Virus record (IMG/VR): IMGVR_UViG_3300036861_000806
Location: 26,955-90,954 of that record
From: a virus
Strand: one strand, 5' to 3'
Length of the DNA: 64,000 bases
The notes beneath the pieces are model-generated. The model was not told where the DNA came from. It saw nothing but the letters and a program-made list of their open reading frames with translations, and ran no database searches. Below are positions 1 to 64,000 of the stretch, piece by piece. Every line of letters starts with the position of its first letter. The first letter of the stretch is position 1. Made by a program: the position numbers and the translations under genes.

Positions 1-201
1 TTTGTCCTCGAAAGGTGCTGCCATCCTCGATGAAGCTGCGAAGCCGCAGATAGCAAACTTCTTGCGCCATGGCTCGCCATTCGCTGGGCGGATGATGCCG
101 CGTTCGGCATCGACGATCTCGAAGCGAGCGCGAGCGGGATGCTCTGGGTCCACGCCAGTCGCTCCAGGGGCCTGAGCGGAATAATCAACGTTACTCGACA
201 C
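1..201 (-). CDS. Partial CDS running off the window; paralog of 5642-6382 (putative glycosyl/nonulosonate transferase-like)
   Basis: Not in the ORF track. GTG at 201 with AAGGAGG upstream, open to position 1. Translates MSSNVDYSAQAPGATGVDPEHPARARFEIVDAERGIIRPANGEPWRKKFAICGFAASSRMAAPFEDK, which aligns by eye with IVSAADGIVKCSHRRVAIIGAGLGRKDAPWSDP. Confidence 0.65.
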   Translation of the reverse strand, partial: MSSNVDYSAQAPGATGVDPEHPARARFEIVDAERGIIRPANGEPWRKKFAICGFAASSRMAAPFEDK

Positions 202-1012
202 GCGACGCCTCCTTCGTGATCAGGGATGTCACCGCATGCCTTTCGGCATGCCGACGCCGAGCGGACTCCGACATCTTTTTCTTCGTCTCCTCCGAGTGTG
301 AACGCGATTGCCCACGATGCGAGATCGACAGTCGCTCACGCCAGAGCGCTTTATCACGGATGCGGATGCGGTAGCCTTTAGCGAACCGGCGACGGTTCGA
401 CTTAGAGATGGCGGAATTCCGTCGCCCCCGCAACCTGGCCGCCGCCCGCTCCGATTCCTCGGGCTTCGCCCAACGACGGTGCGCGGCTTCGCTCTGTCGT
501 ACCCGTGTCTTAGAAGAGACCGCGTGTCCTTTCAGTCGCGTACTGATCTTCACGCGTTGTTCTGGAGACCATCTGCGCTGGCGCATCTTTGCGCGCGTCG
601 ACTCGCTCATCACGCGACCACGATTTGCCTCACTGATCTTGCGTCGTGTCTCGGGCGAGATGACGCGGCCGAGGCACGAGATCTTGTTTTTGGCTCCGAC
701 TCGCGCGGCCACCACAGGATCGAACATTGGACAGCGAGTATCGCGACTCGTGTTCAGGGCGGACTCGAAGGAATCAAGCCATTCCTGCTCGCGCTCTCGA
801 AGGATCTCGCGGGGACATGACTCCAACAGGACGAACGCAAACGCCCCCGGTCCGTCAAGGAGCCAGAGGTCGAGGAGCTGGACCGACGAATGTCGGCCTT
901 TGTTGAGATTCCCGACGTGATCGCGCCACCGACGATTGACGTTGCACGAACTCCCGACATACACGCGCCCAGTCGGTCGGTGCACGATGCCGTAGACCCC
1001 CGAGACCTTCAC
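191..1012 (-). CDS. GIY-YIG homing endonuclease with NUMOD3-type repeats
   Basis: GVYGI...VYVGSS...R...H N-terminus; repeated SPETRRKISE / SESTRAKM / HSEETKKKMSE motifs. Confidence 0.9.
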   Translation of the reverse strand: MKVSGVYGIVHRPTGRVYVGSSCNVNRRWRDHVGNLNKGRHSSVQLLDLWLLDGPGAFAFVLLESCPREILREREQEWLDSFESALNTSRDTRCPMFDPVVAARVGAKNKISCLGRVISPETRRKISEANRGRVMSESTRAKMRQRRWSPEQRVKISTRLKGHAVSSKTRVRQSEAAHRRWAKPEESERAAARLRGRRNSAISKSNRRRFAKGYRIRIRDKALWRERLSISHRGQSRSHSEETKKKMSESARRRHAERHAVTSLITKEASRVE

Positions 1013-1048
1013 TCACGCCTCCTCGTCAGGGAATTTGGAGGATCGTCG

Positions 1049-1375
1049 CTACTTCCGCTGAGTCTGCTCCGCTCGGATCATCTTGTCGGCCGGGGGCCCG
1101 AACTTCGCCAGCAGGCGCGCCGGGATGCGCTCTCCCTGCGCGTGGAGCTCCTCGTACTCCGCTCGGTCGCGCCGTTCGCGGAGCTCCTGGGCGGCGCGAT
1201 TCTCGGCGTCGTTCAGCCCCCGGGCATGCCCGCGGGCGATCAGGCTCGCCGCAACCTCAGGGTCGAACCCCGCCCGCTCGCCGGGCGCCCACGACCCGGT
1301 CCCGTTCGGGGCGACGACCGCCCGGTTGAGCACCACCGTGCGGGTGCCGTTCTCGGCCAGGATCACATCCGCCAT
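1049..1375 (-). CDS. Small head-associated hypothetical protein
   Basis: RBS GGAGA; lies downstream of the capsid genes; AASLIARGHA motif resembles small post-capsid proteins. Confidence 0.55.
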   Translation of the reverse strand: MADVILAENGTRTVVLNRAVVAPNGTGSWAPGERAGFDPEVAASLIARGHARGLNDAENRAAQELRERRDRAEYEELHAQGERIPARLLAKFGPPADKMIRAEQTQRK

Positions 1376-1436
1376 GGCTCTGTCTCCTTCCGCTCCCGTC
1401 AGGGCAGGAGCTTGATTGCATTCGCTCGAGGATCCG

Positions 1437-2177
1437 TTAGGTCGCGCAGGGCGTGGTCACCAGGAGGCGACGGAACACGTTGTCGGTCGAGTTCAGCGCT
1501 GGAGGCGCCTCGCCCGGGCTCCCGAACACGTAGACGCCCGAGAGCCAGGTGCCCAGCGACCCGCAGCCCGTGGTGTGCAGGATCGGCTTGAGCACACAGC
1601 GGATGTACCGCTTCGCCCCGCTCAGATCGAACACGGCGGGCGGCCCGGCGTAATACGCCTGTCCCGTCGAGGTCGCCCCCGCCGAGACCGAGTACCCCGC
1701 AACCGTGGAGGTCGCCGACACCAGCACGCCGCCGAGCGCGTTCGCGACACCGAGATCACGCTGATAGGCGAGGTAATCGACGGCGGCCAGATTGCCCGTC
1801 GAGGAGGCTGTGGTCTGCCGCCAGAGCCCGGAGTTGTGGATGCCGTCGCCCGTCGAATAGTCGGCCCAGGTCCCGCCCGTGGCGGAGGTATGCTGGAGTG
1901 CGAACGAGACAGCCATCCCGCGCACCTTGGCGTTCTCGTCAGTCGAGTTCTGCTCGGCGTACATCATCGGCGCGAGCGCGACGGCCGTGTAGTTCTTCGG
2001 CAACCCGAGCCGGTCGACGACGAAACCAGGGAAGAAGTTCCCCGATGACGGCGACGCGACCGACACGCCGCCGGCGCACGTGCAGGTGCCGAGGTCGTTG
2101 GCACCGCATCCCGTCAGCTTCGCGTTGTGCACGAACATCGGGACGACGTAGGTTTCTGCAAGCTCCCGCGTGATCAT
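1437..2177 (-). CDS. Putative head decoration / structural protein
   Basis: Immediately after the major capsid gene with a strong AGGAGGAG RBS; Ala/Gly/Thr-rich; KRYIRC motif. Confidence 0.55.
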   Translation of the reverse strand: MITRELAETYVVPMFVHNAKLTGCGANDLGTCTCAGGVSVASPSSGNFFPGFVVDRLGLPKNYTAVALAPMMYAEQNSTDENAKVRGMAVSFALQHTSATGGTWADYSTGDGIHNSGLWRQTTASSTGNLAAVDYLAYQRDLGVANALGGVLVSATSTVAGYSVSAGATSTGQAYYAGPPAVFDLSGAKRYIRCVLKPILHTTGCGSLGTWLSGVYVFGSPGEAPPALNSTDNVFRRLLVTTPCAT

Positions 2178-2207
2178 CTTTCGTTCTCCTCCTTCGCCGT
2201 CAGGTGC

Positions 2208-3473
2208 TTACACCGAGCCCGGCTGCCATTTGACCTGCGTGAGGACTGCGATGGCCTTGTCATATCGCAGCCCGAAATCGTGTTCGGCGATGGCGCGGAC
2301 CACCGTTTGATCGCGATCGAAGGCAGAGACGACCGCGCCCCCTTCGGTATAGGACGCCTCGGCCGAGGTGTCGATGACCAGATTCATCGACTCGCCGATG
2401 ACCGCCTGCGAGAAGTCGGCGAGGTAGATCTCCGATTCGTTGTTGTTCCCGGCGAGGGAGGCATCGAGGTTCGTCGGGATATTCGTGGTCACCCCGTACG
2501 GGAACCCCCAGAGCCGCCCGCCCGCCATCTCCTCGCGGAACACCGGGTAGCCGTTAGCGTTCAGGAGCGTCATCAGGTAGGTCTGCACGCGCGGCGCCAT
2601 GATCCAGCCCGGGGCGATCATCGGGATGTTGGCCTCGAGGAGCTTCTGCCAGAGCTTGCCGAGATCCGTGAACGTGTTCTGCACCGACGCGGTGCCGTTC
2701 GCGGCGATGATGTTGTCCGGGTGCGCCCAGTAGCGCAGGCCCTTGGGCGTCGAATCGGTCCCCGTGTCGCGGATGAACCCCTGATCCTCGCGCACGCGCA
2801 TCGCGTTGACGGTGTCGTCGCGCACGATCGTGTCAGCACCCGGCGAGGCATAGCGGATCAGATCGTTCGAGATGGGGACGAGGGTGACGAGCTTCTTGAA
2901 CGTCAGGGTGAGCTGGCCGGTCGTCGGCTCCGACTTCGTCGCCGCCGTGTTCTCGCCGATGTAATACGCAGTCGCCCCGCCCGTCAGCTTCGGGATCTTG
3001 ATGGTGCCCGTCGGGACCGGCATGGTCCGCGCGTTCAGACTCCGGACGACGGCGCGGGCGCGGAGGAACTCGATCACGTCCTGGCTAAACTGGGTCGGGA
3101 CCAGGAACCCGCCGGCCGTCGCGTCGCCGGCCGCGAGCGCCTTCTGCCGCGCGTCGGCCCACTTCTCGGCGAGGTCGACCTTGCCCCAGGTCTTGAGAAT
3201 CTCGATGGCACCGTCTGGGCCAGTCCCCCGGAACTTCGCGGCGGCCGTCGCCCGGATGCAGCACGCGAAGTCGAGCCCTTTGTCCTCGGGGCGAACAACC
3301 GGCTGCGCATGGCCGTTGCCACCGCTCGCCGAGAGCACGCGGAAGAAATCCCCCGTCTGCGCCTGCGCGGCCTTGAGCGGGACAAGCTCGCGCTCGCCGA
3401 ACTCGCGGACGGCGTCGGTGACGAGCGGTCCGCACGTATCTCGAATGATCTTCGCCAGTTCCTCTCTCGTCAT
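2208..3473 (-). CDS. Major capsid protein, HK97 family
   Basis: AGGFLVPTQFSQDVIE, YIGENTAATKS, LVPISNDLI, GRLWGFPY motifs; follows the prohead protease. Confidence 0.95.
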   Translation of the reverse strand: MTREELAKIIRDTCGPLVTDAVREFGERELVPLKAAQAQTGDFFRVLSASGGNGHAQPVVRPEDKGLDFACCIRATAAAKFRGTGPDGAIEILKTWGKVDLAEKWADARQKALAAGDATAGGFLVPTQFSQDVIEFLRARAVVRSLNARTMPVPTGTIKIPKLTGGATAYYIGENTAATKSEPTTGQLTLTFKKLVTLVPISNDLIRYASPGADTIVRDDTVNAMRVREDQGFIRDTGTDSTPKGLRYWAHPDNIIAANGTASVQNTFTDLGKLWQKLLEANIPMIAPGWIMAPRVQTYLMTLLNANGYPVFREEMAGGRLWGFPYGVTTNIPTNLDASLAGNNNESEIYLADFSQAVIGESMNLVIDTSAEASYTEGGAVVSAFDRDQTVVRAIAEHDFGLRYDKAIAVLTQVKWQPGSV

Positions 3474-3513
3474 TACCTGGTTCCTCCTCGCAGAATCGAC
3501 ACCGTCAGAATCG

Positions 3514-5112
3514 TTAGTCCACGCGTCCGCGGGCGAGCGCGAGCTCGCGCGTGAGGCCAGCCAGAACCTGCCCGCGCAGGCCCGTCGCGATCTCAGTCAT
3601 GACGCCACGTATGTCGGCGGCCGTCAGGCCGCTTAGGGCGTCGTCGGGGTCGTGATAGGGAATTGCCGCCAGGTCGAACTCAACCTCGGCGTCGAAGCCG
3701 TCCAGATCGATCGCGCCGTCGTTCGCGCTGATCGCCTTCGCCACCGAGAGACTAGCCAGCGCCGCATCCACGGCGTCGCCGCCCGACGCGGCCTCGAACG
3801 AACCGTCGTGACTCCCGCAATGGCTCCGCGCGGCGGCAGCGGTCCAGTCATCCTTCGGGTACCGATACGCCTGCTCCTCCCACGCACCGCCGCTCTTCGG
3901 ATGGCCGAAGATAATCGAGTAGGTCTTGCCCTCGTGCTCGCGCGTCCCCCGGCGAAAGCGGTCATAACCATCTGGCGAGTGGAGTCGGCAGCTATGCTCA
4001 TTGGGGAACGGTTTCGCGATATCCTCGGCACCCTTGCCGCCATCTGACATTGGGCAGTCCGCCCCCTTCGGGCACTCTGAGGCGTCGCCCTTTGGGCAGT
4101 CGGCACCCATCGGACACTCGTCCATCGCTCCCGTCTCACCGGTAGCCTCCGGAGCGGCCTCGACCTGGGCGACGACCTCGCGGATCTTTGCGTCGGCCGC
4201 CTGCGCCGCATCGGCGGCCTCGCGGAGGCGACGCTCGTTCACGCCGGAGAGGACACGGCCGCGCTTGGTCATCGCGGCCTTGATGTCGTCGACATCGAAC
4301 GGAGGCGAGAAGGATATGGTCTGGCCCGGAGAGGAAAACGATGTCCCGGTGCTCAGCGGCGCCCAGCCAGCCCAGAGCTTGCGCACCGCCTCGGCCGTGC
4401 CCTCGACCCGGACTTCGGGGAGGATGACCTCGCCGATCCCGAGCCGGACCGTGCGCTCGGGGGCGCCGAGCCGATCAAGCACTTTCGCAGCCCACTCGCG
4501 GAGGGGCCCGATATCGACGCCCGCTGACCGCGCCTCGACGAGGCACTCCGCATTGGCAGGAATCGGCACCACACTGAATTCGAGGAGGGATTGCTCGAGG
4601 AAATCTACGCCGCGCCGTTCCTCGTTGTAGGCCATCTTCATCGGCTGGAAGCCGACCGACACGCCGGAAAGAAACCCCGCGCTCATCATGTCGAGGATCG
4701 TGTCGGCCATCGGGTTCATCCCGGCCGGTGTGAAGTCGATCCGCGCTTTGAGCCGCGCATCCTCGGCCCGAACGTTCACTCCACGACCGATTGGCAACGA
4801 ACGGTAATCGTGGAATGCGAGCACGACTGGATTGCGCCGGTATTCTTCAAGCCGCCATCCGGCCACGGTGATCTGATCGCGCTCGCGGTCGGTCGTCTCC
4901 GTGGAGATGACGACCGGGACAGACCGCTCAGGATCGCCGGCAGCCTTGGCCGGGAGTTCAGCCGTGTAGGCGGCTCGGACGATCAGGCGGTCGGGGCTGG
5001 CATTTAGTGCATCGGCGGTGGCGACGAGGGGGTCGGCGGACTTGACGCTACGGGCGGCGGCGGCGCGGTACTCCTCCGCCGTGACGATCATGCGCTGGCT
5101 CATCCGCTCCAC
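3514..5112 (-). CDS. HK97-type prohead protease with long C-terminal extension
   Basis: ISTETTDRERD, NPVVLAFHDY, GVSVGF, LLEFSVVPIPAN motifs. Confidence 0.93.
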   Translation of the reverse strand: MERMSQRMIVTAEEYRAAAARSVKSADPLVATADALNASPDRLIVRAAYTAELPAKAAGDPERSVPVVISTETTDRERDQITVAGWRLEEYRRNPVVLAFHDYRSLPIGRGVNVRAEDARLKARIDFTPAGMNPMADTILDMMSAGFLSGVSVGFQPMKMAYNEERRGVDFLEQSLLEFSVVPIPANAECLVEARSAGVDIGPLREWAAKVLDRLGAPERTVRLGIGEVILPEVRVEGTAEAVRKLWAGWAPLSTGTSFSSPGQTISFSPPFDVDDIKAAMTKRGRVLSGVNERRLREAADAAQAADAKIREVVAQVEAAPEATGETGAMDECPMGADCPKGDASECPKGADCPMSDGGKGAEDIAKPFPNEHSCRLHSPDGYDRFRRGTREHEGKTYSIIFGHPKSGGAWEEQAYRYPKDDWTAAAARSHCGSHDGSFEAASGGDAVDAALASLSVAKAISANDGAIDLDGFDAEVEFDLAAIPYHDPDDALSGLTAADIRGVMTEIATGLRGQVLAGLTRELALARGRVD

Positions 5113-5641
5113 CTCGGGCGTCGGGAGAGGCGAGGACGCCTCCGAGCGGTTCAGGGACCCGCCCGTGACCCTCGCCCCTCCACGCCCTGTGGAGCGAACC
5201 AGCGGTGCTACGTACTACGGTTGCGGACTATACCTCAAAGCCGGCAATGCGCCGGGAAGCGGTATATAGTAACTAGCTCATCGGCACGATTCCACCCGCA
5301 ACTGCGGCTCCACCACCACCGACCTCGGCACCCCATCGGCCCGGAGATTGACCGTGATCTTGACCGAGGTGAGCGAGGCGTCGCCGAGGACAGCAGCGAA
5401 GCGTTCAAGCTTTTCGGCGACTGCCTGCTTAAGGAGGCAGACGCGGACGGACTCGACGGGGGTCACGCCGGAAGGCCCAGCGCCATGGCGATCCGCTTTC
5501 TCAGGCGAGCGCGTCTCGGCGAACGCCGGCAACGGGCGCAGATCGGCCAGCAGTAGTGCGTCACGGTTTTTGAACGCGTGAAGCTCACGTGGCAGCTCTC
5601 TGCGGTTGACCCGTTATCCGCAGCAATTGCAATCTTACCCT

Positions 5642-6382
5642 TCACGGACTCGCCAGCTCCTTCCCCTCGCGCTTCCGCGTCTCACCGAGCACCCAGCGCA
5701 GATCATCGAGCCTCGCGTTCACCTCGTCGCGCTCCTCCGCGTAGTGATACCCATACAGGTAGGGTCGGCGCGCGAGCCCCGGTGACCCGAGCGTGAGCTT
5801 TACGCCCCGGCCGTCGGCGACACCGATCCAGTATTCGAGGCAGGCGAGTTCAACTGTCCGTTCACGTGCCGACCCCTCATACAGCTCGACACCCCAGAGA
5901 CCGATGGCTTCAAAGCCGTCGGCAATGGCGAGGGCTATCTGATACGAGAACGTCGAAGTAAAATACCGCCGCCCGCCCGTCGCCGCGAGGACGCGCTCAA
6001 GCGGGTACTGGACGGCGTTGGCTACTCCGGCGAAGGGGCGGAGTCGCCCAGGTTCTGGGGCCGTGGGGCGCTCGTCGGGCACGTCCCGCGCGGCCGCGTC
6101 GGCGAGGTCGAGCACGTAGCACGGGACGCGGCAGCGCTCCAGCCACGCCAGTTCCGCGTCGGATTGAACAGAAAGGGGATGGCACTCCCAGTGTCTCTCA
6201 TATCGTATCTGCCAGATCTCGTTGAGAGCTTGGAAGCACCAGGTAGGGTCACTCCATGGGGCATCCTTTCGCCCCAGCCCGGCCCCGATGATCGCGACGC
6301 GGCGATGTGAGCACTTAACGATGCCGTCGGCGGCGCTGACGATCGTCTCCCCGTCTGGATACGCCGCGTCGTGCGAGAGCAT
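5642..6382 (-). CDS. Putative sialyl/nonulosonate-transferase-like protein (start revised to ATG 6382)
   Basis: RVAIIGAG..APW..ALN N-terminus and YFTSTFSYQIALAIADGFEAIGLWGVEL, resembling the TS..A..A..LG..EI.L.G.D motif of Maf/GT42/GT29-like folds. Start is coupled to the upstream TGA. Confidence 0.5.
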   Translation of the reverse strand: MLSHDAAYPDGETIVSAADGIVKCSHRRVAIIGAGLGRKDAPWSDPTWCFQALNEIWQIRYERHWECHPLSVQSDAELAWLERCRVPCYVLDLADAAARDVPDERPTAPEPGRLRPFAGVANAVQYPLERVLAATGGRRYFTSTFSYQIALAIADGFEAIGLWGVELYEGSARERTVELACLEYWIGVADGRGVKLTLGSPGLARRPYLYGYHYAEERDEVNARLDDLRWVLGETRKREGKELASP

Positions 6383-6582
6383 CACCGCCGAGCCACCCGC
6401 TCGCAGACGCGCCGATGCTCGTCGAGCGCCAGCGCGTTGGCGTCGGCCAGCGTCGATGCGTCGATGAGGTGCCGGCACGGGCGAGGCGGCGGATAATGTC
6501 CCGTCGGCGCCGGCTCTGTCACTTCGCCGAGCGTGCTCGACCATGCGGAGCGGTCGTTGAAGACTGAGACCACGACTTTCAT
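6382..6582 (-). CDS. Small hypothetical protein
   Basis: GAGGA RBS, ATG at 6582, stop overlaps the next start. Confidence 0.5.
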   Translation of the reverse strand: MKVVVSVFNDRSAWSSTLGEVTEPAPTGHYPPPRPCRHLIDASTLADANALALDEHRRVCERVARR

Positions 6583-6703
6583 GGTTTCCTCACTCACGGC
6601 GATGCTGATGGTCAGGCATTGCGCCACCCCCGGCACGGGCAGAGCGTGCACCCGCCGCCGCTGTCGTGAACGAGTGCCGAATGGCCGCAGCGGCAGATCG
6701 GGG

Positions 6704-8599
6704 TCACGAGTCGCTCTCCCCAAAGACAAGACCCGTGCTGCACCGACAATTGCTTGCGATGATGCCCTCTGCCATAATGAATCCGTCGACCGTCTGGAGA
6801 TCATACACATGCCCATGCCACGCGTACCGATTGAGCGCGACCACCTGATCACGCTGTATTCGCGCAGTCTCACCTACGAGGAGATCGCGCGCGAGTTGCA
6901 TACCAGCATTGCTGTCGTCTACAGTCGGTTGCGCGAGTGGGGATTGATTGGCTCGACCCCACGACACGGCGGGTCGTGGCGACGCGATATTGACGAGGCC
7001 TCGCTCATTACGCGCTACCACAGCGGGGAATCCGAGAAGGCCGTCGCGGACTCGCTGGGCATCAGTAGGACTGCGGTACGCGCTCGACTCCTTGCGGCGG
7101 GAGTGCGCCCCCGGACCCAAAGCGAATCCGAGACGCTGAAGTGGCTCGGACTCAAGCGTGATCGGGCCGCCGTCGAGCGCCAGTGCGCCAGCGCGTGGGC
7201 GGCGGCCCGCGGACGCGTCCGATCGTTGTCGGAGTTGCGCGCCTCGGCGCGAAGTCGTGCTCAGCGTCTCTCTCATGTGGGCCGTTACGAAGAGGCGATC
7301 CGCATTGCGTTGCATCGTCTCGGCATGGCCGCCACGCCGCAATATCAAGTTGGCCCCTACAATCTCGACTTGGCATTGCGCCCATCGCGCGTCGCCGTGG
7401 AGATCATCACGGCCTATCTCGACGTGGCGAAGTCCGTCTGCCCGAAGCGCATCCACTACCTGTTCGATCGGAGCTGGGCCGTTCTGATCATCTGGTGCCC
7501 AGCGAAACAGACGCCCGTGATACCGGACGCGCTCGCTCAGTACATCGTCGCCTTCACGCAGGCTGCTCGCAGCGATCCAGCCGCGCGGCGTCAGTATGGG
7601 GTGATTCGGTGTGATGGTCAGCCGGTACCCGCGTCGCGTTTCCAGCGTTACGACGGGACCCGAGTAGACGGCTTTTAATCCTCGGACGGCACGCGCAACG
7701 ATGTGCGTGTCCGGGATAAAACAATTGGGGTGGAGTGGCGGTCCCGTGATGGCACGCCCATCCGATGTCCAGGGTTCGTCGAGCCCGACCTCGACACCGT
7801 CGAGTTTTTCACAGGAAAATTCGAGTAAATCATCGTCCGTGACGATCCATACCCGCCGCGTCTCTTCACGATCAAGAAGCCCTTGATCGGCCGCCGCCTC
7901 CCAGAGCCGCTGTTGTCCTTCGTTCGTCACCGCGACCGTTTCCGTGCGGGCCAGAGTTTCCGCCCTCGCCTTCAGCTGCGCCCCCGCATATCGCTCCGTC
8001 CGCCGCGCAACATCCTCCTCACCGACCCCCTGCGCGACGAGCCGCTCACGGAATCGCTCGACCGCTGTGACCTGTCGCGAATGCAGCCCAATCACCTCGC
8101 GGAGCTCCCGCGCGAGCCAGCGGACCGGGCGCCCCTCGGCCTGCGACGCGACGACCAGCGAGCGAACGCCCTCACGCGTTGACGCGGAGATCTCCGTCAC
8201 CAGCGCGCCAGCGTGCTGATTCGCCCACGCCACGGCCGCCGGGTTGGTCCGCGCGAAGTCAACCGCGAACCCTGGAGTGCCCCGGAGCGCTTCGCGTCCA
8301 GCCTCGGCGCCGACGCCTAGGGCCGCGCCGATGACGGGCCGGATCTTCGCGCGAAGCGCTTCGGGGAGTCGGTCGAGCAGCAGCGCGGCCTCGACGCGCG
8401 AGATCTCGCCAGTCTTCAGCGCCGCTTCAAGGGCGTCGAGGTCGACTTGACCGTTCAGCGTGGCGATGGCCGAGAGGAAGGCGCGCCGGGCGGCGGGCTC
8501 CAAGCGGGCGGCGAGGCGCGTGACGAGGGGGCGGCGGGCTTTGAGGACTGACTGGGCGCCGACGGAACGGAGAAACGCGCCGACGAATTGCGGATGCAC
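6704..8599 (-). CDS. Phage Mu gpF / SPP1 gp7-like minor head protein containing an intein
   Basis: ARAETLARTE, RRVWIVTDD and PPLHPN|CRC motif interrupted by a Hint domain; directly after the portal. Confidence 0.9.
   Translation of the reverse strand: MHPQFVGAFLRSVGAQSVLKARRPLVTRLAARLEPAARRAFLSAIATLNGQVDLDALEAALKTGEISRVEAALLLDRLPEALRAKIRPVIGAALGVGAEAGREALRGTPGFAVDFARTNPAAVAWANQHAGALVTEISASTREGVRSLVVASQAEGRPVRWLARELREVIGLHSRQVTAVERFRERLVAQGVGEEDVARRTERYAGAQLKARAETLARTETVAVTNEGQQRLWEAAADQGLLDREETRRVWIVTDDDLLEFSCEKLDGVEVGLDEPWTSDGRAITGPPLHPNCFIPDTHIVARAVRGLKAVYSGPVVTLETRRGYRLTITPNHPILTPRGWIAASSLREGDDVLSERVRYHGRLFRWAPDDQNGPAPIEQVVDALRADGLRHVEIGRDDLHGDARWAQCQVEIVGANLILRRGGHAETMQRNADRLFVTAHMRETLSTTSRRGAQLRQRSDASAGRRPRAGALALDGGPITLESEPLQRLGFALGPGAHSRRKESSAYRSPTDAQRVRDGLLGFPAVVARNERGLVNIASPRPAVSWGRANQSPLAQPTVDDSNAGMQLARDLLVGETARIQRDQVVALNRYAWHGHVYDLQTVDGFIMAEGIIASNCRCSTGLVFGESDS
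6749..7723 (-). mobile_element. Intein (325 aa) inserted in the HPN/CRC motif
   Basis: Begins CFIPDTHI; block B LTITPNHPILTPRGW; block F HVYDLQT; ends IIASN before Cys+1. Confidence 0.88.
6809..7678 (+). CDS. Antisense HTH-HTH + Vsr/DUF559-like endonuclease nested entirely in the intein
   Basis: GGAGA RBS at 6796-6800; two HTH repeats (LTYEEIARELHTSIAVVYSRL, ESEKAVADSLGISRTAVRARL); QYQVGPYNLDLAL..RVAVEI nuclease motif. Confidence 0.8.
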   Translation: MPMPRVPIERDHLITLYSRSLTYEEIARELHTSIAVVYSRLREWGLIGSTPRHGGSWRRDIDEASLITRYHSGESEKAVADSLGISRTAVRARLLAAGVRPRTQSESETLKWLGLKRDRAAVERQCASAWAAARGRVRSLSELRASARSRAQRLSHVGRYEEAIRIALHRLGMAATPQYQVGPYNLDLALRPSRVAVEIITAYLDVAKSVCPKRIHYLFDRSWAVLIIWCPAKQTPVIPDALAQYIVAFTQAARSDPAARRQYGVIRCDGQPVPASRFQRYDGTRVDGF

Positions 8600-8604
8600 A
8601 GAGG

Positions 8605-10125
8605 TCAGCGACGAACCCTCCGGCGCTTCCGTCCGCGTGCGCCGAGTCGGCGGAGCACGGCGCGTTCCGCCTCATCCATGTCCTCGTCCTCGTCTTCATC
8701 CTCGTCGTCCTGATCCATCGGCGCGACGGGCGACGGACTCGTGGGCGGTGCGGACAGATCGCCGAAGTCATCAGCCTCGGCAAGCTCCGGCTCGAACGAC
8801 ATCGCGGGACCGACGGGGAACAGCTCGCCGCCAGCCTCCGGGCCCAGCGGATCGAGTCCCTGCGCGGCGCGCCATTCGTCCATCCGGCGCGACCATGGGG
8901 CGGCTGTCGCCATCGCCTTGACAAAGTCCTTATCGGTCACGTCGTCGAAGGCGTAATCGACGATCAGACGCTCATCGAACTCAGGCGCGATTCGCTCCTG
9001 GAGCGTGGCTCGGAATGATTCCAATTCTGGCTGAAGCACCCAGTTCGCGAACAGTGTTTCACTCGCGTCTATGGTGGCGCGATTCGACGATTCAATCACG
9101 CCTAATAGCTCGGGCGGAACTCCGGCAACCTGGAAGACGGTGTCGCGTGAGAACCTACGAAGCGCCTCCATCTGGAGATTGCGGAAATTCGGATCCTTGA
9201 ATTCCTCAATCCCTAGCTCCGTCTTGCTGAACCTCGCTCGGAAACTCCTCCAGAATCCTTCGTGGTTACGGCGCCAGTCCTGCTCAAGCTGTCGTACCTG
9301 CGGGTCGGTCCACGTCTGTCCGTTCTTCGGGAAGACGACGAAGTCAGGGCGGGCGCCGTTTAGGAATACTTGACGTTGGGTCGAGGCCGCATACTGATCC
9401 GTCTCGATTTCATCGGCGAGCGCTCGCGCCAAGCCGGTGCCCCGGCCATAGGGGTTTTCCAGATTCGGTTTCACGAACCACGTGATCTCGGTCTCAGGGA
9501 TTGCGCCCTGCCAGCCTCGGAATGAGACGAAGAACGTCCGGGATGACGGCGTTGGAGTCGCACGGATCCAATGCGGGGGGATCGGATAGACGGCGATAGG
9601 AACGCCGAGGGCGTTTCGCTCCTTCACCCAGAACGCCTCGCCCTCCACGTAGCGGAGCGCAAACATCACGCGCCGCACGTCGAGCCCGGTCAGCACCGTG
9701 TTGCCGCCAGACATCAGGTCGAGGAACGGATGTTCGGTCAGCTCTTCAAGCTGTCCCGCCGCCTTGAGACGGGCGAGGGCAATGCGCCGACGTGCAAATG
9801 GCGCCGATTGGAGCATCTTGACCCGCACGGCTGCTCGGCGTCCATCAGAGAGCGAGCGCCCGGTGCGGACGACCTTAGCCTGCCACTCAATGGGAGCCAG
9901 GGCTGAGGCGACCTTGTCGGCGACGGCATGAAGCCAGGGGGCATCCGCGTAGGCGGCGATCCGCTCGCGGGCCCCGCGGGTGGGGGCGGCGCCGATCGCG
10001 CCGGGCCATATTCCACTCAAAAGTCCAAAGGCTTGCTGGCTGGAGCGGTCGTCGAAGATCCCAACGGCAGCGCGCACAGCGATGTTAAGACGCTGGCGGA
10101 ACGTCGGGGTCATACATGTCTCCAC
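8605..10125 (-). CDS. Portal protein, HK97 family
   Basis: HPFLDL, GEAFW, VYPIPP, NPYGRG, FLNGARP, VAGVPPELLG..SSNRAT motifs. Confidence 0.93.
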   Translation of the reverse strand: METCMTPTFRQRLNIAVRAAVGIFDDRSSQQAFGLLSGIWPGAIGAAPTRGARERIAAYADAPWLHAVADKVASALAPIEWQAKVVRTGRSLSDGRRAAVRVKMLQSAPFARRRIALARLKAAGQLEELTEHPFLDLMSGGNTVLTGLDVRRVMFALRYVEGEAFWVKERNALGVPIAVYPIPPHWIRATPTPSSRTFFVSFRGWQGAIPETEITWFVKPNLENPYGRGTGLARALADEIETDQYAASTQRQVFLNGARPDFVVFPKNGQTWTDPQVRQLEQDWRRNHEGFWRSFRARFSKTELGIEEFKDPNFRNLQMEALRRFSRDTVFQVAGVPPELLGVIESSNRATIDASETLFANWVLQPELESFRATLQERIAPEFDERLIVDYAFDDVTDKDFVKAMATAAPWSRRMDEWRAAQGLDPLGPEAGGELFPVGPAMSFEPELAEADDFGDLSAPPTSPSPVAPMDQDDEDEDEDEDMDEAERAVLRRLGARGRKRRRVRR

Positions 10126-10311
10126 GCGACTCCGGTCGCAATGAGAGCAATATTTTGAACTGTTACGCCGAATTCTTCTGCCAGCTCTCTGCGCGGCGTA
10201 GTCGCGACGCGTCGTTTGAGTGTGCTCAGGGTCGAGTCTCCCGTCTCATGATAGCGGGGCGACCGTTGATCGCTGGCTCAGGCTATAGAGTTTGGGGCGC
10301 GCCATCTGTCG

Positions 10312-10737
10312 TCACGGGTCCGCCTCGGGCGGCAAGCCGAAGAATCCGGGCTCGATGGCGTCTGGCGCGACGAGAAGAGCATTGCCGTTCCACTCGCCCG
10401 GTATCCAGGGCGATGCCCGGCGCAGATCCGAGAATCGTCCTTCACCGGCCAGCTCCACGACACGCGAGACCTTCGCTGCCCAGCCGTCTGCGCGCCATCG
10501 AAGGGACTGTACGGCGAGCGCCCGCACGTGGGGATCATGGCCGTTTTGAGCGGCGGCGAGGATTTCGATGCCGATGCCGCCCGCGTCTGGCGTTGGCAAC
10601 GGGACGTTCGTCACGATTCGGTCACCAACTTCGCCGGCCTGTGGCGCTGTTCGGCCGTGGTATACGGCGGAGGTTCGTCCTTCATTGGCCACGATTCGAA
10701 CAAGGTCTGGAACCGCGCGGACCCGCACGGCGCTCAT
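10312..10737 (-). CDS. Hypothetical protein
   Basis: ATGA-coupled to the upstream ORF. Confidence 0.5.
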   Translation of the reverse strand: MSAVRVRAVPDLVRIVANEGRTSAVYHGRTAPQAGEVGDRIVTNVPLPTPDAGGIGIEILAAAQNGHDPHVRALAVQSLRWRADGWAAKVSRVVELAGEGRFSDLRRASPWIPGEWNGNALLVAPDAIEPGFFGLPPEADP

Positions 10738-11159
10738 AGCGGCAGCTCCGAGCCGTGAAGTAGGTCGACTAGGAGTTGGAGGTCTGCACCGAGATACGTT
10801 CGCGGCAGCGTGTGCAGACGCCCGCGCCGGATGGCCTGCTCGTAGGTGAGGCCCAGGAGCCTGGCCTCATGCGCGATCAGTTCGCGGACTTCCTCGGTGC
10901 TCAGCGGGTTCCCCTGCTCCAGCGACCGAGTGAGTGTCGTGGCGAGTTGGCGCCCGGTTCCGTCCTTCGTCCGTTTCAGCGGCATGCGGCGCTGCACAAG
11001 CCGATGCGCCGCCGCAATGATCCCCTCTGGCGTCGCCTTGCACCCCGCAAGGTTCTTATCGAGTTTCTTACGGAAGTCGCGCCGCTTCGAGAGCCAGACG
11101 AAGAATGCCAGGAGCTTGAGCTTCGCCTCGGCTGATCGCTTGCGGCGCTTCCTCTTCAT
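10734..11159 (-). CDS. Basic hypothetical protein downstream of the RAMP-like gene
   Basis: AAGGAGG RBS before ATG 11159. Confidence 0.55.
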   Translation of the reverse strand: MKRKRRKRSAEAKLKLLAFFVWLSKRRDFRKKLDKNLAGCKATPEGIIAAAHRLVQRRMPLKRTKDGTGRQLATTLTRSLEQGNPLSTEEVRELIAHEARLLGLTYEQAIRRGRLHTLPRTYLGADLQLLVDLLHGSELPL

Positions 11160-11187
11160 CGATCCTCCTTCATGCCTCGGTGTGGCG

Positions 11188-11808
11188 TTAGCGCTTGGTA
11201 CCGCTCCGCTTCGGTTTCGGCTCATCGCCGCCGTTTTCTTTCGAGACCGACCACTCCGTCACGACGAAGCGCCCATATTCCGGGCGCCACGCGCCGGTGC
11301 CAACGAGCATCCCAGCCTGCTCGGTCGCCTGCCGCACGGCCTCAGGCGGCACGGCATCATCCACGACGACGAGGCGCACGCGCAGCAGCCAGCCCGCTTT
11401 GAGTGCGGGCCGACGGATGATCGCCATCTTGCCCTTGGGGCCCGGCGGCTGACGACCCGGAACCTGATGCAAGTAATCGCGCTCGGCGACCATCTTTCCA
11501 TTCTCCGTCACAAACCGCCCCGGCTCACGCACAAACAGCACGGCGGCGAGCCTCTGTCGAAGTGGCTTACGATTGAACTTGAGCCCGGCCGCGCTGGCGC
11601 CTTCGAGGATGGTCTTCTTGACGGTCCACTGGGGCCAGTAGAGCCCCGCGTCGTCAGCGTAGGCTCGCTTCTCAGCCAGCTTCGCCCGCTGTTCGTCGGA
11701 CATGTCGCCGGAGGACTTGCCGCTTCGAAAGTTGGCCATCTCCTCGTCGGGCATTCGGTTGAACAGCATATCCGCCAGTCCTTTAAACGTCGCGTCGATC
11801 GTGTACAT
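11188..11808 (-). CDS. Stand-alone RAMP/Cas7(Csm3)-like protein (Vipr-like), 206 aa
   Basis: GGAGG RBS before ATG 11808; N-terminal strand plus GLADMLFN; LYWP..TVKKTI helix; C-terminal Gly-rich loop AGMLVGTGAWRPEYGRFVV typical of RAMP folds. Confidence 0.7.
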   Translation of the reverse strand: MYTIDATFKGLADMLFNRMPDEEMANFRSGKSSGDMSDEQRAKLAEKRAYADDAGLYWPQWTVKKTILEGASAAGLKFNRKPLRQRLAAVLFVREPGRFVTENGKMVAERDYLHQVPGRQPPGPKGKMAIIRRPALKAGWLLRVRLVVVDDAVPPEAVRQATEQAGMLVGTGAWRPEYGRFVVTEWSVSKENGGDEPKPKRSGTKR

Positions 11809-11831
11809 GCTCGCCTCCAGGGATTGAGGGT

Positions 11832-12075
11832 TCGCATCGCTGTGCTTTACTCCGCATCGCTTGGCACGGCTCGGCTGTGCTAAGCTGCGCTTCACCACGC
11901 TTTGCTGCGGCTGTTTCATCGCTTTGCTTTGCTACGCCATGCCTCGCTCGGCTCAACTCAGCCGCGCCTGGCTACGCTCCGGCTGTTTCATCGCTCTGCC
12001 TTGCTTTGCTGAGCTTGGCTTCGCTGGGCTAGACTGCGCTAGGCTTAACTCCGCCCAGCTGCGCTAGGCTGCGCT
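11832..12075 (-). ncRNA. Array of 44 RGY-NN pentamers in three units (17, 12, 15); candidate guide-RNA array
   Basis: Minus strand reads AGC-gc AGC-ct AGC-gc AGC-tg GGC-gg AGT-ta...; three triplets in unit 3 are TGC. Units are separated by AGCGATGAAACAGCCG (plus-strand copies 11908-11923 and 11980-11995). The repeat is seen directly; ncRNA status is inferred. Confidence 0.75.
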
Positions 12076-12397
12076 ACGACTCGTCCTGCCTCCTTTCCCT
12101 CCGCTCGCCGACGCAGGTAATGCCGCCAGGATCGGCGCCGACGGCATCGCGACTTGCACGAATCGGCGGAACTCCGCCTTGTCGTTCGCCAGCTCGCGCG
12201 CCAACACGAGGAAGTTGGTTTCCCGGGCGCTCTCGGTCTGCTTGCTCCGCGTCCACGCCGACAGCGCTGTCGCGGCGATTCGCGCCTTGCCGATGTCGAG
12301 GCTTGTGTGTTCAGACAGCGAGGAACTTGCGCAGCGCGGAGATAGACTCCGTGCCGAGCAGATCGAGATCAGTTTGAGGTTGACGCATTTCGATCAT
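12064..12397 (-). pseudogene. Frameshifted small ORF upstream of the pentamer array
   Basis: AAAGGAG RBS and ATG 12397 give a stop after 28 codons; protein-like reading (LSEHTSLDIGKARIAATALSAW...) continues in another frame to TAG 12064. Confidence 0.5.
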
Positions 12398-12642
12398 AGG
12401 TGATGTTCTCCTTTCAGGGATTGAGGGAGAGTTGGGGCTTTACCGCTCGAACACCGGTTCGACTTCGAGCATTTCGTCGTCGTCTCGCAGGACCCGGACA
12501 CGTTTTGCCCCGAGGCATAGCGGGCAGTCGACGTGCTCCCGTTGAAGCTGCGCCTCCGTGCAGCCAGGCACCATGCACCCTTGGTGCATGATGATCATAG
12601 GGCATGGCCCGACCCAGCCGACCCCGCCGACGCCGACCGCGC

Positions 12643-12963
12643 TCACCGCAATCTCCTCGGCGGCCCGAAATCACCGCTCCGCGCAGCGTCACCAGGAAAC
12701 CACGATCCCTCAGCGGCACACGCGGCCTCGACGCTCGTCTCCGGCACCGTCTCGGTCTCAACGACGACCTCGCCCGTCGCTGGGTCAGGCGCAGAGACCG
12801 AGACGACGCGCCGTCGGGTCGACCCGTCCGCCGCGACAGCCGGCGTCCCGTCGGACTCGAAGAGGCGGAACACGTCGCCCGTCGACAGGCGCGCAAGCGC
12901 CGCCTCACCGCCAGGCAATGCCTCCCAAGCCCCGGCCCGCCAGACCTCAGCACAACGGGTCAC
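12643..12963 (-). CDS. Hypothetical protein
   Basis: ORF in operon orientation. Confidence 0.5.
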   Translation of the reverse strand: MTRCAEVWRAGAWEALPGGEAALARLSTGDVFRLFESDGTPAVAADGSTRRRVVSVSAPDPATGEVVVETETVPETSVEAACAAEGSWFPGDAARSGDFGPPRRLR

Positions 12964-13139
12964 GGCATTAGACCGGGCGTTCCGACATGCCCGCCCGCTG
13001 ATCCCGGGCCGTCATGATTGTCGCTCACGCCGACCACCCATGCACACCGTCATGATGTTCGCCCGCGTGCCCGAGCGGCCACGAGCACTCGTGCGTCCCT
13101 TCCGTCGGACAACCGGCGCGGCAAAACACTGTCGAAAAA

Positions 13140-13457
13140 TTATGATCCCCCTTTTACCCAGCCGCATCGGCTGTGTTGCCGCCAGTCATCAGATCCAAGA
13201 ACGGGTGCTACTTCAGATCCTGGCACGGCCTGAAATTCCGCCAACAGTGCGTCACGCGCTTCTCCGAGCCGCTCGACCAGCGCGTCGAACAACGCCTCGA
13301 CCTGCGCGCAGCGGAGCCCTGCGTCCTTGTGCAGCGACGCGGCGGCCCGTACCCCGAGCGTGAGCGCAGCGAGCCCAGCCCCGAACCCCGCGTCGATCTG
13401 AACTGCCGCCATCACGCGCATCGCCGCCTTGACCGCGTCCGTCGTCGGCTTCGCCAT
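13140..13457 (-). CDS. Hypothetical protein
   Basis: AAAGGAG RBS before MAKPTTD. Confidence 0.55.
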   Translation of the reverse strand: MAKPTTDAVKAAMRVMAAVQIDAGFGAGLAALTLGVRAAASLHKDAGLRCAQVEALFDALVERLGEARDALLAEFQAVPGSEVAPVLGSDDWRQHSRCGWVKGGS

Positions 13458-13738
13458 CAGGATCTCCTTTCTTTCTTTGGTCGTCGGGTAACTCGGCCCA
13501 GCCGCCCGCGCGCCATACCTCGGCGCGGCGGGTCATCGAAGATACGAACGCTTCCATCGGAGGTCGTACATTCCGCAATTGCATCGTGTCGCCGGAAATG
13601 CCGTCCTACAGCGCGACGTCAGATCTCGGATTGTCACGCCGTCATAGGGGATCGCGATCTGTGTGACATTCTCCAGGGCGACCTCGTGTACAAAGTGCGA
13701 CCCCTCGTGAATAACGATCAGACGGCGCCCGCCGGTGA

Positions 13739-14659
13739 TCACGACGCGACCCGGCGAATGACTCGAAACGTCTCGCGCGTGCTCTCGGGCGACGAACCGG
13801 CGACATGGATGCCGGGGGCCGCCCCAGCTCGGCGCATAGCCGTCCAGCAAAAGAGCAAGGACATCAGCGAATCGTATTTCCCGCGCGACGGGTCCGGGTA
13901 CGCCACCACATCCTCACGGAGCGCGCAGTACGCACACGCACAGAGCGCGTCGTGCGACTTCAGCGGGGCGCGCGTGTCGTACGCGTCATCCATACAGAGT
14001 GCCCACAGCCCACGTTCCATCTCCACGGCGAGCCCCTCCAGTTCCGGCTGCTTATTCGCCCCCGTCGTCACGTGATCGAACGGGATCGACGGATCCACTG
14101 TCTGGGTCAGTGCGGAGATCGACCCCTGCGTGGCGTTGCTCTCCAGCATGAGCGTCGCGAACTGATGCCGCGCGTGGGCGTTGGCCAGCATGTGCGCGGT
14201 GTGCAGGTAGGGGCTCGAGCCCGCCCCTGCGGCCTGATTCGCCCATAGATTGCACGCCACGATCACCCGCGTCTGCCGCGACCGCTCCTCGCGCGCGGCC
14301 GGGGTCATGTCGTCGAGCGGGACATCTGCCATGAGAACCGATCGCCCGAGCGCGGCGACAGTGAGAGCGTTCCCTGGTCGGGTCTCACCAGCGGGATCGA
14401 CGCCACCGTATCGCCGCGCCAGCGGCACCCCGTCCGTCTCTCCGAGGAGCTGGGCCACTGTCACCCCGTAGCGGAGGAACTTCTCGATCCCCCGCGCGAA
14501 CAGCCGCTCCCCGTCCTCCATCGGCTGCTGCTGCATTCCGCGCCGGAACATCCGCGGGCTGTCCCGCTGCACCTGACGGAGCGAGTCTTGATTCCAGCGC
14601 GCCTCCCACAGCGGGAGGGCGAACGACTGCCCCGGCTCGAAGAGTGGTCCATGCGTCAT
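13739..14659 (-). CDS. terL: Terminase large subunit, C-terminal nuclease part
   Basis: PLWEARW, MQQQP, GGVDPAG, LESNATQ, YP..KYDSLMS (RNase H-like terminase nuclease motifs). Confidence 0.8.
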   Translation of the reverse strand: MTHGPLFEPGQSFALPLWEARWNQDSLRQVQRDSPRMFRRGMQQQPMEDGERLFARGIEKFLRYGVTVAQLLGETDGVPLARRYGGVDPAGETRPGNALTVAALGRSVLMADVPLDDMTPAAREERSRQTRVIVACNLWANQAAGAGSSPYLHTAHMLANAHARHQFATLMLESNATQGSISALTQTVDPSIPFDHVTTGANKQPELEGLAVEMERGLWALCMDDAYDTRAPLKSHDALCACAYCALREDVVAYPDPSRGKYDSLMSLLFCWTAMRRAGAAPGIHVAGSSPESTRETFRVIRRVAS

Positions 14660-14689
14660 CGTTCTCTCATCACGTCCCGGAAGACTCCA

Positions 14690-15538
14690 TCATCGTCGGC
14701 TCCGATCACGCATCGTCGTCTGACTCTCGACCCGCGCCTCCAACTGCGCACAGTCATCGCTCACGCGCACGATCAGCCAGCGCCAGCGCTCGCCGCCCTC
14801 GGCCATTAACTTGGCATAAGCGTCTTGTTGGTGATGACGGAATCCCACCATGAGTACGCGCGTCTGGGGTTGGAGCCGCTGAAGCCAGAAGCCAATAGAC
14901 TCGTACACCTTGAGGCGCATACCGGGATTATAAATCGTGTTGTGCGCCGTAACCGGATCGTCGAACACGAGGATATCGTGCGACGCGCCGGCCCGGATGC
15001 CGATCACCGGGCTCGCCTCGAGCGTCGGATCGCGCCCAGGCGACGTGCGCTTGACGAAGATCTTATGATCAGCCCACGGCTCGCCGGGCGCTGGGACGCA
15101 CTGCGGAAACACATCGCGGAATTCTGGCATTCTCCGATCGTAGGCCAAGCTCGACGGGTCGCCGCTCTCGATATACCGCTTGACCGTCATCACGCGCTTG
15201 ACCGACTCGTCATCCGACCCCGACACGATCCGCGCGCGCAGATTGGGATCGCGCCCAATCTCCCACAGTAATCGTCCCTCCACGATTACGAGACTTTTCC
15301 CCCACTGGACCGGCCCAAGAATGCCGGCGTAATACCCCCGCGTCCAGCAGTCATCCACGAAGTCCCCAAGTAGCCGATGGAAGAGCGAGTAGTCAACCGG
15401 ACGCGCCCGGTCATCACGCAGCACGAACGGCACGAACGTGTGAAAGTCCACCCGGGATCGGAGCACGAGCTCCTGGTACGCGGCGACGCCGGCTCGAAGC
15501 ATGACATCTTCAGGCGTCGTTTGAGGATTCGTGACCAT
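14690..15538 (-). CDS. terL: Terminase large subunit, N-terminal ATPase part
   Basis: Walker A-like ILGPVQWGKS, Walker B ILVFDDP, VGFRHHQQD; follows terS; in frame with the next part across a single TGA. Confidence 0.85.
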   Translation of the reverse strand: MVTNPQTTPEDVMLRAGVAAYQELVLRSRVDFHTFVPFVLRDDRARPVDYSLFHRLLGDFVDDCWTRGYYAGILGPVQWGKSLVIVEGRLLWEIGRDPNLRARIVSGSDDESVKRVMTVKRYIESGDPSSLAYDRRMPEFRDVFPQCVPAPGEPWADHKIFVKRTSPGRDPTLEASPVIGIRAGASHDILVFDDPVTAHNTIYNPGMRLKVYESIGFWLQRLQPQTRVLMVGFRHHQQDAYAKLMAEGGERWRWLIVRVSDDCAQLEARVESQTTMRDRSRR

Positions 15539-16325
15539 CGGTCCCTGACGTGAGCGCCGGCGTCCACGGGGTCGCGACGTCGGGCGATGGATGCATCGTG
15601 AGTCGCACATAGCGATCGATCGCGCGCCGCCGATCATCCTCGGGGATCTCCCGCAGTTGATCCTCGATCGTCACTGTCACATTCACCCCCGCCCCCCCGG
15701 CCGGCATCAGATTCCGGAGCCTTGCATACAGCGCGATGGCCGCCAGCTTGTCGTGCGCTGACACCTCGAGGTTGGGCCCATAGGGGCCCTGTGTCTTGCG
15801 GAGCGTCTTGATGGCCGCCGCGATATGATCGGGCAGGTCGGCAACCGTCCCGGCCTCGAGCGCGGCGAGGGCGGCATCGATCTCGCGCGCCCCGGCGAAC
15901 GCGATCGCCCCGGTCTCTGCGGCGAGGCGCTCTACAGTCGCCCCGCTGGCCTCGAGCGTGCGCTCCATCGCCTCCTGCACATCCGGCAGGCGCAGCAGTC
16001 GGCTGCCGATGACCATGAGGCTCGGATTGCCTCCGCGGTAACCGGCCGCGCGCGCCGACTCCATTCCGTTGCCAGCCGTTGGCCCGACGAGATACGCCCG
16101 GATGAATCGTCGTTTGCGCACCGCCGCCCGCGTGCTCTGCCGGCTGCGCTGCGGCGCACTGTCCCGAAGCGGCGAGAGTGCATGGCCCGCTTTCGCTCGC
16201 TTCAACGCGGCGTCAATCTCCTCGATCTGCGCCACCGCGTGGGCGCGGAGCTTCTTCAGATCCTCTGGCGCCAGCCGCGCGATCTGCTCGCGCTCGGCCC
16301 ATTGGGCGTCAGACTCTTGCGCCAA
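15510..16325 (-). CDS. terS: Terminase small subunit
   Basis: RRFIRAYL..NGMESARAAGY..GSRLLRLPDV HTH; HDKLAAI motif. Confidence 0.85.
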   Translation of the reverse strand: MAQESDAQWAEREQIARLAPEDLKKLRAHAVAQIEEIDAALKRAKAGHALSPLRDSAPQRSRQSTRAAVRKRRFIRAYLVGPTAGNGMESARAAGYRGGNPSLMVIGSRLLRLPDVQEAMERTLEASGATVERLAAETGAIAFAGAREIDAALAALEAGTVADLPDHIAAAIKTLRKTQGPYGPNLEVSAHDKLAAIALYARLRNLMPAGGAGVNVTVTIEDQLREIPEDDRRRAIDRYVRLTMHPSPDVATPWTPALTSGTDGHESSNDA

Positions 16326-16367
16326 GAGCCTTCACGCGCTTCGCGGGCGCGCCCCAGTCGTGGGAGT

Positions 16368-16580
16368 TCACAGGTCATCCTCTCGGCCCATTGACTGGGC
16401 GGCCTTCACCAACACCGCCTTGAATTCGATCAGCGAGGAGTTCACATGCCCATATTCCGAATTCTGATTCGCAAGCTGCGCGGTCCGCCGCTGAATCCGC
16501 ATCAAGTCGCGGTAGGACTTGCGGACGAGCGTGAAGTCGTCATCACCGGGGGCCATGGAGTACCTCGTCACGATAGACAT
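16368..16580 (-). CDS. Small hypothetical protein
   Basis: ORF between the nucleotidyltransferase and terS. Confidence 0.4.
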   Translation of the reverse strand: MSIVTRYSMAPGDDDFTLVRKSYRDLMRIQRRTAQLANQNSEYGHVNSSLIEFKAVLVKAAQSMGREDDL

Positions 16581-17571
16581 TGTAGATCAGGTCATCGGCG
16601 AAGGCGCGATCGGGCTCGGCCCTGAGATCGGAGCTCGCGCTGCTGGCGTAGAGGCGCGCCAAGCCCTGCTCAATCATCGTGTAGACGTCGTGTCGTTCGC
16701 ACTGCCCCGTCTTGATCTGCACGAGTAGCGCCCGATCCGGACGCGGAAACGTAATCCATCCGGTGTCGAGGACCTCAACCGCTTCCTCGTTCACCCGAAC
16801 CGCATGAGAGAGCGCCTTCCAGTCGACGCCGCCGGCTAGATGAGCCTTCTTCGCGCGCTCGCCGTACTCGGCTAGAACCTTGCCGTACGTCTCGCGGGCG
16901 TACTTCACCGTCGCGCCGAGCGGCAACTTGCGACCGCAGACATGCAGATGCGTGACCGTCGTGCCGTTGACCCCAGGCAGGTCGATCAGTTCGATGAGCT
17001 GCGACTGCTCCAGCGATAGCAGGCTCTCGCAGTCGACGACCAGCGCGCCGATAGCGACTGCGTGCTCAGAGAGTCGATCGCTCACCGGCAGGGCATTCAG
17101 GAGATCGACGACACGCCGAACGGCGTCCATCCGAGAGCCCTTGATCCCATATCGCGCTGCCTGCTTCCGGGCATACCCCACGAAGGCGTTGACGTTGCGA
17201 GACAGGAGCCGATCGCGGCCGTCGAGAATCTGCTGCATGACGCGCTGGCCGAGCGCCGTTGGGCACTCAGCCCGTTTGTTGCCGAACGCGAACAGCACGT
17301 CCAACGCCCACGTCTGACCATCCATGAGATCGTGGAGGAAGCGATCCAGGCTGAATTGCTCCACGTCCACGTCGTCCTGGCTGTTCCGCTCAAACGTGGC
17401 CTTCTTGCGGCTGGTGACGATTGCCTTGTCGTAGGAGCCGAGGACGATCTCCCGAGCCGTGGGCACGTAGATGCGCTTGATGTCCAGGTCAGAGTCGGGC
17501 GTGTCGGTGCCGTACAGATGGGAACCAAACTTCACTTCCAGCAGCACCTTGCCCGTTACGGCGCGCCCCAT
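16543..17571 (-). CDS. Pol-beta superfamily nucleotidyltransferase (Nuc-transf/RlaP-like)
   Basis: FGSHLYGTDTPDSDLDIK motif; DWKALSHAVR; LVQIKTG. Confidence 0.88.
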   Translation of the reverse strand: MGRAVTGKVLLEVKFGSHLYGTDTPDSDLDIKRIYVPTAREIVLGSYDKAIVTSRKKATFERNSQDDVDVEQFSLDRFLHDLMDGQTWALDVLFAFGNKRAECPTALGQRVMQQILDGRDRLLSRNVNAFVGYARKQAARYGIKGSRMDAVRRVVDLLNALPVSDRLSEHAVAIGALVVDCESLLSLEQSQLIELIDLPGVNGTTVTHLHVCGRKLPLGATVKYARETYGKVLAEYGERAKKAHLAGGVDWKALSHAVRVNEEAVEVLDTGWITFPRPDRALLVQIKTGQCERHDVYTMIEQGLARLYASSASSDLRAEPDRAFADDLIYNVYRDEVLHGPR

Positions 17572-17576
17572 GGCGT

Positions 17577-17623
17577 GTACAGTACGCCGAGAGTCAGACT
17601 CAGGTCAACCACGCGGTAGACGG
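17577..17623 (-). promoter_or_regulatory. Conserved motif copy 1 with sigma70-like promoter
   Basis: CCGTCTACCGCGTGG-TTGACC-N18-TACTGT upstream of the NTase/terminase operon. Confidence 0.65.
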
Positions 17624-17697
17624 GGTAGCGCCCCCGGCTTACCTGCCTCGGCAATAATATACTTGACACACAAGGCTAGATCGCCTATGCTTGGGGT

Positions 17698-18189
17698 ATG
17701 GACAAGACAGCGAGCGCCCCCGAGACCCTGCTGGAAGCCATCCGCTACTTTTCCGACCCCGATGTGTGCCTCTCGTTCATGGTTCAACTGCGGTGGCCGA
17801 ACGGCGACGTGCGCTGTCCGACGTGCGGGAGCAACGGTACCTCGTTCATCTCGACTCGCCGTGTGTGGACTTGCCGCGAGAACCACGAGCGCAAGCAGTT
17901 CTCCATCAAGGTCGGCACGATCTTCGAGGACAGCCCGATCCCGCTGGACAAGTGGCTCGCGGCCATGTGGCTTATCGCCAACGCGAAGAACGGGGTTAGC
18001 TCCTACGAGATCGCGCGCTCGCTCGACGTGACGCAGAAGACCGCGTGGTTCATGCTCCATAGGATTCGGCTGGCGATGCAGGATGGTTCCGTCGAGAATC
18101 TGCGCGGCACGATAGAAGCCGACGAGACCTTCATCGGGGGTAAGGTCCGCAACATGCACAAGGCGAAGCGTGCGCGCGTACGACGGTGA
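17698..18189 (+). pseudogene. Truncated IS1595 transposase
   Basis: Zn ribbon CPTCG, GTIFEDS, QKTAWFMLHRIR, IEADETFIGG, then an early stop; lacks the second D and the E. Confidence 0.85.
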
Positions 18190-18286
18190 CTCATTTATGT
18201 TGTGGCCTATCTGCAACATCCTCAGACCACTGCGGTTGCGGCGTAGGGTCAATTCTTGATGCCAGGCGCAGAAGGGACAGAGAGAT

Positions 18287-18730
18287 ATGCCGGAGAATGA
18301 CCGCAAGCCGCCTCACTTGCAAGCCCTCCTGTTTTCACAGGGCGCCATGGAAATGGCCGAGGATGAGACCCCAGGCAAGAGTCTTATTGGCATCCTCTCG
18401 CGCGTATTCGTGCCGAGCGGAGCAACCCATTTACCGAAGCTGTGGGTATATCTGAATATGTTTGGCGTCTCCGGACATTTCACGGTGCGTCTTGAGTGGC
18501 GCAAGGATGACGAGACGTTATCGCGTCTAAGTAGGGAGTGGGAGCACGGTAACCCAAGCCGCGCCGTCGAGATTGCGGCACAGGCGACCCTGCCCGTTAG
18601 AGGGGCTGGCGTATATAAAATGTGGGCCATGCTGGGAGAAGAAGTACTCGGGCGTACGGCGATGACGGTGGAAGTCATAGACAATATGCAACCGACCCTA
18701 GATCGCGAAGAGGGGGACTGGGATGGATGA
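18287..18730 (+). CDS. IS cargo hypothetical protein
   Basis: Lower-GC ORF inside the TIRs. Confidence 0.6.
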   Translation: MPENDRKPPHLQALLFSQGAMEMAEDETPGKSLIGILSRVFVPSGATHLPKLWVYLNMFGVSGHFTVRLEWRKDDETLSRLSREWEHGNPSRAVEIAAQATLPVRGAGVYKMWAMLGEEVLGRTAMTVEVIDNMQPTLDREEGDWDG

Positions 18731-18869
18731 CCTAGAGAAGCAGAAGACCGTAACACCATGGGAACGCTTCGTCTCCCTCGCCCGTAAGGTGACGCAGACG
18801 CCGAAGACCGAGGTAGAGAAGCGGGAGAAGGAGTGGCGGAGGGCGAAGCGGCGCCGAGAATCATCGTAG
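18723..18869 (+). CDS. Small basic IS1595-associated peptide
   Basis: MDDLEKQKTVTPWERFVSLARKVTQTPKTEVEKREKEWRR; similar to 30328-30495. Confidence 0.6.
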   Translation: MDDLEKQKTVTPWERFVSLARKVTQTPKTEVEKREKEWRRAKRRRESS

Positions 18870-18996
18870 GCGCAGTCTCTTTGGCCGAGGAAGCGTTACG
18901 ATCACGCGCTCCGCATCCGTCTCCGTCTGCTCTCTGAAGAACCAGCGCAACGCATCGCCGGTCGGATGAAAGAGCTGGTATCGCGACGACTGACCC

Positions 18997-19719
18997 TCAA
19001 CAAGCCGCAGGAGCGCCGACTTCAAGCCGCGTCATGATCCATGCCAGCATGTCCGCTGCCTGTAGACCGTACGCATCCTTCTTATCGATCGCCGTGTGCG
19101 AGATGTATCTGTACTGCTGCTTGTGTTCGGGGTTGCTTGTGATGGCCGTCAACAACGCGTTGGCCTCGCTCCAGAACTGATGACCGCTCTCGAAGACATA
19201 CGCGATGCGGCTATCGTCGTGTTTCTCATCCATCCAGAAAGCGGTCACGCGCAGAACGACCTGGCACGTAGCGGAGTAAATGCTGCCGAAGTACTCCGTC
19301 CAGTCGGGCGGCGCCATGGCTTCGAATTCTGCCTGGCTAAACTGGACCGAGACGCCAAAGTACGTGTGCTTTCGGACCGCATCGACGGCCTGTCGGAGAA
19401 CTTCGGCGCGCTGTTCTACTGACCACCCCTTGTATTGATCGGTGGCCGCATAAAGCGCGGTCATGTGGAAGTGCGTCGTAGGACGCGGGCCAGCATCGCG
19501 CAGCATACGTGCCCACTTGCGCTTGAAGTGCTCGTACCCCTTAGGCCGAAAGATGTAGCCTGCGACGCTGATAGGCTCCGTGCCTTCAAGCCGCGCGCTC
19601 TCGTCGAGATAGCCCCCCAGGATCATGACGAGGCCGGGGGCGCCGTCACCGAGGATGACCCGCAGAATCTCTAGTAGAGAGTCCTGGGGCGGATGCGCGG
19701 CGACAGCTACGGCACTCAC
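18997..19719 (-). CDS. DUF3800-like (RNase H fold) IS cargo protein
   Basis: YLDES, FHMT, YVFESG, GLQAADMLAW motifs. Confidence 0.75.
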   Translation of the reverse strand: MSAVAVAAHPPQDSLLEILRVILGDGAPGLVMILGGYLDESARLEGTEPISVAGYIFRPKGYEHFKRKWARMLRDAGPRPTTHFHMTALYAATDQYKGWSVEQRAEVLRQAVDAVRKHTYFGVSVQFSQAEFEAMAPPDWTEYFGSIYSATCQVVLRVTAFWMDEKHDDSRIAYVFESGHQFWSEANALLTAITSNPEHKQQYRYISHTAIDKKDAYGLQAADMLAWIMTRLEVGAPAAC

Positions 19720-20372
19720 CGCACGCCTCCGCCCGCTGGACCTTCGCGGTCACCTTTAGCCGCTCCTTCGTCTTGCCCCCCACCCGTTGTACCGTCTGGG
19801 GCCGTGTGAGTCAAGTATGTTGTTGCCCCTGCCTCATTGGCTGGACGCCCTACGTCGGGGCGCGCGCGACGGCGATTCAGGCGGCGGCGTAGGGCGCCGG
19901 TTTCGCGCGGGTGGCAGCGCCAACACAGCGTCCGCAAATTGTCGAGCCCGCAGGCCCCGCCACCCTCAGCGACCGGAATGATGTGATCCGCCTGCCAGAG
20001 CGCCGGCAGTCGGGCACTGAGCGGCCAACCCGAGTAGTGGATACGAATAGTCATCAGGATGTCCCCGTGCTGAACGCTGACTCGCCATCGCGTCGTCTCA
20101 AGCGGCGGCCCTTCGGCGATGCGCCGCCGTAACTCGGCCTCAAGGCGAGGCTTCACGACCTCCGTCTCGAGACGGCAGAGCACGCACACACCGCGATCAC
20201 GTCGAAACACTTCATGGCGCGCAGTCGCGGCACTCGCGCGAATCTGATACTGGCGCACGCACTCATCGGAGCACCACGTTCGGCGTCGGCCGCTGACGGA
20301 CGCGCCGCACCAGCGGCACTCGCCCTTCTGTCGCTTGGGGAGTGCCCCTAGGTGAAGCTGCCGGCGCATCAC
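19716..20372 (-). CDS. HNH endonuclease, 3' end altered by IS insertion
   Basis: CRWCG..WCSDEC, RDRGVCVLC, WQADHIIPVAEGGG..LDNLRTLCWRCH. Confidence 0.85.
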   Translation of the reverse strand: MMRRQLHLGALPKRQKGECRWCGASVSGRRRTWCSDECVRQYQIRASAATARHEVFRRDRGVCVLCRLETEVVKPRLEAELRRRIAEGPPLETTRWRVSVQHGDILMTIRIHYSGWPLSARLPALWQADHIIPVAEGGGACGLDNLRTLCWRCHPRETGALRRRLNRRRARPDVGRPANEAGATTYLTHTAPDGTTGGGQDEGAAKGDREGPAGGGVR

Positions 20373-20571
20373 AGCAAGACCTGGTAGTGCATCAGTTTCA
20401 AGTAGTCCGGGTGCTCACGGCGACGCCTCATGGGCATCACAAGTCCCCACTGTTTACGCGGGTCTGGGGCCGGTGCAGTTGTTCTTGACAGTAGTCATTG
20501 CTATGCTGCAGCGCGCACGCAATGGATCGCCCCCGAGGGCGGAACGACCGGATACCCGAGGAGGATTTGCG

Positions 20572-21396
20572 ATGCTGAACGAGGATGGCCATTCCGTGAA
20601 GGGCTGCACGATTATCTATGCCCCGGCCGGTCAAGCCGGCGAATACGCGAAACTCGCCGTGAACCCCTACCGCGGCTGTGGTCACGGCTGCTCCTACTGC
20701 TACGTGCCGGCAGCAATCCGCATGAGCCGCGAAGCCTTCGACCGAGGGGCCGCGCCGAAGCCGGATTTCCTTGCGCGCCTGATCCACGATGCGGAGAAGT
20801 ACCGGGCGCACGGGGTTCGCGAACAGGTCATGCTCTCGTTCACCACCGACCCCTACAACCCTGATGATGTCGAGCATCAACTCACGCGCCGGTGCTTGGT
20901 CGCGCTCAAGGATCACGGGCTCGGCATCTGCACGCTGACCAAGGGCGGCGCACGGGCGCTTCGAGATATTGATCTCTTCCGTCCCGAGCGCGATGCATTC
21001 GCCTCCACGCTGACCACGCTCGACCCGGAACAGTCGCGGGAATGGGAGCGCGGCGCCGCGCTCCCCGCTGACCGCCTCGCCACGCTGGAGCAGTTTCACG
21101 CCGCCGGCATTTTTACATGGGTGAGTCTCGAGCCGGTCTACGACACGGCGATGACGATCGAACTGATCAAGCGGACGGCCGGCTACGTGGATCTCTACAA
21201 GATAGGGCGGATCAATTACCACCGGATCACGCGCGAGATTGACTGGTGCCAGTTCACCGCCGATGTCCTGCGAGTGGTCAACGACTTGGGCAAGCAGCAC
21301 TACATCAAGCGCGATCTCCAGCCGTTCTTGCCGTCGGGGTACAGCAACCCGAAGTATGTGAATCAGGTGCGCGCTCACGAGACCGCCTCACGCTGA
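20572..21396 (+). CDS. Radical SAM protein (SPL/Rv2578c-like)
   Basis: NPYRGCGHGCSYCY (CxxxCxxC), TTDPY, TLTKG, WVSLEP; GAGGAG RBS; TTGACA at 20485. Confidence 0.9.
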   Translation: MLNEDGHSVKGCTIIYAPAGQAGEYAKLAVNPYRGCGHGCSYCYVPAAIRMSREAFDRGAAPKPDFLARLIHDAEKYRAHGVREQVMLSFTTDPYNPDDVEHQLTRRCLVALKDHGLGICTLTKGGARALRDIDLFRPERDAFASTLTTLDPEQSREWERGAALPADRLATLEQFHAAGIFTWVSLEPVYDTAMTIELIKRTAGYVDLYKIGRINYHRITREIDWCQFTADVLRVVNDLGKQHYIKRDLQPFLPSGYSNPKYVNQVRAHETASR

Positions 21397-21469
21397 CCGC
21401 TCGCTTCAAGCACCACGCCGAGATACCGGGCGGCGGCGGTGGTCGTGTCCAGCGCACGCCACTGCCACG

Positions 21470-22546
21470 TCACGGCGCCGCCTCATGCCGCAATTCCGCT
21501 ACATCCTCATATCCCAACCGATAGGCCGAGGCCCGGAAGTCCATCGGCGGGGCTGATGGCCGTCCTGCGGCGGCATCCCGCCCTCCGATGACGAACGCGT
21601 CGATGAGTGCCGTGCTGCGGCGCCGGTTGCCAGATCGGCCATGGCGCGTGGGCCAGAAGATCCGGCGGGCCCGCACGATCGCCGGGTGTGGGTAGGCCCG
21701 CACATAGGCGGCGAGGACCTCGCGCCAGCCGAACTGTCGTCGGTCGGACAGCGCGGCGTATGTTCGGCAGACCCGCTCATAGTCGGCCGCAGTGTCAACC
21801 GACAGTTTGATCGCTGAGCGGTCGGCGCCATCGGGACACCTCACGTTCACGATGTCGAGGGCGTGCTCCACCATCCACGTTGTCACATGCTCGCGTGCGC
21901 CATTGCCGGCCGCCGCGGCAGCGGCGAGGAGCGTACGGCGGTCAAAAGTCTCGACATCATTGCCATCATACCAGCTCGGCGGGTGGACGTTCGACGCGTA
22001 GGCGGTCGCCCACACGCCGCGTCGGCGTCTCTCGCGAAACACCCGCAGCACTTCGCCGGCCACGAGCGGGTCCAGCAGCGGGCAATCGGCCGTGAGCCGG
22101 ACGATCACATCGGCGCCAATCGTCTCGGCAGCGATGACAAACCGGCCGAGCACATCCCGCTCCGACCCGCGGGCGACGCGTGCGCCAGCCGCACGGGCGA
22201 GATGAGCGATGCGATCATCCTCGGGCCGGTCGCTCGTGGCGACGCAGACTATATCAATGCCGGGGATTGCTTGAGCACGGTTGATGACGTGGGCGAGGAT
22301 CGTTTGGGGCGCGCCGCCTTTGCCGCAGGCCGCTGGTGTACGCGGCAGGAGGCGGAGGACCTTGCCGGGAAGGCGTGTCGAGCCGGTGCGGGCTTGGATG
22401 ATGGCGGCGGTGGTCACTTTCGTCGCGCCTTCATGTAGCCACGCATGTAGCAATTCCGAGAACAATGACGGAGTTTCATGTTGCTCGATTTCGAGATGGT
22501 GAACTGCTTCCCGCAGCTCGAACAAAAACGCACGATCGGAAGACAA
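21470..22546 (-). CDS. Nonulosonate cytidylyltransferase (SpsF/PseF-like)
   Basis: AIIQARTGSTRLPGKVL, RGSERDVLGRF, VRLTADCPLLDP, REHVT, LSVDTAADY. Confidence 0.9.
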   Translation of the reverse strand: MSSDRAFLFELREAVHHLEIEQHETPSLFSELLHAWLHEGATKVTTAAIIQARTGSTRLPGKVLRLLPRTPAACGKGGAPQTILAHVINRAQAIPGIDIVCVATSDRPEDDRIAHLARAAGARVARGSERDVLGRFVIAAETIGADVIVRLTADCPLLDPLVAGEVLRVFRERRRRGVWATAYASNVHPPSWYDGNDVETFDRRTLLAAAAAAGNGAREHVTTWMVEHALDIVNVRCPDGADRSAIKLSVDTAADYERVCRTYAALSDRRQFGWREVLAAYVRAYPHPAIVRARRIFWPTRHGRSGNRRRSTALIDAFVIGGRDAAAGRPSAPPMDFRASAYRLGYEDVAELRHEAAP

Positions 22547-22589
22547 CGGCAGTACGGGCAGGTATGGCGGCGGTCGCCGGGGGCGATCA

Positions 22590-23219
22590 TCAGGTTAGCC
22601 GCGCGGGCTCATCGCGCCCACCGAAACCGCCACGAAAGTGCTCGATGCTCTGGCCCTTGGGATCTTGCGCTTGACCACGCCATCCCAACTCAGCCCACCG
22701 CACCCCGCGCGCTTTCAACGCCATCAGCGCGTGCCAAATGACGGCATGCTGGAGGTCGTCATCCACTGAGGCGCCCGACGCATAATAGCTCCAGTCGGCA
22801 TGGCGGATCGCGTAGGCGAAGGCGAGCGGCGCGGCGCCGTCATACGCAAGCACGAGGAGCCCAGCGCCCGCCGCGAGCCAGTCGGTCATGAGTTGCCACG
22901 TGGCCAGCGGGCGCGTAACGCGGCCAGCGCAGCGAAGATGCAGCACGCGGGCGATCTCGGTGTCGGTGGCGAGCCTGAAGTTGAGCTGCCGGTTAGCCCC
23001 GTTGATCAGCGCCTTGTAGGACTTCCGGAGCCCGGTCCAGAGTTCCGCCTCGCTCGGGCTCAAGTCGAGGATTCTCGTCTGCCACGTCGCGGTGGCGAGG
23101 AGACGTGAGCGGGTGCCGGGTGGGCCGTCGTGGAGCGCCTCGTAGGCATGCCACGCGGGGGACGACCACCACGCGGCGGCGTGGGGGCGCCAGGCGGTAT
23201 CGGGCGGCGCGGTGATCAC
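22590..23219 (-). CDS. GNAT/FemAB-like acyltransferase
   Basis: ILDLSPSEAELWTGLRKSYKALI, YYASGAS, IEHFRGGFGG. Confidence 0.75.
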   Translation of the reverse strand: MITAPPDTAWRPHAAAWWSSPAWHAYEALHDGPPGTRSRLLATATWQTRILDLSPSEAELWTGLRKSYKALINGANRQLNFRLATDTEIARVLHLRCAGRVTRPLATWQLMTDWLAAGAGLLVLAYDGAAPLAFAYAIRHADWSYYASGASVDDDLQHAVIWHALMALKARGVRWAELGWRGQAQDPKGQSIEHFRGGFGGRDEPARLT

Positions 23220-23521
23220 CCATCCGTCCTCGTCGGAGGCTCCGGTTCGCGGTCGAATCGAACGTGCGCTTGGAGATCTCCAGCGAGAGAGCCGGCCCGC
23301 CGCAGTCGCGCTTCTTCTTCTGCCACGGTCGTCTCGTCTGGGAGCAGCTCGCTCTGCACATAGAACCGCAGGGTGCCGCGATACTTGACCACCTCGTCAA
23401 CGAGCCGATAGAGCTTCGCGCGGTCGGCTGGAACGTACGCGTAGTCGAGTTCGCGTAGCCCCTTCGTCAGCGCGAAGACAGCGTCATCCATCCACTCGTG
23501 CCAGTCACAGTGATCGGTCAT
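23216..23521 (-). CDS. Hypothetical protein
   Basis: Overlap-coupled on both sides within the operon. Confidence 0.55.
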   Translation of the reverse strand: MTDHCDWHEWMDDAVFALTKGLRELDYAYVPADRAKLYRLVDEVVKYRGTLRFYVQSELLPDETTVAEEEARLRRAGSLAGDLQAHVRFDREPEPPTRTDG

Positions 23522-24348
23522 GCTCCCACCCCCACCCGGTACCGCAGGAACGGCTCCTCCGCCGGTGCGGATCCCAGCGTCGAATCGCCCAGCATCATCT
23601 CAGCTTCCCGGATCAGTCGCACGTACTCCCGCGCCTCGTCGGGTGTGCGCGCGACGGCGTAGTCCGCGTTGTTGGGAGACGTGTCCTCCAAACGAACGTG
23701 GAATTCCACTACACGCGCACCGGCGGCGACCGCGTAGGCGCCAGCACGAGGATTGCGGGAGTGGTCGGAGAAGCCCTGGCGAGGCTGGTGGCCATCATAC
23801 CCGGTATGTAGCGCGGCAAGCCCGAGCTGGTCATCCGGACACGGGTACGCGCTGCGGCAGTGCAGGATGGTGATATCGGGAGCACGCTGGGGATCGTGAT
23901 TGTAAACCATGTTTCGATATGCATCCCTTGACCACCCTAGACTCGCGCCCATCCCGGCACTGATGATCAGCGGCTTCTCAGGCCAGCAGCCATGCAGCGC
24001 GACGAAGGGGACGTCGGTCGCCTCGAAGGACGAGATCTTGAACCGTGAGACGTGCTCCGCGATGGTGGGGACATCCTCGGGGAGATAGACCGTGCAGAGG
24101 AACTCCAGCCCTTGAGCGCGTGCATGAGCCGCGAGCTTCGGTAGCCACTCGCGCGGGAACGCGAGCAGGCGGTAGGCGTCGAGGTACTCGGGGGCGCGGC
24201 GACGTTCGGCGAGGCGCTCGGGGGAGGAGCACCACTGAAACTTACAGGCGTCGGCGTGGATCTCGGCGGCTAATTCGATCAGCCGGTACGCCTTATCGAG
24301 GTCGCCGTCGTGGGTGGCGGCGGCCTCACAGACTACAAACGTCGTCAT
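23518..24348 (-). CDS. neuB: N-acetylneuraminate/pseudaminate synthase family (NeuB/PseI), no SAF domain
   Basis: VCEAAATHDGDL, ADACKFQ, FKISSFE, ILHCRSAYP, GFSDHS, VVEFH. Confidence 0.9.
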   Translation of the reverse strand: MTTFVVCEAAATHDGDLDKAYRLIELAAEIHADACKFQWCSSPERLAERRRAPEYLDAYRLLAFPREWLPKLAAHARAQGLEFLCTVYLPEDVPTIAEHVSRFKISSFEATDVPFVALHGCWPEKPLIISAGMGASLGWSRDAYRNMVYNHDPQRAPDITILHCRSAYPCPDDQLGLAALHTGYDGHQPRQGFSDHSRNPRAGAYAVAAGARVVEFHVRLEDTSPNNADYAVARTPDEAREYVRLIREAEMMLGDSTLGSAPAEEPFLRYRVGVGA

Positions 24349-24737
24349 CGTCTCTCGATCCTTTCACAGGCGACAAGGTCGTTCATGCGATGGACTTCTT
24401 TTCCCACCCTAACTATTATCGTTCTTTTCCGGTTCGCAGGTCCTTCGTAGAATCCACGTCTCACGTTGTCGTCTGTCAGCGGTGCGTCGGACTCGAAGCC
24501 GATCTGGGCTCCAACGATGGCGTTGAGCAGCGCGGAGCGGTTGCGGTCGAGCACGCGCTCAAGGCGCGCCGTTGTCTCAGCGGAAATGGGCTCTGCCGAT
24601 CCAACAAGGGGAAAGCGAAGCCACACGGCGCCGTCGTGGACCGCCACGTCATCATCGCTCGCGATGGCATTGATGCGGAGAGCGTCGTTGTGAAGCACCC
24701 ACTGGTTATAGATATTTCGGTAGGCGTTCTTCGTCAT
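24345..24737 (-). CDS. Hypothetical protein
   Basis: AAAGGA RBS; coupled to neuB. Confidence 0.55.
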   Translation of the reverse strand: MTKNAYRNIYNQWVLHNDALRINAIASDDDVAVHDGAVWLRFPLVGSAEPISAETTARLERVLDRNRSALLNAIVGAQIGFESDAPLTDDNVRRGFYEGPANRKRTIIVRVGKEVHRMNDLVACERIERR

Positions 24738-25146
24738 TGGCCCTATCCTTTCCTTTTCCTCTCCGACGCGATGGCTAGACTCCGGCGCTCATCATCGGTT
24801 TCATAGCGGCTCCTCCTCCTCCTGCCACGCGCCGTCTTCTCCGACGGTGAAGATGCGCGTCGTCTCCCCCTTGAAGTTGACGAGCTTAATCTCAATGATT
24901 GGGTATGCGTATTGCGTAACCGTCTTCCCGCTCCCCCGGTCAAGGAACGTGATGATGGCGGCTGCGTAGGGGTCGCTCATCGCCGTTCAAGTGCCAGTTC
25001 ACACGTTTCGTCTATCCAATCGGCCGCCTCGCGCATGATGGCTGTATCAACATAGGGCGCGCCGAACTGACCGTAACGCTGACCGCTGACCTCGCGATCC
25101 ACGAATGTGGCAAGCGCTCGAAGCTCGCGTGCCAGATCTCGAGACA

Positions 25147-26541
25147 TCATCGGGTAATCCTCCATGCGGGCGCCGGGTCGATCGGGTCTCCCTCGACCCG
25201 CGCGCGGACGTCGCCGGCCGCGATCGCCTCGATGACGATCGCCATCGCCTCGTCGCAGGCCCCCAGCAGCGCGTCGACGTCGGCGTCCGTATGCGCGAGC
25301 ATGAGGTTCATCCCCTCTGGGTGGATCAAGTGGCCGCGCCTCACCGTCTCCTGGAAGAACAGCGACGCGCGATGCCGGTTCGGAGGAGTGGTGGAGGCCT
25401 GCGGACTCGAACCGCTTCTGTATGGCCTACCCGCGTCGGCAGACTGATGACCACCATTTGCCTTCTGACTGCGCGGGACTCCCTCGGCCCCCATTTCCTC
25501 GTCCCACCGGATCACCGGATGCGGTGGCTGTCCGACCGCGCGCGTCGGCGCTCCGTGCTTCTCCGCGAGCGCGTTGTACCCCTCGATGATCCGCGCACCG
25601 AGCCACGCCATGTGCTCGCAGACCCCGCCTTGCTGGTAACGCGCGAGCGTCGCATCGGCGGCGGCGAGTCCGATCAGGTCGCCGCCGAACGTGCCAGAGG
25701 CCAAGCGCGCCCAGCGCATCGGCTCGGCGCGGCCAACCAGCGCGGCCAGCGCGTAGCCATTGGCGAGGGCTTTCCCGAACGTCGCCAAGTCGGGCGTTAC
25801 GCCGCAAAGGGCTTGGTAGCCACCCGCGTGCCAGCGGAAGCCCGTGACCATCTCGTCGAAGATCAGGAGGGCACCCCAGCGATCGCAGCGCTCGCGGAGG
25901 CCCTCAAGGAAGCCCGGCGAGGGTGGTTCGATCAGCGTGGGCTCGACAATGACGGCGGCGATATCCTGAGTGCTGAAGTTCCCGAAGATGTCATCCGCGC
26001 CGTCCCGGTCGAGAGCGGCGAGGTCGTTGTACTCGAACGATACTGACAACTCCGTCATCGCCTCCGGCACCCCCGGGTGCTCCGGCCGTGTCACCGCATA
26101 CCAGCTGTGCCAACCGTGATATCCGCAACAGAGAACCACGTCGCGCCCCGTGTGCGCGCGGGCGACGCGGATAGCTGCCTCGGTCGCCTCGGACCCCGTC
26201 TTGAAGAAACGCACGGATTCGGCGCAGGGGATCAGGTCAACGAGCCGCTGAGCGACGCGCTCCTCTAGTTCGACGTTTGGGAGCGAGAAGATCGGGCCGT
26301 CCATGACCTGCTTGATTACAGCCCCTTCGACCGCCTCGTCACGGTAGCCGAGGCTAACGGCGCCGAGACCGCAGATCCAATCAACGAAGCCGCGGCCCGG
26401 TCCAGTCAACCTCCACTCGAACACCCTCGCGCCAGAACCTCGATACAAAGACCTCGGGTACACGCCGGGGAATCTGCCGCGCATTTTACTCAGCGTCATC
26501 GCGCCGCCGGGGATCAGCTCGACCGCCGCCTCCGTCGTCAT
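25147..26541 (-). CDS. Class III PLP aminotransferase (GSA-aminomutase-like; probable sugar aminotransferase)
   Basis: RFFKTGSEAT, YHGWHSW, LIFDEMVTGFR, PDLATFGKALANG. Confidence 0.88.
   Translation of the reverse strand: MTTEAAVELIPGGAMTLSKMRGRFPGVYPRSLYRGSGARVFEWRLTGPGRGFVDWICGLGAVSLGYRDEAVEGAVIKQVMDGPIFSLPNVELEERVAQRLVDLIPCAESVRFFKTGSEATEAAIRVARAHTGRDVVLCCGYHGWHSWYAVTRPEHPGVPEAMTELSVSFEYNDLAALDRDGADDIFGNFSTQDIAAVIVEPTLIEPPSPGFLEGLRERCDRWGALLIFDEMVTGFRWHAGGYQALCGVTPDLATFGKALANGYALAALVGRAEPMRWARLASGTFGGDLIGLAAADATLARYQQGGVCEHMAWLGARIIEGYNALAEKHGAPTRAVGQPPHPVIRWDEEMGAEGVPRSQKANGGHQSADAGRPYRSGSSPQASTTPPNRHRASLFFQETVRRGHLIHPEGMNLMLAHTDADVDALLGACDEAMAIVIEAIAAGDVRARVEGDPIDPAPAWRITR
25389..25492 (-). 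ncRNA. tRNA/tmRNA-like 104-nt element embedded in frame in the aminotransferase
   Basis: 5' GGGGGCC pairs with 3' GGCCTCC-A-CCA (G3:U70); T-loop GCGG-TTCGAGT-CCGC; internal CCCGCG/CGCGGG stem. Confidence 0.55.
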
Positions 26542-27338
26542 TGCGCCTCTTCCGCCGGAAACACCCAGCCGGCGTAGTCGGCCGCACGGCGCACCGCGCG
26601 GCCCGTGCTAAGGATCGCGTCGCGCACGCAGGCGGCGGCCGCCGCCACGCCGACGCCCACGAGCGCCACCCCCAGGCCAACGTACCCATCGCTCAGGGCC
26701 ATCCAGGAGAAGCTGCTAAACAGCAGCAGCATAAAGACGGCGCCGATACCGCCGGCGCTCGGCGTCTCGAATTGGTAGCGCTTTCGGACGGCGAGTGCCC
26801 AGCGCCCCCGGCGGCTCCGAGACCGAGACGCGATGGCCTCGAACGGCTCCAGCGCCTCGGCCCAGCGGGCGAGCAGGAAACGCTGGCCGCCCCGCACGCC
26901 TACGAGGATCGGCGACAGCCCCGTCGCCGGGGCGCGGCGCAGCTCGGGCGTCCAGACCTCTAGCGCATCGAAGCTGGGACGCGCCTCCGCGATCGCGTCG
27001 CGCACGCGCCTCGGCACCGGCCACTCCAGGGAGGCCCACGCGCGCACGGCCTGACCGAACCAGATGCCGGCGTCGCGGTCTCGGTCGGTGTTGTAGCTCG
27101 ACGGATAGCGCCAGCGCCAGACCGCGAGCTCCGCGTCGGTCAGGAGGTGGCCGCCCACGCCCGCCAGCTGCCGCGTCCGCCTCGCAAGTGCGGCGAACCC
27201 CAGCTCGGTGTACTCCTCCACGTCGCGGTCGATGTCGCCGGGCGGCGCCGCCTGCGCGGGCATCGGGTCCGCGTAGATCTCCACGTTCCAGGGCTCGCCC
27301 GCGTCCCGCGCGACTAGTAAGGTCGAGGCATTCGTCAT
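26538..27338 (-). CDS. Hypothetical membrane protein
   Basis: AGGAGG RBS before MTNAS; two C-terminal hydrophobic helices. Confidence 0.6.
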   Translation of the reverse strand: MTNASTLLVARDAGEPWNVEIYADPMPAQAAPPGDIDRDVEEYTELGFAALARRTRQLAGVGGHLLTDAELAVWRWRYPSSYNTDRDRDAGIWFGQAVRAWASLEWPVPRRVRDAIAEARPSFDALEVWTPELRRAPATGLSPILVGVRGGQRFLLARWAEALEPFEAIASRSRSRRGRWALAVRKRYQFETPSAGGIGAVFMLLLFSSFSWMALSDGYVGLGVALVGVGVAAAAACVRDAILSTGRAVRRAADYAGWVFPAEEAQ

Positions 27339-28039
27339 CGCCGCTCCTCCTGTAACACCGTGGTTCGGATTGAGTAGTCGAGACTCCGGCTCGCGAGCCA
27401 GCGACGCCGGCTCCGCTCCCAAGCGATGAGCAGATCGCCGGCCAGACACTCTTCGAGCCCGCCGCCCGTCGAGACGTGGAGGTCCCAGCGCTCGGCCCGC
27501 CCCTCACTCCCGCCGATTGACCCCGTGGCGTTCGTGTGATGCGCGACCGCGCGCGCGCAGGCCGCACAGCGCCAGCCGGCGACCTCCGTCGCGGTGATCA
27601 CGTGCGATCGAAACTCCAGCCAGGCCGTCGGGCCGAAATCCCAGAATCCACACGACGCGAACGCGCGCCGCGACGCGGCGTTGTCGTTGCGGATGACGGC
27701 CCAGACAAACGACGCACCCTCGCGGACGGCGTGCTCGGTCGCCAGCCGTATCACCGGGGTCGAGAGTCCGAGCCCGCGCATCTTGGGAGCCACCGTCAGA
27801 GAGATCTCGACCTCACGGGCCCAATCGAGCCGGTAGGTCGCCACGGGCTCCGTAGCCTCGACGATCATCAGTCGGCGTCGCGGATCATTGAGGCAGGCGA
27901 TCAGCCAGGCCGCGTGTTCTTCGGCCGCCACAGGCTGCTGGATGAGCGAGGCTGCTACGGTCGCCGAATCATTGCGCCACTCGAGAAGCCGAGCGGCGTC
28001 GGCAAGGGTGGCCGGGCGAGCGAATAACTCGGGGCTCAT
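27335..28039 (-). CDS. GNAT acetyltransferase (PseH-like)
   Basis: RPATLADAARLLEWRND, EEHAAWL, APKMRGLGL, NAASRRAF..CGF. Confidence 0.8.
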   Translation of the reverse strand: MSPELFARPATLADAARLLEWRNDSATVAASLIQQPVAAEEHAAWLIACLNDPRRRLMIVEATEPVATYRLDWAREVEISLTVAPKMRGLGLSTPVIRLATEHAVREGASFVWAVIRNDNAASRRAFASCGFWDFGPTAWLEFRSHVITATEVAGWRCAACARAVAHHTNATGSIGGSEGRAERWDLHVSTGGGLEECLAGDLLIAWERSRRRWLASRSLDYSIRTTVLQEERR

Positions 28040-28173
28040 TCCGCGACCTGCTTATCCGCTTGACACAGGCTCGTACTAGGCGTAGACTCCTGAGTGTAGG
28101 GCGAATCAGGTGACCGGCCCCACGACACGGGCCGGCGGACGCGGGGACCGGAGAACCGCAAGGAGCAGACGAG

Positions 28174-28866
28174 ATGCCGACCTACCTGTGCGACGACGGC
28201 AACGCCGAAGTGCGTATCGAGGCAACGTCCGCCCGCGAGGCCGCTCAGCAGTACGTGGACGACGGCGACTGGGGCGTGATCGAGGAAACCTCGTGGATCA
28301 AGGTCTACGTCGAGGAAGTCCATGGCGAGGACGAGGATGGCGACGAGATCCTCGGCGAGCGTGAGGAGCACCGCATTCGCATCGAACCCGAGGAGCCCGA
28401 GTGCACCGACGACATCCCGGATGAGCACGATTGGCAGTCGCCGATCGAGGTCGTGGGCGGCATCGAGAGCAACCCCGGCGTGTGGGGCCACGGCGGCGGC
28501 GTCATCATCCACGAGGTCTGCGCCACGTGTGGCGCTTACCGGGACACCGACACGTGGGCTCAGGACCCCCAGGACGGCACGCAGGGCCTCCGGTCGCTGA
28601 CTTACCGAGATGCGGATGAGGCATCGCGGGCGTGGCTGCGACAGCGCGCCTACGAGGACGTGGCCGAGCGGCTGCGCGACATCATCGAGGTCGCGCAGGA
28701 TGAGCACAACATCGCGCGCTCCTCTATCGACGTTAGCGGCCCCGATGAGGGCGAGGAGATGCTCGCCGAGATCCGCGCGGCTCTCGCGCCGGACTACGTG
28801 GCCGATTGGACCGGCAACGGTAACGGCGATGAGATGGACATCGTTGTCAGCCGGGTCGCCCGATGA
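28174..28866 (+). CDS. Acidic IS cargo protein
   Basis: AAGGAG RBS; very D/E rich; CxxC. Confidence 0.7.
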   Translation: MPTYLCDDGNAEVRIEATSAREAAQQYVDDGDWGVIEETSWIKVYVEEVHGEDEDGDEILGEREEHRIRIEPEEPECTDDIPDEHDWQSPIEVVGGIESNPGVWGHGGGVIIHEVCATCGAYRDTDTWAQDPQDGTQGLRSLTYRDADEASRAWLRQRAYEDVAERLRDIIEVAQDEHNIARSSIDVSGPDEGEEMLAEIRAALAPDYVADWTGNGNGDEMDIVVSRVAR

Positions 28867-29066
28867 CGCTCGGCGACCTGATCGCGTGGGAAGCGACCTA
28901 CCGGGTCTGGCTCGTGCGGTCAGTCCATGGCGACCATCCGGCGTCTCGGGAGATTTGGGCCGAAGCGCCCCTTCACGTTCGCGTCCGGCAGGCGGAGCGA
29001 TGGCTCCGCCTCGCCGAGCGGGAAGCCAAGCGGCAGGCGACGATGGCCGCGCGGCGAGGTCGGTAG
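28863..29066 (+). CDS. Small IS cargo protein
   Basis: ATGA-coupled; lies just before the transposase start. Confidence 0.5.
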   Translation: MTLGDLIAWEATYRVWLVRSVHGDHPASREIWAEAPLHVRVRQAERWLRLAEREAKRQATMAARRGR

Positions 29067-29336
29067 CATGACCCCGATCCTCGCCCGTGGCCGTCCCGAG
29101 TACCCCAAGACCCTGAAGGACTTCATCAAGCTCTTCCCCGACGACGCGGCGTGCTGGCGCTACCTCGTCTCCTGCCGCTGGCCGCACGGCTTCATCTGGC
29201 AACGATATACTTGGCTCAGTAGCCCCGCCCGCGACGCTGGGCGAAGTGCCCTCTCTGCGGGGCGGTCGCGGCCCGCCAAACCCAGCCCGATAATAGGCAC
29301 TTGACTCATCCATCATTAGGCAGTACACTCAGCGGC

Positions 29337-30317
29337 ATGGAAGAGACGACGGTCCGCTCCCCGAAGACGCTGATTGAGGCGATCCGCTACTACTCGGACC
29401 CCGACGTGTGCCTGACCACGATGGTCGAGGCCCGTTGGCCGAAGGGCGTGACGTGCCCGACGTGCGGCGCTGCCAACCCGCGTTTCATCTCCACTCGGCG
29501 CATATGGGAGTGCCGCGATAAGCACCCGCGTCGACAGTTCTCGGCCAAGGTCGGGACGATCTTCGAGGATTCGCCCCTGCCGCTGGAGAAGTGGTTTCCC
29601 GCCGTCTGGCTGATCGCCAACGCCAAGAACGGGGTCAGCTCGCACGAGCTCGGCCGCGCCCTTGGCGTCACGCAGAAGACCGCGTGGTTCATGCTCCATA
29701 GGATTCGGCTGGCGATGAAGGCCGGAACGTTCCTCAAGCTCTCCGGCAAGGTCGAGGCGGATGAGACGTTCATCGGCCCGGACCCGAAGAAGATGCACCG
29801 CGACCGCCTGGAGGCCCGCCGCAAGGCCAAGGGCCTGGAAGACGGCTACGTGTCCAAGACCATCGTGGCGGGCCTGCTGGAGCGTCCCACGAAAGGCACC
29901 AAGGCCAAGAGCCGCGTCCATGCCGAAGTGGTGGACACGACGCGGGCCTGGGATCTGATCCCGCAAATCAAGGACAACGTCACGCCCGGCAGCGAGTTGA
30001 TTACCGACATGAACCGCTCGTATTGGGCCGCCCGCGACGAGTACATTCACAGCGTGATCGACCACACGCAGATGTACGTGAAGGGCCACGTCCACACCAA
30101 CGGGATCGAAAACTTCTGGAGCCTGCTCAAGCGGATGATCCACGGCACCTACGTCGGCGTCGCGTCGTTCCATCTCGGCGCCTACGTGGACGAGGAAGTC
30201 TTCCGCTTCAACGAGCGCGGCGACGATGACGGCGGGCGCTTCGGCACGGTGCTCCGTCAGGTCACGGGCCGGCGGATCGACTACGCGACGCTCACCGGCA
30301 AGATCGCGATGGCGTAG
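29337..30317 (+). CDS. IS1595 transposase (intact)
   Basis: CPTCG, VEADETFIG, LITD, HTNGIENFWSLLKR, YVDEEVFRFN. Confidence 0.95.
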   Translation: MEETTVRSPKTLIEAIRYYSDPDVCLTTMVEARWPKGVTCPTCGAANPRFISTRRIWECRDKHPRRQFSAKVGTIFEDSPLPLEKWFPAVWLIANAKNGVSSHELGRALGVTQKTAWFMLHRIRLAMKAGTFLKLSGKVEADETFIGPDPKKMHRDRLEARRKAKGLEDGYVSKTIVAGLLERPTKGTKAKSRVHAEVVDTTRAWDLIPQIKDNVTPGSELITDMNRSYWAARDEYIHSVIDHTQMYVKGHVHTNGIENFWSLLKRMIHGTYVGVASFHLGAYVDEEVFRFNERGDDDGGRFGTVLRQVTGRRIDYATLTGKIAMA

Positions 30318-30327
30318 GAGAGAGATC

Positions 30328-30495
30328 ATGAGCAAGAAACCGCCCGATCCGTCACCGCCGCCGAAGCGGACGGCGGAAGACCAGAAGTTTTTTGGCCTGC
30401 TGAAAAAGCTCGTGCAGGTGCCGAAGAGCGAGGTTGACGAGAAGCGCGCCGAGCACCGGAAAACCCGGAAGCGACGGCGGACGAAGCCGGCCTAA
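30328..30495 (+). CDS. Small basic IS1595-associated peptide
   Basis: GGAGAG RBS; KFFGLLKKLVQVPKSEVDEK. Confidence 0.65.
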   Translation: MSKKPPDPSPPPKRTAEDQKFFGLLKKLVQVPKSEVDEKRAEHRKTRKRRRTKPA

Positions 30496-30521
30496 CGAGC
30501 GCGTTTACCCGAAGGATGTTC

Positions 30522-31256
30522 TCACGCATTCTGTAGTATTGGGCGTCCCTCGGCATCGTAGACAAGATTGAATCGCGCGACTACTTCCGCGATGCCGTCG
30601 GCACGTGCAGAGATCGTCACGACATAATTTATTGCCTGCACAACCAACGGTGCAAAGAGTCCCTCTATTTGCAGTCGTAGTGGTCGAGTATCCCAGGCGC
30701 AGATGATCAGATTTACATGGTCCTCGTTGCCGCCATGCTGAACGGAATGCCGAATTATCCACTCTTGTCCTGGACCGCTTCGCCGAAGTGCTTGCTCGCC
30801 CATTCTGTCTGAATCAGGATCAAGACGTACGGATACCAGTGGGTTATGAATTGCCGGGAGTCCTGGATTGCGCACACTAATTCTCAGGACCCGCCGATTG
30901 CCCGAGAGATCGTCCAAACACCACTGACATGCCGGATTATGCGTTACCACCAATCGCGGCTCGCGTTCCTGTTCTAGAACACTAATCCGCTGTAAGTGAG
31001 AATCAGCGGCAAACCGTTCTTTGCTGATTGCCCGATGCGCCCCGAGATAAATACTGGCCATGATTAGCGCAACCGCGAGATAAGGGCTATACGGATTCAG
31101 GACCTCAAAATATCTGGCTACAAATGTTCCGGCTTTAGGACCAAGAATGCCTTCTCCCAGCACCCACACGATAATACCGGCACACGTGAATGCGATTGAT
31201 CCAGCGTTAAACATTTCTTTGAGAACCAGACGCGCTGTCTCTCGGTGTTTGATCAT
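30522..31256 (-). CDS. Low-GC two-TM IS cargo protein
   Basis: Two N-terminal hydrophobic helices plus a soluble domain; visibly lower GC than its surroundings. Confidence 0.7.
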   Translation of the reverse strand: MIKHRETARLVLKEMFNAGSIAFTCAGIIVWVLGEGILGPKAGTFVARYFEVLNPYSPYLAVALIMASIYLGAHRAISKERFAADSHLQRISVLEQEREPRLVVTHNPACQWCLDDLSGNRRVLRISVRNPGLPAIHNPLVSVRLDPDSDRMGEQALRRSGPGQEWIIRHSVQHGGNEDHVNLIICAWDTRPLRLQIEGLFAPLVVQAINYVVTISARADGIAEVVARFNLVYDAEGRPILQNA

Positions 31257-32141
31257 GGCTCCGGCAACCTCCTACTTGGCCGAGTACAGTAGCACTGTTA
31301 CTGAGCCAAGTATATCGTTGCCCTTCGTCTGCGCAACATGCGGCGAGCCGCGGCACTATTTCGTCCAGCAGAGAAAGCTCTTCGAGTGCGCGGCCGGCCA
31401 CCAAACGAGCGTGACGGCCGGGACCGTCCTGCACCGCACGCGGATGCCGCTCACGACATGGTTTTGGGCGGCCTATCTCATCACCACGCACAGGCCCGGC
31501 CAGTCGGCCCTCCAGCTCGCGCGCCAGCTCGACTTGCGGTACGAGACGGCATTCCAGATCGGGCAGAAGCTCCGGGCCGGCATGGTCAACCCCGAGCGCG
31601 GTCGTTTGTCGGGCATTGTCGAGGTCGACGACTCCTACATCGGCGGCCGGCAGGCCGGTCCTGGGGGTCGTGGAGCCCGCGGCAAGGCGATGGTGATTGC
31701 CGCCGTCGAGCGCCGCGACACGCGGGCCGGGCGCCTCCGCTTGCGCCAGATCCCCAGCGCGACCACGACCGACGTGCTGCGCTTCATCGAGGATTCGTGC
31801 GAGCCTGGAACGCGCGTCGTCACCGATGGGCTCGGCGCCTACACCGCCCTCCGCGACACGGGCTACAAGCACGACGTGGTGACCGGTGAGACGCAAGTCG
31901 AGATCGCGGAAGGACTGCCCCACGTTCACCGGGTGTTCGGCAACCTGAAAGCCTGGCTGATCGGCACGCATCACGGCGTCTCCCCGAAGCACTTGCAGGG
32001 GTATCTCAATGAATTCACGTTCCGATTCAATCGCCGCCGCATGCCCATGGCCGCCTTTCAGACCGCGCTCGGTCTCGGGGCGAGCGTGCCCGGCCCGACG
32101 TACCGGCAGGTCTACCGCGTTGGGCGAATCGGGGAATGGCG

Positions 32142-32450
32142 TCACCCCAACCCCTCGCGCACGCCTGAGTTATTCGGATAAGCATGTTCCGCGATGGTGG
32201 TCCAGTAAGCCTCTAGCTCCCGGCGAATCGCGACCGCATGGGGTGCTTTCCACAGATCGTCACCTGTGACGATATCGCGGACGATGATGGTGGACGGGCC
32301 GCCCGCTTTTATAATGGCCTTCCCCTCGGCTATTGCCTTCGTCAAGGAGCGAGACGCCGCGAACTTCTGCGTAACCCTCCCATCTAAGCTTTCAATCGCA
32401 CAGACCTGGTAGCGGGTTGTTCGCAATCGACGCCTCCCTCTGTCAGTCAT
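32142..32450 (-). CDS. Hypothetical protein whose stop codon was displaced by IS element B
   Basis: MTDRGRRR...WTTIAE; removing the IS restores GAA TGA overlapping the GNAT ATG. Confidence 0.55.
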   Translation of the reverse strand: MTDRGRRRLRTTRYQVCAIESLDGRVTQKFAASRSLTKAIAEGKAIIKAGGPSTIIVRDIVTGDDLWKAPHAVAIRRELEAYWTTIAEHAYPNNSGVREGLG

Positions 32451-33432
32451 CGGGGTCCGTCTCCCTGAGCATGTCCACCAGCTCGTCGACCTCAATCCAG
32501 CGCACGGGCTGATCCGACGCGTAGATCTTGCCGAACAGCTCGTAGCCCACTGGCCGCGGGAACGACTCGCGCCACGAATGATAGGACGGCAGAATGATCA
32601 TCGCGTCGTCGCGGGCCCACGTCCGGGGTGCCTCTTCCGGCGTGACCAGCATCTCGTCCAGTTTCTCGCCGCCCCCTCGTGAGCCGATGACAACGATCTC
32701 GGGGGCCACAGCGCCATACATCCTGGCGGTGGCATGCGCCAGATCGCCGACCGTCGCTGCGGGGAGACGCGGGACGAAGATCTCCGCCCCCTCCATCGCC
32801 GCGAGGGCGGAGAGGCAGAACTCGACGGCTTGGCGTTGCGTGATCACGAAGCGTGACATGGCCGGGTCCGTCACGGTAAGCGGCGCGCCACGCCGGAGCT
32901 GATCAAGCCAGATCTCGGTGACCGACCCCGTGGACCCGAGCACGTTGCCCCAGCGCGTGCAGCTAATCGTCAGACCCCGCGGGGCTGTAATCGCGTTCGA
33001 TGCGACCGCCTCATGCTCCATCTGGGCCTTACTCGCGCCATAGCTCGTGCTGGGCGCGGCGGCCTTGTCCGAGCTGATCATCAGCACGCGTTTCACGCCA
33101 GCGGCGAGGGCGGCCGAGATCACGTTGGCGGAACCGGCCACGTTTGTCTTCCGCACTTCACCGGGGTTGTCGGCGACGGCGTCGATGCGTTTTAACGCGG
33201 CGCAGTGCGCCACCGTGTCGCATCCCCACATCGCCTCCTCGAGACGCTCCCGGTCACGCACGTCGCCAAGGAAGAAATGCGCGTTGGCGTATGCGCGAAA
33301 TCGCGACGCGATGATCGCCTGACGCGATTCGCTCCGGCTATACAGCACGACGCGGTCGGCGCCCCCCACCAGCAACGCCCGGGCGAGCGCCCGGCCGAAG
33401 AAGCCTGTCCCGCCGGTTATGAGGACTCTCAT
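32443..33432 (-). CDS. pseB: UDP-GlcNAc 4,6-dehydratase (PseB/FlaA1-like)
   Basis: LITGGTGFFG, GDVRD, HCAALK, ISSDKA, YGASK, RWGNVLGSTGSV, TDPAMSRF, GEKLDE. Confidence 0.9.
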   Translation of the reverse strand: MRVLITGGTGFFGRALARALLVGGADRVVLYSRSESRQAIIASRFRAYANAHFFLGDVRDRERLEEAMWGCDTVAHCAALKRIDAVADNPGEVRKTNVAGSANVISAALAAGVKRVLMISSDKAAAPSTSYGASKAQMEHEAVASNAITAPRGLTISCTRWGNVLGSTGSVTEIWLDQLRRGAPLTVTDPAMSRFVITQRQAVEFCLSALAAMEGAEIFVPRLPAATVGDLAHATARMYGAVAPEIVVIGSRGGGEKLDEMLVTPEEAPRTWARDDAMIILPSYHSWRESFPRPVGYELFGKIYASDQPVRWIEVDELVDMLRETDPDD

Positions 33433-33489
33433 CTCGCCTCCTTTACCATTCGTTCACGGCATCGCACTCGCCGACAACATTGCTGGTCC

Positions 33490-33536
33490 GTACATTACGC
33501 CAGAGTCTGGATTCCGGTCAACCACGCGGTAGACGG
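33490..33536 (-). promoter_or_regulatory. Conserved motif copy 2 with sigma70-like promoter
   Basis: CCGTCTACCGCGTGG-TTGACC-N18-TAATGT upstream of pseB. Confidence 0.65.
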
Positions 33537-33626
33537 GCAACCGGTGGAGGACCCGACCCCGATACTCCCGCCAACCAGCGGATTCCCCTCACGATATCGC
33601 TACTTTACCCGGCAGACGATTTCCCC

Positions 33627-33656
33627 TTGACAGTGGTCATGATTATCGTCTATGCT
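33627..33656 (+). promoter_or_regulatory. Sigma70-like promoter for the plus-strand island
   Basis: TTGACA-N18-TATGCT. Confidence 0.55.
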
Positions 33657-33742
33657 ATGTACATGATGATGAGCAGCCACGCAGGGACAGCGAGCCTAGA
33701 AGACATCGGCCACGCGCAGCACACCATTACACGGGAGGCTCC

Positions 33743-35038
33743 AATGCTCAGCACCCCACGGTCCGCTGGGATCACCGCCACACACATCACGTATTTTGCG
33801 GTGGCCGAGAACGCCGAGGGAAAGATCGGCCAATTATTCATAACGGCAGAGCGACGGGCTAACCGCGCCGGGGCAGGGGCTCGCACGGTCTCACAGGAAT
33901 GGACCGGGGCCACGTACCCGTCCATGCGTGCCGCGTGCAAGGATCTGAGCCGCCTGAACGCGATCAGCACCCCGGCGGGGGTCGCATCATCGGAGCAGAA
34001 GTAAACGGCACGGGCAGCCCACGTGCAGCACACCCTACCCGACGAGGAGATATTAGGCGATGCGTAAGATACAAACCAACATCACGAGGAAGACATGTTC
34101 CGCATTGGTTTCAGGCCAGAATGTCTGCACACGGCCCGTCGGTCATAACGGAGAGCACCGATGCAAGGCGTCCGACGTGGATGCGCGTCGGCTCCTGGGA
34201 GATCACGAGTGGGAGAGCCTGAGCGTAGACCAAGAAGCATCCGGTCGATGAGCGTCTCCCGCCCCTGCGAGCAGTGCGACACGGTACGGCGCTGCCGGAT
34301 GTTCATCGACGGCACCACGGGGCGACCGGTCTACCTCTGTGGCGCCTGTGCGCGGGAGTTGGGGTATGACCGGGCGCCGATGCAGCTAGGCATACCACCC
34401 TGCGTGATTGGACAGCGACGGAGAGGAGGACACTCAATGAAGCTGCCCGTGCTGACCTGCCAGCGCTGTGGCCACGCGTGGATTCCGAGACAAGACAAGG
34501 TCTGGGTCTGCGCCAAGTGTCATTCTCCGAAGTGGAACGAGCCGATGACGAAACGTCAGACAAAGGGGGTGGCGCGGTGAGCGAATTGTTGCTCCGCGAA
34601 GACGAGCGCACGTATTTGGCCGACTCCACGCGCTGCGACGCGTGCGGTCACTTGGAGGCGTTGCACAACAATCACTGCTGCACGTTCTGCATTGTGCCTG
34701 GATGCCGATGCCGGTGGGGAGAATTGTGGTAAGAGCCATTATACCGATCGGGTGATCGGGAGGGTGCGGTGAGGTTTTTCGATTGACTCACAATGGATAA
34801 GGGGGCTGACGTGACGACTACAACTGAGGCTGAGGCGGCCGAGGAACTCCACATCACGATCTCGCACGACGAGTTCCTGGAGATGGTGCGCTCGCGGTAT
34901 GCCGTTCCAGAGGGATTCGGGTTCCGCATGATTATCGAGAGCAAGAGATCGTACGCCGACAAGTTCAGCGCGCCGGAGACCATGCGGATGATTTTTCAAC
35001 GCCAGGTCCCAGTTTCTTCGCTGAGAGAAAAGCCGTGA
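33743..35038 (+). other. Cluster of ~6 tiny plus-strand ORFs, several Cys-rich (Zn-ribbon-like)
   Basis: E.g. 33743-34004, 34060-34251, 34437-34580 (CQRCG..CAKC), 34577-34732, 34793-35038; RBSs and overlaps present. Confidence 0.55.
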
Positions 35039-35673
35039 CGCGGGCGGCGCTCTACGCCCGCGTGAGTACGACCGACCAGCACGCCGAGAATCAGCTCGCG
35101 ATGCTCCGCGCCTACGCCCTCGCGCGTGGATGGGAGGCCATCGAGTACGTCGACCACATAAGCGGGGCGAAGGAACGACGCAAGGCGCTCGATGTGCTCG
35201 TGGCCGCAGCGCGTGGCCGCAAGATAGACGTCGTCGTCTGTGTGAAGCTCGATCGCTTGGCGCGCTCGCTCCGCCATCTCGTCACACTCGTTGCCGAGTG
35301 GGAGGCTCTCGGGATCCAGTTCGTCGTCACCGATCAGGCCATCGATACGACCACGCCAGTAGGGCGCTTCACGTTTCACGTGCTCGCCGCTGTCGCGGAA
35401 TTCGAGCGCGAGCTGATCCGAGAGCGCGTCGTGGCCGGCATGCGGCGGGCGAAGGCGGCCGGGAAACACTGCGGACGGCCGCGGCTGCACATGATCGACG
35501 GACGGAAGGCGGTTGCCCTCACGGAGCGGAACGGCGTCAGCGCGGCAGCTCGAGCCCTCGGGGTCCATCACCAGGTCGTCACCCGGGCCATCGCTCGCAC
35601 AAAGGGTGCGGTTGAGCAGGCTCGTAAGCGGTCGGCGGCGCAAGCGCGAACAAGGTCCGGACCGGGGTCATAA
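35035..35673 (+). CDS. Serine resolvase/invertase
   Basis: LYARVST, ISGAKERR, KLDRLARS, AEFERELIRER, GRP, C-terminal HTH. Confidence 0.95.
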   Translation: MTRAALYARVSTTDQHAENQLAMLRAYALARGWEAIEYVDHISGAKERRKALDVLVAAARGRKIDVVVCVKLDRLARSLRHLVTLVAEWEALGIQFVVTDQAIDTTTPVGRFTFHVLAAVAEFERELIRERVVAGMRRAKAAGKHCGRPRLHMIDGRKAVALTERNGVSAAARALGVHHQVVTRAIARTKGAVEQARKRSAAQARTRSGPGS

Positions 35674-35909
35674 AAAGGATTTCCTTTGTGCGAGGGATTC
35701 GCGCCCCGCGTCGCGTGGCCATTCGCTCCTCTCGTAACGTCGCGCTCCGTGGCCACCAAGGCCCCTACACGCGATTTGCTCGCGCGCGCGCGCGTAGGTA
35801 GATATACCGACCCCCCTCCCGCTATCCTGACCCTCCCCTGACCGAGATCTCGCGCCCAGGGAACTCCTACGCTGCGACAGGGGCCTTCCTGGGGGCACCG
35901 GGAGGCGCT

Positions 35910-36626
35910 TCATGCCTCCTTAGCCTCTCTCAACGGGGTAGCGACGCGCTGAGTTTGTCCGGTTCGCATGTCGTTCGCATCTGCTCCGGCTCGCAATAAG
36001 GCTGGCAGGATCGCCCTGCCTCGCTCCGCATCTGCTGCGCATGTAGCGCACATGGACTCGCCGAGCCCGACGTGGTCGCAGAGCGGCCGCTTTTCCGAAG
36101 CCTGGCTGCAAGCCACTTCGAAGGGGGTAGGGGGATTAGATTCGATAGGATTAGATACTTGCTTGAAGCCATCGTTAAGCTTTGGCTTGCCTGAGGCTGA
36201 AGCCTCGGCTTGACCCTTAGCCTTACCAATGGCCTTAGCCCTGGCTGTAGCCTGACCTCCACGTTGACCAGCCTCACGGAGAGCATTTATAGTCGCCGCC
36301 GAGTAGTTGTGCTCCGTGAAGTCGTGGACCTGATAGCCACCGTCTCGAGGCTCCCACAGACCATGCTCTTTCCGACCACGTGCTCTAACTAGAGCGTCGG
36401 CTAGCTTGACCGCCATCGGCTTGGCGACATCAGCATCGGCCGCGAGTTTCACCACCATGGTCAATGGAATCGCACCGTCCGTACGATGCTTCGCGCACCA
36501 TGTGTTCACCTTAGCCCACAGAAATCCGGCGGCCATGCGTTCGATCGGCTTGAGCAGCGCATCGCTCTCAAGGGCCAGGAACTTCTCGTGGTCAAGCATG
36601 CTGTCCTTGGTGGTCGCGAAAGCCAC
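35910..36626 (-). CDS. Putative phage replication initiator / replisome organiser
   Basis: HEKFLAL, WC....TDG, GLWE..DGGYQVHDFTEHN followed by a low-complexity linker. Confidence 0.65.
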   Translation of the reverse strand: MAFATTKDSMLDHEKFLALESDALLKPIERMAAGFLWAKVNTWCAKHRTDGAIPLTMVVKLAADADVAKPMAVKLADALVRARGRKEHGLWEPRDGGYQVHDFTEHNYSAATINALREAGQRGGQATARAKAIGKAKGQAEASASGKPKLNDGFKQVSNPIESNPPTPFEVACSQASEKRPLCDHVGLGESMCATCAADAERGRAILPALLRAGADANDMRTGQTQRVATPLREAKEA

Positions 36627-36701
36627 GGCTATGCTCCCCCTACGGGTGATACATCCCGAACACCTCTCTCGCCCGCTTCCCATCCCGCTCGCTCGGCTCG
36701 C

Positions 36702-38387
36702 TCATCGGAACAATCCCTCCATCGGCGTGATCGCCCCACGCTCAGGAATAACACCCATTGTCCGGAGCCAAGCGAGATCGCGGTTGAATCGACCGCCGTT
36801 CGGATGGAGCTCAAGCAGCTCGGCCAATGCTTCGCGGCTCAACGCTCGACCGGCCTTGATGATGGCGATCAGAATGCGGCGCTTGCTCTCGTCCGGCAGC
36901 GCGGCCAAGGCGGCATCGCTCCCCGTGTCCCGCGGTCTGGCGTGCTGCATCCCCAGCGATGTGAGCGTGAGCCCGTCGAGATAGCCGGCGGCGCGGAGAC
37001 TAGCGAGCCCGCGGTTGTACCGACCCCCATTCGGGTGCAGATCCTGCCAGCGGGCGACGGCTTCCCGGCTGAGCGGGATACCGCGCGTGACGAGCATCAG
37101 GATCGTGTCAAGGATCCGTTGTTGCGGGCCATCGAGCCCCTCTGCAGGCAGGTCGGTGGTGGGGATGCGTCTGGCGGGAATGATGCGCCCCGGGCCAGCT
37201 GCAGGCCATGATCGTCGAACCTCCTCCAGCCGCCCCCGTAGCCCCTCCAGCGCCGCCAGGAGGCGCCCCTGAGCCTCCACGTCGACCTGGACGACCTTCG
37301 CGCGCCGTTCTGCCGTCTTCTTGGCCCGGCGCGTAGCAACCTCTAGGCGACGCACCAATGGTTCGTTCAGGACATTGACCTTGACCGCGACGCGCTTTTC
37401 CTTGCGTGCCGGTACCGTCTTTTCTGCCTTCGCGAGCTGGGCCTTCACCTCCGCGAGCTGACGCCTCAGCTCGCGGGGATCCTCGGCCTTCGCCCTCTCG
37501 ATCGTGGCGGCCATTTTGGTACGCAGCCGCTCCAGGTCGACCGGGGCCAGCGCTTTCGGTTCGGCGCGGCGTTCACCGGTTTTCGGTGTGGCCGCTGAGT
37601 CAAAGGTCTCGCGCTGGTGCATCATGACGCGCTTGAGCCCGATCGGATGGCCTTCTGGGAAGTCCGGCGCCCAGATGAACGCCTCTCCGGTCTTCAATGT
37701 GGAGAGCTCGGCGAGGATCTCCTCGCGCTCACCGTGATACCGGATCCACTCGCGAATGGCTGCGACATCCTGAGGCCCAAGGGTCCGATGGACGATGAGG
37801 ATCTCTGCCTGCGTCGTGATGTTCTTGCTCAGGCTGGCAGGCCTCTGCGTAATCGCAGAGCCACCCAGCCCAGACGAGCGCCCAAGCTTCCAGATCCGGG
37901 CCACATGCCCAAGCATCTCCTCTTCGCCTTTGAATGGATTCTGCGGCGCAACCTCGTGCGCCTCTTCGAGGAAGATATGCAGCGGCTCCGTGTTCTTCTG
38001 GAAGAGTTGGCGCGTCAGATCTGCTACGAACCGACCACGCTCACGCCCCGGGAGGTGTTTAATAGAGAGCACGGCCGAGATCCGATGCTCGACAAGAACA
38101 TCGGCGATCGTGGTGCCGACGGTGGCCTCGAGCGGGACATCGGCATGGCGGCCACCGAAAATGTAGACGGAAAGCCCTGGGCCCTTTCCATCCTTCGAGG
38201 ACTTCAGGCCCCACCACGTATCAGTGGGATCAACCACGACGAACGGCACGCCGGCATGGAAGAATTGCTCGGCTAAGACCGCGGCCGTGTTACTCTTACC
38301 GCTCCCGCGCTTTCCCACGACGAGAAACGTCTGTGTCGCCGCTTCGATCGGGAGGGTGAGACCGTGGCCGAGATGAAGCGATCTCAT
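36702..38387 (-). CDS. HerA/DUF87-like ATPase with coiled coil and duplicated C-terminal wHTH
   Basis: GKRGSGKS, VVVDP, IFLEEAH, ITQRP; two LSRE..A....LHPNGGR.NR.LA.LR repeats. Confidence 0.85.
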   Translation of the reverse strand: MRSLHLGHGLTLPIEAATQTFLVVGKRGSGKSNTAAVLAEQFFHAGVPFVVVDPTDTWWGLKSSKDGKGPGLSVYIFGGRHADVPLEATVGTTIADVLVEHRISAVLSIKHLPGRERGRFVADLTRQLFQKNTEPLHIFLEEAHEVAPQNPFKGEEEMLGHVARIWKLGRSSGLGGSAITQRPASLSKNITTQAEILIVHRTLGPQDVAAIREWIRYHGEREEILAELSTLKTGEAFIWAPDFPEGHPIGLKRVMMHQRETFDSAATPKTGERRAEPKALAPVDLERLRTKMAATIERAKAEDPRELRRQLAEVKAQLAKAEKTVPARKEKRVAVKVNVLNEPLVRRLEVATRRAKKTAERRAKVVQVDVEAQGRLLAALEGLRGRLEEVRRSWPAAGPGRIIPARRIPTTDLPAEGLDGPQQRILDTILMLVTRGIPLSREAVARWQDLHPNGGRYNRGLASLRAAGYLDGLTLTSLGMQHARPRDTGSDAALAALPDESKRRILIAIIKAGRALSREALAELLELHPNGGRFNRDLAWLRTMGVIPERGAITPMEGLFR

Positions 38388-40858
38388 CCCTCCCCCCGCT
38401 CCCTCGCAGGCGGCTCCGCGAGGAGATCGTCGATATCTATCTGCTCGGCGATCGGCTTCGCGCCCAGCGCCTTACTCACGTTGCGAACCATTTGTCTGTA
38501 GTAGCTCGCCTTCAGCTCGATTCCTACGCCCCGTCGCCCACCCAGCACGGCGGCGTAGACCTCGGAACCGATGCCGGCGAACGGCGACAGCACCGTCTCG
38601 CCTGGGTTGCTCCACAAAACGAGCCCGCGGTTGATCACATCAAGCTGAAGCGGATGAATATGAGACTCGTCCTGCTCCTCCCGAGCCTCGCGATACGAGA
38701 GCACTTCATCAAGGCGGATATCGTCCCAGAACGACGAGGCGTATTGCCGCCAGATCCACTGTGAGTATTGATTCTCGATCTGGTTACCCGGCCATCCGCG
38801 ATAGCGCAGGATCTCGGCCGGGGGCAGGCGTTCGCCGGCGTAGGCCATGAGGCCTGTTGGATGCGCGACCGGCACAGGATTGACCCCACGGCGACGGAAG
38901 CGGAGCAAGTAATCCGCGTGCGCGAGCGATACCTTGGTGGAATCGAGGCACACGGTCTTGTGATGCAGAGAGCGCAACATCGTCCGGTTCCTGACCGTCA
39001 ACGGCTCTTTCCAGATATGATAGCGGCCCGCATACTCAAAGCCGTGGCGACGATGCAGTCGGATGATGTCCCCCGGAAAATCGATGACGGGCACGAAGTC
39101 TCCGCCATCGGGAATCTCCATGCAATGCACCAACGCCATCCGTCCTGGCACCAGCAGCCGCGCACTCTCACGGACAACATACTCGTAGTGCTCGAAGAAC
39201 TCTGTGTAGTCCTTGCTGTTGGAGAGATCACGCGGGTCGGAGGAATACTGATAGAGCAGGCCACCGAAGGGGGGCGAGTAGATCACGAGATGGACAGACT
39301 GCTCCGGCAGGTCGACCATCACGTCGATGCAGTCTCCGTGATAGAGCGCGTAGCGGTCGGTGATTACAGGGGTCGGACACAGCCACCTCGGGGGTTCTAT
39401 CCGAGCGCGGGACCGGTCGACGGTAAGTCGCTGGGCGTCACGCATGTGGACGATGATCGCCGCGAACATCTCATCGGCGCGCGCGCATTTGCGGCGCAGA
39501 CGCTCCTGAATGCGGATCTCGCCTTCCGTCCAGATCACATCCACCGTGACCGGCCGCATCTGACCATAGCGCCAGCAACGCCGGACTGATTGGTAGTAGC
39601 CCTCGAACGAATGCGTCGCGAAAGTCACCATGTGTGCGCAATGCTGGAAATTAAGCCCGAGCCCGGCAATGCGGCTTTTGGTGACCAACACACGCGCCTC
39701 GCCACGGAGAAACGCCCGGATGCGCTCCTCCTTCTCGTCCTCTTCGAGCGCGCCGGTCACTTCCACCGCGTCAGGAATGAGCTTCGCCAGCAGAGCGCTC
39801 TCGGCGTTCAGTTGGCACCACGCGATACCCGGCTCGCGATGATCGAGAAGCTGCGCGGCACGCTCACACCGCTCCGTGAGTGAGCGGCGCCGCTCATCAA
39901 GTTCTTGACGCATGGAGAGTGCCGGGAGCGTGAACAGCATCCCGTCTGGAGGTCGACTCGCTGGGATGACATGATCGCGCTCGATCAGCGGCGGCAATGC
40001 AAACTCCCGATCGTCGAACGCCGGATCGAGATCGGACGGCTTTCGGCACGCACGTGCCCACGAGGCGATCCAACGCCAGAACGGTTGATGCGCGTAGCCC
40101 TTAAGGCGCCAGCGGCCCGTCATGGTATCCAGCGCGCCGAGTGAGATACGTCGGGTGAAGTGACCGGAGAACATGACCCGCCGCCGCTCTTCCCAGCCCA
40201 TCTCCTCGAAGAATTCCTCGATCATGTCAGAATGCGTCAACTCCCCGAGGGCCTCACTCGACGAGCCAAGCTCTGACCAGTCATTCGGCGCTGGCGTCGC
40301 CGAGGCGAGCAACCGATAGGGAATCTTCAGGAGAAAGCGCGTGATGGCCTTGCGAGTCGCGCCGTCAAAATGCTTGAGGATTCCACTCTCGTCGCACTCG
40401 ACGCCCGCATAGTCGCCAGGATCAAGACGGTGGAGCTGTTGGTAATTGATCACGCCGATACGCGGCAGGGCTGCTCCGGGCCGGAGGCGAGAAACTTCGA
40501 CGCCAAACTTCTCGCCCTCCGCGACAGTCTGCACCCCAACTGCGAGAGGGGCCAGGATCAGGACACGGCCGCCCGTGTGGCGCGCGACGTTCTCTGCCCA
40601 GGCTAACTCCATCGCGGTTTTTCCAAGCCCGGTATCCGCGAAAACGCCGCGTCGCCCGCCGCGCAACGCCCAGCCGACGAGATGGCTCTGAAATGGGAAG
40701 AGAAAGTCTGGCATCCACACTGGCTCGAAGCCGTGCTCGCCGGCGAGATTAGTCTTAGCGTCCAGAAACGCCGCATAGTCTCTCACGCGAACACCTGCGC
40801 CCGAACTTCCGCCACCCGCCCCGCCAGCTTGAGCACCTGTTCGGTCGGTCGATCCCAC
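38384..40858 (-). CDS. SNF2-like helicase fused to N4C/N6A DNA methyltransferase
   Basis: DTGLGKT, CDES, SATP, GLNFQHC, QSVRRCWRYGQ; then GDC, IYSPPF, HIHPLQLD, SPFAGIGSE, GIELK. Confidence 0.9.
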   Translation of the reverse strand: MGSTDRTGAQAGGAGGGSSGAGVRVRDYAAFLDAKTNLAGEHGFEPVWMPDFLFPFQSHLVGWALRGGRRGVFADTGLGKTAMELAWAENVARHTGGRVLILAPLAVGVQTVAEGEKFGVEVSRLRPGAALPRIGVINYQQLHRLDPGDYAGVECDESGILKHFDGATRKAITRFLLKIPYRLLASATPAPNDWSELGSSSEALGELTHSDMIEEFFEEMGWEERRRVMFSGHFTRRISLGALDTMTGRWRLKGYAHQPFWRWIASWARACRKPSDLDPAFDDREFALPPLIERDHVIPASRPPDGMLFTLPALSMRQELDERRRSLTERCERAAQLLDHREPGIAWCQLNAESALLAKLIPDAVEVTGALEEDEKEERIRAFLRGEARVLVTKSRIAGLGLNFQHCAHMVTFATHSFEGYYQSVRRCWRYGQMRPVTVDVIWTEGEIRIQERLRRKCARADEMFAAIIVHMRDAQRLTVDRSRARIEPPRWLCPTPVITDRYALYHGDCIDVMVDLPEQSVHLVIYSPPFGGLLYQYSSDPRDLSNSKDYTEFFEHYEYVVRESARLLVPGRMALVHCMEIPDGGDFVPVIDFPGDIIRLHRRHGFEYAGRYHIWKEPLTVRNRTMLRSLHHKTVCLDSTKVSLAHADYLLRFRRRGVNPVPVAHPTGLMAYAGERLPPAEILRYRGWPGNQIENQYSQWIWRQYASSFWDDIRLDEVLSYREAREEQDESHIHPLQLDVINRGLVLWSNPGETVLSPFAGIGSEVYAAVLGGRRGVGIELKASYYRQMVRNVSKALGAKPIAEQIDIDDLLAEPPARERGEG

Positions 40859-41086
40859 TCTCCGATCTTGAGCAACGCCTCAGCGTATGCGAAAGCCTGG
40901 AGTTTCGGAAGGCCCGTCGGCAGAATCGACCGACCTGAGACGACGTGACTCACAGTCCAGCCACGATGGCGACCAGGTGTTCGATGTAGCGCCAATCCTT
41001 GGCGGACGGACGCTATGACCTGAAACGGTCCCTCCTTGCAGTCCAGTGTGATCTCCAGGCGTCGCCAGCAGGTCACTTGATTGTGC

Positions 41087-41428
41087 TCACAGCCGCGTCC
41101 ACTTCGTCGCCACGCCACGCGACGTCTCGACCGGATACCGCGTCTCCGCGTCCTTGAGCTTCGCGCGGATCGCGGCTGCGGGATCAAGGTTGAGCGCATG
41201 ACAGAACATGAGGGCGAAGATCATCACGTCGGCGACCTCTTTGCCAGCGTCGATCCGTAGTTCGTCGGAGATCTGCTCTCGCTCGGGGAGCCAGCGGAAC
41301 AGGTCGCAGAGTTCGCCGGCTTCGGAGGCTAAGGCCATCACGAGATTCTTCGGCGTGTGGAAGCGTCGCCAGTCGCGGGCGTCGCGGAAGGCGATCGCGC
41401 GGTCGGTGAGGTCGCGGAGGGTGCTCAT
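41087..41428 (-). CDS. MazG-like nucleotide pyrophosphohydrolase
   Basis: FRDARDWRRFHTPKNLVMALASEAGEL..EVADV..RYP. Confidence 0.9.
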   Translation of the reverse strand: MSTLRDLTDRAIAFRDARDWRRFHTPKNLVMALASEAGELCDLFRWLPEREQISDELRIDAGKEVADVMIFALMFCHALNLDPAAAIRAKLKDAETRYPVETSRGVATKWTRL

Positions 41429-41480
41429 CGCTCAGAATCCCCTGTGTTTATGCGGGTAAATGAGGACTTGACAAAACCCT

Positions 41481-41924
41481 TCACACGCACGGCTCCACGT
41501 TCTCAGCGTGCGTAATGCGGATGTGGGCGCCCGGCGCGGCGTCGTATCGCTTCGCCATCCGAATCTCCACCAAACGCGAGTCGTCAACGAACACAATCCC
41601 ATTCAGGGCATCCTCGATCGCCTTGAGACAATTCGAGAGGTCGGGCTTGGTGATGGGATAGATGACGCGCTTCGGCAGGGACTTCGGGCGCGGCAGATAA
41701 AACATGATAGTCATGACCAATGGCCCGTCAACGGGGACTGGTGGCCGATGCGGGAGCACCTGCGCCAGCACCGTCCGCTTCCAGTCCTTGTCCTGAGAAC
41801 GCTCATACACCCGAGCCGTGGTCGCCCCGTTGGGCAGCCGGATGGCTCGGGCTCGTGGTCGCCCTTGCGGGATAGGGACGCCATAGATGCGGACGGCGAG
41901 AATGAGGCTCACCGGCTCAACCAC
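41481..41924 (-). CDS. rusA: RusA Holliday junction resolvase
   Basis: PQGRPR, KPDLSNCLKAIEDALNG..DDS. Confidence 0.9.
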   Translation of the reverse strand: MVEPVSLILAVRIYGVPIPQGRPRARAIRLPNGATTARVYERSQDKDWKRTVLAQVLPHRPPVPVDGPLVMTIMFYLPRPKSLPKRVIYPITKPDLSNCLKAIEDALNGIVFVDDSRLVEIRMAKRYDAAPGAHIRITHAENVEPCV

Positions 41925-42074
41925 CCCTCCTCACCCGCCGTTGCCACCGCCGCACGACATCCTCTGCCGCCGCCATCGAGATCCCGAGCCGGAGCGCGAG
42001 GTAGGCGAAACTCTCGCCGTGTCTGAACGCCTCGCAGATGCGACCGGAAAGGAAAGCGGTCAGACGGCGGCGCG

Positions 42075-43348
42075 TCACGCCTCGCCCTCTCGCGCCGCCG
42101 GCTCATCGCGCACCATCCGCACGGCCAGCCCCATGCGGAGTCCGGTATCAAGCCCCATGCGCATGTGGAGGCCAACGAAGCGGCCGAGGATCTTCCGATC
42201 TTCTTCGGAGAGCCCTTCGGCAATCCGGCTGATCCCCACCTTGAGCCGGTCGATTTCCGGGAAGTCCTTTTCAATCCTCGCGCGCCGCCACCAGCCCTCG
42301 ATCTGATTCGCGGCGTGATCGGTCCAGCCCTCGGCGTCAAGCATCTGAGCGAGGACGGTGGACGAGCGCGGGCCCTGCTTGCCGAGGTGGCGACGCAGAG
42401 TCACTTCGTCTGGCCGTCCGGTGGTCATACGAGGTCTCCTTTGATCGCGACAGGTTCCACCTTCCGCCACTTCGTTGATCGCTTCGCTGGCCACCGGCGC
42501 CGCTGCTCATCAAGCGTGGTGACGTTTTTAGGACGGTCGGTTGGCGTGTAGGGATGCGGGTCATTGGTGATCTTGTGGGCGAGCTGCTCCATGGCCCGCG
42601 CCCACAGCCCTTGAGCACACCACGGCTCGCCATTAACGATCGTCATCGCTGCGGGGATTAAATCAACGCTGCAGTGAACGCAGATCACGCCGTTGCCTCA
42701 TTCTTAGAATGCTCTCCTATGCGCAGCAGAGCCGCGATCTGCTTCCGGCTCTGATGCTCCCGGGTGAGGAAGGGCGTGATGATCCATTCGCGCTCATCGG
42801 CGAGAGCCTGAGCGACCAGTTGCACGGCATTGCTCCAGTCGTTCTCCATCCAGTCGACGACATTCCCCGCCCGTTCCAAGTCCCGCGCGCTCGGCTCAGT
42901 CATCACGGATGCCACAGCGGATGAGTGCCAGTGATTTACGCATGTAGATCCTCCAGGGCGGCGAACAGTTCACCGCGTAGGTAACCGAGCTGCACACGCT
43001 CATCGCCTTCCGGTGGGCGCGGGTCCGACTCATGAACGATGCAGAAGAGGCGTCGATATCGGTCGGCGATCTCAACCACCTCCCACAGCCGACATCCGTC
43101 CGGGCGTTGGCGGCGAAGTCGAGGTTCGCATCCGCCTGACCAATCCTGTTCTCACGGTCCTCGTTGTCGTCCCACTCGTCGATGTCGATCGCGTCGAGCA
43201 CGGGCTCGCCGCCGTGGGGATCTTGCGACCGCGCATTGACGTAGCTTGGGCAGTCGGTACGCCGCCACGGGAGCGGCACGAGATACCAGGGACCAGCGGT
43301 CGCTTCCTTCGCTCGCGCCTCGATGATGGCTAGGCGTTCGGGCGTCAT
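42075..43348 (-). other. Run of small coupled hypothetical early genes
   Basis: 42075-42428, 42425-42688, 42685-42915, 42896-43348 with overlapping start/stop codons. Confidence 0.5.
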
Positions 43349-44421
43349 TTCTTGTCCCCCTCGGGCTGGGGGGAAAGGGCGGCGCGGGCGAGAATCTGAA
43401 TCGTGAGGAGCGTCGGACCAAGTTGCTCGTCATCGGCCTTGTCGATCAAATCACCGATCTGTTGCAGCGCCCCCCGCAGCCGCTCCCGCTCCCCTTCCAC
43501 CTCGGCGAGACGCTCCCGTGCCCGTTGCTCGGCGTCGTGCGCCGACTGGACCGTCCGCTCATCCTCGACCTTCTCGGCTTCGAGGGCGGCGAGGCGGGCG
43601 CGGAGGGCGGCGATCTCGTCGGGCAGCTCTACGTACCCGGGAAGCTCACGCGATAGGTAGCGCACGGGTCGACCGATTGATTCCGCGTAGGCGATCTCTG
43701 ACTTAGTGCTGTCGCCGATATAGCCGCCCACGTCGAGTACCCACACCCAATCGCACAGGTCGATCTTCCGTTTGTGCAGCCAATCGAGGCGTTCCTTGTG
43801 GGCCGGATCGAACTCGCCTGACGCCTTCGGCAGCATTCGCCCGATCGTCAGGACGATGCAGCCCTCATCCGCCAGTCGCGCAAGCTGACCGGCCCACGTC
43901 GACCGGAAGCGCACCGACCCGCACATGCAGACGATCGGGGCCGTAAACCTCCCTCGTAGCCCGTCCCGCTCCTCCCGCAGCCGCATGTTCTCTTCGTCTC
44001 TCGCACGGATCACCGCTACAGAGGCGGCCAGATCGGCGGCACGAGACTCGACCGCCGCGTCCCGCTCCAGCGACAGGCGGCCGATGATCCGCACGTTCTC
44101 CTCCCGCAGCGCCTCATTCTCGCGGATGATGGCGGTCTGCGCGTCGGTGTCGGCCTCTTGCTGGTCGACCTGATTGCGGAGCGCGTCCCGCTCCCCTTCA
44201 AGGGCGGCGAGCAGGGCGCGGAGATCGTCACGCTCACGGATTGTCAGTAACCACGCCGCGACGACTTCGTTCGGCGTCATGTCGGGCAGCAGTCCGGCTT
44301 CTAGCGTTGCGCGCAAAGAGTCGCCGCTCAGTCCGACAACGCGATGATCGCCCGCGTGCCCAACCGAGCAGTTACAGCGCCATCCACTGGCGAGCGGGAA
44401 CCCGCAATATTCAGTCGTCAC
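43345..44421 (-). CDS. Coiled-coil protein with internal DUF4406 / deoxyribosyltransferase-like domain
   Basis: IVCMCGSVRF...LHKRKIDLCD..VLDVGGYIGDSTKSEIAYA flanked by heptad repeats. Confidence 0.65.
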   Translation of the reverse strand: MTTEYCGFPLASGWRCNCSVGHAGDHRVVGLSGDSLRATLEAGLLPDMTPNEVVAAWLLTIRERDDLRALLAALEGERDALRNQVDQQEADTDAQTAIIRENEALREENVRIIGRLSLERDAAVESRAADLAASVAVIRARDEENMRLREERDGLRGRFTAPIVCMCGSVRFRSTWAGQLARLADEGCIVLTIGRMLPKASGEFDPAHKERLDWLHKRKIDLCDWVWVLDVGGYIGDSTKSEIAYAESIGRPVRYLSRELPGYVELPDEIAALRARLAALEAEKVEDERTVQSAHDAEQRARERLAEVEGERERLRGALQQIGDLIDKADDEQLGPTLLTIQILARAALSPQPEGDKK

Positions 44422-44897
44422 AGCGCACCATCTCTTTCAGCCGCGCGTTCTCCGTGAGTACCCGGATGGTTTCTTTCGCGGCTCCCAACCTCATCGCTCG
44501 GCTCGCGCGTCAGGTCAGCGGGCACGTCGGCTCTCCGCATCGAGCAAGCGCTGAATCTGACCAGCCACCGCGAATTCGGACCAGCCACCGCCGTCTACTT
44601 TGCCCGGCAATTCCAGCACCAGGCGGTCGGCTCGCTGCCCGGCGCCGTTCGTGAACAACATCCGCGCGATCTTCTTTGCGAGCTTGGCGTTGCGCGTCGG
44701 GTCAGGCATCAGCGCGGCTCTGAGTCTGGAACACCGAATAGCGATCGTGCCCCAGCAGCGGCTCACTGACGACGAACGCGCCGGGGTGTGTCCAGGCATA
44801 CACGAGCGTCTCGGATTCATCCGCGAAGCTGGCAAGCCAACGACGGCTTGCCAAGTAATCGCGGCGCGCGCTCAACTCTGGGGACCAATGACCGCCC

Positions 44898-45251
44898 TTA
44901 CCCATCCGCCCCTCCCCCTCCCCGCTCCCTCCCTGGCCCGTCGACTCGGGTGACGTTCAGCGCGACGTGGAAGTGTCGGCAGTAAACAGCCACGGCCTTC
45001 CACGTCGCGCTGAACGTCACCCGATCGCCTCGCGGTATGACTCTCGAAGCGACGTTCCACTTTCGGCGTCCTAGCTCCAAGTCGCACAGGTATGACGCCG
45101 TAAACCCAAGCTCCCGCGCGACCTCTCGAAGCGTCTTGCCGCGTCGCTTCCGGCGCTCACGCCACTCCGCGCCCTCGACCGACGAATGGCGAATGATCCC
45201 ACTGCCGGAGCACGCCGAGCACAATGTCTCGCCGGTTCGCAGTGCCCTCAC
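44898..45251 (-). CDS. XRE-type HTH protein with N-terminal CxxC
   Basis: CSACSGSG; RKRRGKTLREVARELGFTASYLCDLELGRR. Confidence 0.7.
   Translation of the reverse strand: MRALRTGETLCSACSGSGIIRHSSVEGAEWRERRKRRGKTLREVARELGFTASYLCDLELGRRKWNVASRVIPRGDRVTFSATWKAVAVYCRHFHVALNVTRVDGPGRERGGGGADG
44946..45024. repeat. Perfect 28-bp inverted repeat with 23-nt spacer
   Basis: TCGGGTGACGTTCAGCGCGACGTGGAAG (44946-44973) and its reverse complement (44997-45024). Confidence 0.95.
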
Positions 45252-45752
45252 GCCCGCTCCCTCCCTGGCCCGCCGGCCGGGGCGCGGTAAGACTCCATGG
45301 CGGCTCTCTCGGCTTTCCCCGTGGCAAGACTGTGGCCGCCCGCGACCCCTGAATTTCCACAGAAACCGCACATGTAGGTAACGCGCCGCGCCTGCACCTT
45401 GAAATGCCAGCAGTCCGGCCCGCATCGCGGCCTCTCCGCGATGACGCAGGGGCATGTATAACGATCTGGGGTCACCCTCACACCTCCCTCCCTGGCCCGC
45501 CGGCCTCGGCGCGGAGGGCGGCGATCATTCGCTCAGCCGCCCGCATCGCCTCTCGTCGTGTGCGAAAGTGGCCGTCGAGTACAGACCAGCCATAGACCAC
45601 GCCGCGGCGTGCGCCATCGACCATTGCCTGCCATCCGCCGCCCTCAAGCTTGACGACGGCTGCCGATTGTAGTGGCGCGAATCGGTAAATGTAGGAGATG
45701 GGATCAGTCTTGTTCCACTTCGTGGCCCGCTCCTGATCGCCTGCGCTCGGGG

Positions 45753-46988
45753 TCACCGCAGACTCTCGCCAGCCGCAGCCTCGAACGAGTGACAGGCCCA
45801 GCACTCCCAGCAGCGCCCGATCAGGCGGCCGTCGGCTGAGACGAGCACGTCGTGGTCAGTGGCGGGACAGCGGCAGACACAAAGGGTGACGTCGTTTGGT
45901 CCACCGAACGCGGCCGATGTTGTCCCCGGGGCCGTTGGATACATCCTGCGGCTCTCTCGCCCGCTGTTTACCGCCCTCCGGCGCACTGACAACGTAGTCC
46001 TTACGATGTGTGGCCCCACTCCGTGACCGCCGTGATTTCGCGGGGTTACGGCGGCGGTTTCAAGGGCGCGATCCGGCGGCACACATCCTCGGCTTACATC
46101 CGGGGCCGGGCCGAGGCTCAGAATGGCGTCGGTGCGGTCCTGATCGACGAGCCCGAGATAGATCTGCGTCGTTGATAAGCTGGTGTGCCCGAGCAGTTCC
46201 TGCACGGCCTTGAGGTTCCGCGTGCGCTCGTAGGCGTCGGTCGCAAATCGGTGGCGGAACCGATGCGGTGTGCAGTCGTCGACCCCAGCGCGCCGGCCCC
46301 ACTGCGCCACGCGCCGCCAGATCATTTTTCGCGACCATGCCGACTCATCAAGCTTGGCGAACAGGAACGCGGCCGGCGCCGAGTCGGCGCGACGCTGACC
46401 GAGATCCTCCACCGCCGCCCAGCACTCGGGATGCAGCGGCACGTTGCGCTCACGCTCACCCTTGCCGAAGACGTGGACCTGAGCGAGCACGGGCGTTCCG
46501 TTCGGCAGCATGGTCGGGCCTGTGAGGTGCTGGCGTTGAATTCGTGGGATCTCGCCCAAGCGTAACCCCGTGTAGTACAGGAGCGCCCGCAGCGCGCGAT
46601 CCTCTACGGACACCGGGAGGGCCAGAATCGCGTCTCGGGCCGTTACCGGCAACGGCCGCGGCAAGGCCAACGGGGTCCGCACGAGGGCAATGGCCTCGGT
46701 GGGATCCGTCGCCCAATACCGACGCTGCACTCCCCATTTCGCGAAGACCCGGAGGCTCGTTTGGCAGCGACGGATGGTGACAGCTTTCAGTCCGCGATCT
46801 GCCATGTGGGCGAGCCATCCCTCGATCATCTCGTGCGTGAAGTGCTGCAAGCCATCGCGCCGCTTCTCATGGATGACGTGATCGACGAACAGCTTGATGT
46901 CGAGGCATCGGCCACTGATGGTGTACGGGCTCCGGCGGAGCATCCGAAGGTGATCCCGGAACGCGAGACGCGCGGTCTCTAATCGCAT
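45753..46988 (-). CDS. Tyrosine recombinase (XerC/D-like integrase)
   Basis: YTGLRLGE, GKGERER, HRFRHRFAT, LLGHTSLSTTQIY; long unexplained C-terminal tail. Confidence 0.92.
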   Translation of the reverse strand: MRLETARLAFRDHLRMLRRSPYTISGRCLDIKLFVDHVIHEKRRDGLQHFTHEMIEGWLAHMADRGLKAVTIRRCQTSLRVFAKWGVQRRYWATDPTEAIALVRTPLALPRPLPVTARDAILALPVSVEDRALRALLYYTGLRLGEIPRIQRQHLTGPTMLPNGTPVLAQVHVFGKGERERNVPLHPECWAAVEDLGQRRADSAPAAFLFAKLDESAWSRKMIWRRVAQWGRRAGVDDCTPHRFRHRFATDAYERTRNLKAVQELLGHTSLSTTQIYLGLVDQDRTDAILSLGPAPDVSRGCVPPDRALETAAVTPRNHGGHGVGPHIVRTTLSVRRRAVNSGRESRRMYPTAPGTTSAAFGGPNDVTLCVCRCPATDHDVLVSADGRLIGRCWECWACHSFEAAAGESLR

Positions 46989-47065
46989 AGATGCGTGCCC
47001 CCTTCGCAGACGGATGGCCCGGCCGTTGCCGGTCGGGCGGTCGGTGCGAAGGAGGGTAACTGATT

Positions 47066-47317
47066 TCATCCCTGATGTATCCCGCGCGAGCAGTCATCGC
47101 AGACGCCTAAGTCGGTGTCTTCACCACAATGGCAGTATGGGCACCAGCACCGCGCCATCTCCTGCTCAAACTCCTCCGTGTCGCAGTCATCCAGGCCGAG
47201 GTTGTAGCAGCTATCGCAGATGCCACGCTCGCCCGTGGCAAGCTCCTTTCCGCAGTCGTCGCAATACACACTCGCGTCGCTGGTCATGTCATCAGTCTCG
47301 GGCTCCGGGAGTGTCAA
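47066..47317 (-). CDS. Small Cys-rich protein
   Basis: Multiple CxxC pairs. Confidence 0.5.
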   Translation of the reverse strand: MTLPEPETDDMTSDASVYCDDCGKELATGERGICDSCYNLGLDDCDTEEFEQEMARCWCPYCHCGEDTDLGVCDDCSRGIHQG

Positions 47318-47378
47318 CGGGGGTGGCGACTCTCACCCGGCAAGCTCGCGCTTCAGCCGTACTCGACGGTCTTGGCGA

Positions 47379-48431
47379 TCACGCCTTCAACTCCTTCGCG
47401 ATGTCGTCGAGGGTGGAGAGATCGCAGGTGTCGAAGGCGTCGATGGATCTCAGGCCGTGCTTCTCCAGCAACTCCCTGATCTTGCCGCGCGCCACGCCGT
47501 TGAGCTTGTCGGCGATCTTTGAGACGAGAGCACGGCGGGCGGCCTGCTCTTCGTCCTGCTGCGTCTCCACCACCACAGGAGATGGCATTTCTTCATCATG
47601 GGGCGGCTCATCTGCCTGTGGTGGCGCTGCAGCGGGCTTGTCGGCCTCCAGCTTGTCGGCCAGGGCGTCGAGCGCCTTGGGTTTCTCGGGCGTGAGCCCC
47701 GTCTCAGCCATGGCGACGGCATCGAGATCCTGCGGCAGCCCCGCCTCGGCGTGCTCGTCAAGCGCGATGGCCTTTTGCAACTCCACCGACGCCGGCGCGA
47801 GCTTCAGCACGCGCTTCAAAACGGTCTTCTTCGCCATCTCATCCCAGGCTGTTTGCCAGGGCCCATCCTCGCTCGCCCGCGAATAGTGCTTGCGGTGCGC
47901 CTCGATCTCGCCGCGGCTCATGACGTCGAACTGCGAGGAGCCGTCCTTCAGGCGCACCACGGCGTAGACATACGTACACGGGCCACGATCTTCGAGGGCG
48001 GCCGGGATGTGGAACAGCTTTGGCTCTAGGCCGAAGGCATAGCTGAACTGATCCTTCTCACAAACGACGCGAGTGTCTACGGCGCCGATCTCGCCGGAAC
48101 GTCGGGCCAGGGCAAGCAGTCCCTTGTAGCCGGGCTGGAACTGCACCTCGTTGACCTTCTTGCGGCCGTTGTAGTACGGGATGAGGTACGCCTGCCCGAG
48201 CACGCCATCTGGCTCGAGGCCGAGCTGCGACGCCTGGATCACGGCCCCGATGAGGCTAATCGGCTCGCACTCTAAGAGCTTCGGCGTCCGCTGTACGGAT
48301 GTCAGCGCGATCCGCATCATCCGCTCGGCGTTCATGTGCTTCGGCAGCGCGAGCGCGATCTGGGCCTTAGACTTTTCCAGCAGGGTGCGGACGTTCGCGG
48401 CGCGCTGCTGCGCGGGCATCAATTGCGTCAT
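47379..48431 (-). CDS. recT: RecT recombinase
   Basis: ALPKHM, SQLGLEP..LGQAYLIPY, QFQPGYKGL, W...WDEMAKKTV. Confidence 0.95.
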   Translation of the reverse strand: MTQLMPAQQRAANVRTLLEKSKAQIALALPKHMNAERMMRIALTSVQRTPKLLECEPISLIGAVIQASQLGLEPDGVLGQAYLIPYYNGRKKVNEVQFQPGYKGLLALARRSGEIGAVDTRVVCEKDQFSYAFGLEPKLFHIPAALEDRGPCTYVYAVVRLKDGSSQFDVMSRGEIEAHRKHYSRASEDGPWQTAWDEMAKKTVLKRVLKLAPASVELQKAIALDEHAEAGLPQDLDAVAMAETGLTPEKPKALDALADKLEADKPAAAPPQADEPPHDEEMPSPVVVETQQDEEQAARRALVSKIADKLNGVARGKIRELLEKHGLRSIDAFDTCDLSTLDDIAKELKA

Positions 48432-49324
48432 GACTTCAACCTCCTCAGCGAGCGCACGGTCGAGGGCTCCACGGTGTAGCCCTTCCGATCGCTTGCCTTC
48501 CATGAGTAGCGCGTGCCATTGACCAGCACGCCATAGGTCGCCTCACCGATCGAGCCTTTGAGTAGGCTCTCGGCGTCATCCTTCACCATCGTCCAGTGCG
48601 TGAGCTGGGCCTTCGCTTCGACGAGACGCGCATCCCACTCGACCGCTTCGGGCGGGAGCGACGCCGAGGCCCCATCGTCCTTGGGATAGAGCTTGCCGAG
48701 CAAATCCTTGCTCGTCGCGTCTGGTGCGGGCGGGTCGAGCCGCTGAATGCGCGCCCAGAACTCTTCCTCGCGCTCCAGCAGGATCGCGATGAAGCGATCG
48801 TTTCGCTCGATGTCCGTCCAGAGAAACCGCTGCCCACCGATCAGAACCGCGAGCGAGCCCCAGGCCCAGCCCATGACGGCCATCTGGTGCTGGAGCTGGA
48901 TCTGGTAGACGAGCGGCGGCTCCTCGGCCCACTCCTCCGCGTGGAAGATTCCGGTCGTCTTGATCTCCAGGACCCCGGGCGTGCTGCGCTGCTCACGCTG
49001 AAGGATCTCGCGGTCGAGCGTGGCGAAGAGGAACGGGCGCGCGTCGTTGACGTGCAGCGTAAACCGGCCGTGATCGATGAGCGATCGCTGCGTCTCGCGC
49101 TCATACTTCTCGGCGATGAGGGGCTCCAGGAGGTTGCCCCACTCCATCGCCTCCGTCTCCTCGGCCGAGGCATTGACCAGTCCGATCTTCTCGCAGAAGA
49201 GCTTAAATGGGGACTTCCATGGCGAGGCGCCGAGCACGGCGGCAGCGTCACTGGCGCCAATGCCGCCAGCGCGCGCGGCGAGCCATTCCCCTTTCGTTTT
49301 GAGCGCGAGTACGCGGGTGCCCAT
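48428..49324 (-). CDS. YqaJ-like viral recombinase exonuclease
   Basis: WLAARAGGIGASD, WGNLLEP, ATLD, LEIKT, YQIQLQHQMAV. Confidence 0.93.
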   Translation of the reverse strand: MGTRVLALKTKGEWLAARAGGIGASDAAAVLGASPWKSPFKLFCEKIGLVNASAEETEAMEWGNLLEPLIAEKYERETQRSLIDHGRFTLHVNDARPFLFATLDREILQREQRSTPGVLEIKTTGIFHAEEWAEEPPLVYQIQLQHQMAVMGWAWGSLAVLIGGQRFLWTDIERNDRFIAILLEREEEFWARIQRLDPPAPDATSKDLLGKLYPKDDGASASLPPEAVEWDARLVEAKAQLTHWTMVKDDAESLLKGSIGEATYGVLVNGTRYSWKASDRKGYTVEPSTVRSLRRLKS

Positions 49325-49590
49325 CTATGCTAACTCTCCTTGGTCCTTCGCCGCCGCATCCGGCGCAACGTCATTGATCAGCGCGGCGGCAAACCTCTTC
49401 GCCGCCTTGATCGCTTCGTCCATCTCGTCGAGCTTCGTGGCGAGGGCTCGGCGGCGAGGCTTTAATCGTTCCAGCTTCCCGACCGCCTTGCTGATCTCGC
49501 TTCGAGCGCGTCCGGCCGGTGGACGTAAGACATCTTTCATGGCGCAATCCTTTCCAATTCCATCTATCAACATGTTCGGACGGCGGCGAA

Positions 49591-50910
49591 TCATGTGAGC
49601 ACCGACGGCGCCGTCCCCATCCCATTCCGCCACCGGAGCGCCGCCTCGACCGTGCGGCAGTCGGGATGCACGCCCTCGATGTGGAAGACGCCGATAGAGG
49701 GGTTCCGCATCTTGAGATAGGGCCGGACGCGCCCGTCGCCCAGATCGAGCGAGAGAAGCTCATACATGTCGCCTTGCCGATGAAGCACCTTGGCGCCCAG
49801 GGCATCGCACACCCGCTCGATCCCGATCTTCCGCACACGCTCACGCCGGATTTCCGCGTTCGTGTCCTTCAAGACGTCGCGGGGATCAAGCCGCTCGGCC
49901 GGCGTTTCTACCAACTCGCGCGGGACGGTCACCCCGTGCAATCGATAGATCCCCCACGCATCCGCGAACTGTAGGGCCATGCCGGTGTCGTTGTGGAGCT
50001 GGCCGCGTTCATCGCGTGTGAGCACTTTCGGGCGGTCGGAGACCATCACGAACTTCCGGTGTGGCCACCACCAACAGGCCGAGCGCGCGGTGTTCTCGTA
50101 GGCGATGGCACGGAGCCACATATCGCCCGGCAGATCCAAATGGCAGACCTCGCGGAAGAAACTGGCCATCACGGGGTCGGCGTACCAATACCCGCCACCG
50201 ATCCAGAACTGACCGCCAATGTAATGTGTATAGGCGCTGCGCACGGCTCTGTCCACGGCGCTGCGCACGGCGCTGTCCACGGCGCTGCCCACGGCGCTGT
50301 CCACGGCGCTGTCCACGGCGCTGCGCACGGCGCTGTACACGGCGCTGTCCACGGCGCTGTGCACGGCGCTGTCCACGGCGCTGCCCACGGCGCTGTCCAC
50401 GGCGCTGTCCACGGCGCTGCGCACGGCTCTGTCCACGGCGCTGCGCACGGCTCTGTACACGGCGCTGTCCACGGCGCTGTGCACGGCGCTGTCCACGGCG
50501 CTGCCCACGGCGCTGCGCACGGCTCTGTCCACGGCGCTGCGCACGGCGCTGTCCACGGCGCTGCCCACGGCGCTGTCCACGGCGCTGTCCACGGCGCTGT
50601 CCACGGCGCTGCGCACGGCTCTGTCCACGGCGCTGCGGCTGTCGCCGCGCGCCGGCATCCAGCCAGTGAGGAGCAACGACGCACAGGGCGCCGCGAAGGC
50701 CAGCACGAGCGGTGACGGCACACGCACGATCCGCTCCGGCTTCGGCAGATTCGCAAAGGCGTAGCATTCGAGCGCCGCCCGCTCGAACGTTGGCCAGTCG
50801 GCCTCCCCGGTCTGCAGCCCGATCGCGGTCCAGCGCTCGACCCATTCTCCGAAGCGGGCGCGTTCCGCCTCGGAGAGTGACGTCAGGCGCTTACGGGGTC
50901 GTGCCACCAT
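49591..50910 (-). CDS. DUF6745-type protein with tetrapeptide repeat
   Basis: CWWWP..FVMVSDRP..GQLHNDTGMALQFADAWGIYRLHGV; NAEIRR; YLKMRNPS. Confidence 0.75.
   Translation of the reverse strand: MVARPRKRLTSLSEAERARFGEWVERWTAIGLQTGEADWPTFERAALECYAFANLPKPERIVRVPSPLVLAFAAPCASLLLTGWMPARGDSRSAVDRAVRSAVDSAVDSAVDSAVGSAVDSAVRSAVDRAVRSAVGSAVDSAVHSAVDSAVYRAVRSAVDRAVRSAVDSAVDSAVGSAVDSAVHSAVDSAVYSAVRSAVDSAVDSAVGSAVDSAVRSAVDRAVRSAYTHYIGGQFWIGGGYWYADPVMASFFREVCHLDLPGDMWLRAIAYENTARSACWWWPHRKFVMVSDRPKVLTRDERGQLHNDTGMALQFADAWGIYRLHGVTVPRELVETPAERLDPRDVLKDTNAEIRRERVRKIGIERVCDALGAKVLHRQGDMYELLSLDLGDGRVRPYLKMRNPSIGVFHIEGVHPDCRTVEAALRWRNGMGTAPSVLT
50230..50637 (-). repeat. 12-bp coding tandem repeat, ~34 x [D/R/G/H/Y][S/R]AV
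   Basis: Unit ~ACAGCGCCGTGG repeated in frame. Confidence 0.95.
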
Positions 50911-51218
50911 CAGTCCCGGACCTGCCGCGCCTCTTCTGCCAGATGATCATATTCCTGGACGCGCCCGACGACGTACTCGCCCGCCGGCAGCGCCACCGGC
51001 TTGTGCTCCTCGTGCACGATCTCGGCGCCGCCCGCCCCGACGCGGAGATACAGCACGCCGTCGACCTCGACGAGGAGGCCGTCGCTCGCCTCCGTGAGCT
51101 GGTGGCAGTGGCCCGTCACTTCGCCGTAGGCCAGCACTCGGCCCTTGGCGATGCCGCCGCCGTGAGGAATCTGGGCGGGCTTGATGAGAATGTCGCCTTG
51201 CTGATAGTAGGTCGTCAT
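50910..51218 (-). CDS. His-motif partner protein of the DUF6745-type gene
   Basis: YQQGDILI, GEVTGHCH, HEEH, QEYD; AGGAG RBS. Confidence 0.75.
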   Translation of the reverse strand: MTTYYQQGDILIKPAQIPHGGGIAKGRVLAYGEVTGHCHQLTEASDGLLVEVDGVLYLRVGAGGAEIVHEEHKPVALPAGEYVVGRVQEYDHLAEEARQVRD

Positions 51219-51894
51219 TGTTCTCTCCTTTCGTCACAGATCCCGCACCCCGGGCAGTCGCCGTCCCGGTGCGCGTAGTATGCGGCCTTGGTCGGGGCAT
51301 CCGACCAGGCGAGTCGGGCGTCGTCGGGCGCGGTGATCGGGCGCTCGGTGGCGCTCATCAGGCACCGTCGATCTTGGCGCGGAGTGCCCGGATGGTGTCG
51401 CACATGACCCTTGACGTGGCCTCCGTCGTGCCCGTAATCCACAACCATTCAGCCTGATGTTCTTTGGTCCACTCGCCGCCCTGATGGAATAGGATCGGCA
51501 GTCGCATGACGTCGTACATCTCCGGCGCGGCAGCATGAAGGCGGCACAACTGTACGGCGCCAACGTAGAAGCATCCGCACTTAGCGACGTTCCCGCTCTC
51601 GACCGGGGTATGCGCCGCAACCCCGGCCAGCCCGACCGTAGGCTGACCACCGATCGGTGGGGTACGCCGATCCCCCTCACGGCGAAGCGTCCCCAGGCTG
51701 CGACAGTCCTTATCCATCGCTCTTCCCTCCACACCAGCCGTTCATGAGTTCATCACCGTCAACGATTCGCCCACATGTCCCACAGCGCAGCCCCAGATCA
51801 GTGAGCCGCCCGTAGGTATGTCTTCGCAGCGTCAGAATCACGCTCATCGTCTGCCCCGCACGATCTTGCAGGCGTACGAGGGATGAATCCCGAA

Positions 51895-52401
51895 TCAACG
51901 GGCGATCCCGCTGATACTCTCGCCGCCAGCCTGGAAAGCATCGATGACGCGCGCCTTGTCACCAACCGCAAGCTTTCGCTCTTGCGCGCCACCGCCGCGC
52001 TGTCTACCTTTCAACACCATGTCGCGCATGTTGTCAGTCTGGGTTCCTAGGAACAGATGGCTAGGCCGGACGCAGAGCATGTTGTCGCAGCGATGAAGAA
52101 TGGCCTGCCCTCCGGGGATCTCGCCGTATACCAAAAGCCACGCCACACGATGGGCGCCCTGATTCTGGCCCTCGAAGTAAAAGGCGCCGTAACCACAAGT
52201 GAACGCCGCCGCCAACCAGGGCCAGCACTCATCGCCGTCGCGTTGATCGACCTTGTTCCAGAATCTTTCTGAATGCCGCCCGCCCGACCCCGCCTCTCCG
52301 CCAAGAGAGTTAGATTGAGGGGCCGGACGGGCAGGGCTCGCCATCCTAGAGGGAATGACGGGCTCGGAACCATAGCGGCTGTAGGTCACGCACGCACTCA
52401 T
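51895..52401 (-). CDS. HNH homing endonuclease
   Basis: RFWNKV..ECWPW, AHRVAW, ILHRCDNMLCVRPSHLFLGTQTDN. Confidence 0.88.
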   Translation of the reverse strand: MSACVTYSRYGSEPVIPSRMASPARPAPQSNSLGGEAGSGGRHSERFWNKVDQRDGDECWPWLAAAFTCGYGAFYFEGQNQGAHRVAWLLVYGEIPGGQAILHRCDNMLCVRPSHLFLGTQTDNMRDMVLKGRQRGGGAQERKLAVGDKARVIDAFQAGGESISGIAR

Positions 52402-54104
52402 CGGGGCTCCGCCGACTCGCTCGCTTCCCTCAACAACTCGTTCGCCGCCTTCGCGTAGCATTCAGCCCCACACACCTCTCTGGCCCTGAACAGGTCGTGG
52501 CTATCCCCGTTGTCATGGACGACGAGCAGGAAGCGAAGCTCGTGGTATTTGCCGGGCATGAGATCGCCACATTGATCGCATCGACGCTCGACGGACTGGC
52601 TCATGCGCCCCCTCCGTTTGCGCGGATGGCGGACTCGATCTTGATTGCGTAGCCCGGCGGGTTCGGCATTCCCCGGTGGGCTTCTGTGGCCCCGTCGCGG
52701 AGGAACTTGAGGACCCGCTCGGCCATCACACGTTCAGGTTGCTCGTCGTCGTCCTTGTCGTAACCGTCGAGCATGACTTGAAGGATGATGCCCATGATCG
52801 GACGGACCAGAGAGAAATCCTCGTCTTCAGGATGTTCGCGCGCCCACTGGCTGATGAACTGGCCAGCGATCTGCGCGGCACGCTCCCGCTCATCCGCGAG
52901 CGCCTGGGCGATTGCCGCGTGCTTCGAGCACACCCGCTCGCCGTTGCACTCCCATCCGGTGTACAGCGTGCACGGTCTGTATTCCCGCGCCCGCTCCACG
53001 TCCCGCGCGGTCGGCTGGGTCACGACTTCACCCGGCGCGAGCCGATATGCCAGCGACGCAGCTTGGGCTCACAGGTGCAGTGCTCGCTACAATGTCCGCA
53101 TCTCTTACAGGTCGGAGTCCCAGGCTTCCAGCAGTCACAGCCAGGCCGCAGCGCCGCGCCGCAGCATACGCACTTCACGACATCGTCTATCATTCGCTCG
53201 ATCGGGGAGGTCACCGCGGCTCCAATAGCAGAATCAGCACGTACAGGACGCCGATGTTGAGGAGCGCGATCAGCGCGGCGAGTACTTCGTCGCGGAGGGG
53301 GCGGGTGATCATGGCGCCACTTGCCTCGGCTCGCAATTCTCGTTCAGATATTCATCCGCCGTCAGGAGCCGTCGACAGCCCGGGCACGCAACATAGCCCC
53401 CCGGAAGGATCTTGACGTTCGCGTGGGGCGTGCGAGTCACGGGGCGCCGCACATCCTGAAACGCGCCGTAAGCATCGTCATGCATTACCCTCACGAGATC
53501 CGGCCGCTTGGCCCACGGAGGCATAAGCGGCAGGCCGCCTCGCCGACTGGAGAAGCGGGGGGAGATGATCAGGCCGCATTGCGCGCAGATGAGCATGGGC
53601 TAGCTCAGCCCTAACGGAATTCCAATGGTCAAACACGCTGAGGGCCAGCGCTCCAGGTGGAGGCAGAGCACGCTCACTAGATATCTCCGGTCTGGCGTCG
53701 TGGCCACGATGATCATGGGGCTCACGCTGTCCGCATCCATCTCGGCAGCCGAAACATCGCCGCGGGGATCCGAACCGGACGAAAGACATGGCCCAGCCGC
53801 TGGCGATCCTCACATCTCCCGTGGACGCCGACACTGCGATTGAGCAATCGGCTCGTTGGGGCGCCGCAGAGGAGACAAGGGCGAGGCCGGGCGGTCATCG
53901 CCCGCTCCGCTGCCACGGCTTGAACGCCGCCCGCCGGAACTTCCCGTAGAAGTTCAGCCGGCGCCGTGACGTCGTGTCCGGAGGCGACGTGAACCGCGCG
54001 TGGCGGCAGTCGACGCATCGACAGAGAGCGTCGTGGTGGCGTTTGGCGTCGACGTCGGCGCGGCGACTACGGGCCACTCGGGCGCGGCGTTCTTGGTGAG
54101 TCAT
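52398..54104 (-). other. Run of small hypothetical early genes
   Basis: 52398-52604, 52601-53023, 53020-53214, 53309-53596, 53895-54104; coupled starts and stops; many CxxC. Confidence 0.5.
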
Positions 54105-54112
54105 CGGGCGCC

Positions 54113-54733
54113 CTACCTCGCCACGAAGTCACTGATGAGCGCCGGGGTTGCGGTATCGAAACCGCAGACGTCCAGCAATCGATCAGCTATGAGCCGACAC
54201 AGCGACACGAAGTAGCCCTCGCGCAGATCCGACTTCATCTTGTTGACGTCTCTATGAACCCACTGCACGTTGCCAGGCACGTACCCGAAAGAGTTGTCAC
54301 GACGATCCAGCGAGGCGTCGATTCCGTGAGTCAGCGGCAGACCTGTGTAGGCACATCGCCCGTCTTGAGCCCCCCATGTCTGCCATAGGGTTTCGGGCGT
54401 GACCTCAAACAAGAGGCCGCGCTTCGCCGCATCGCTCTCGATCTGCGTGAGATACACGCCCGTCAGATCGCGATAGCCTCTCCAGCGCGGGTTGTTTTCC
54501 CGAACCACGGCACACCGCAGACAACGTCTGCTACGCCGCAGGTGCGACAAGGTTGACGGCCCGCAGATATGCCCGCAAGTGGAGCAACACCACCGCCACA
54601 GATGGTGCCCATGGTCGTTTCGGCCGACGTACTCGTGAAGCGCGCCGGGCCCGATGGCCTCGCCGATCTCATGACCGCCTTGAGATAACTCGGCGACACG
54701 ATAGCGCCGACCCCGATTCCATGGAACCATCAC
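54113..54733 (-). CDS. HNH-like homing endonuclease ending in a copy of the Ro60 C-terminus
   Basis: QDGRCAYTG..ASLDRRDNSFGYVPGNVQWVHRDVNKMK; tail LLDVCGFDTATPALISDF. Confidence 0.85.
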   Translation of the reverse strand: MMVPWNRGRRYRVAELSQGGHEIGEAIGPGALHEYVGRNDHGHHLWRWCCSTCGHICGPSTLSHLRRSRRCLRCAVVRENNPRWRGYRDLTGVYLTQIESDAAKRGLLFEVTPETLWQTWGAQDGRCAYTGLPLTHGIDASLDRRDNSFGYVPGNVQWVHRDVNKMKSDLREGYFVSLCRLIADRLLDVCGFDTATPALISDFVAR

Positions 54734-56376
54734 ATCCTCGACCCGATAAAATCAGCAATGAGCGACGGCGTAGTCGTGTCCATACCGACTACGTCGAGCA
54801 TGCCCGCATCGTTCGGGTCAGCGATCGTGAATCCGTTGGACACCATCGCGACGACGGCGAGCTTGGCGGAGATACCCGTCTCGCGGCGGTACTTCGTGAG
54901 CGCCTGTGACGGGTGCATCGCGCCAGCCCATGTCTCCGAGTCCGTCAGGACGACGAATCCGTCAGCGGCGAGCTTCTGCTCCAGCGCCCACAGCATCGGC
55001 AGCGAGCAGTCGGTGCCGCCGAACGGGAGGCTCGAGACGACGCGCACCGCATCGGCGAGCCGCTGTTTGGGGCTGATGGGTAGCGGCCGGAACTCCGTTG
55101 CGAATCCCATGATGACGTGATTCGGCTCACGGGCCGCCGTGACGAGGGCGAGGGCGGCGCTCGCGTCTCGCGGTGTCAGGCCCGGTACGCCCGCGATGGC
55201 CCCGCCGCCCATGGAGCCGGACACGTCCAGCGCCAAGACGTAGCGCTTGCCCGTGATCGGCACATTCTCGAACGCGGTATAGAACGCGGCGTCAAGGGCG
55301 TCGATGATCTGGCTGACAGGCGCCCAGGTCAGCGAGCCGCGCTCGCCGTGGCCCTGCGCATAGACGCGCTGGGCGGACAGCAGCGCGATCGGGTGCAGTC
55401 GCGAGCGGCGAATCCGCTCCTCGTTGCCGAGCTCGCGGACCACATGCGCGACCGCCTCGCTCATCGGAGCCAGCAGGCCCACCGCCGTCATCTTGGCGAG
55501 ACTGCGAACCATTGCCGTCATCGGCATTCGCTCCAGCAGCGCCGCCCACACGTCGGCTTGGTTCAACATCTCGGGCGGCACAACTTCGCGCGGGAGATCG
55601 TGCTCGCGGATCAGGGCGCACAGACGCTTGACATCCAGCCCGGCGGTGATCTCGTCGAGCGCGGCAACCAGGGGGTGCGGGGCGACAGGCTCGAGGAATC
55701 GCCGATAGGGCGCAAGCCGGACCCCCTTCTTGGTCCGCTGCTCTTCGGCGCGGAGATCCTTCGATCCGGTGAGCCACCGAAAGAGGGCCTGATGCTCGGC
55801 GCTCGGCGGGGTGACGTGCGCGAGCCGCAGGAGGTCAGCATGGGTCCAGCCGTCGCGCTGACGGTACTTGATGGCCTGATAGACGACGTGATCGATCTCG
55901 GCTGAATACCACCCCTGCACGGCGCGGCGCAGTCCCCGACCCCATCCCCGGAATGCCTGCACCGCTTGCGCGAAATGGAACAGATGCGTCCCGATCCGGC
56001 AGACTTTGGGCATCGCCTCGAATGCCACCGCCTTCGTCGCTGAATCGCCGAGCGCCGCCGCCAGGGCGAGGGCGAAGATGGCGGGGTCGTTCTTCGGGGC
56101 CCGACCTGCCGTGGAGACCTCCACGATACGGCGCACCGCGCGCGGGCCATCGGTCTGAATGCAGCGCGTGACGGCTGCGGCGTTCTCCTTCGTCAGCTTC
56201 TTCTCTGAGGCGTAGTACGTCGGGCCCTCTGATCCGAGAATCAGAAAGCGGTCGAGCCGTGTCCAATCATCCACCGCCCACGTAAAACCACCCGCGCTGT
56301 TCGGAACCTGCGCGGTGCCGGGAATCGGCTCGCTCTGGGGCGTGGTCCGTGTCGAGACATGCTGGCTGTAGTCCAT
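54730..56376 (-). CDS. rsr: Ro60/Rsr TROVE-vWA RNA-binding protein
   Basis: NSAGGF, LDRFLILGSEG.TYY, RIGTHLF, KYRQRDGWTH.DLLRLAH, LALDVSGSM, GGTDCSLP, TDSETW, IADPND.GMLDVVG.D. Confidence 0.95.
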   Translation of the reverse strand: MDYSQHVSTRTTPQSEPIPGTAQVPNSAGGFTWAVDDWTRLDRFLILGSEGPTYYASEKKLTKENAAAVTRCIQTDGPRAVRRIVEVSTAGRAPKNDPAIFALALAAALGDSATKAVAFEAMPKVCRIGTHLFHFAQAVQAFRGWGRGLRRAVQGWYSAEIDHVVYQAIKYRQRDGWTHADLLRLAHVTPPSAEHQALFRWLTGSKDLRAEEQRTKKGVRLAPYRRFLEPVAPHPLVAALDEITAGLDVKRLCALIREHDLPREVVPPEMLNQADVWAALLERMPMTAMVRSLAKMTAVGLLAPMSEAVAHVVRELGNEERIRRSRLHPIALLSAQRVYAQGHGERGSLTWAPVSQIIDALDAAFYTAFENVPITGKRYVLALDVSGSMGGGAIAGVPGLTPRDASAALALVTAAREPNHVIMGFATEFRPLPISPKQRLADAVRVVSSLPFGGTDCSLPMLWALEQKLAADGFVVLTDSETWAGAMHPSQALTKYRRETGISAKLAVVAMVSNGFTIADPNDAGMLDVVGMDTTTPSLIADFIGSRM

Positions 56377-56393
56377 GGTTTCCCTCAGTGTGT

Positions 56394-56538
56394 TCGGCGC
56401 GGATGAAGAATTGCCCACCGGCGAAGCGCTTGCGCGCCCTTTGCTCTACCAGACTGAGCTACGTGGCTATCCGTGGATAGCCGCGACCGGAATCGAACCG
56501 GTGCCACAAGAGAACCGGCGAACGCCGACCCGAGCCGA
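56394..56538 (-). ncRNA. YrlA-like Y RNA with permuted tRNA-like domain
   Basis: Terminal stem GGCUCGGGUCG.../...CUUCAUCCGCGCC; T arm ACCGGUUCGAUUCCGGU (56486-56502), closed acceptor-like hairpin, then D arm GUAGCUCAGUCUGGUAGAGC (56443-56462); directly upstream of Ro60. Confidence 0.85.
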
Positions 56539-56550
56539 GTTACAGAACAC

Positions 56551-56614
56551 GCGACGGATGAAGGATCGCCGACCGGATGACTTAGCAGGTAACCGGCCAG
56601 CAGCGACCCGTCGC
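56551..56614 (-). ncRNA. Short Y-RNA-like unit B
   Basis: GCGACGGGUCG..CUGGCCGGUUACC..CCGGUCGG..CUUCAUCCGUCGC; same stem motifs as the YrlA-like unit. Confidence 0.7.
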
Positions 56615-56623
56615 AGGAGAAAA

Positions 56624-56688
56624 GAAGCGGACGAATGAACGCCGACGGGTGCTTTTCAAGGTAACCCGCCGACTCCGGCCCGCCCCTC
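56624..56688 (-). ncRNA. Short Y-RNA-like unit A
   Basis: GCGGGCCGG..GUCGGCGGGUUACC..ACCCGUCGGC..UUCGUCCGC. Confidence 0.65.
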
Positions 56689-56716
56689 TGATTGACGTTG
56701 GCACCCAAAGATTCCA

Positions 56717-56986
56717 TCAGAATCTCCGCATTCTCCGAGCCGCCGCGAGCATCTGTGGAGCACCTCCGAGCATCTGTCCCGGCATCCCGATAGAACCTTG
56801 AGTAACTACGGGTGCGTCCGCGATGCTGAGGGCGTAAAGGGCCAGCATGCGAGCGAAGACTGAGGGCTCCAAGCCGCGCGATAGCGCCGACTCCGTGATG
56901 GCCTGCCACTCTTCTGTGGTGAATCTTATCGAATGGGGCTCTCGGGAGTGCATCGCGGCTAGGGGGCGGCGCTCGGGGGGATTCAT
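56717..56986 (-). CDS. Putative ribbon-helix-helix regulator
   Basis: HSIRFTTEEWQAITESALSRGLEPSVFARMLAL. Confidence 0.55.
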   Translation of the reverse strand: MNPPERRPLAAMHSREPHSIRFTTEEWQAITESALSRGLEPSVFARMLALYALSIADAPVVTQGSIGMPGQMLGGAPQMLAAARRMRRF

Positions 56987-57238
56987 TTATGCCGCCTCCG
57001 GCCCTTCCGGCCGGATTTTCCCTTTCCGATTGGCTCGCTTCTCGGCCTTGGCGATCAGCCGCAGAACCGTCTCGATGACATTGCCGCTCGTGCTGCGCCC
57101 AGCGAACACGTTCACCACCAGCGGGCGCGTCACCCCGGCGGCATTCGCGATCGCATCCTGCGTCACGTGGAGCCGTTTGCAGTCCGCGCGGAGCTGGATG
57201 AGATCGGGCTTGGTTTGTTCTGGGCTAACGGTTACCAT
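56987..57238 (-). CDS. Cro-like HTH protein
   Basis: LHVTQDAIANAAGVTRPLVVNVFAGR; first gene of the leftward operon. Confidence 0.7.
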   Translation of the reverse strand: MVTVSPEQTKPDLIQLRADCKRLHVTQDAIANAAGVTRPLVVNVFAGRSTSGNVIETVLRLIAKAEKRANRKGKIRPEGPEAA

Positions 57239-57305
57239 CACGGCGGTAACGGTAATCCTTCCCTTGCGTGATTGCAAGGGAAAAGTTGCAGACTCGCAAG
57301 TATAG
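57226..57305. promoter_or_regulatory. Divergent promoter/operator region
   Basis: AT-richer; palindrome TTCCCTTGC-N6-GCAAGGGAA (57259-57282); repeated TAACGGT. Confidence 0.55.
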
Positions 57306-57326
57306 GAGAACACGGCGATTCTTCGC

Positions 57327-57719
57327 GTGGCTGCTCCACTGGCTCTCATGGAGGAGGTGCGCGCTCGACTCAATGACGATGCGCGGTTCTTCGCGGAACT
57401 CGCGATTGATGACAACACCGTCGCTCACTGGCGGCGGCGACGGGGCGTCCCCGAACCGCAGCTAGTGAAACTCCGTCGGCTCGCCGAGGAACTGGCGAGT
57501 GACGAAGAGAAGCGCCGCGATCAGGGGCTTGCGTTGATTGCTGAAGGCTTGGCGCTCGCAACTCGGGTACGAACGAAAAAGAAGGGGAAGGACTCGGGCC
57601 GATCCGGTTCTCTTCGACCGCCGACGCCGCAAGCCCCGCGTCCGCCCCGCATGGATGCTCCGCCGCAAATCCGACGTGGCCGAGATCATCTCCTTGATCG
57701 AACGTCGACCGAGGCAGCC
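57327..57719 (+). CDS. Putative repressor-like HTH (no stop before the in-frame lipoprotein)
   Basis: FFAELAIDDNTVAHWRRRRGVP; divergent from the cro-like gene. Confidence 0.5.
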
Positions 57720-58235
57720 ATGAAACTCGCCATGACGCTCGCCTGTCTGCTCGCGCTGACTCTCACCGGCTGCGCCCAGAAGTGGTACCTGTACCGCACG
57801 ACCGGCATCACGCGTGAGGAAGCGGCTCGGGATACCTACCAGTGCACGCAGGAATCGCGGACCTCATGGTCAGGCGGCGGGACGGGCGCCCTGGGCCTCG
57901 CCCTGATGGGTGCGGCAGCGTCCAATGCCGAGACTCAGGCGAAGCGGCTCTACGTGATGTGCATGGAGGCGCGCGGCTATCACTACACGACCGATCGAGA
58001 CCAGATGATGCGGGAGCATAATCCCGTGGGCGCCGGCCGCGAAGTAACGCTACACAAAAGGCACGGTCAACCATCGGTTGACCAGGAACTTCAAAAAGGA
58101 GCTGAGCCATGGAAGAGAAAACGCGCTCTCGCAGAGTTGCCGAACTTCGCGCCCGCATCGCGATGGCCGTCCGCCGAATCCAGCGTGCAACCTACGCGAC
58201 CGGACCGCTCTATGCCGAGCTGGTCCTCGGGGTGA
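57720..58235 (+). CDS. Lipoprotein
   Basis: GAGG RBS; MKLAMTLACLLALTLTG|C lipobox; CMEARGY motif. Confidence 0.7.
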   Translation: MKLAMTLACLLALTLTGCAQKWYLYRTTGITREEAARDTYQCTQESRTSWSGGGTGALGLALMGAAASNAETQAKRLYVMCMEARGYHYTTDRDQMMREHNPVGAGREVTLHKRHGQPSVDQELQKGAEPWKRKRALAELPNFAPASRWPSAESSVQPTRPDRSMPSWSSG

Positions 58236-58843
58236 TCGCGGCCGAAAAGGCTGGGCTCACGCGGATGATGATTGCCAGAACCATCCGGGCAGAACTTGAG
58301 GCAGAACGCAGTCGACGGCTCGTTAAGCATACGGATGGCAAGGTTGAAGAGGTGGTGAAGGAATCCAAAGGTACAGCGGCGCGGTATGTCATGCTCGCCC
58401 GGTGGGAACAGGGCCGATTCATCACGAAGAACCACAAGGAAAAGCGCGTTGATGGGGTGCTGATCGGCGAGAGAACATGGCATTCGCCGGTGAAGGCGCT
58501 CCAATCGGGTCTCTACTCGTTTCGGAAAGTCTTCCTGGCGTACCGGGAAGCCGTGCGTCCAGCCCTGACGGATCTGAACGAGGTTCCGACCAGTCCACAA
58601 GACGCTGCGGATCGCGTCATCAAGCGCTTGACCCTGCCTATGCTCGTGAAGGAAAACGGGGCAGAAGTTATTCGACGGGTCAGGATCACGGAGTCCGCTG
58701 AAGCCCTTGCGGCGTTCCTGGAACTGTTGCACAAACTCCCGATGGCAAAGGAGGCTGAACGGCTGCGCATGATCATGGAGCGTGAAACCGTGCGGCGGCC
58801 ATTCAATGAATCGCGGAAGCGGAAGGCGTCAACCACGCGGTAG
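58109..58843 (+). CDS. Hypothetical protein
   Basis: AAAGGAG RBS; 244 aa. Confidence 0.65.
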   Translation: MEEKTRSRRVAELRARIAMAVRRIQRATYATGPLYAELVLGVIAAEKAGLTRMMIARTIRAELEAERSRRLVKHTDGKVEEVVKESKGTAARYVMLARWEQGRFITKNHKEKRVDGVLIGERTWHSPVKALQSGLYSFRKVFLAYREAVRPALTDLNEVPTSPQDAADRVIKRLTLPMLVKENGAEVIRRVRITESAEALAAFLELLHKLPMAKEAERLRMIMERETVRRPFNESRKRKASTTR

Positions 58844-58847
58844 ACGG
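58828..58847 (-). repeat. Conserved motif copy 3 (GTCAACCACGCGGTAGACGG)
   Basis: Identical 20-mer to 17604-17623 and 33517-33536. Confidence 0.85.
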
Positions 58848-58858
58848 TAGATCCTTGT

Positions 58859-59191
58859 TCATGGTGATCGTCCCACTCGATTAGCATCGTCGATCGCCCG
58901 CCGGCAGGACCGGTAGGCAGCGCGGAGGTCGGCCTCATAGTCCGTCAGTCGGCCCAGGTCATCGCGGCCGATCGCCCAGCCATCGGCGACGATGGCGTCC
59001 GACCCGTCGGCTAGGCGGATGGTCGCGCGGCCGGGACCGACGAACCCGCGCGATCCGTCCGGGCGCCTGGGGATCGCCGGCTCGTCCGAGCAGACCCAGG
59101 GCGCGAGGGGGACCGGCACGATCTCGACGCGATCAACGGCGCAGCCGGCAAGCAGGAGCGCGGCGAGCGCGAGCATCGTCTTCACGCCCAC
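58859..59191 (-). CDS. o-spanin-like lipoprotein
   Basis: LALAALLLAG|C lipobox; Pro-rich; YEADLRAAYRSC; last gene of the lysis block. Confidence 0.6.
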   Translation of the reverse strand: MGVKTMLALAALLLAGCAVDRVEIVPVPLAPWVCSDEPAIPRRPDGSRGFVGPGRATIRLADGSDAIVADGWAIGRDDLGRLTDYEADLRAAYRSCRRAIDDANRVGRSP

Positions 59192-59555
59192 GTCCCCCGC
59201 CGCCAGGACAGAAGGCAGGCTGGAGGAAGGCCACTGATCTCACCGGTGAGCCATCTGATTTGCTCCCGCGTCCGCGCCGCCACCTCGCTCCACGCGGCGG
59301 CATCCTCAAGCTTCTTGACCAGCCGCTCCTGTTCGGCCTCAAGCTCCTCCAGCGTCAAGCGTTCGGATCCTTTCTGCTGGCCTCACGCTCGTCGAACCGG
59401 CGCCGCTCGATCTCGATCTGTGCGGCTGCATTCTCAGCGCGAATCGCAATCTCGCGTTGGGTCTGCTCAACCCGCGCCCGGTCAATCGCGTCGCGCTCGG
59501 CTTTCGCGCGAAGGAGGTCGAGGAGCCAGTCGACGATCCGGCGGAGCCAAGTCAC
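59181..59555 (-). pseudogene. i-spanin-like coiled-coil gene with apparent 1-nt frameshift near 59357
   Basis: MTWLRRIVDWLL..KDPNA* continues as LTLEELEAEQERLVKKLE in another frame. Confidence 0.4.
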
Positions 59556-59950
59556 GTCCCGACCGCTGAGGTTACGAGCCGGTGCCTGTAATCCGCCACC
59601 GCCGCCGTGCCGCACGCCTTGGTCGCGGCCACGGTGTCGCGCAGGCAACCGCAGAGCGCGCAGCGCGCGACCGTCCCTGCCCGAAACGGCGGGCCGCCCT
59701 GCACGTCCGGAGCGAAGTCGTGCGTCGAATCACTGACGATATTCACAGCTCCTCCCCCATCACTTTAATGACACGAACGACCGTCGGCTCCTTAGAGAGC
59801 AGCGCCTTGCCGGCCGCGCGTGCGACATCTTCCGTGCCGAATGCATTGCTCATTTCCAGGTGCACGCGTTGTGGGATCTTCTGCCCGATCGGGACTGACA
59901 GCGGGTCGATCGCGTTGACCCGGCGCACGACGAGTAAGTACCAGGACACG

Positions 59951-60256
59951 CTACCCGATCGCCTTCTTCGCCGCGCCGATCACGGCCTCTTTGAAGAGAT
60001 CGATCATCTGGTTAATCGTGTTCTGCATGTCAACCGTCGCGTCGATCCGCGCCTCGAGCGCCGCCGCGACCGTCTCCTGCCGCTGCGACTCGACGAGGGC
60101 CGCCGCGTCCTCGGCAGACAGCTCTCCCGACGCGGCCTTGGCGGCGATGTTGCGTAGCGTCGACGCGGCGACGAGCGCCCGTTCCGTCGCGAGGTCGCTG
60201 TCGCCGGGGAATACCTTGCGGAGAGCGTCGGTCACGCTCGCGGGGATCGTAGGCAT
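59951..60256 (-). CDS. Hypothetical protein
   Basis: MPTIPASVTDAL..; operon orientation. Confidence 0.5.
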   Translation of the reverse strand: MPTIPASVTDALRKVFPGDSDLATERALVAASTLRNIAAKAASGELSAEDAAALVESQRQETVAAALEARIDATVDMQNTINQMIDLFKEAVIGAAKKAIG

Positions 60257-60531
60257 CAGTCGATTCTCTGCCACGGCTGGCGCGTGGTCCCTGGAGCGAA
60301 CCAACGCTTTGCCAGCGCGGCCCGGCGCTGGATCTTGGCCTTGTCCTCCTCGGTGGCGTCCTTGCTCGCGAGCGGCGTCTCGATCAGCTCCGGCGAGAGT
60401 CGAAACCCCATTATGCATCACCCCTTTTGATTGTCGTTACGATGCTGATTCCTTTCGGCATCGATCGCACAGAGTGCCTCTGATCCATTTCATCGTCCAG
60501 CAGCGCCCGCACAGCGCGAGGCGTCGGCCCT

Positions 60532-60942
60532 TCATTTCAACCGCCGTTTGTCGTTCTCCGCCCGGATCGCGTCGAGGAAGGCCGCCGCGACGATGCCGCG
60601 CTCGATCTCGACGAACGACGGCGCGAGCGGCCCGGCACGGTGGCGCGCCTCCACCTGGTCCCAGATTTTCCCGATGGCGTCGAGCTGCCCGAGCGTCAGC
60701 TCATTCTTTCGCTGTGCCGCCGCACGTAAGCGGATGGCCCGCAGATCACCTCGAATGCTCGCGTGCACGGCCCGCGCTTCTCCGTAGGTCGGTCGCTCGA
60801 CCGCGGACCAGTCGAAGAACGCGTCGACCTTGCGCGCTAACTCGGTCAGTCGGACATCCGTCTGTTCGTCGTAGGGGGCGATGAGCGTCACCGCGCAGCC
60901 GGACGCGGCGACGCTCATCAGACACAGCGCGAGCAGCGTCAT
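60532..60942 (-). CDS. Lipoprotein
   Basis: MTLLALCLMSVAASG|C; LIAPYDE. Confidence 0.65.
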   Translation of the reverse strand: MTLLALCLMSVAASGCAVTLIAPYDEQTDVRLTELARKVDAFFDWSAVERPTYGEARAVHASIRGDLRAIRLRAAAQRKNELTLGQLDAIGKIWDQVEARHRAGPLAPSFVEIERGIVAAAFLDAIRAENDKRRLK

Positions 60943-61012
60943 CAGTCGATGGGACGGTCGGCAGGCGTCGATCCTGCGGCTCGATGGCATCGCGACCATC
61001 ACTCGTTCCGCC

Positions 61013-61828
61013 TTACGCCGGGGGCATCGTCGGGTCGCCCTCCTCGCGGCGAATCTCGTCGGACGTCTTCGCCGTGAAGTGCGCCTCGATCTCGGCCGGC
61101 GTCATCGCCGCGAAGTCGGGGCCGGACCCCTCGATCCAGTCGCGGATCTTGCCGGTCATCGTGCCGGCGACGTGGAGCGCCGCCGCGACGTTGCCGTTGT
61201 TGAGGAGGCCCGTGAGCAGGGTGCTTACCGTCCCGACGATCGCGAGGATTTGGTCAATCGACGGGCCGGCGCCGCCGCTGATCGCGGGTATATAGAGATC
61301 CTGGCAGTTGCGATCGCGCATCACGACGTACCAGCCATCACCCCGCCGTCGCAGCGACGGGAGCGCGGCGACGCCGAGCGGCAACACCGCCAGCGCGAAG
61401 GGCAACGACGATGTCGGCGCCGTCGCCGGGTCGGGCGCCCCGCTCGTCTTGACCCCCGCGAGCCCGTCGACGTACTTGAGGAAGGCGGCCCCGTTGGCGA
61501 GCACGGCGCGCAGCACGGCGTTGACCTTGTCCTGCACGCTTACGGGCACGCCGCGGTCGATCTCGGACTTCCACGAGGCCAGCACGCCGGCCGCGAGGTT
61601 CTCCGACTTGGCCCAAAGGTCGTAGATCCCCGTGCCGGTCTTGAAGATCGCGTCGGGCACCTGCTTGGCGTTGTGCTGGCGAACAAGCTGCCGATAGGCG
61701 TCCTCGACCGTCGCCTTCTGCGCGTCGACGGCGCGCGCCGTCGAGACGAACGCCGACGCGCAGCCGGCGAAATTCGCGACGAGTGCGAGTAGGAAAACGG
61801 CCGTTAAGAACTTCGAGGTATGCCGCAT
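61013..61828 (-). CDS. Lipoprotein / membrane protein
   Basis: GGAGGAG RBS; LVANFAG|C lipobox; additional hydrophobic segments. Confidence 0.7.
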   Translation of the reverse strand: MRHTSKFLTAVFLLALVANFAGCASAFVSTARAVDAQKATVEDAYRQLVRQHNAKQVPDAIFKTGTGIYDLWAKSENLAAGVLASWKSEIDRGVPVSVQDKVNAVLRAVLANGAAFLKYVDGLAGVKTSGAPDPATAPTSSLPFALAVLPLGVAALPSLRRRGDGWYVVMRDRNCQDLYIPAISGGAGPSIDQILAIVGTVSTLLTGLLNNGNVAAALHVAGTMTGKIRDWIEGSGPDFAAMTPAEIEAHFTAKTSDEIRREEGDPTMPPA

Positions 61829-61884
61829 ATGCGTCTCCTCCGTCGGGGTAAAAAGGTTGTCCAGTTCGCGCCGCTATTATAACC

Positions 61885-62262
61885 CTACGGTTTCGCTCCC
61901 GGCGGCGGGCCCGTCGGTGGCGCCCACGAGTCGGGGGTGAGCTTGGAGCGGCGCAGGCCGTCGACCGCCTCGCGGACGCCCACGGCGACCAGGGCGATGC
62001 CGGCGCTCGCCGCCGGGTTCGCCGCCTGTCCGGTCGCCCACGAGTAGGCGATGTCGCCGGTCGCGGAGATGACCGGGAGTAGGACCGGGATCAGCGGTCG
62101 GACGGAATCCGGGATGTACCGCTTCAATAACATGACCATGATCGGGATGACGGCGATGATCACCGGCGTCCAGACCGTGACCGAGATGTTTGCCACGGCA
62201 TCGGCGCCCCAGGCCAGCGTCGGCAGCAGGGTCAGCGTGAACAGGAAGAAAAGGACTGTCAT
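61885..62262 (-). CDS. Holin-like membrane protein
   Basis: AAAGGAG RBS; 3-4 hydrophobic helices; near the peptidoglycan enzyme. Confidence 0.6.
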   Translation of the reverse strand: MTVLFFLFTLTLLPTLAWGADAVANISVTVWTPVIIAVIPIMVMLLKRYIPDSVRPLIPVLLPVISATGDIAYSWATGQAANPAASAGIALVAVGVREAVDGLRRSKLTPDSWAPPTGPPPGAKP

Positions 62263-62501
62263 CGTACGGCTCCTTTCGATCGGTGAATCAGGTCGCACAT
62301 CGCGGCGTTGTCCGGGCCGCCGGCTTCCGCCGTGCCAGCCAGGTGCAAGTAATCAACGCGTCCATCATCGGCGCCCACTCGGTTGGCGTGCGCGTCGCAC
62401 GGGATGATATTGAGGATATCAACCGCCGGGTCGGCGGTCGGGTCGCAGCCGAGGCAGACGGTGCGCCCGAGGGCTGGGCTGTCCGGCAGCATGTCGCTCA
62501 C
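62259..62501 (-). CDS. Small hypothetical protein
   Basis: Coupled ORF with Cys motifs. Confidence 0.5.
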   Translation of the reverse strand: MSDMLPDSPALGRTVCLGCDPTADPAVDILNIIPCDAHANRVGADDGRVDYLHLAGTAEAGGPDNAAMCDLIHRSKGAVR

Positions 62502-62870
62502 TCCGTCGCCTCCGTCGCCTCGCAGAAGATGCTACGCCGAGCGGCTGCCCGCGCACGATCACACCGACGACATCGTCGATCCCCATGTTTGTCGATGACA
62601 TCGTACGCATGTCCGCGAGGGCAAGTAGTTTTTAAGGCATTCCGGATACCCATCGGGAGCCGCGGGGCTGGTCGCAAACAAGACGGCAGATGCAGCCATC
62701 GGTCACCTCTGGCAATGTGAGAGATTGTTGTGACCGGCAATCCAATCTCGACGGCGATCTCTTGATATAGTTTCCCGAGCGCTGCGAGCCGTAGAATCTC
62801 AAGCGCCTGCGTTTCAGTCGTCTTCGCTGACCCATTGTGCTCGCCAATCCCAAGTCGTCCGTGGATTCGT

Positions 62871-63254
62871 TTATCGTGTTCGTTTTCTAATTTGAGTCGC
62901 CCAGCGAAGATTGCCGAGCTTATTATTTAAGCCGTCGCCGTCATGGTGAGCAGCGCCATACATTGTGCTAGGTTTCGGCCCAACGAATGACAAGAGCAGA
63001 AGATCATGGACGCGTTTCGGTATTTTCCGTCCATCGCTTCCGCACAACGTAACATAGACGTAGGCGGGCGCATTCGGAGTGAACCGCCCCTGAGTTAGTC
63101 CCCTTGGCCGATAGACGCGGAGAGCTAGCAAGCGAGGCTTATCAAGCCGGGTCGAACGCCACCGAGTACCGTACCATGCGGTACGAACGCGACCGAGATC
63201 AGAAACCTCGTACTTCGATCCGTACCCAGGAATCTGACGCCATCGTTCACTCAT
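62871..63254 (-). CDS. NUMOD4-HNH homing endonuclease (possibly truncated)
   Basis: ERWRQIPGY..YEVSDLGRVR, VHDLLLLSFVG, HHDGDGLNNKLGNLRWAT. Confidence 0.85.
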   Translation of the reverse strand: MSERWRQIPGYGSKYEVSDLGRVRTAWYGTRWRSTRLDKPRLLALRVYRPRGLTQGRFTPNAPAYVYVTLCGSDGRKIPKRVHDLLLLSFVGPKPSTMYGAAHHDGDGLNNKLGNLRWATQIRKRTR

Positions 63255-63724
63255 TCAGATACCTCGAAAAAGACATCGCGTCCAGCATTGAACTCCGCCT
63301 CTATGAGATCGGCTAGTATCAGTACGAACGCGTCCCCAGTTCTGAGACAACCGTTTGTGGGACGAAGCTGGCCGTCCTCAAGCAGCGGTCCGCCGTGGAT
63401 ACCGAACCCCGAGCGATTATGCTCCGATCCCGATCGCGCGGCATCACCAGCCACGGGCCGAAGTTTCAAGAACACCGGCCCGAAGTGCTGGTTCTGCTCT
63501 TTATCGGAAATCCGATCAACCTCAATAATGCGATACACTCCACACGGTGTGTCCCCGAACGGCTTCAGCGGATCGCGCGTCGGGTTGCCGTGCGCGATCG
63601 CCGCCTGGTTATCCGCCTTGCCGCAGCAGCGATCCGGCCCGACGACGAGACGCGCATCCTCGACCGCCCAGAGCGTGCCTTCGGCCGTCCGGTCGTGCGG
63701 GAGCTTGGCGAAGAGTCTTATCAA
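63251..63724 (-). CDS. L,D-transpeptidase-fold peptidoglycan enzyme (candidate endolysin)
   Basis: GDTPCGVY, RSGFGIHGG...LRPTNGCLR (H-x-C dyad). Confidence 0.7.
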   Translation of the reverse strand: MIRLFAKLPHDRTAEGTLWAVEDARLVVGPDRCCGKADNQAAIAHGNPTRDPLKPFGDTPCGVYRIIEVDRISDKEQNQHFGPVFLKLRPVAGDAARSGSEHNRSGFGIHGGPLLEDGQLRPTNGCLRTGDAFVLILADLIEAEFNAGRDVFFEVSE

Positions 63725-63737
63725 TTTTCGCCCGTCC

Positions 63738-64000
63738 CTAGCAGCCCGCGTTCGGCTTCGTGCAGACCGCGGCGCTGGTGGCGCCGCGCAGCACGCCCGC
63801 TTCTTTCAACCGCACGAAGATGCGACGGTCGGCCGGATCGAACGGGATAGAACCCGACGCTTGGGCGAAGAATGCGAAGCTGCGGTTCGTCCCGCCCGTG
63901 TAGGTCACGCTGACCGAGGCCGTGGGCGACGCCAAGCAGGCGCCGGTCGCCGTGTTGGTTTCACACACCGTCAGCGTCAGCGGAAGCGGCACATCGCCCG
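63738..64000 (-). CDS. Partial C-terminus of a beta-rich extracellular/virion protein
   Basis: Open frame from the window end; CETNTATGAC, IPFDPADRRIFVR. Confidence 0.55.
   Translation of the reverse strand, partial: GDVPLPLTLTVCETNTATGACLASPTASVSVTYTGGTNRSFAFFAQASGSIPFDPADRRIFVRLKEAGVLRGATSAAVCTKPNAGC

What the first reader, a model, noticed from the sequence alone, without database searches (positions are those of the whole stretch)
11188..12075. Candidate non-CRISPR RNA-guided system: lone RAMP/Cas7-like gene plus RGY-NN pentamer array
Seen: a 206-aa gene with a RAMP-like Gly-rich C-terminal loop (GMLVGTGAWRPEYGRF) is directly preceded by 44 pentamers of a near-constant triplet (AGC, sometimes AGT/GGC/GGT/TGC) and a freely varying dinucleotide. 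They form three units of 17, 12 and 15 separated by AGCGATGAAACAGCCG. NN strings: U1 GC CT GC TG GG TA CT GC CT CC GA CA TC AA AA AG GA; U2 GT CA GC TG TG CG GA AT GT AA AA GA; U3 AA GT GA GC TT AC CG CG CA GA GG AA AC GA GA. No cas1/2, cas nuclease or CRISPR array was recognised in the window. Established: Cas7-family RAMPs polymerise on guide RNA with a fixed nucleotide period. Inference: one subunit binds each constant triplet and the NN pairs spell a non-contiguous target, each unit being one guide, perhaps against competing phages. As I recall it, this resembles the reported phage VIPR systems (GGY/NN), which I cannot verify here; this one would be an AGY-dominant variant.
Basis: partly seen in the sequence, partly recalled or inferred. 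Interest (0 to 1): 0.95.

Follow-up and report, generated by a model that had tools for sequence, protein, structure and literature searches.

The report
Phage VIPR system with AGY-NN guides
A complete 91-kb phage genome carries a VIPR system, the CRISPR-like RNA-guided DNA silencer first described in 2026: a small Cas7-like protein plus three guide RNAs built of five-letter repeats; it is real, but it belongs to a published family and differs only in spelling its constant letters A-G-Y instead of G-G-Y.

Summary
On the minus strand, 44 pentamers lie in three units of 17, 12 and 15 (12075-11832), directly upstream of a 206-aa gene (11808-11188). Position 2 is G in 44/44, position 3 is C/T in 44/44, position 1 is A in 34/44, and the NN positions use all 16 dinucleotides. 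No other such run exists in the 90,954-bp genome.

The protein is a Vipr homolog. Its only PDB sequence hit is the SUSP1 Vipr protein (profile E 2.5e-11; HHalign 97.9%). The AF2 model has a Cas7/Csm3 fold (Z 10-12). Nearly all homologous loci carry same-strand pentamer arrays with unrelated NN.

This is therefore a member of the VIPR family (bioRxiv 2026.04.26.720920, .720927, 2026.10.15.759431), in a virus record with terminal repeats, between terminase and portal. This scan already noted VIPR in at least 352 genomes.

- **Scaffold:** AGY goes with Ala/Asn where SUSP1 reads G1 with D177/H17. Only 2-3 independent events support this.
- **Accessory gene:** a conserved ~100-aa helical gene, unrelated to vap1, sits immediately upstream of the array and is frameshifted here.
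- **Unit ends:** units end in a 12-nt linker, not a long structured tail.
- **Targets:** none found.

Non-GGY scaffolds are already in print. Verdict: new member of a known kind, modest interest.

The parts
12311..12397 (-). N-terminal piece (28 codons plus a TGA stop) of the conserved ~100-aa accessory (vap-like) gene
   Evidence: Its translation aligns with the N-terminal 'SALRKFL' region of homologs in L017 and L018. An in-frame TGA at 12313-12311 ends it.
12064..12312 (-). C-terminal 82 codons of the same accessory gene, in another frame (frameshift at about 12311-12313). Its stop codon lies inside the first pentamers of U1.
   Evidence: blastp to 17 vipr-adjacent ORFs of about 95-105 aa. 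Alignments A2/A3. The family has at least 80 clusters of about 91-110 aa, all unnamed. No Pfam, PHROG or PDB hit. All-helical AF2 model of the L017 homolog, pLDDT 81. HHalign to SUSP1 vap1 gives probability 0.1%.
12415..12427 (-). 13-mer CCCTCAATCCCTG just upstream of the accessory gene's ribosome-binding site
   Evidence: There are exactly two exact copies in the 64-kb window, each directly before the RBS of one of the two VIPR genes. Function unknown.
11991..12075 (-). vrRNA unit U1: 17 RGY-NN pentamers
11979..11990 (-). 12-nt conserved linker (TGAAACAGCCGG); shifts the pentamer register by +2
   Evidence: It is repeated at 11918-11907 with one change.
11919..11978 (-). vrRNA unit U2: 12 pentamers
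11907..11918 (-). Second 12-nt linker (TGAAACAGCCGC); +2 register shift
11832..11906 (-). vrRNA unit U3: 15 pentamers
11818..11830 (-). Second copy of the 13-mer CCCTCAATCCCTG, just upstream of the vipr ribosome-binding site
11188..11808 (-). vipr gene, 206 aa: minimal Cas7-like RAMP. The start at 11808 matches all homologs' 'MY..I' start and follows a GGAGG.
   Evidence: phmmer against PDB: the only hit is 36pp_D 'SUSP1 Vipr protein', E 4.6e-4. Profile E 2.5e-11 over residues 2-188. HHalign 97.9%, E 4e-13. phrog_4652 E 1.4e-10. AF2 pLDDT 87.8. Foldseek gave 107 hits at E<=1e-3; the rows listed were all Cas7-type RAMPs (Csm3, type VII and type IV Cas7, Cas7-11). VIA-align Z 10-12.

Best explanation
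This is a VIPR (Viral Interference Programmable Repeat) system carried by a complete tailed-phage genome, inserted between the large terminase and portal genes. All parts lie on the minus strand in the order accessory gene, three-unit vrRNA array, vipr.

Inferred mechanism, by homology with the SUSP1 and P. fulva systems:
- The array is transcribed with its flanking genes and cut into three vrRNAs of roughly 70-100 nt.
- One Vipr protomer binds each pentamer, forming a helical filament.
- The constant A/G-G-Y bases are flipped out and held by two neighbouring protomers. The NN bases are presented for pairing.
- The filament reads double-stranded DNA by the 'NNx' code (two paired bases, one skipped), forms an R-loop triplex and blocks transcription of a competing mobile element.

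The 12-nt linkers break the pentamer register by +2, so they probably delimit separate filaments.

This subclade spells the scaffold AGY rather than GGY. The two residues that read G1 in SUSP1 (H17, D177) are Asn17 and Ala173 here, while the G2 and Y3 contacts (R133, W174, R175) are kept. That gives a structural reason for the relaxed first letter.

Shown here: homology, fold, array anatomy, conservation of the module in relatives, viral context and absence of self-targets. Inferred: transcription, processing, filament formation, the skip rule and silencing. Unknown: the targets, and whether the frameshifted accessory gene still works.
For: - **Homology to a solved, functionally tested Vipr:**
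- **Cas7-family fold with a confident model:**
- **Array statistics and uniqueness in the genome:**
- **Conservation in relatives:** most of the roughly 55 distinct homologous loci carry pentamer arrays next to the gene on the gene's strand, with constant triplets and unrelated NN.
- **Strand:** in GGT-type relatives the periodic xGY signal is on the gene's strand only (last column). Here position 3 is strictly a pyrimidine on the gene's strand, as the published Y3 pocket requires, whereas the opposite strand would place a purine there in 3 of 44 units.
- **Accessory gene:** a conserved gene sits immediately upstream of the array in 17 loci.
- **Viral context:** virus record with direct terminal repeats, 100% complete; portal and terminase neighbours.
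- **No self-target by the 1-nt skip rule**, as the papers report for their systems (paper text).
- **Published mechanism and residue roles:**
Against: - No target was found in the phage itself, in 79 related loci, or by exact 9-10-unit seeds in the viral and prokaryote genome collections.
- The accessory gene is broken by a frameshift in this assembly.
- No sigma-70-like promoter was predicted nearby.
- There is no long structured 3' tail like the SUSP1 pseudoknot (fold z = -0.56; Rfam found nothing).
- In SUSP1 the D177A change abolishes silencing, so an Ala at this site would be inactivating unless the RNA scaffold has co-changed. That co-change is what the arrays suggest, but it is not shown.
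- There are no expression or binding data.
Confidence: 0.9

Rival explanations
1. It is a decaying or inactive VIPR remnant. The protein and array are inherited, but the system no longer works in this phage because the accessory gene is frameshifted and the guides have no current targets.
For: - The accessory gene is split: a 28-codon piece ends at an in-frame TGA, and the rest lies in another frame. All 80 family members found are intact proteins of about 91-169 aa.
- No targets were found.
Against: - The vipr ORF is intact, with all family-invariant residues.
- The array is clean: G2 44/44 and Y3 44/44.
- In SUSP1, vap1 only enhances protection and is not required for repression.
- A single-base indel in a metagenome assembly is a common artefact.
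- My target search needed 18-20 consecutive exact informative matches, so it was insensitive.
Confidence: 0.07
2. The pentamer tract is not a guide RNA but something else with 5-nt periodicity: a protein-binding DNA tract, a coding low-complexity region, or a replication or packaging signal that happens to sit beside a RAMP-fold gene.
For: There is no direct evidence of transcription here. An ATG at 11919 opens a 243-aa frame that runs through U3 into the gene.
Against: - A 5-nt period is incompatible with coding constraint.
- All homologs start at the position equivalent to 11808.
- The same gene-plus-array association recurs across dozens of divergent loci with wholly different NN.
- In SUSP1 such tracts are shown to be RNAs bound by Vipr.
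Confidence: 0.02
3. The system targets RNA (transcripts of a rival) rather than double-stranded DNA.
For: SUSP1 Vipr filaments can pair the guide with ssRNA in vitro. The nearest fold matches are RNA-targeting type III/VII Cas7 proteins.
Against: In SUSP1, complete filaments and silencing depend on the DNA triplex, and either DNA strand can be targeted. The basic residue aligned with K33 is kept here as R28. No nuclease or effector partner is present.
Confidence: 0.01

Closest known systems
Type II VIPR of Escherichia phage SUSP1 (Vipr ALH47069.1, vap1 ALH47068.1, four vrRNAs; PDB 36pp; bioRxiv 10.64898/2026.04.26.720920, .720927, 2026.10.15.759431)
   Same: - Homologous Vipr protein of about 200 aa (HHalign 97.9%, 22% identity).
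- G-loop motif G-x-G-x-W-R-P-x-[YF]-G-R-F, with the thumb Arg (R133 = R138) and the Trp/Arg pair (W174/R175 = W178/R179) kept.
- Tandem pentamers with three constant and two hypervariable letters, 12-17 per unit, on the gene's strand.
- Two-gene locus in a phage, with no self-targets.
   Different: - The scaffold is AGY (A 77% at position 1), not GGY.
- The G1-reading residues H17/D177 are N17/A173 here.
- The accessory protein is unrelated to vap1 (HHalign 0.1%), about 100 aa rather than 146 aa, and lies upstream of the array.
- All three units form one array between the two genes, whereas SUSP1 has intergenic vrRNA regions on both sides of the vipr-vap1 pair.
- Units are separated by a 12-nt linker instead of a roughly 40-nt pseudoknotted tail.
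- Only 22% identity.
Non-canonical VIPR arrays in print: 'YNNNG/NNNGG/NNNNG' repeats (methods of 10.64898/2026.04.26.720920) and the 21 clusters with GAC/NN, CAC/NN, WGT/NN and TGH/NN motifs (10.64898/2026.10.21.760802)
   Same: Vipr-fold gene next to a 5-nt periodic array whose fixed trinucleotide departs from GGY. AGY-NN read as Y-NN-A-G fits 'YNNNG' and is close to WGT/NN.
   Different: AGC/NN is not named in the text I could read; the figures and data tables are not held. Neither paper's text links the scaffold change to the G-loop Asp, nor describes this accessory family.
Class 1 CRISPR backbone subunits (Cas7 family: Csm3, Cmr4, type VII Cas7, Cas7-11)
   Same: RRM core, Gly-rich loop and thumb hairpin. 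The proteins polymerise on a guide with a fixed period and flip out bases at regular intervals (fold Z 10-12; mechanism).
   Different: - No CRISPR repeat-spacer array and no second RRM domain.
- Period of 5 nt with three flipped bases, rather than 6 nt with one.
- The guide information is non-contiguous.
- Sequence identity is only about 10-14%.

Membership tests
VIPR system | Vipr protein homologous to the characterised Vipr proteins | tested here: met
   The only PDB sequence hit is the SUSP1 Vipr protein: E 4.6e-4 for the single sequence and E 2.5e-11 full length with the family profile. HHalign against the SUSP1 gene product gives probability 97.9%, E 4e-13.
VIPR system | Minimal RAMP architecture: single RRM core, glycine-rich loop, thumb, helical bundle; no second RRM | tested here: met
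   AF2 model, pLDDT 87.8, 206 aa. Cas7-family matches cover residues 1-195 at Z 10-12 and Foldseek E down to 2.7e-6. The G-loop and thumb Arg align with SUSP1.
VIPR system | Adjacent tandem pentamer array: conserved trinucleotide alternating with hypervariable NN, about 9-16 units per vrRNA, on the vipr strand | tested here: met
   Three units of 17, 12 and 15 pentamers. NN entropy is 1.9 bits against 0-0.97 for the triplet. The array is unique in the genome, and relatives have the same arrangement.
VIPR system | Scaffold trinucleotide is GGY | tested here: not met
   G2 is 44/44 and Y3 is 44/44, but position 1 is G in only 7/44 and A in 34/44. The papers allow 'a related consensus' (YNNNG; WGT/NN), so this makes it a scaffold variant, not a non-member.
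VIPR system | Invariable, structured 3' tail after each repeat tract (pseudoknot in the SUSP1 clade) | tested here: inconclusive
   Only a conserved end (AGCAA AGCAA .. AGCGA) plus a 12-nt linker is present. The array RNA folds no better than shuffles (z = -0.56). No Rfam family or hammerhead was found. Relatives of this subclade also have short unit terminators. The paper describes other architectures (staggered, ribozyme-interspersed) that I could not compare because the figures are not held.
VIPR system | Accessory vap gene in the locus | tested here: inconclusive
   A conserved ~100-aa helical protein always lies directly upstream of the array. It is unrelated to vap1. Whether it equals one of vap2-6 cannot be told from the held text. 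It is frameshifted in this window.
VIPR system | Viral or proviral genome context, no CRISPR array | tested here: met
   90,954-bp virus record with direct terminal repeats. The locus lies between terminase and portal. No repeat-spacer array in the genome.
VIPR system | vrRNAs expressed and bound by Vipr | not testable with these tools
   Needs small-RNA sequencing and pull-down.
VIPR system | Guides match targets in competing mobile elements by the 1-nt skip (NNx) rule, and no self-targets | tested here: inconclusive
   No self-target. Seeds of 9-10 exact units returned hits at chance numbers, in unrelated housekeeping genes or an ssRNA phage, and they do not extend. The search could not tolerate mismatches, so absence is weak evidence.
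CRISPR-Cas class 1 effector | CRISPR repeat-spacer array and further cas genes (cas5/6/8/10, cas1/2) | tested here: not met
   No repeat-spacer array in the genome. The neighbours are packaging genes and small unnamed ORFs. I made no exhaustive cas scan of all ORFs.

The most novel reading that the evidence does not exclude
The AGY subclade is a natural re-tuning of scaffold recognition. Replacing the G1-reading pair (His17/Asp177 of SUSP1) by Asn/Ala (or Gly) switches the protein from GGY to AGY guides. This would give Vipr-vrRNA pairs orthogonal to GGY systems, so rivals' solo or decoy vrRNAs could not load onto this Vipr. A previously undescribed ~100-aa helical accessory protein, whose gene always abuts the 5' end of the array, would take part in array expression or processing.
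Probability: 0.3. Interest if true: 0.5.

Novelty: new member of a known kind. Interest (0 to 1): 0.28.

Why it matters
It adds one clean, complete-genome example to a family that is months old in the literature, and it shows that the first-stage reader can recognise VIPR from raw sequence.

The useful extras are specific and testable:
- A natural D-to-A change at the residue whose alanine mutant kills SUSP1 VIPR is paired with a G-to-A change in the RNA scaffold. This points to a simple rule for engineering orthogonal Vipr/guide pairs.
- An unnamed accessory protein family is tightly coupled to the array.
- The array format is compact, with 12-nt linkers.

None of this changes the picture of what VIPR is.

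Tried and rejected
**Family and fold searches**
- Pfam gave nothing for Vipr, the accessory protein or the neighbours.
- tblastn of Vipr against 50,697 GenBank phages gave no match.
- Rfam on the array gave only chance-level hits. The sigma-70 scan found no promoter-like site, and the terminator-like sites were at the chance level.
- Accessory protein: no PDB sequence hit, no Foldseek match at E<=0.001. The ESM Atlas gave only unnamed viral clusters and a weak HTH lead at 0.90-0.91.

**Target hunting by the NNx rule**
- Own genome: nothing above shuffled guides at skip 0, 1 or 2. The skip-3 perfect hits are the arrays themselves.
- All 79 related loci: nothing above null.
- Viral collection, seeds U1 units 1-9 and 5-13, U2 1-9, U3 1-9 and 3-11: 3, 0, 1, 1 and 4 hits. 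None extends.
- The four U3 hits are one element seen four times. It is a 3.7-kb contig with the three-ORF layout of a levivirus-like ssRNA phage (layout inferred from ORF order and sizes; no family search was run). The match falls in the wrong frame of its first gene. Rejected.
- Prokaryote genome collection: 2, 7 and 8 hits, against roughly 1, 17 and 17 expected by chance. The best extensions were 27/34 and 23/30 (the best in the viral collection was 24/30, L085). The hits lie in unrelated genes of unrelated organisms: ABC transporter, carboxyl transferase, histidine kinase, FIST, DUF4012, Fe-S protein. Rejected.
- The genome search 'relatives' is not available for a virus record, so no host-directed, mismatch-tolerant scan was possible.

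**Covariation test**
- The G-loop residue against scaffold letter 1 shows a clear pattern. With Asp (27 loci) the mean A fraction is 0.09; with Ala/Gly (9 loci) G1 is lost in all.
- On the tree this is only 2-3 independent changes and the sign test cannot reach significance. It stays a hypothesis.
- Ser at this site mostly keeps G1.

**Other**
- The VIPR type (I-VII) could not be assigned. The type definitions are in figures and data files that are not held.

Full report
**1. What is there**

The minus strand of 12075-11832 consists of 44 pentamers in three blocks.
- U1 is 12075-11991 (17 units), U2 is 11978-11919 (12 units) and U3 is 11906-11832 (15 units).
- The blocks are separated by two near-identical 12-nt linkers, TGAAACAGCCG followed by G or C.
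- Position 2 of the pentamer is G in 44/44 and position 3 is C or T in 44/44.
- Position 1 is A in 34, G in 7 and T in 3.
- Positions 4-5 have 1.9 bits of entropy each and use all 16 dinucleotides.
- Each linker shifts the pentamer register by +2 (97 and 72 nt between unit starts).
- The last units of each block are alike: AGCAA AGCAA (GGCAG) AGCGA in U1 and U2, AGTAA AGCAC AGCGA in U3.
- These three runs are the only runs of 8 or more such units on either strand of the whole 90,954-bp genome. Twenty shuffled genomes never exceeded 8 units.

Twenty-three bases downstream of U3, after a GGAGG, starts a 206-aa gene (11808-11188). The longer 243-aa frame from 11919 runs through U3 and is not supported, because every homolog starts at the residue equivalent to 11808.

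**2. The protein is a Vipr**

- Pfam finds nothing. PHROGs gives the unnamed phrog_4652, E 1.4e-10.
- Against all PDB sequences the single hit is 36pp_D, 'SUSP1 Vipr protein'. The E-value is 4.6e-4 for the sequence alone, aligned over the G-loop. It is 2.5e-11 over residues 2-188 with a profile of 12 homologs.
- I fetched the SUSP1 locus from GenBank record KT454805. HHalign of the family profile against its Vipr gives probability 97.9%, E 4e-13, 169 columns and 22% identity.
- An AlphaFold2 model (pLDDT 87.8, pTM 0.79) matches Cas7-family RAMPs only. Foldseek gave 107 PDB chains at E<=0.001; the rows listed were all Cas7-type RAMPs (Csm3, type VII and type IV Cas7, Cas7-11). VIA-align gives Z 10-12 over about 160 residues to Cmr4, Csm3, type VII Cas7 and gRAMP.
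- The family is large: 4,388 representative clusters at E<=0.001.

**3. The module is conserved in relatives**

- I fetched 79 loci encoding relatives at 22-55% identity from virus, metagenome and genome collections.
- A strand-blind detector of 5-nt periodicity finds arrays directly beside the gene in most of them.
- In register on the gene's strand the constant triplet is GGC or GGT in most loci. It is AGC in a subclade that includes the window and its nearest relatives L017 and L018. It is GAC/GAT in two loci, L029 and L042.
- The NN content and the number of units differ completely even between the closest relatives.
- In GGT-type loci the signal is on the gene's strand only. In the window the gene-strand reading gives a strict pyrimidine at position 3, while the opposite strand would place a purine there in 3 of 44 units. 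So the array is read on the vipr strand.

**4. An accessory gene, broken here**

- A blastp of the window's neighbours against all ORFs of the related loci found one further conserved gene. It encodes a protein of about 95-105 aa that always ends at, or a few bases into, the first pentamers of an array.
- The gene order is either accessory-array-vipr (window, L017, L018, L007, L034) or vipr-accessory-array (L038, L043, L044, L046, L024).
- The family has at least 80 clusters, nearly all of 91-139 aa and unnamed. It has no Pfam, PHROG or PDB sequence match.
- A model of the L017 member is a helical hairpin plus two short helices (pLDDT 81), with no significant structural match. The ESM Atlas places it among unnamed viral clusters with a weak HTH lead.
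- It is unrelated to SUSP1 vap1 (HHalign probability 0.1%).
- In the window the gene is split. Codons 1-28 (12397-12311) end at an in-frame TGA. The remaining 82 codons continue in another frame from 12312 to the stop at 12066-12064.
- The sequence at the break has no slippery codon of the prfB type. I therefore read it as a real frameshift or, just as likely, an assembly indel.

**5. Context**

- The window is bases 26955-90954 of a 90,954-bp virus record with direct terminal repeats, rated 100% complete, with 64.8% G+C.
- The locus lies in a long minus-strand gene run between the large terminase (15637-13739, in two ORFs) and the portal gene (10125-8605).
- The 142-aa ORF downstream of vipr (11162-10734) has no family hit and no counterpart in other VIPR loci.
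- No CRISPR-like array exists in the genome.
- An exact 13-mer, CCCTCAATCCCTG, occurs twice in the window: just before the RBS of the accessory gene and just before that of vipr.

**6. How it most likely works**

The published work was read.
- It shows that SUSP1 and P. fulva Vipr proteins bind one pentamer per protomer.
- G1, G2 and Y3 are flipped into protein pockets, and N4N5 are presented for pairing with dsDNA in which every third base is skipped.
- The result is an R-loop triplex that silences transcription of rival phages or satellites.
- G1 is read by H17 and D177, G2 by R138 and W178, and Y3 by a pocket that includes R179. D177A and R138A abolish silencing.

By the alignments the window's protein keeps R133 (=R138), W174 (=W178) and R175 (=R179). 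It has N17 for H17 and A173 for D177. That is exactly the pattern expected if G2 and Y3 are still read but G1 is not, and the array shows exactly that.

Across 46-55 loci:
- Asp at this site (27 loci) goes with G at position 1, with a mean A fraction of 0.09.
- Ala or Gly (9 loci) always goes with loss of G1.
- Ser is mostly G-retaining.
- On a tree of the proteins these states changed only 2-3 times. One change is the 9-locus subclade that holds the window; another is the separate L010/L012 pair. The association therefore cannot be tested statistically and remains a hypothesis.

The array RNA has no unusual predicted structure (z = -0.56) and no Rfam match. This fits a single-stranded guide but gives no sign of the pseudoknotted tail of the SUSP1 clade. 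Relatives in this subclade also end their units with a short conserved terminator, AGCGA followed by TGA.., AGATTTCC or GGTTC plus 2 nt.

**7. Targets**

I applied the published NNx rule on both strands.
- There is no self-target, as the papers report for their systems, and no match in the 79 related loci.
- Exact seeds of 9-10 units in the viral and prokaryote genome collections returned hits in the numbers expected by chance.
- None extended into the rest of the guide.
- The hits lie in unrelated housekeeping genes, or in a small contig with the layout of an ssRNA phage, in the wrong frame.
- The tools cannot scan the collections with mismatches, and no host is known. The failure therefore says little, and the targets remain unknown.

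**8. Comparison and novelty**

This is a member of the VIPR family, described in April-October 2026.
- The discovery paper already mentions alternative YNNNG repeats, seven types and six vap families.
- A later preprint reports 21 clusters with non-GGY scaffolds, including GAC/NN and WGT/NN.
- Earlier notes of this scan record VIPR-type findings in at least 352 genomes, including other scaffold variants.
- I could not assign a type because the definitions are in figures and data files that are not held.

Three things here are not in the text I could read: the link between the AGY scaffold and the Asp-to-Ala change, this accessory family and its fixed position at the head of the array, and the compact 12-nt-linker format.

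**9. Verdict**

It is a new member of a known kind. Interest is modest (0.28). Confidence that it is a VIPR system is 0.9. Whether it is active in this phage, and against what, is open.

Noticed in passing
window 12311-12313 (minus strand): The conserved accessory gene upstream of the array is interrupted by an in-frame TGA and continues in another frame. All 80 homologs found are intact. It may be a real frameshift or an assembly indel.
   Followed up: partly
window 12415-12427 and 11818-11830 (minus strand): The exact 13-mer CCCTCAATCCCTG occurs only twice in the window, each time directly before the ribosome-binding site of one of the two VIPR genes. It could be a shared regulatory or processing site. 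It is not seen before vipr in L018.
   Followed up: partly
L029:52-404 and L042:805-986: Two related Vipr loci have arrays with a GAC/GAT constant triplet (G kept at position 1, A at position 2). This matches the GAC/NN class mentioned in preprint 10.64898/2026.10.21.760802.
   Followed up: no
L012:4523-4860, L010:4463-4677, L006:4511-4822: Other AGY-type arrays end each unit with a short conserved terminator: AGCGA-GGTTC plus 2 nt in L012, AGCAG-AGATTTCC in L006. Units abut with a register shift. These may be the 'staggered' architecture of the discovery paper.
   Followed up: no
window 13739-14659 and 14690-15637 (minus strand): The large terminase matches phrog_38 in two separate ORFs: profile positions 267-469 in one and 486-560 in the other. 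The gene looks split.
   Followed up: no
window about 50233-50650 (genome 77187-77600): A tandem repeat with a 24-nt period (unit beginning GGCGCTGCGCACGGCTCTGTCCAC), in many copies. I did not check whether it is coding or not.
   Followed up: no
window 17604, 33517, 58828 (plus strand): The 20-nt word GTCAACCACGCGGTAGACGG occurs three times, far apart in the genome. It could be a dispersed regulatory motif.
   Followed up: no
window 10734-11162 (minus strand): The 142-aa ORF directly after vipr has a very basic N-terminus (MKRKRRKRS..). It has no family hit and no counterpart in other VIPR loci.
   Followed up: partly
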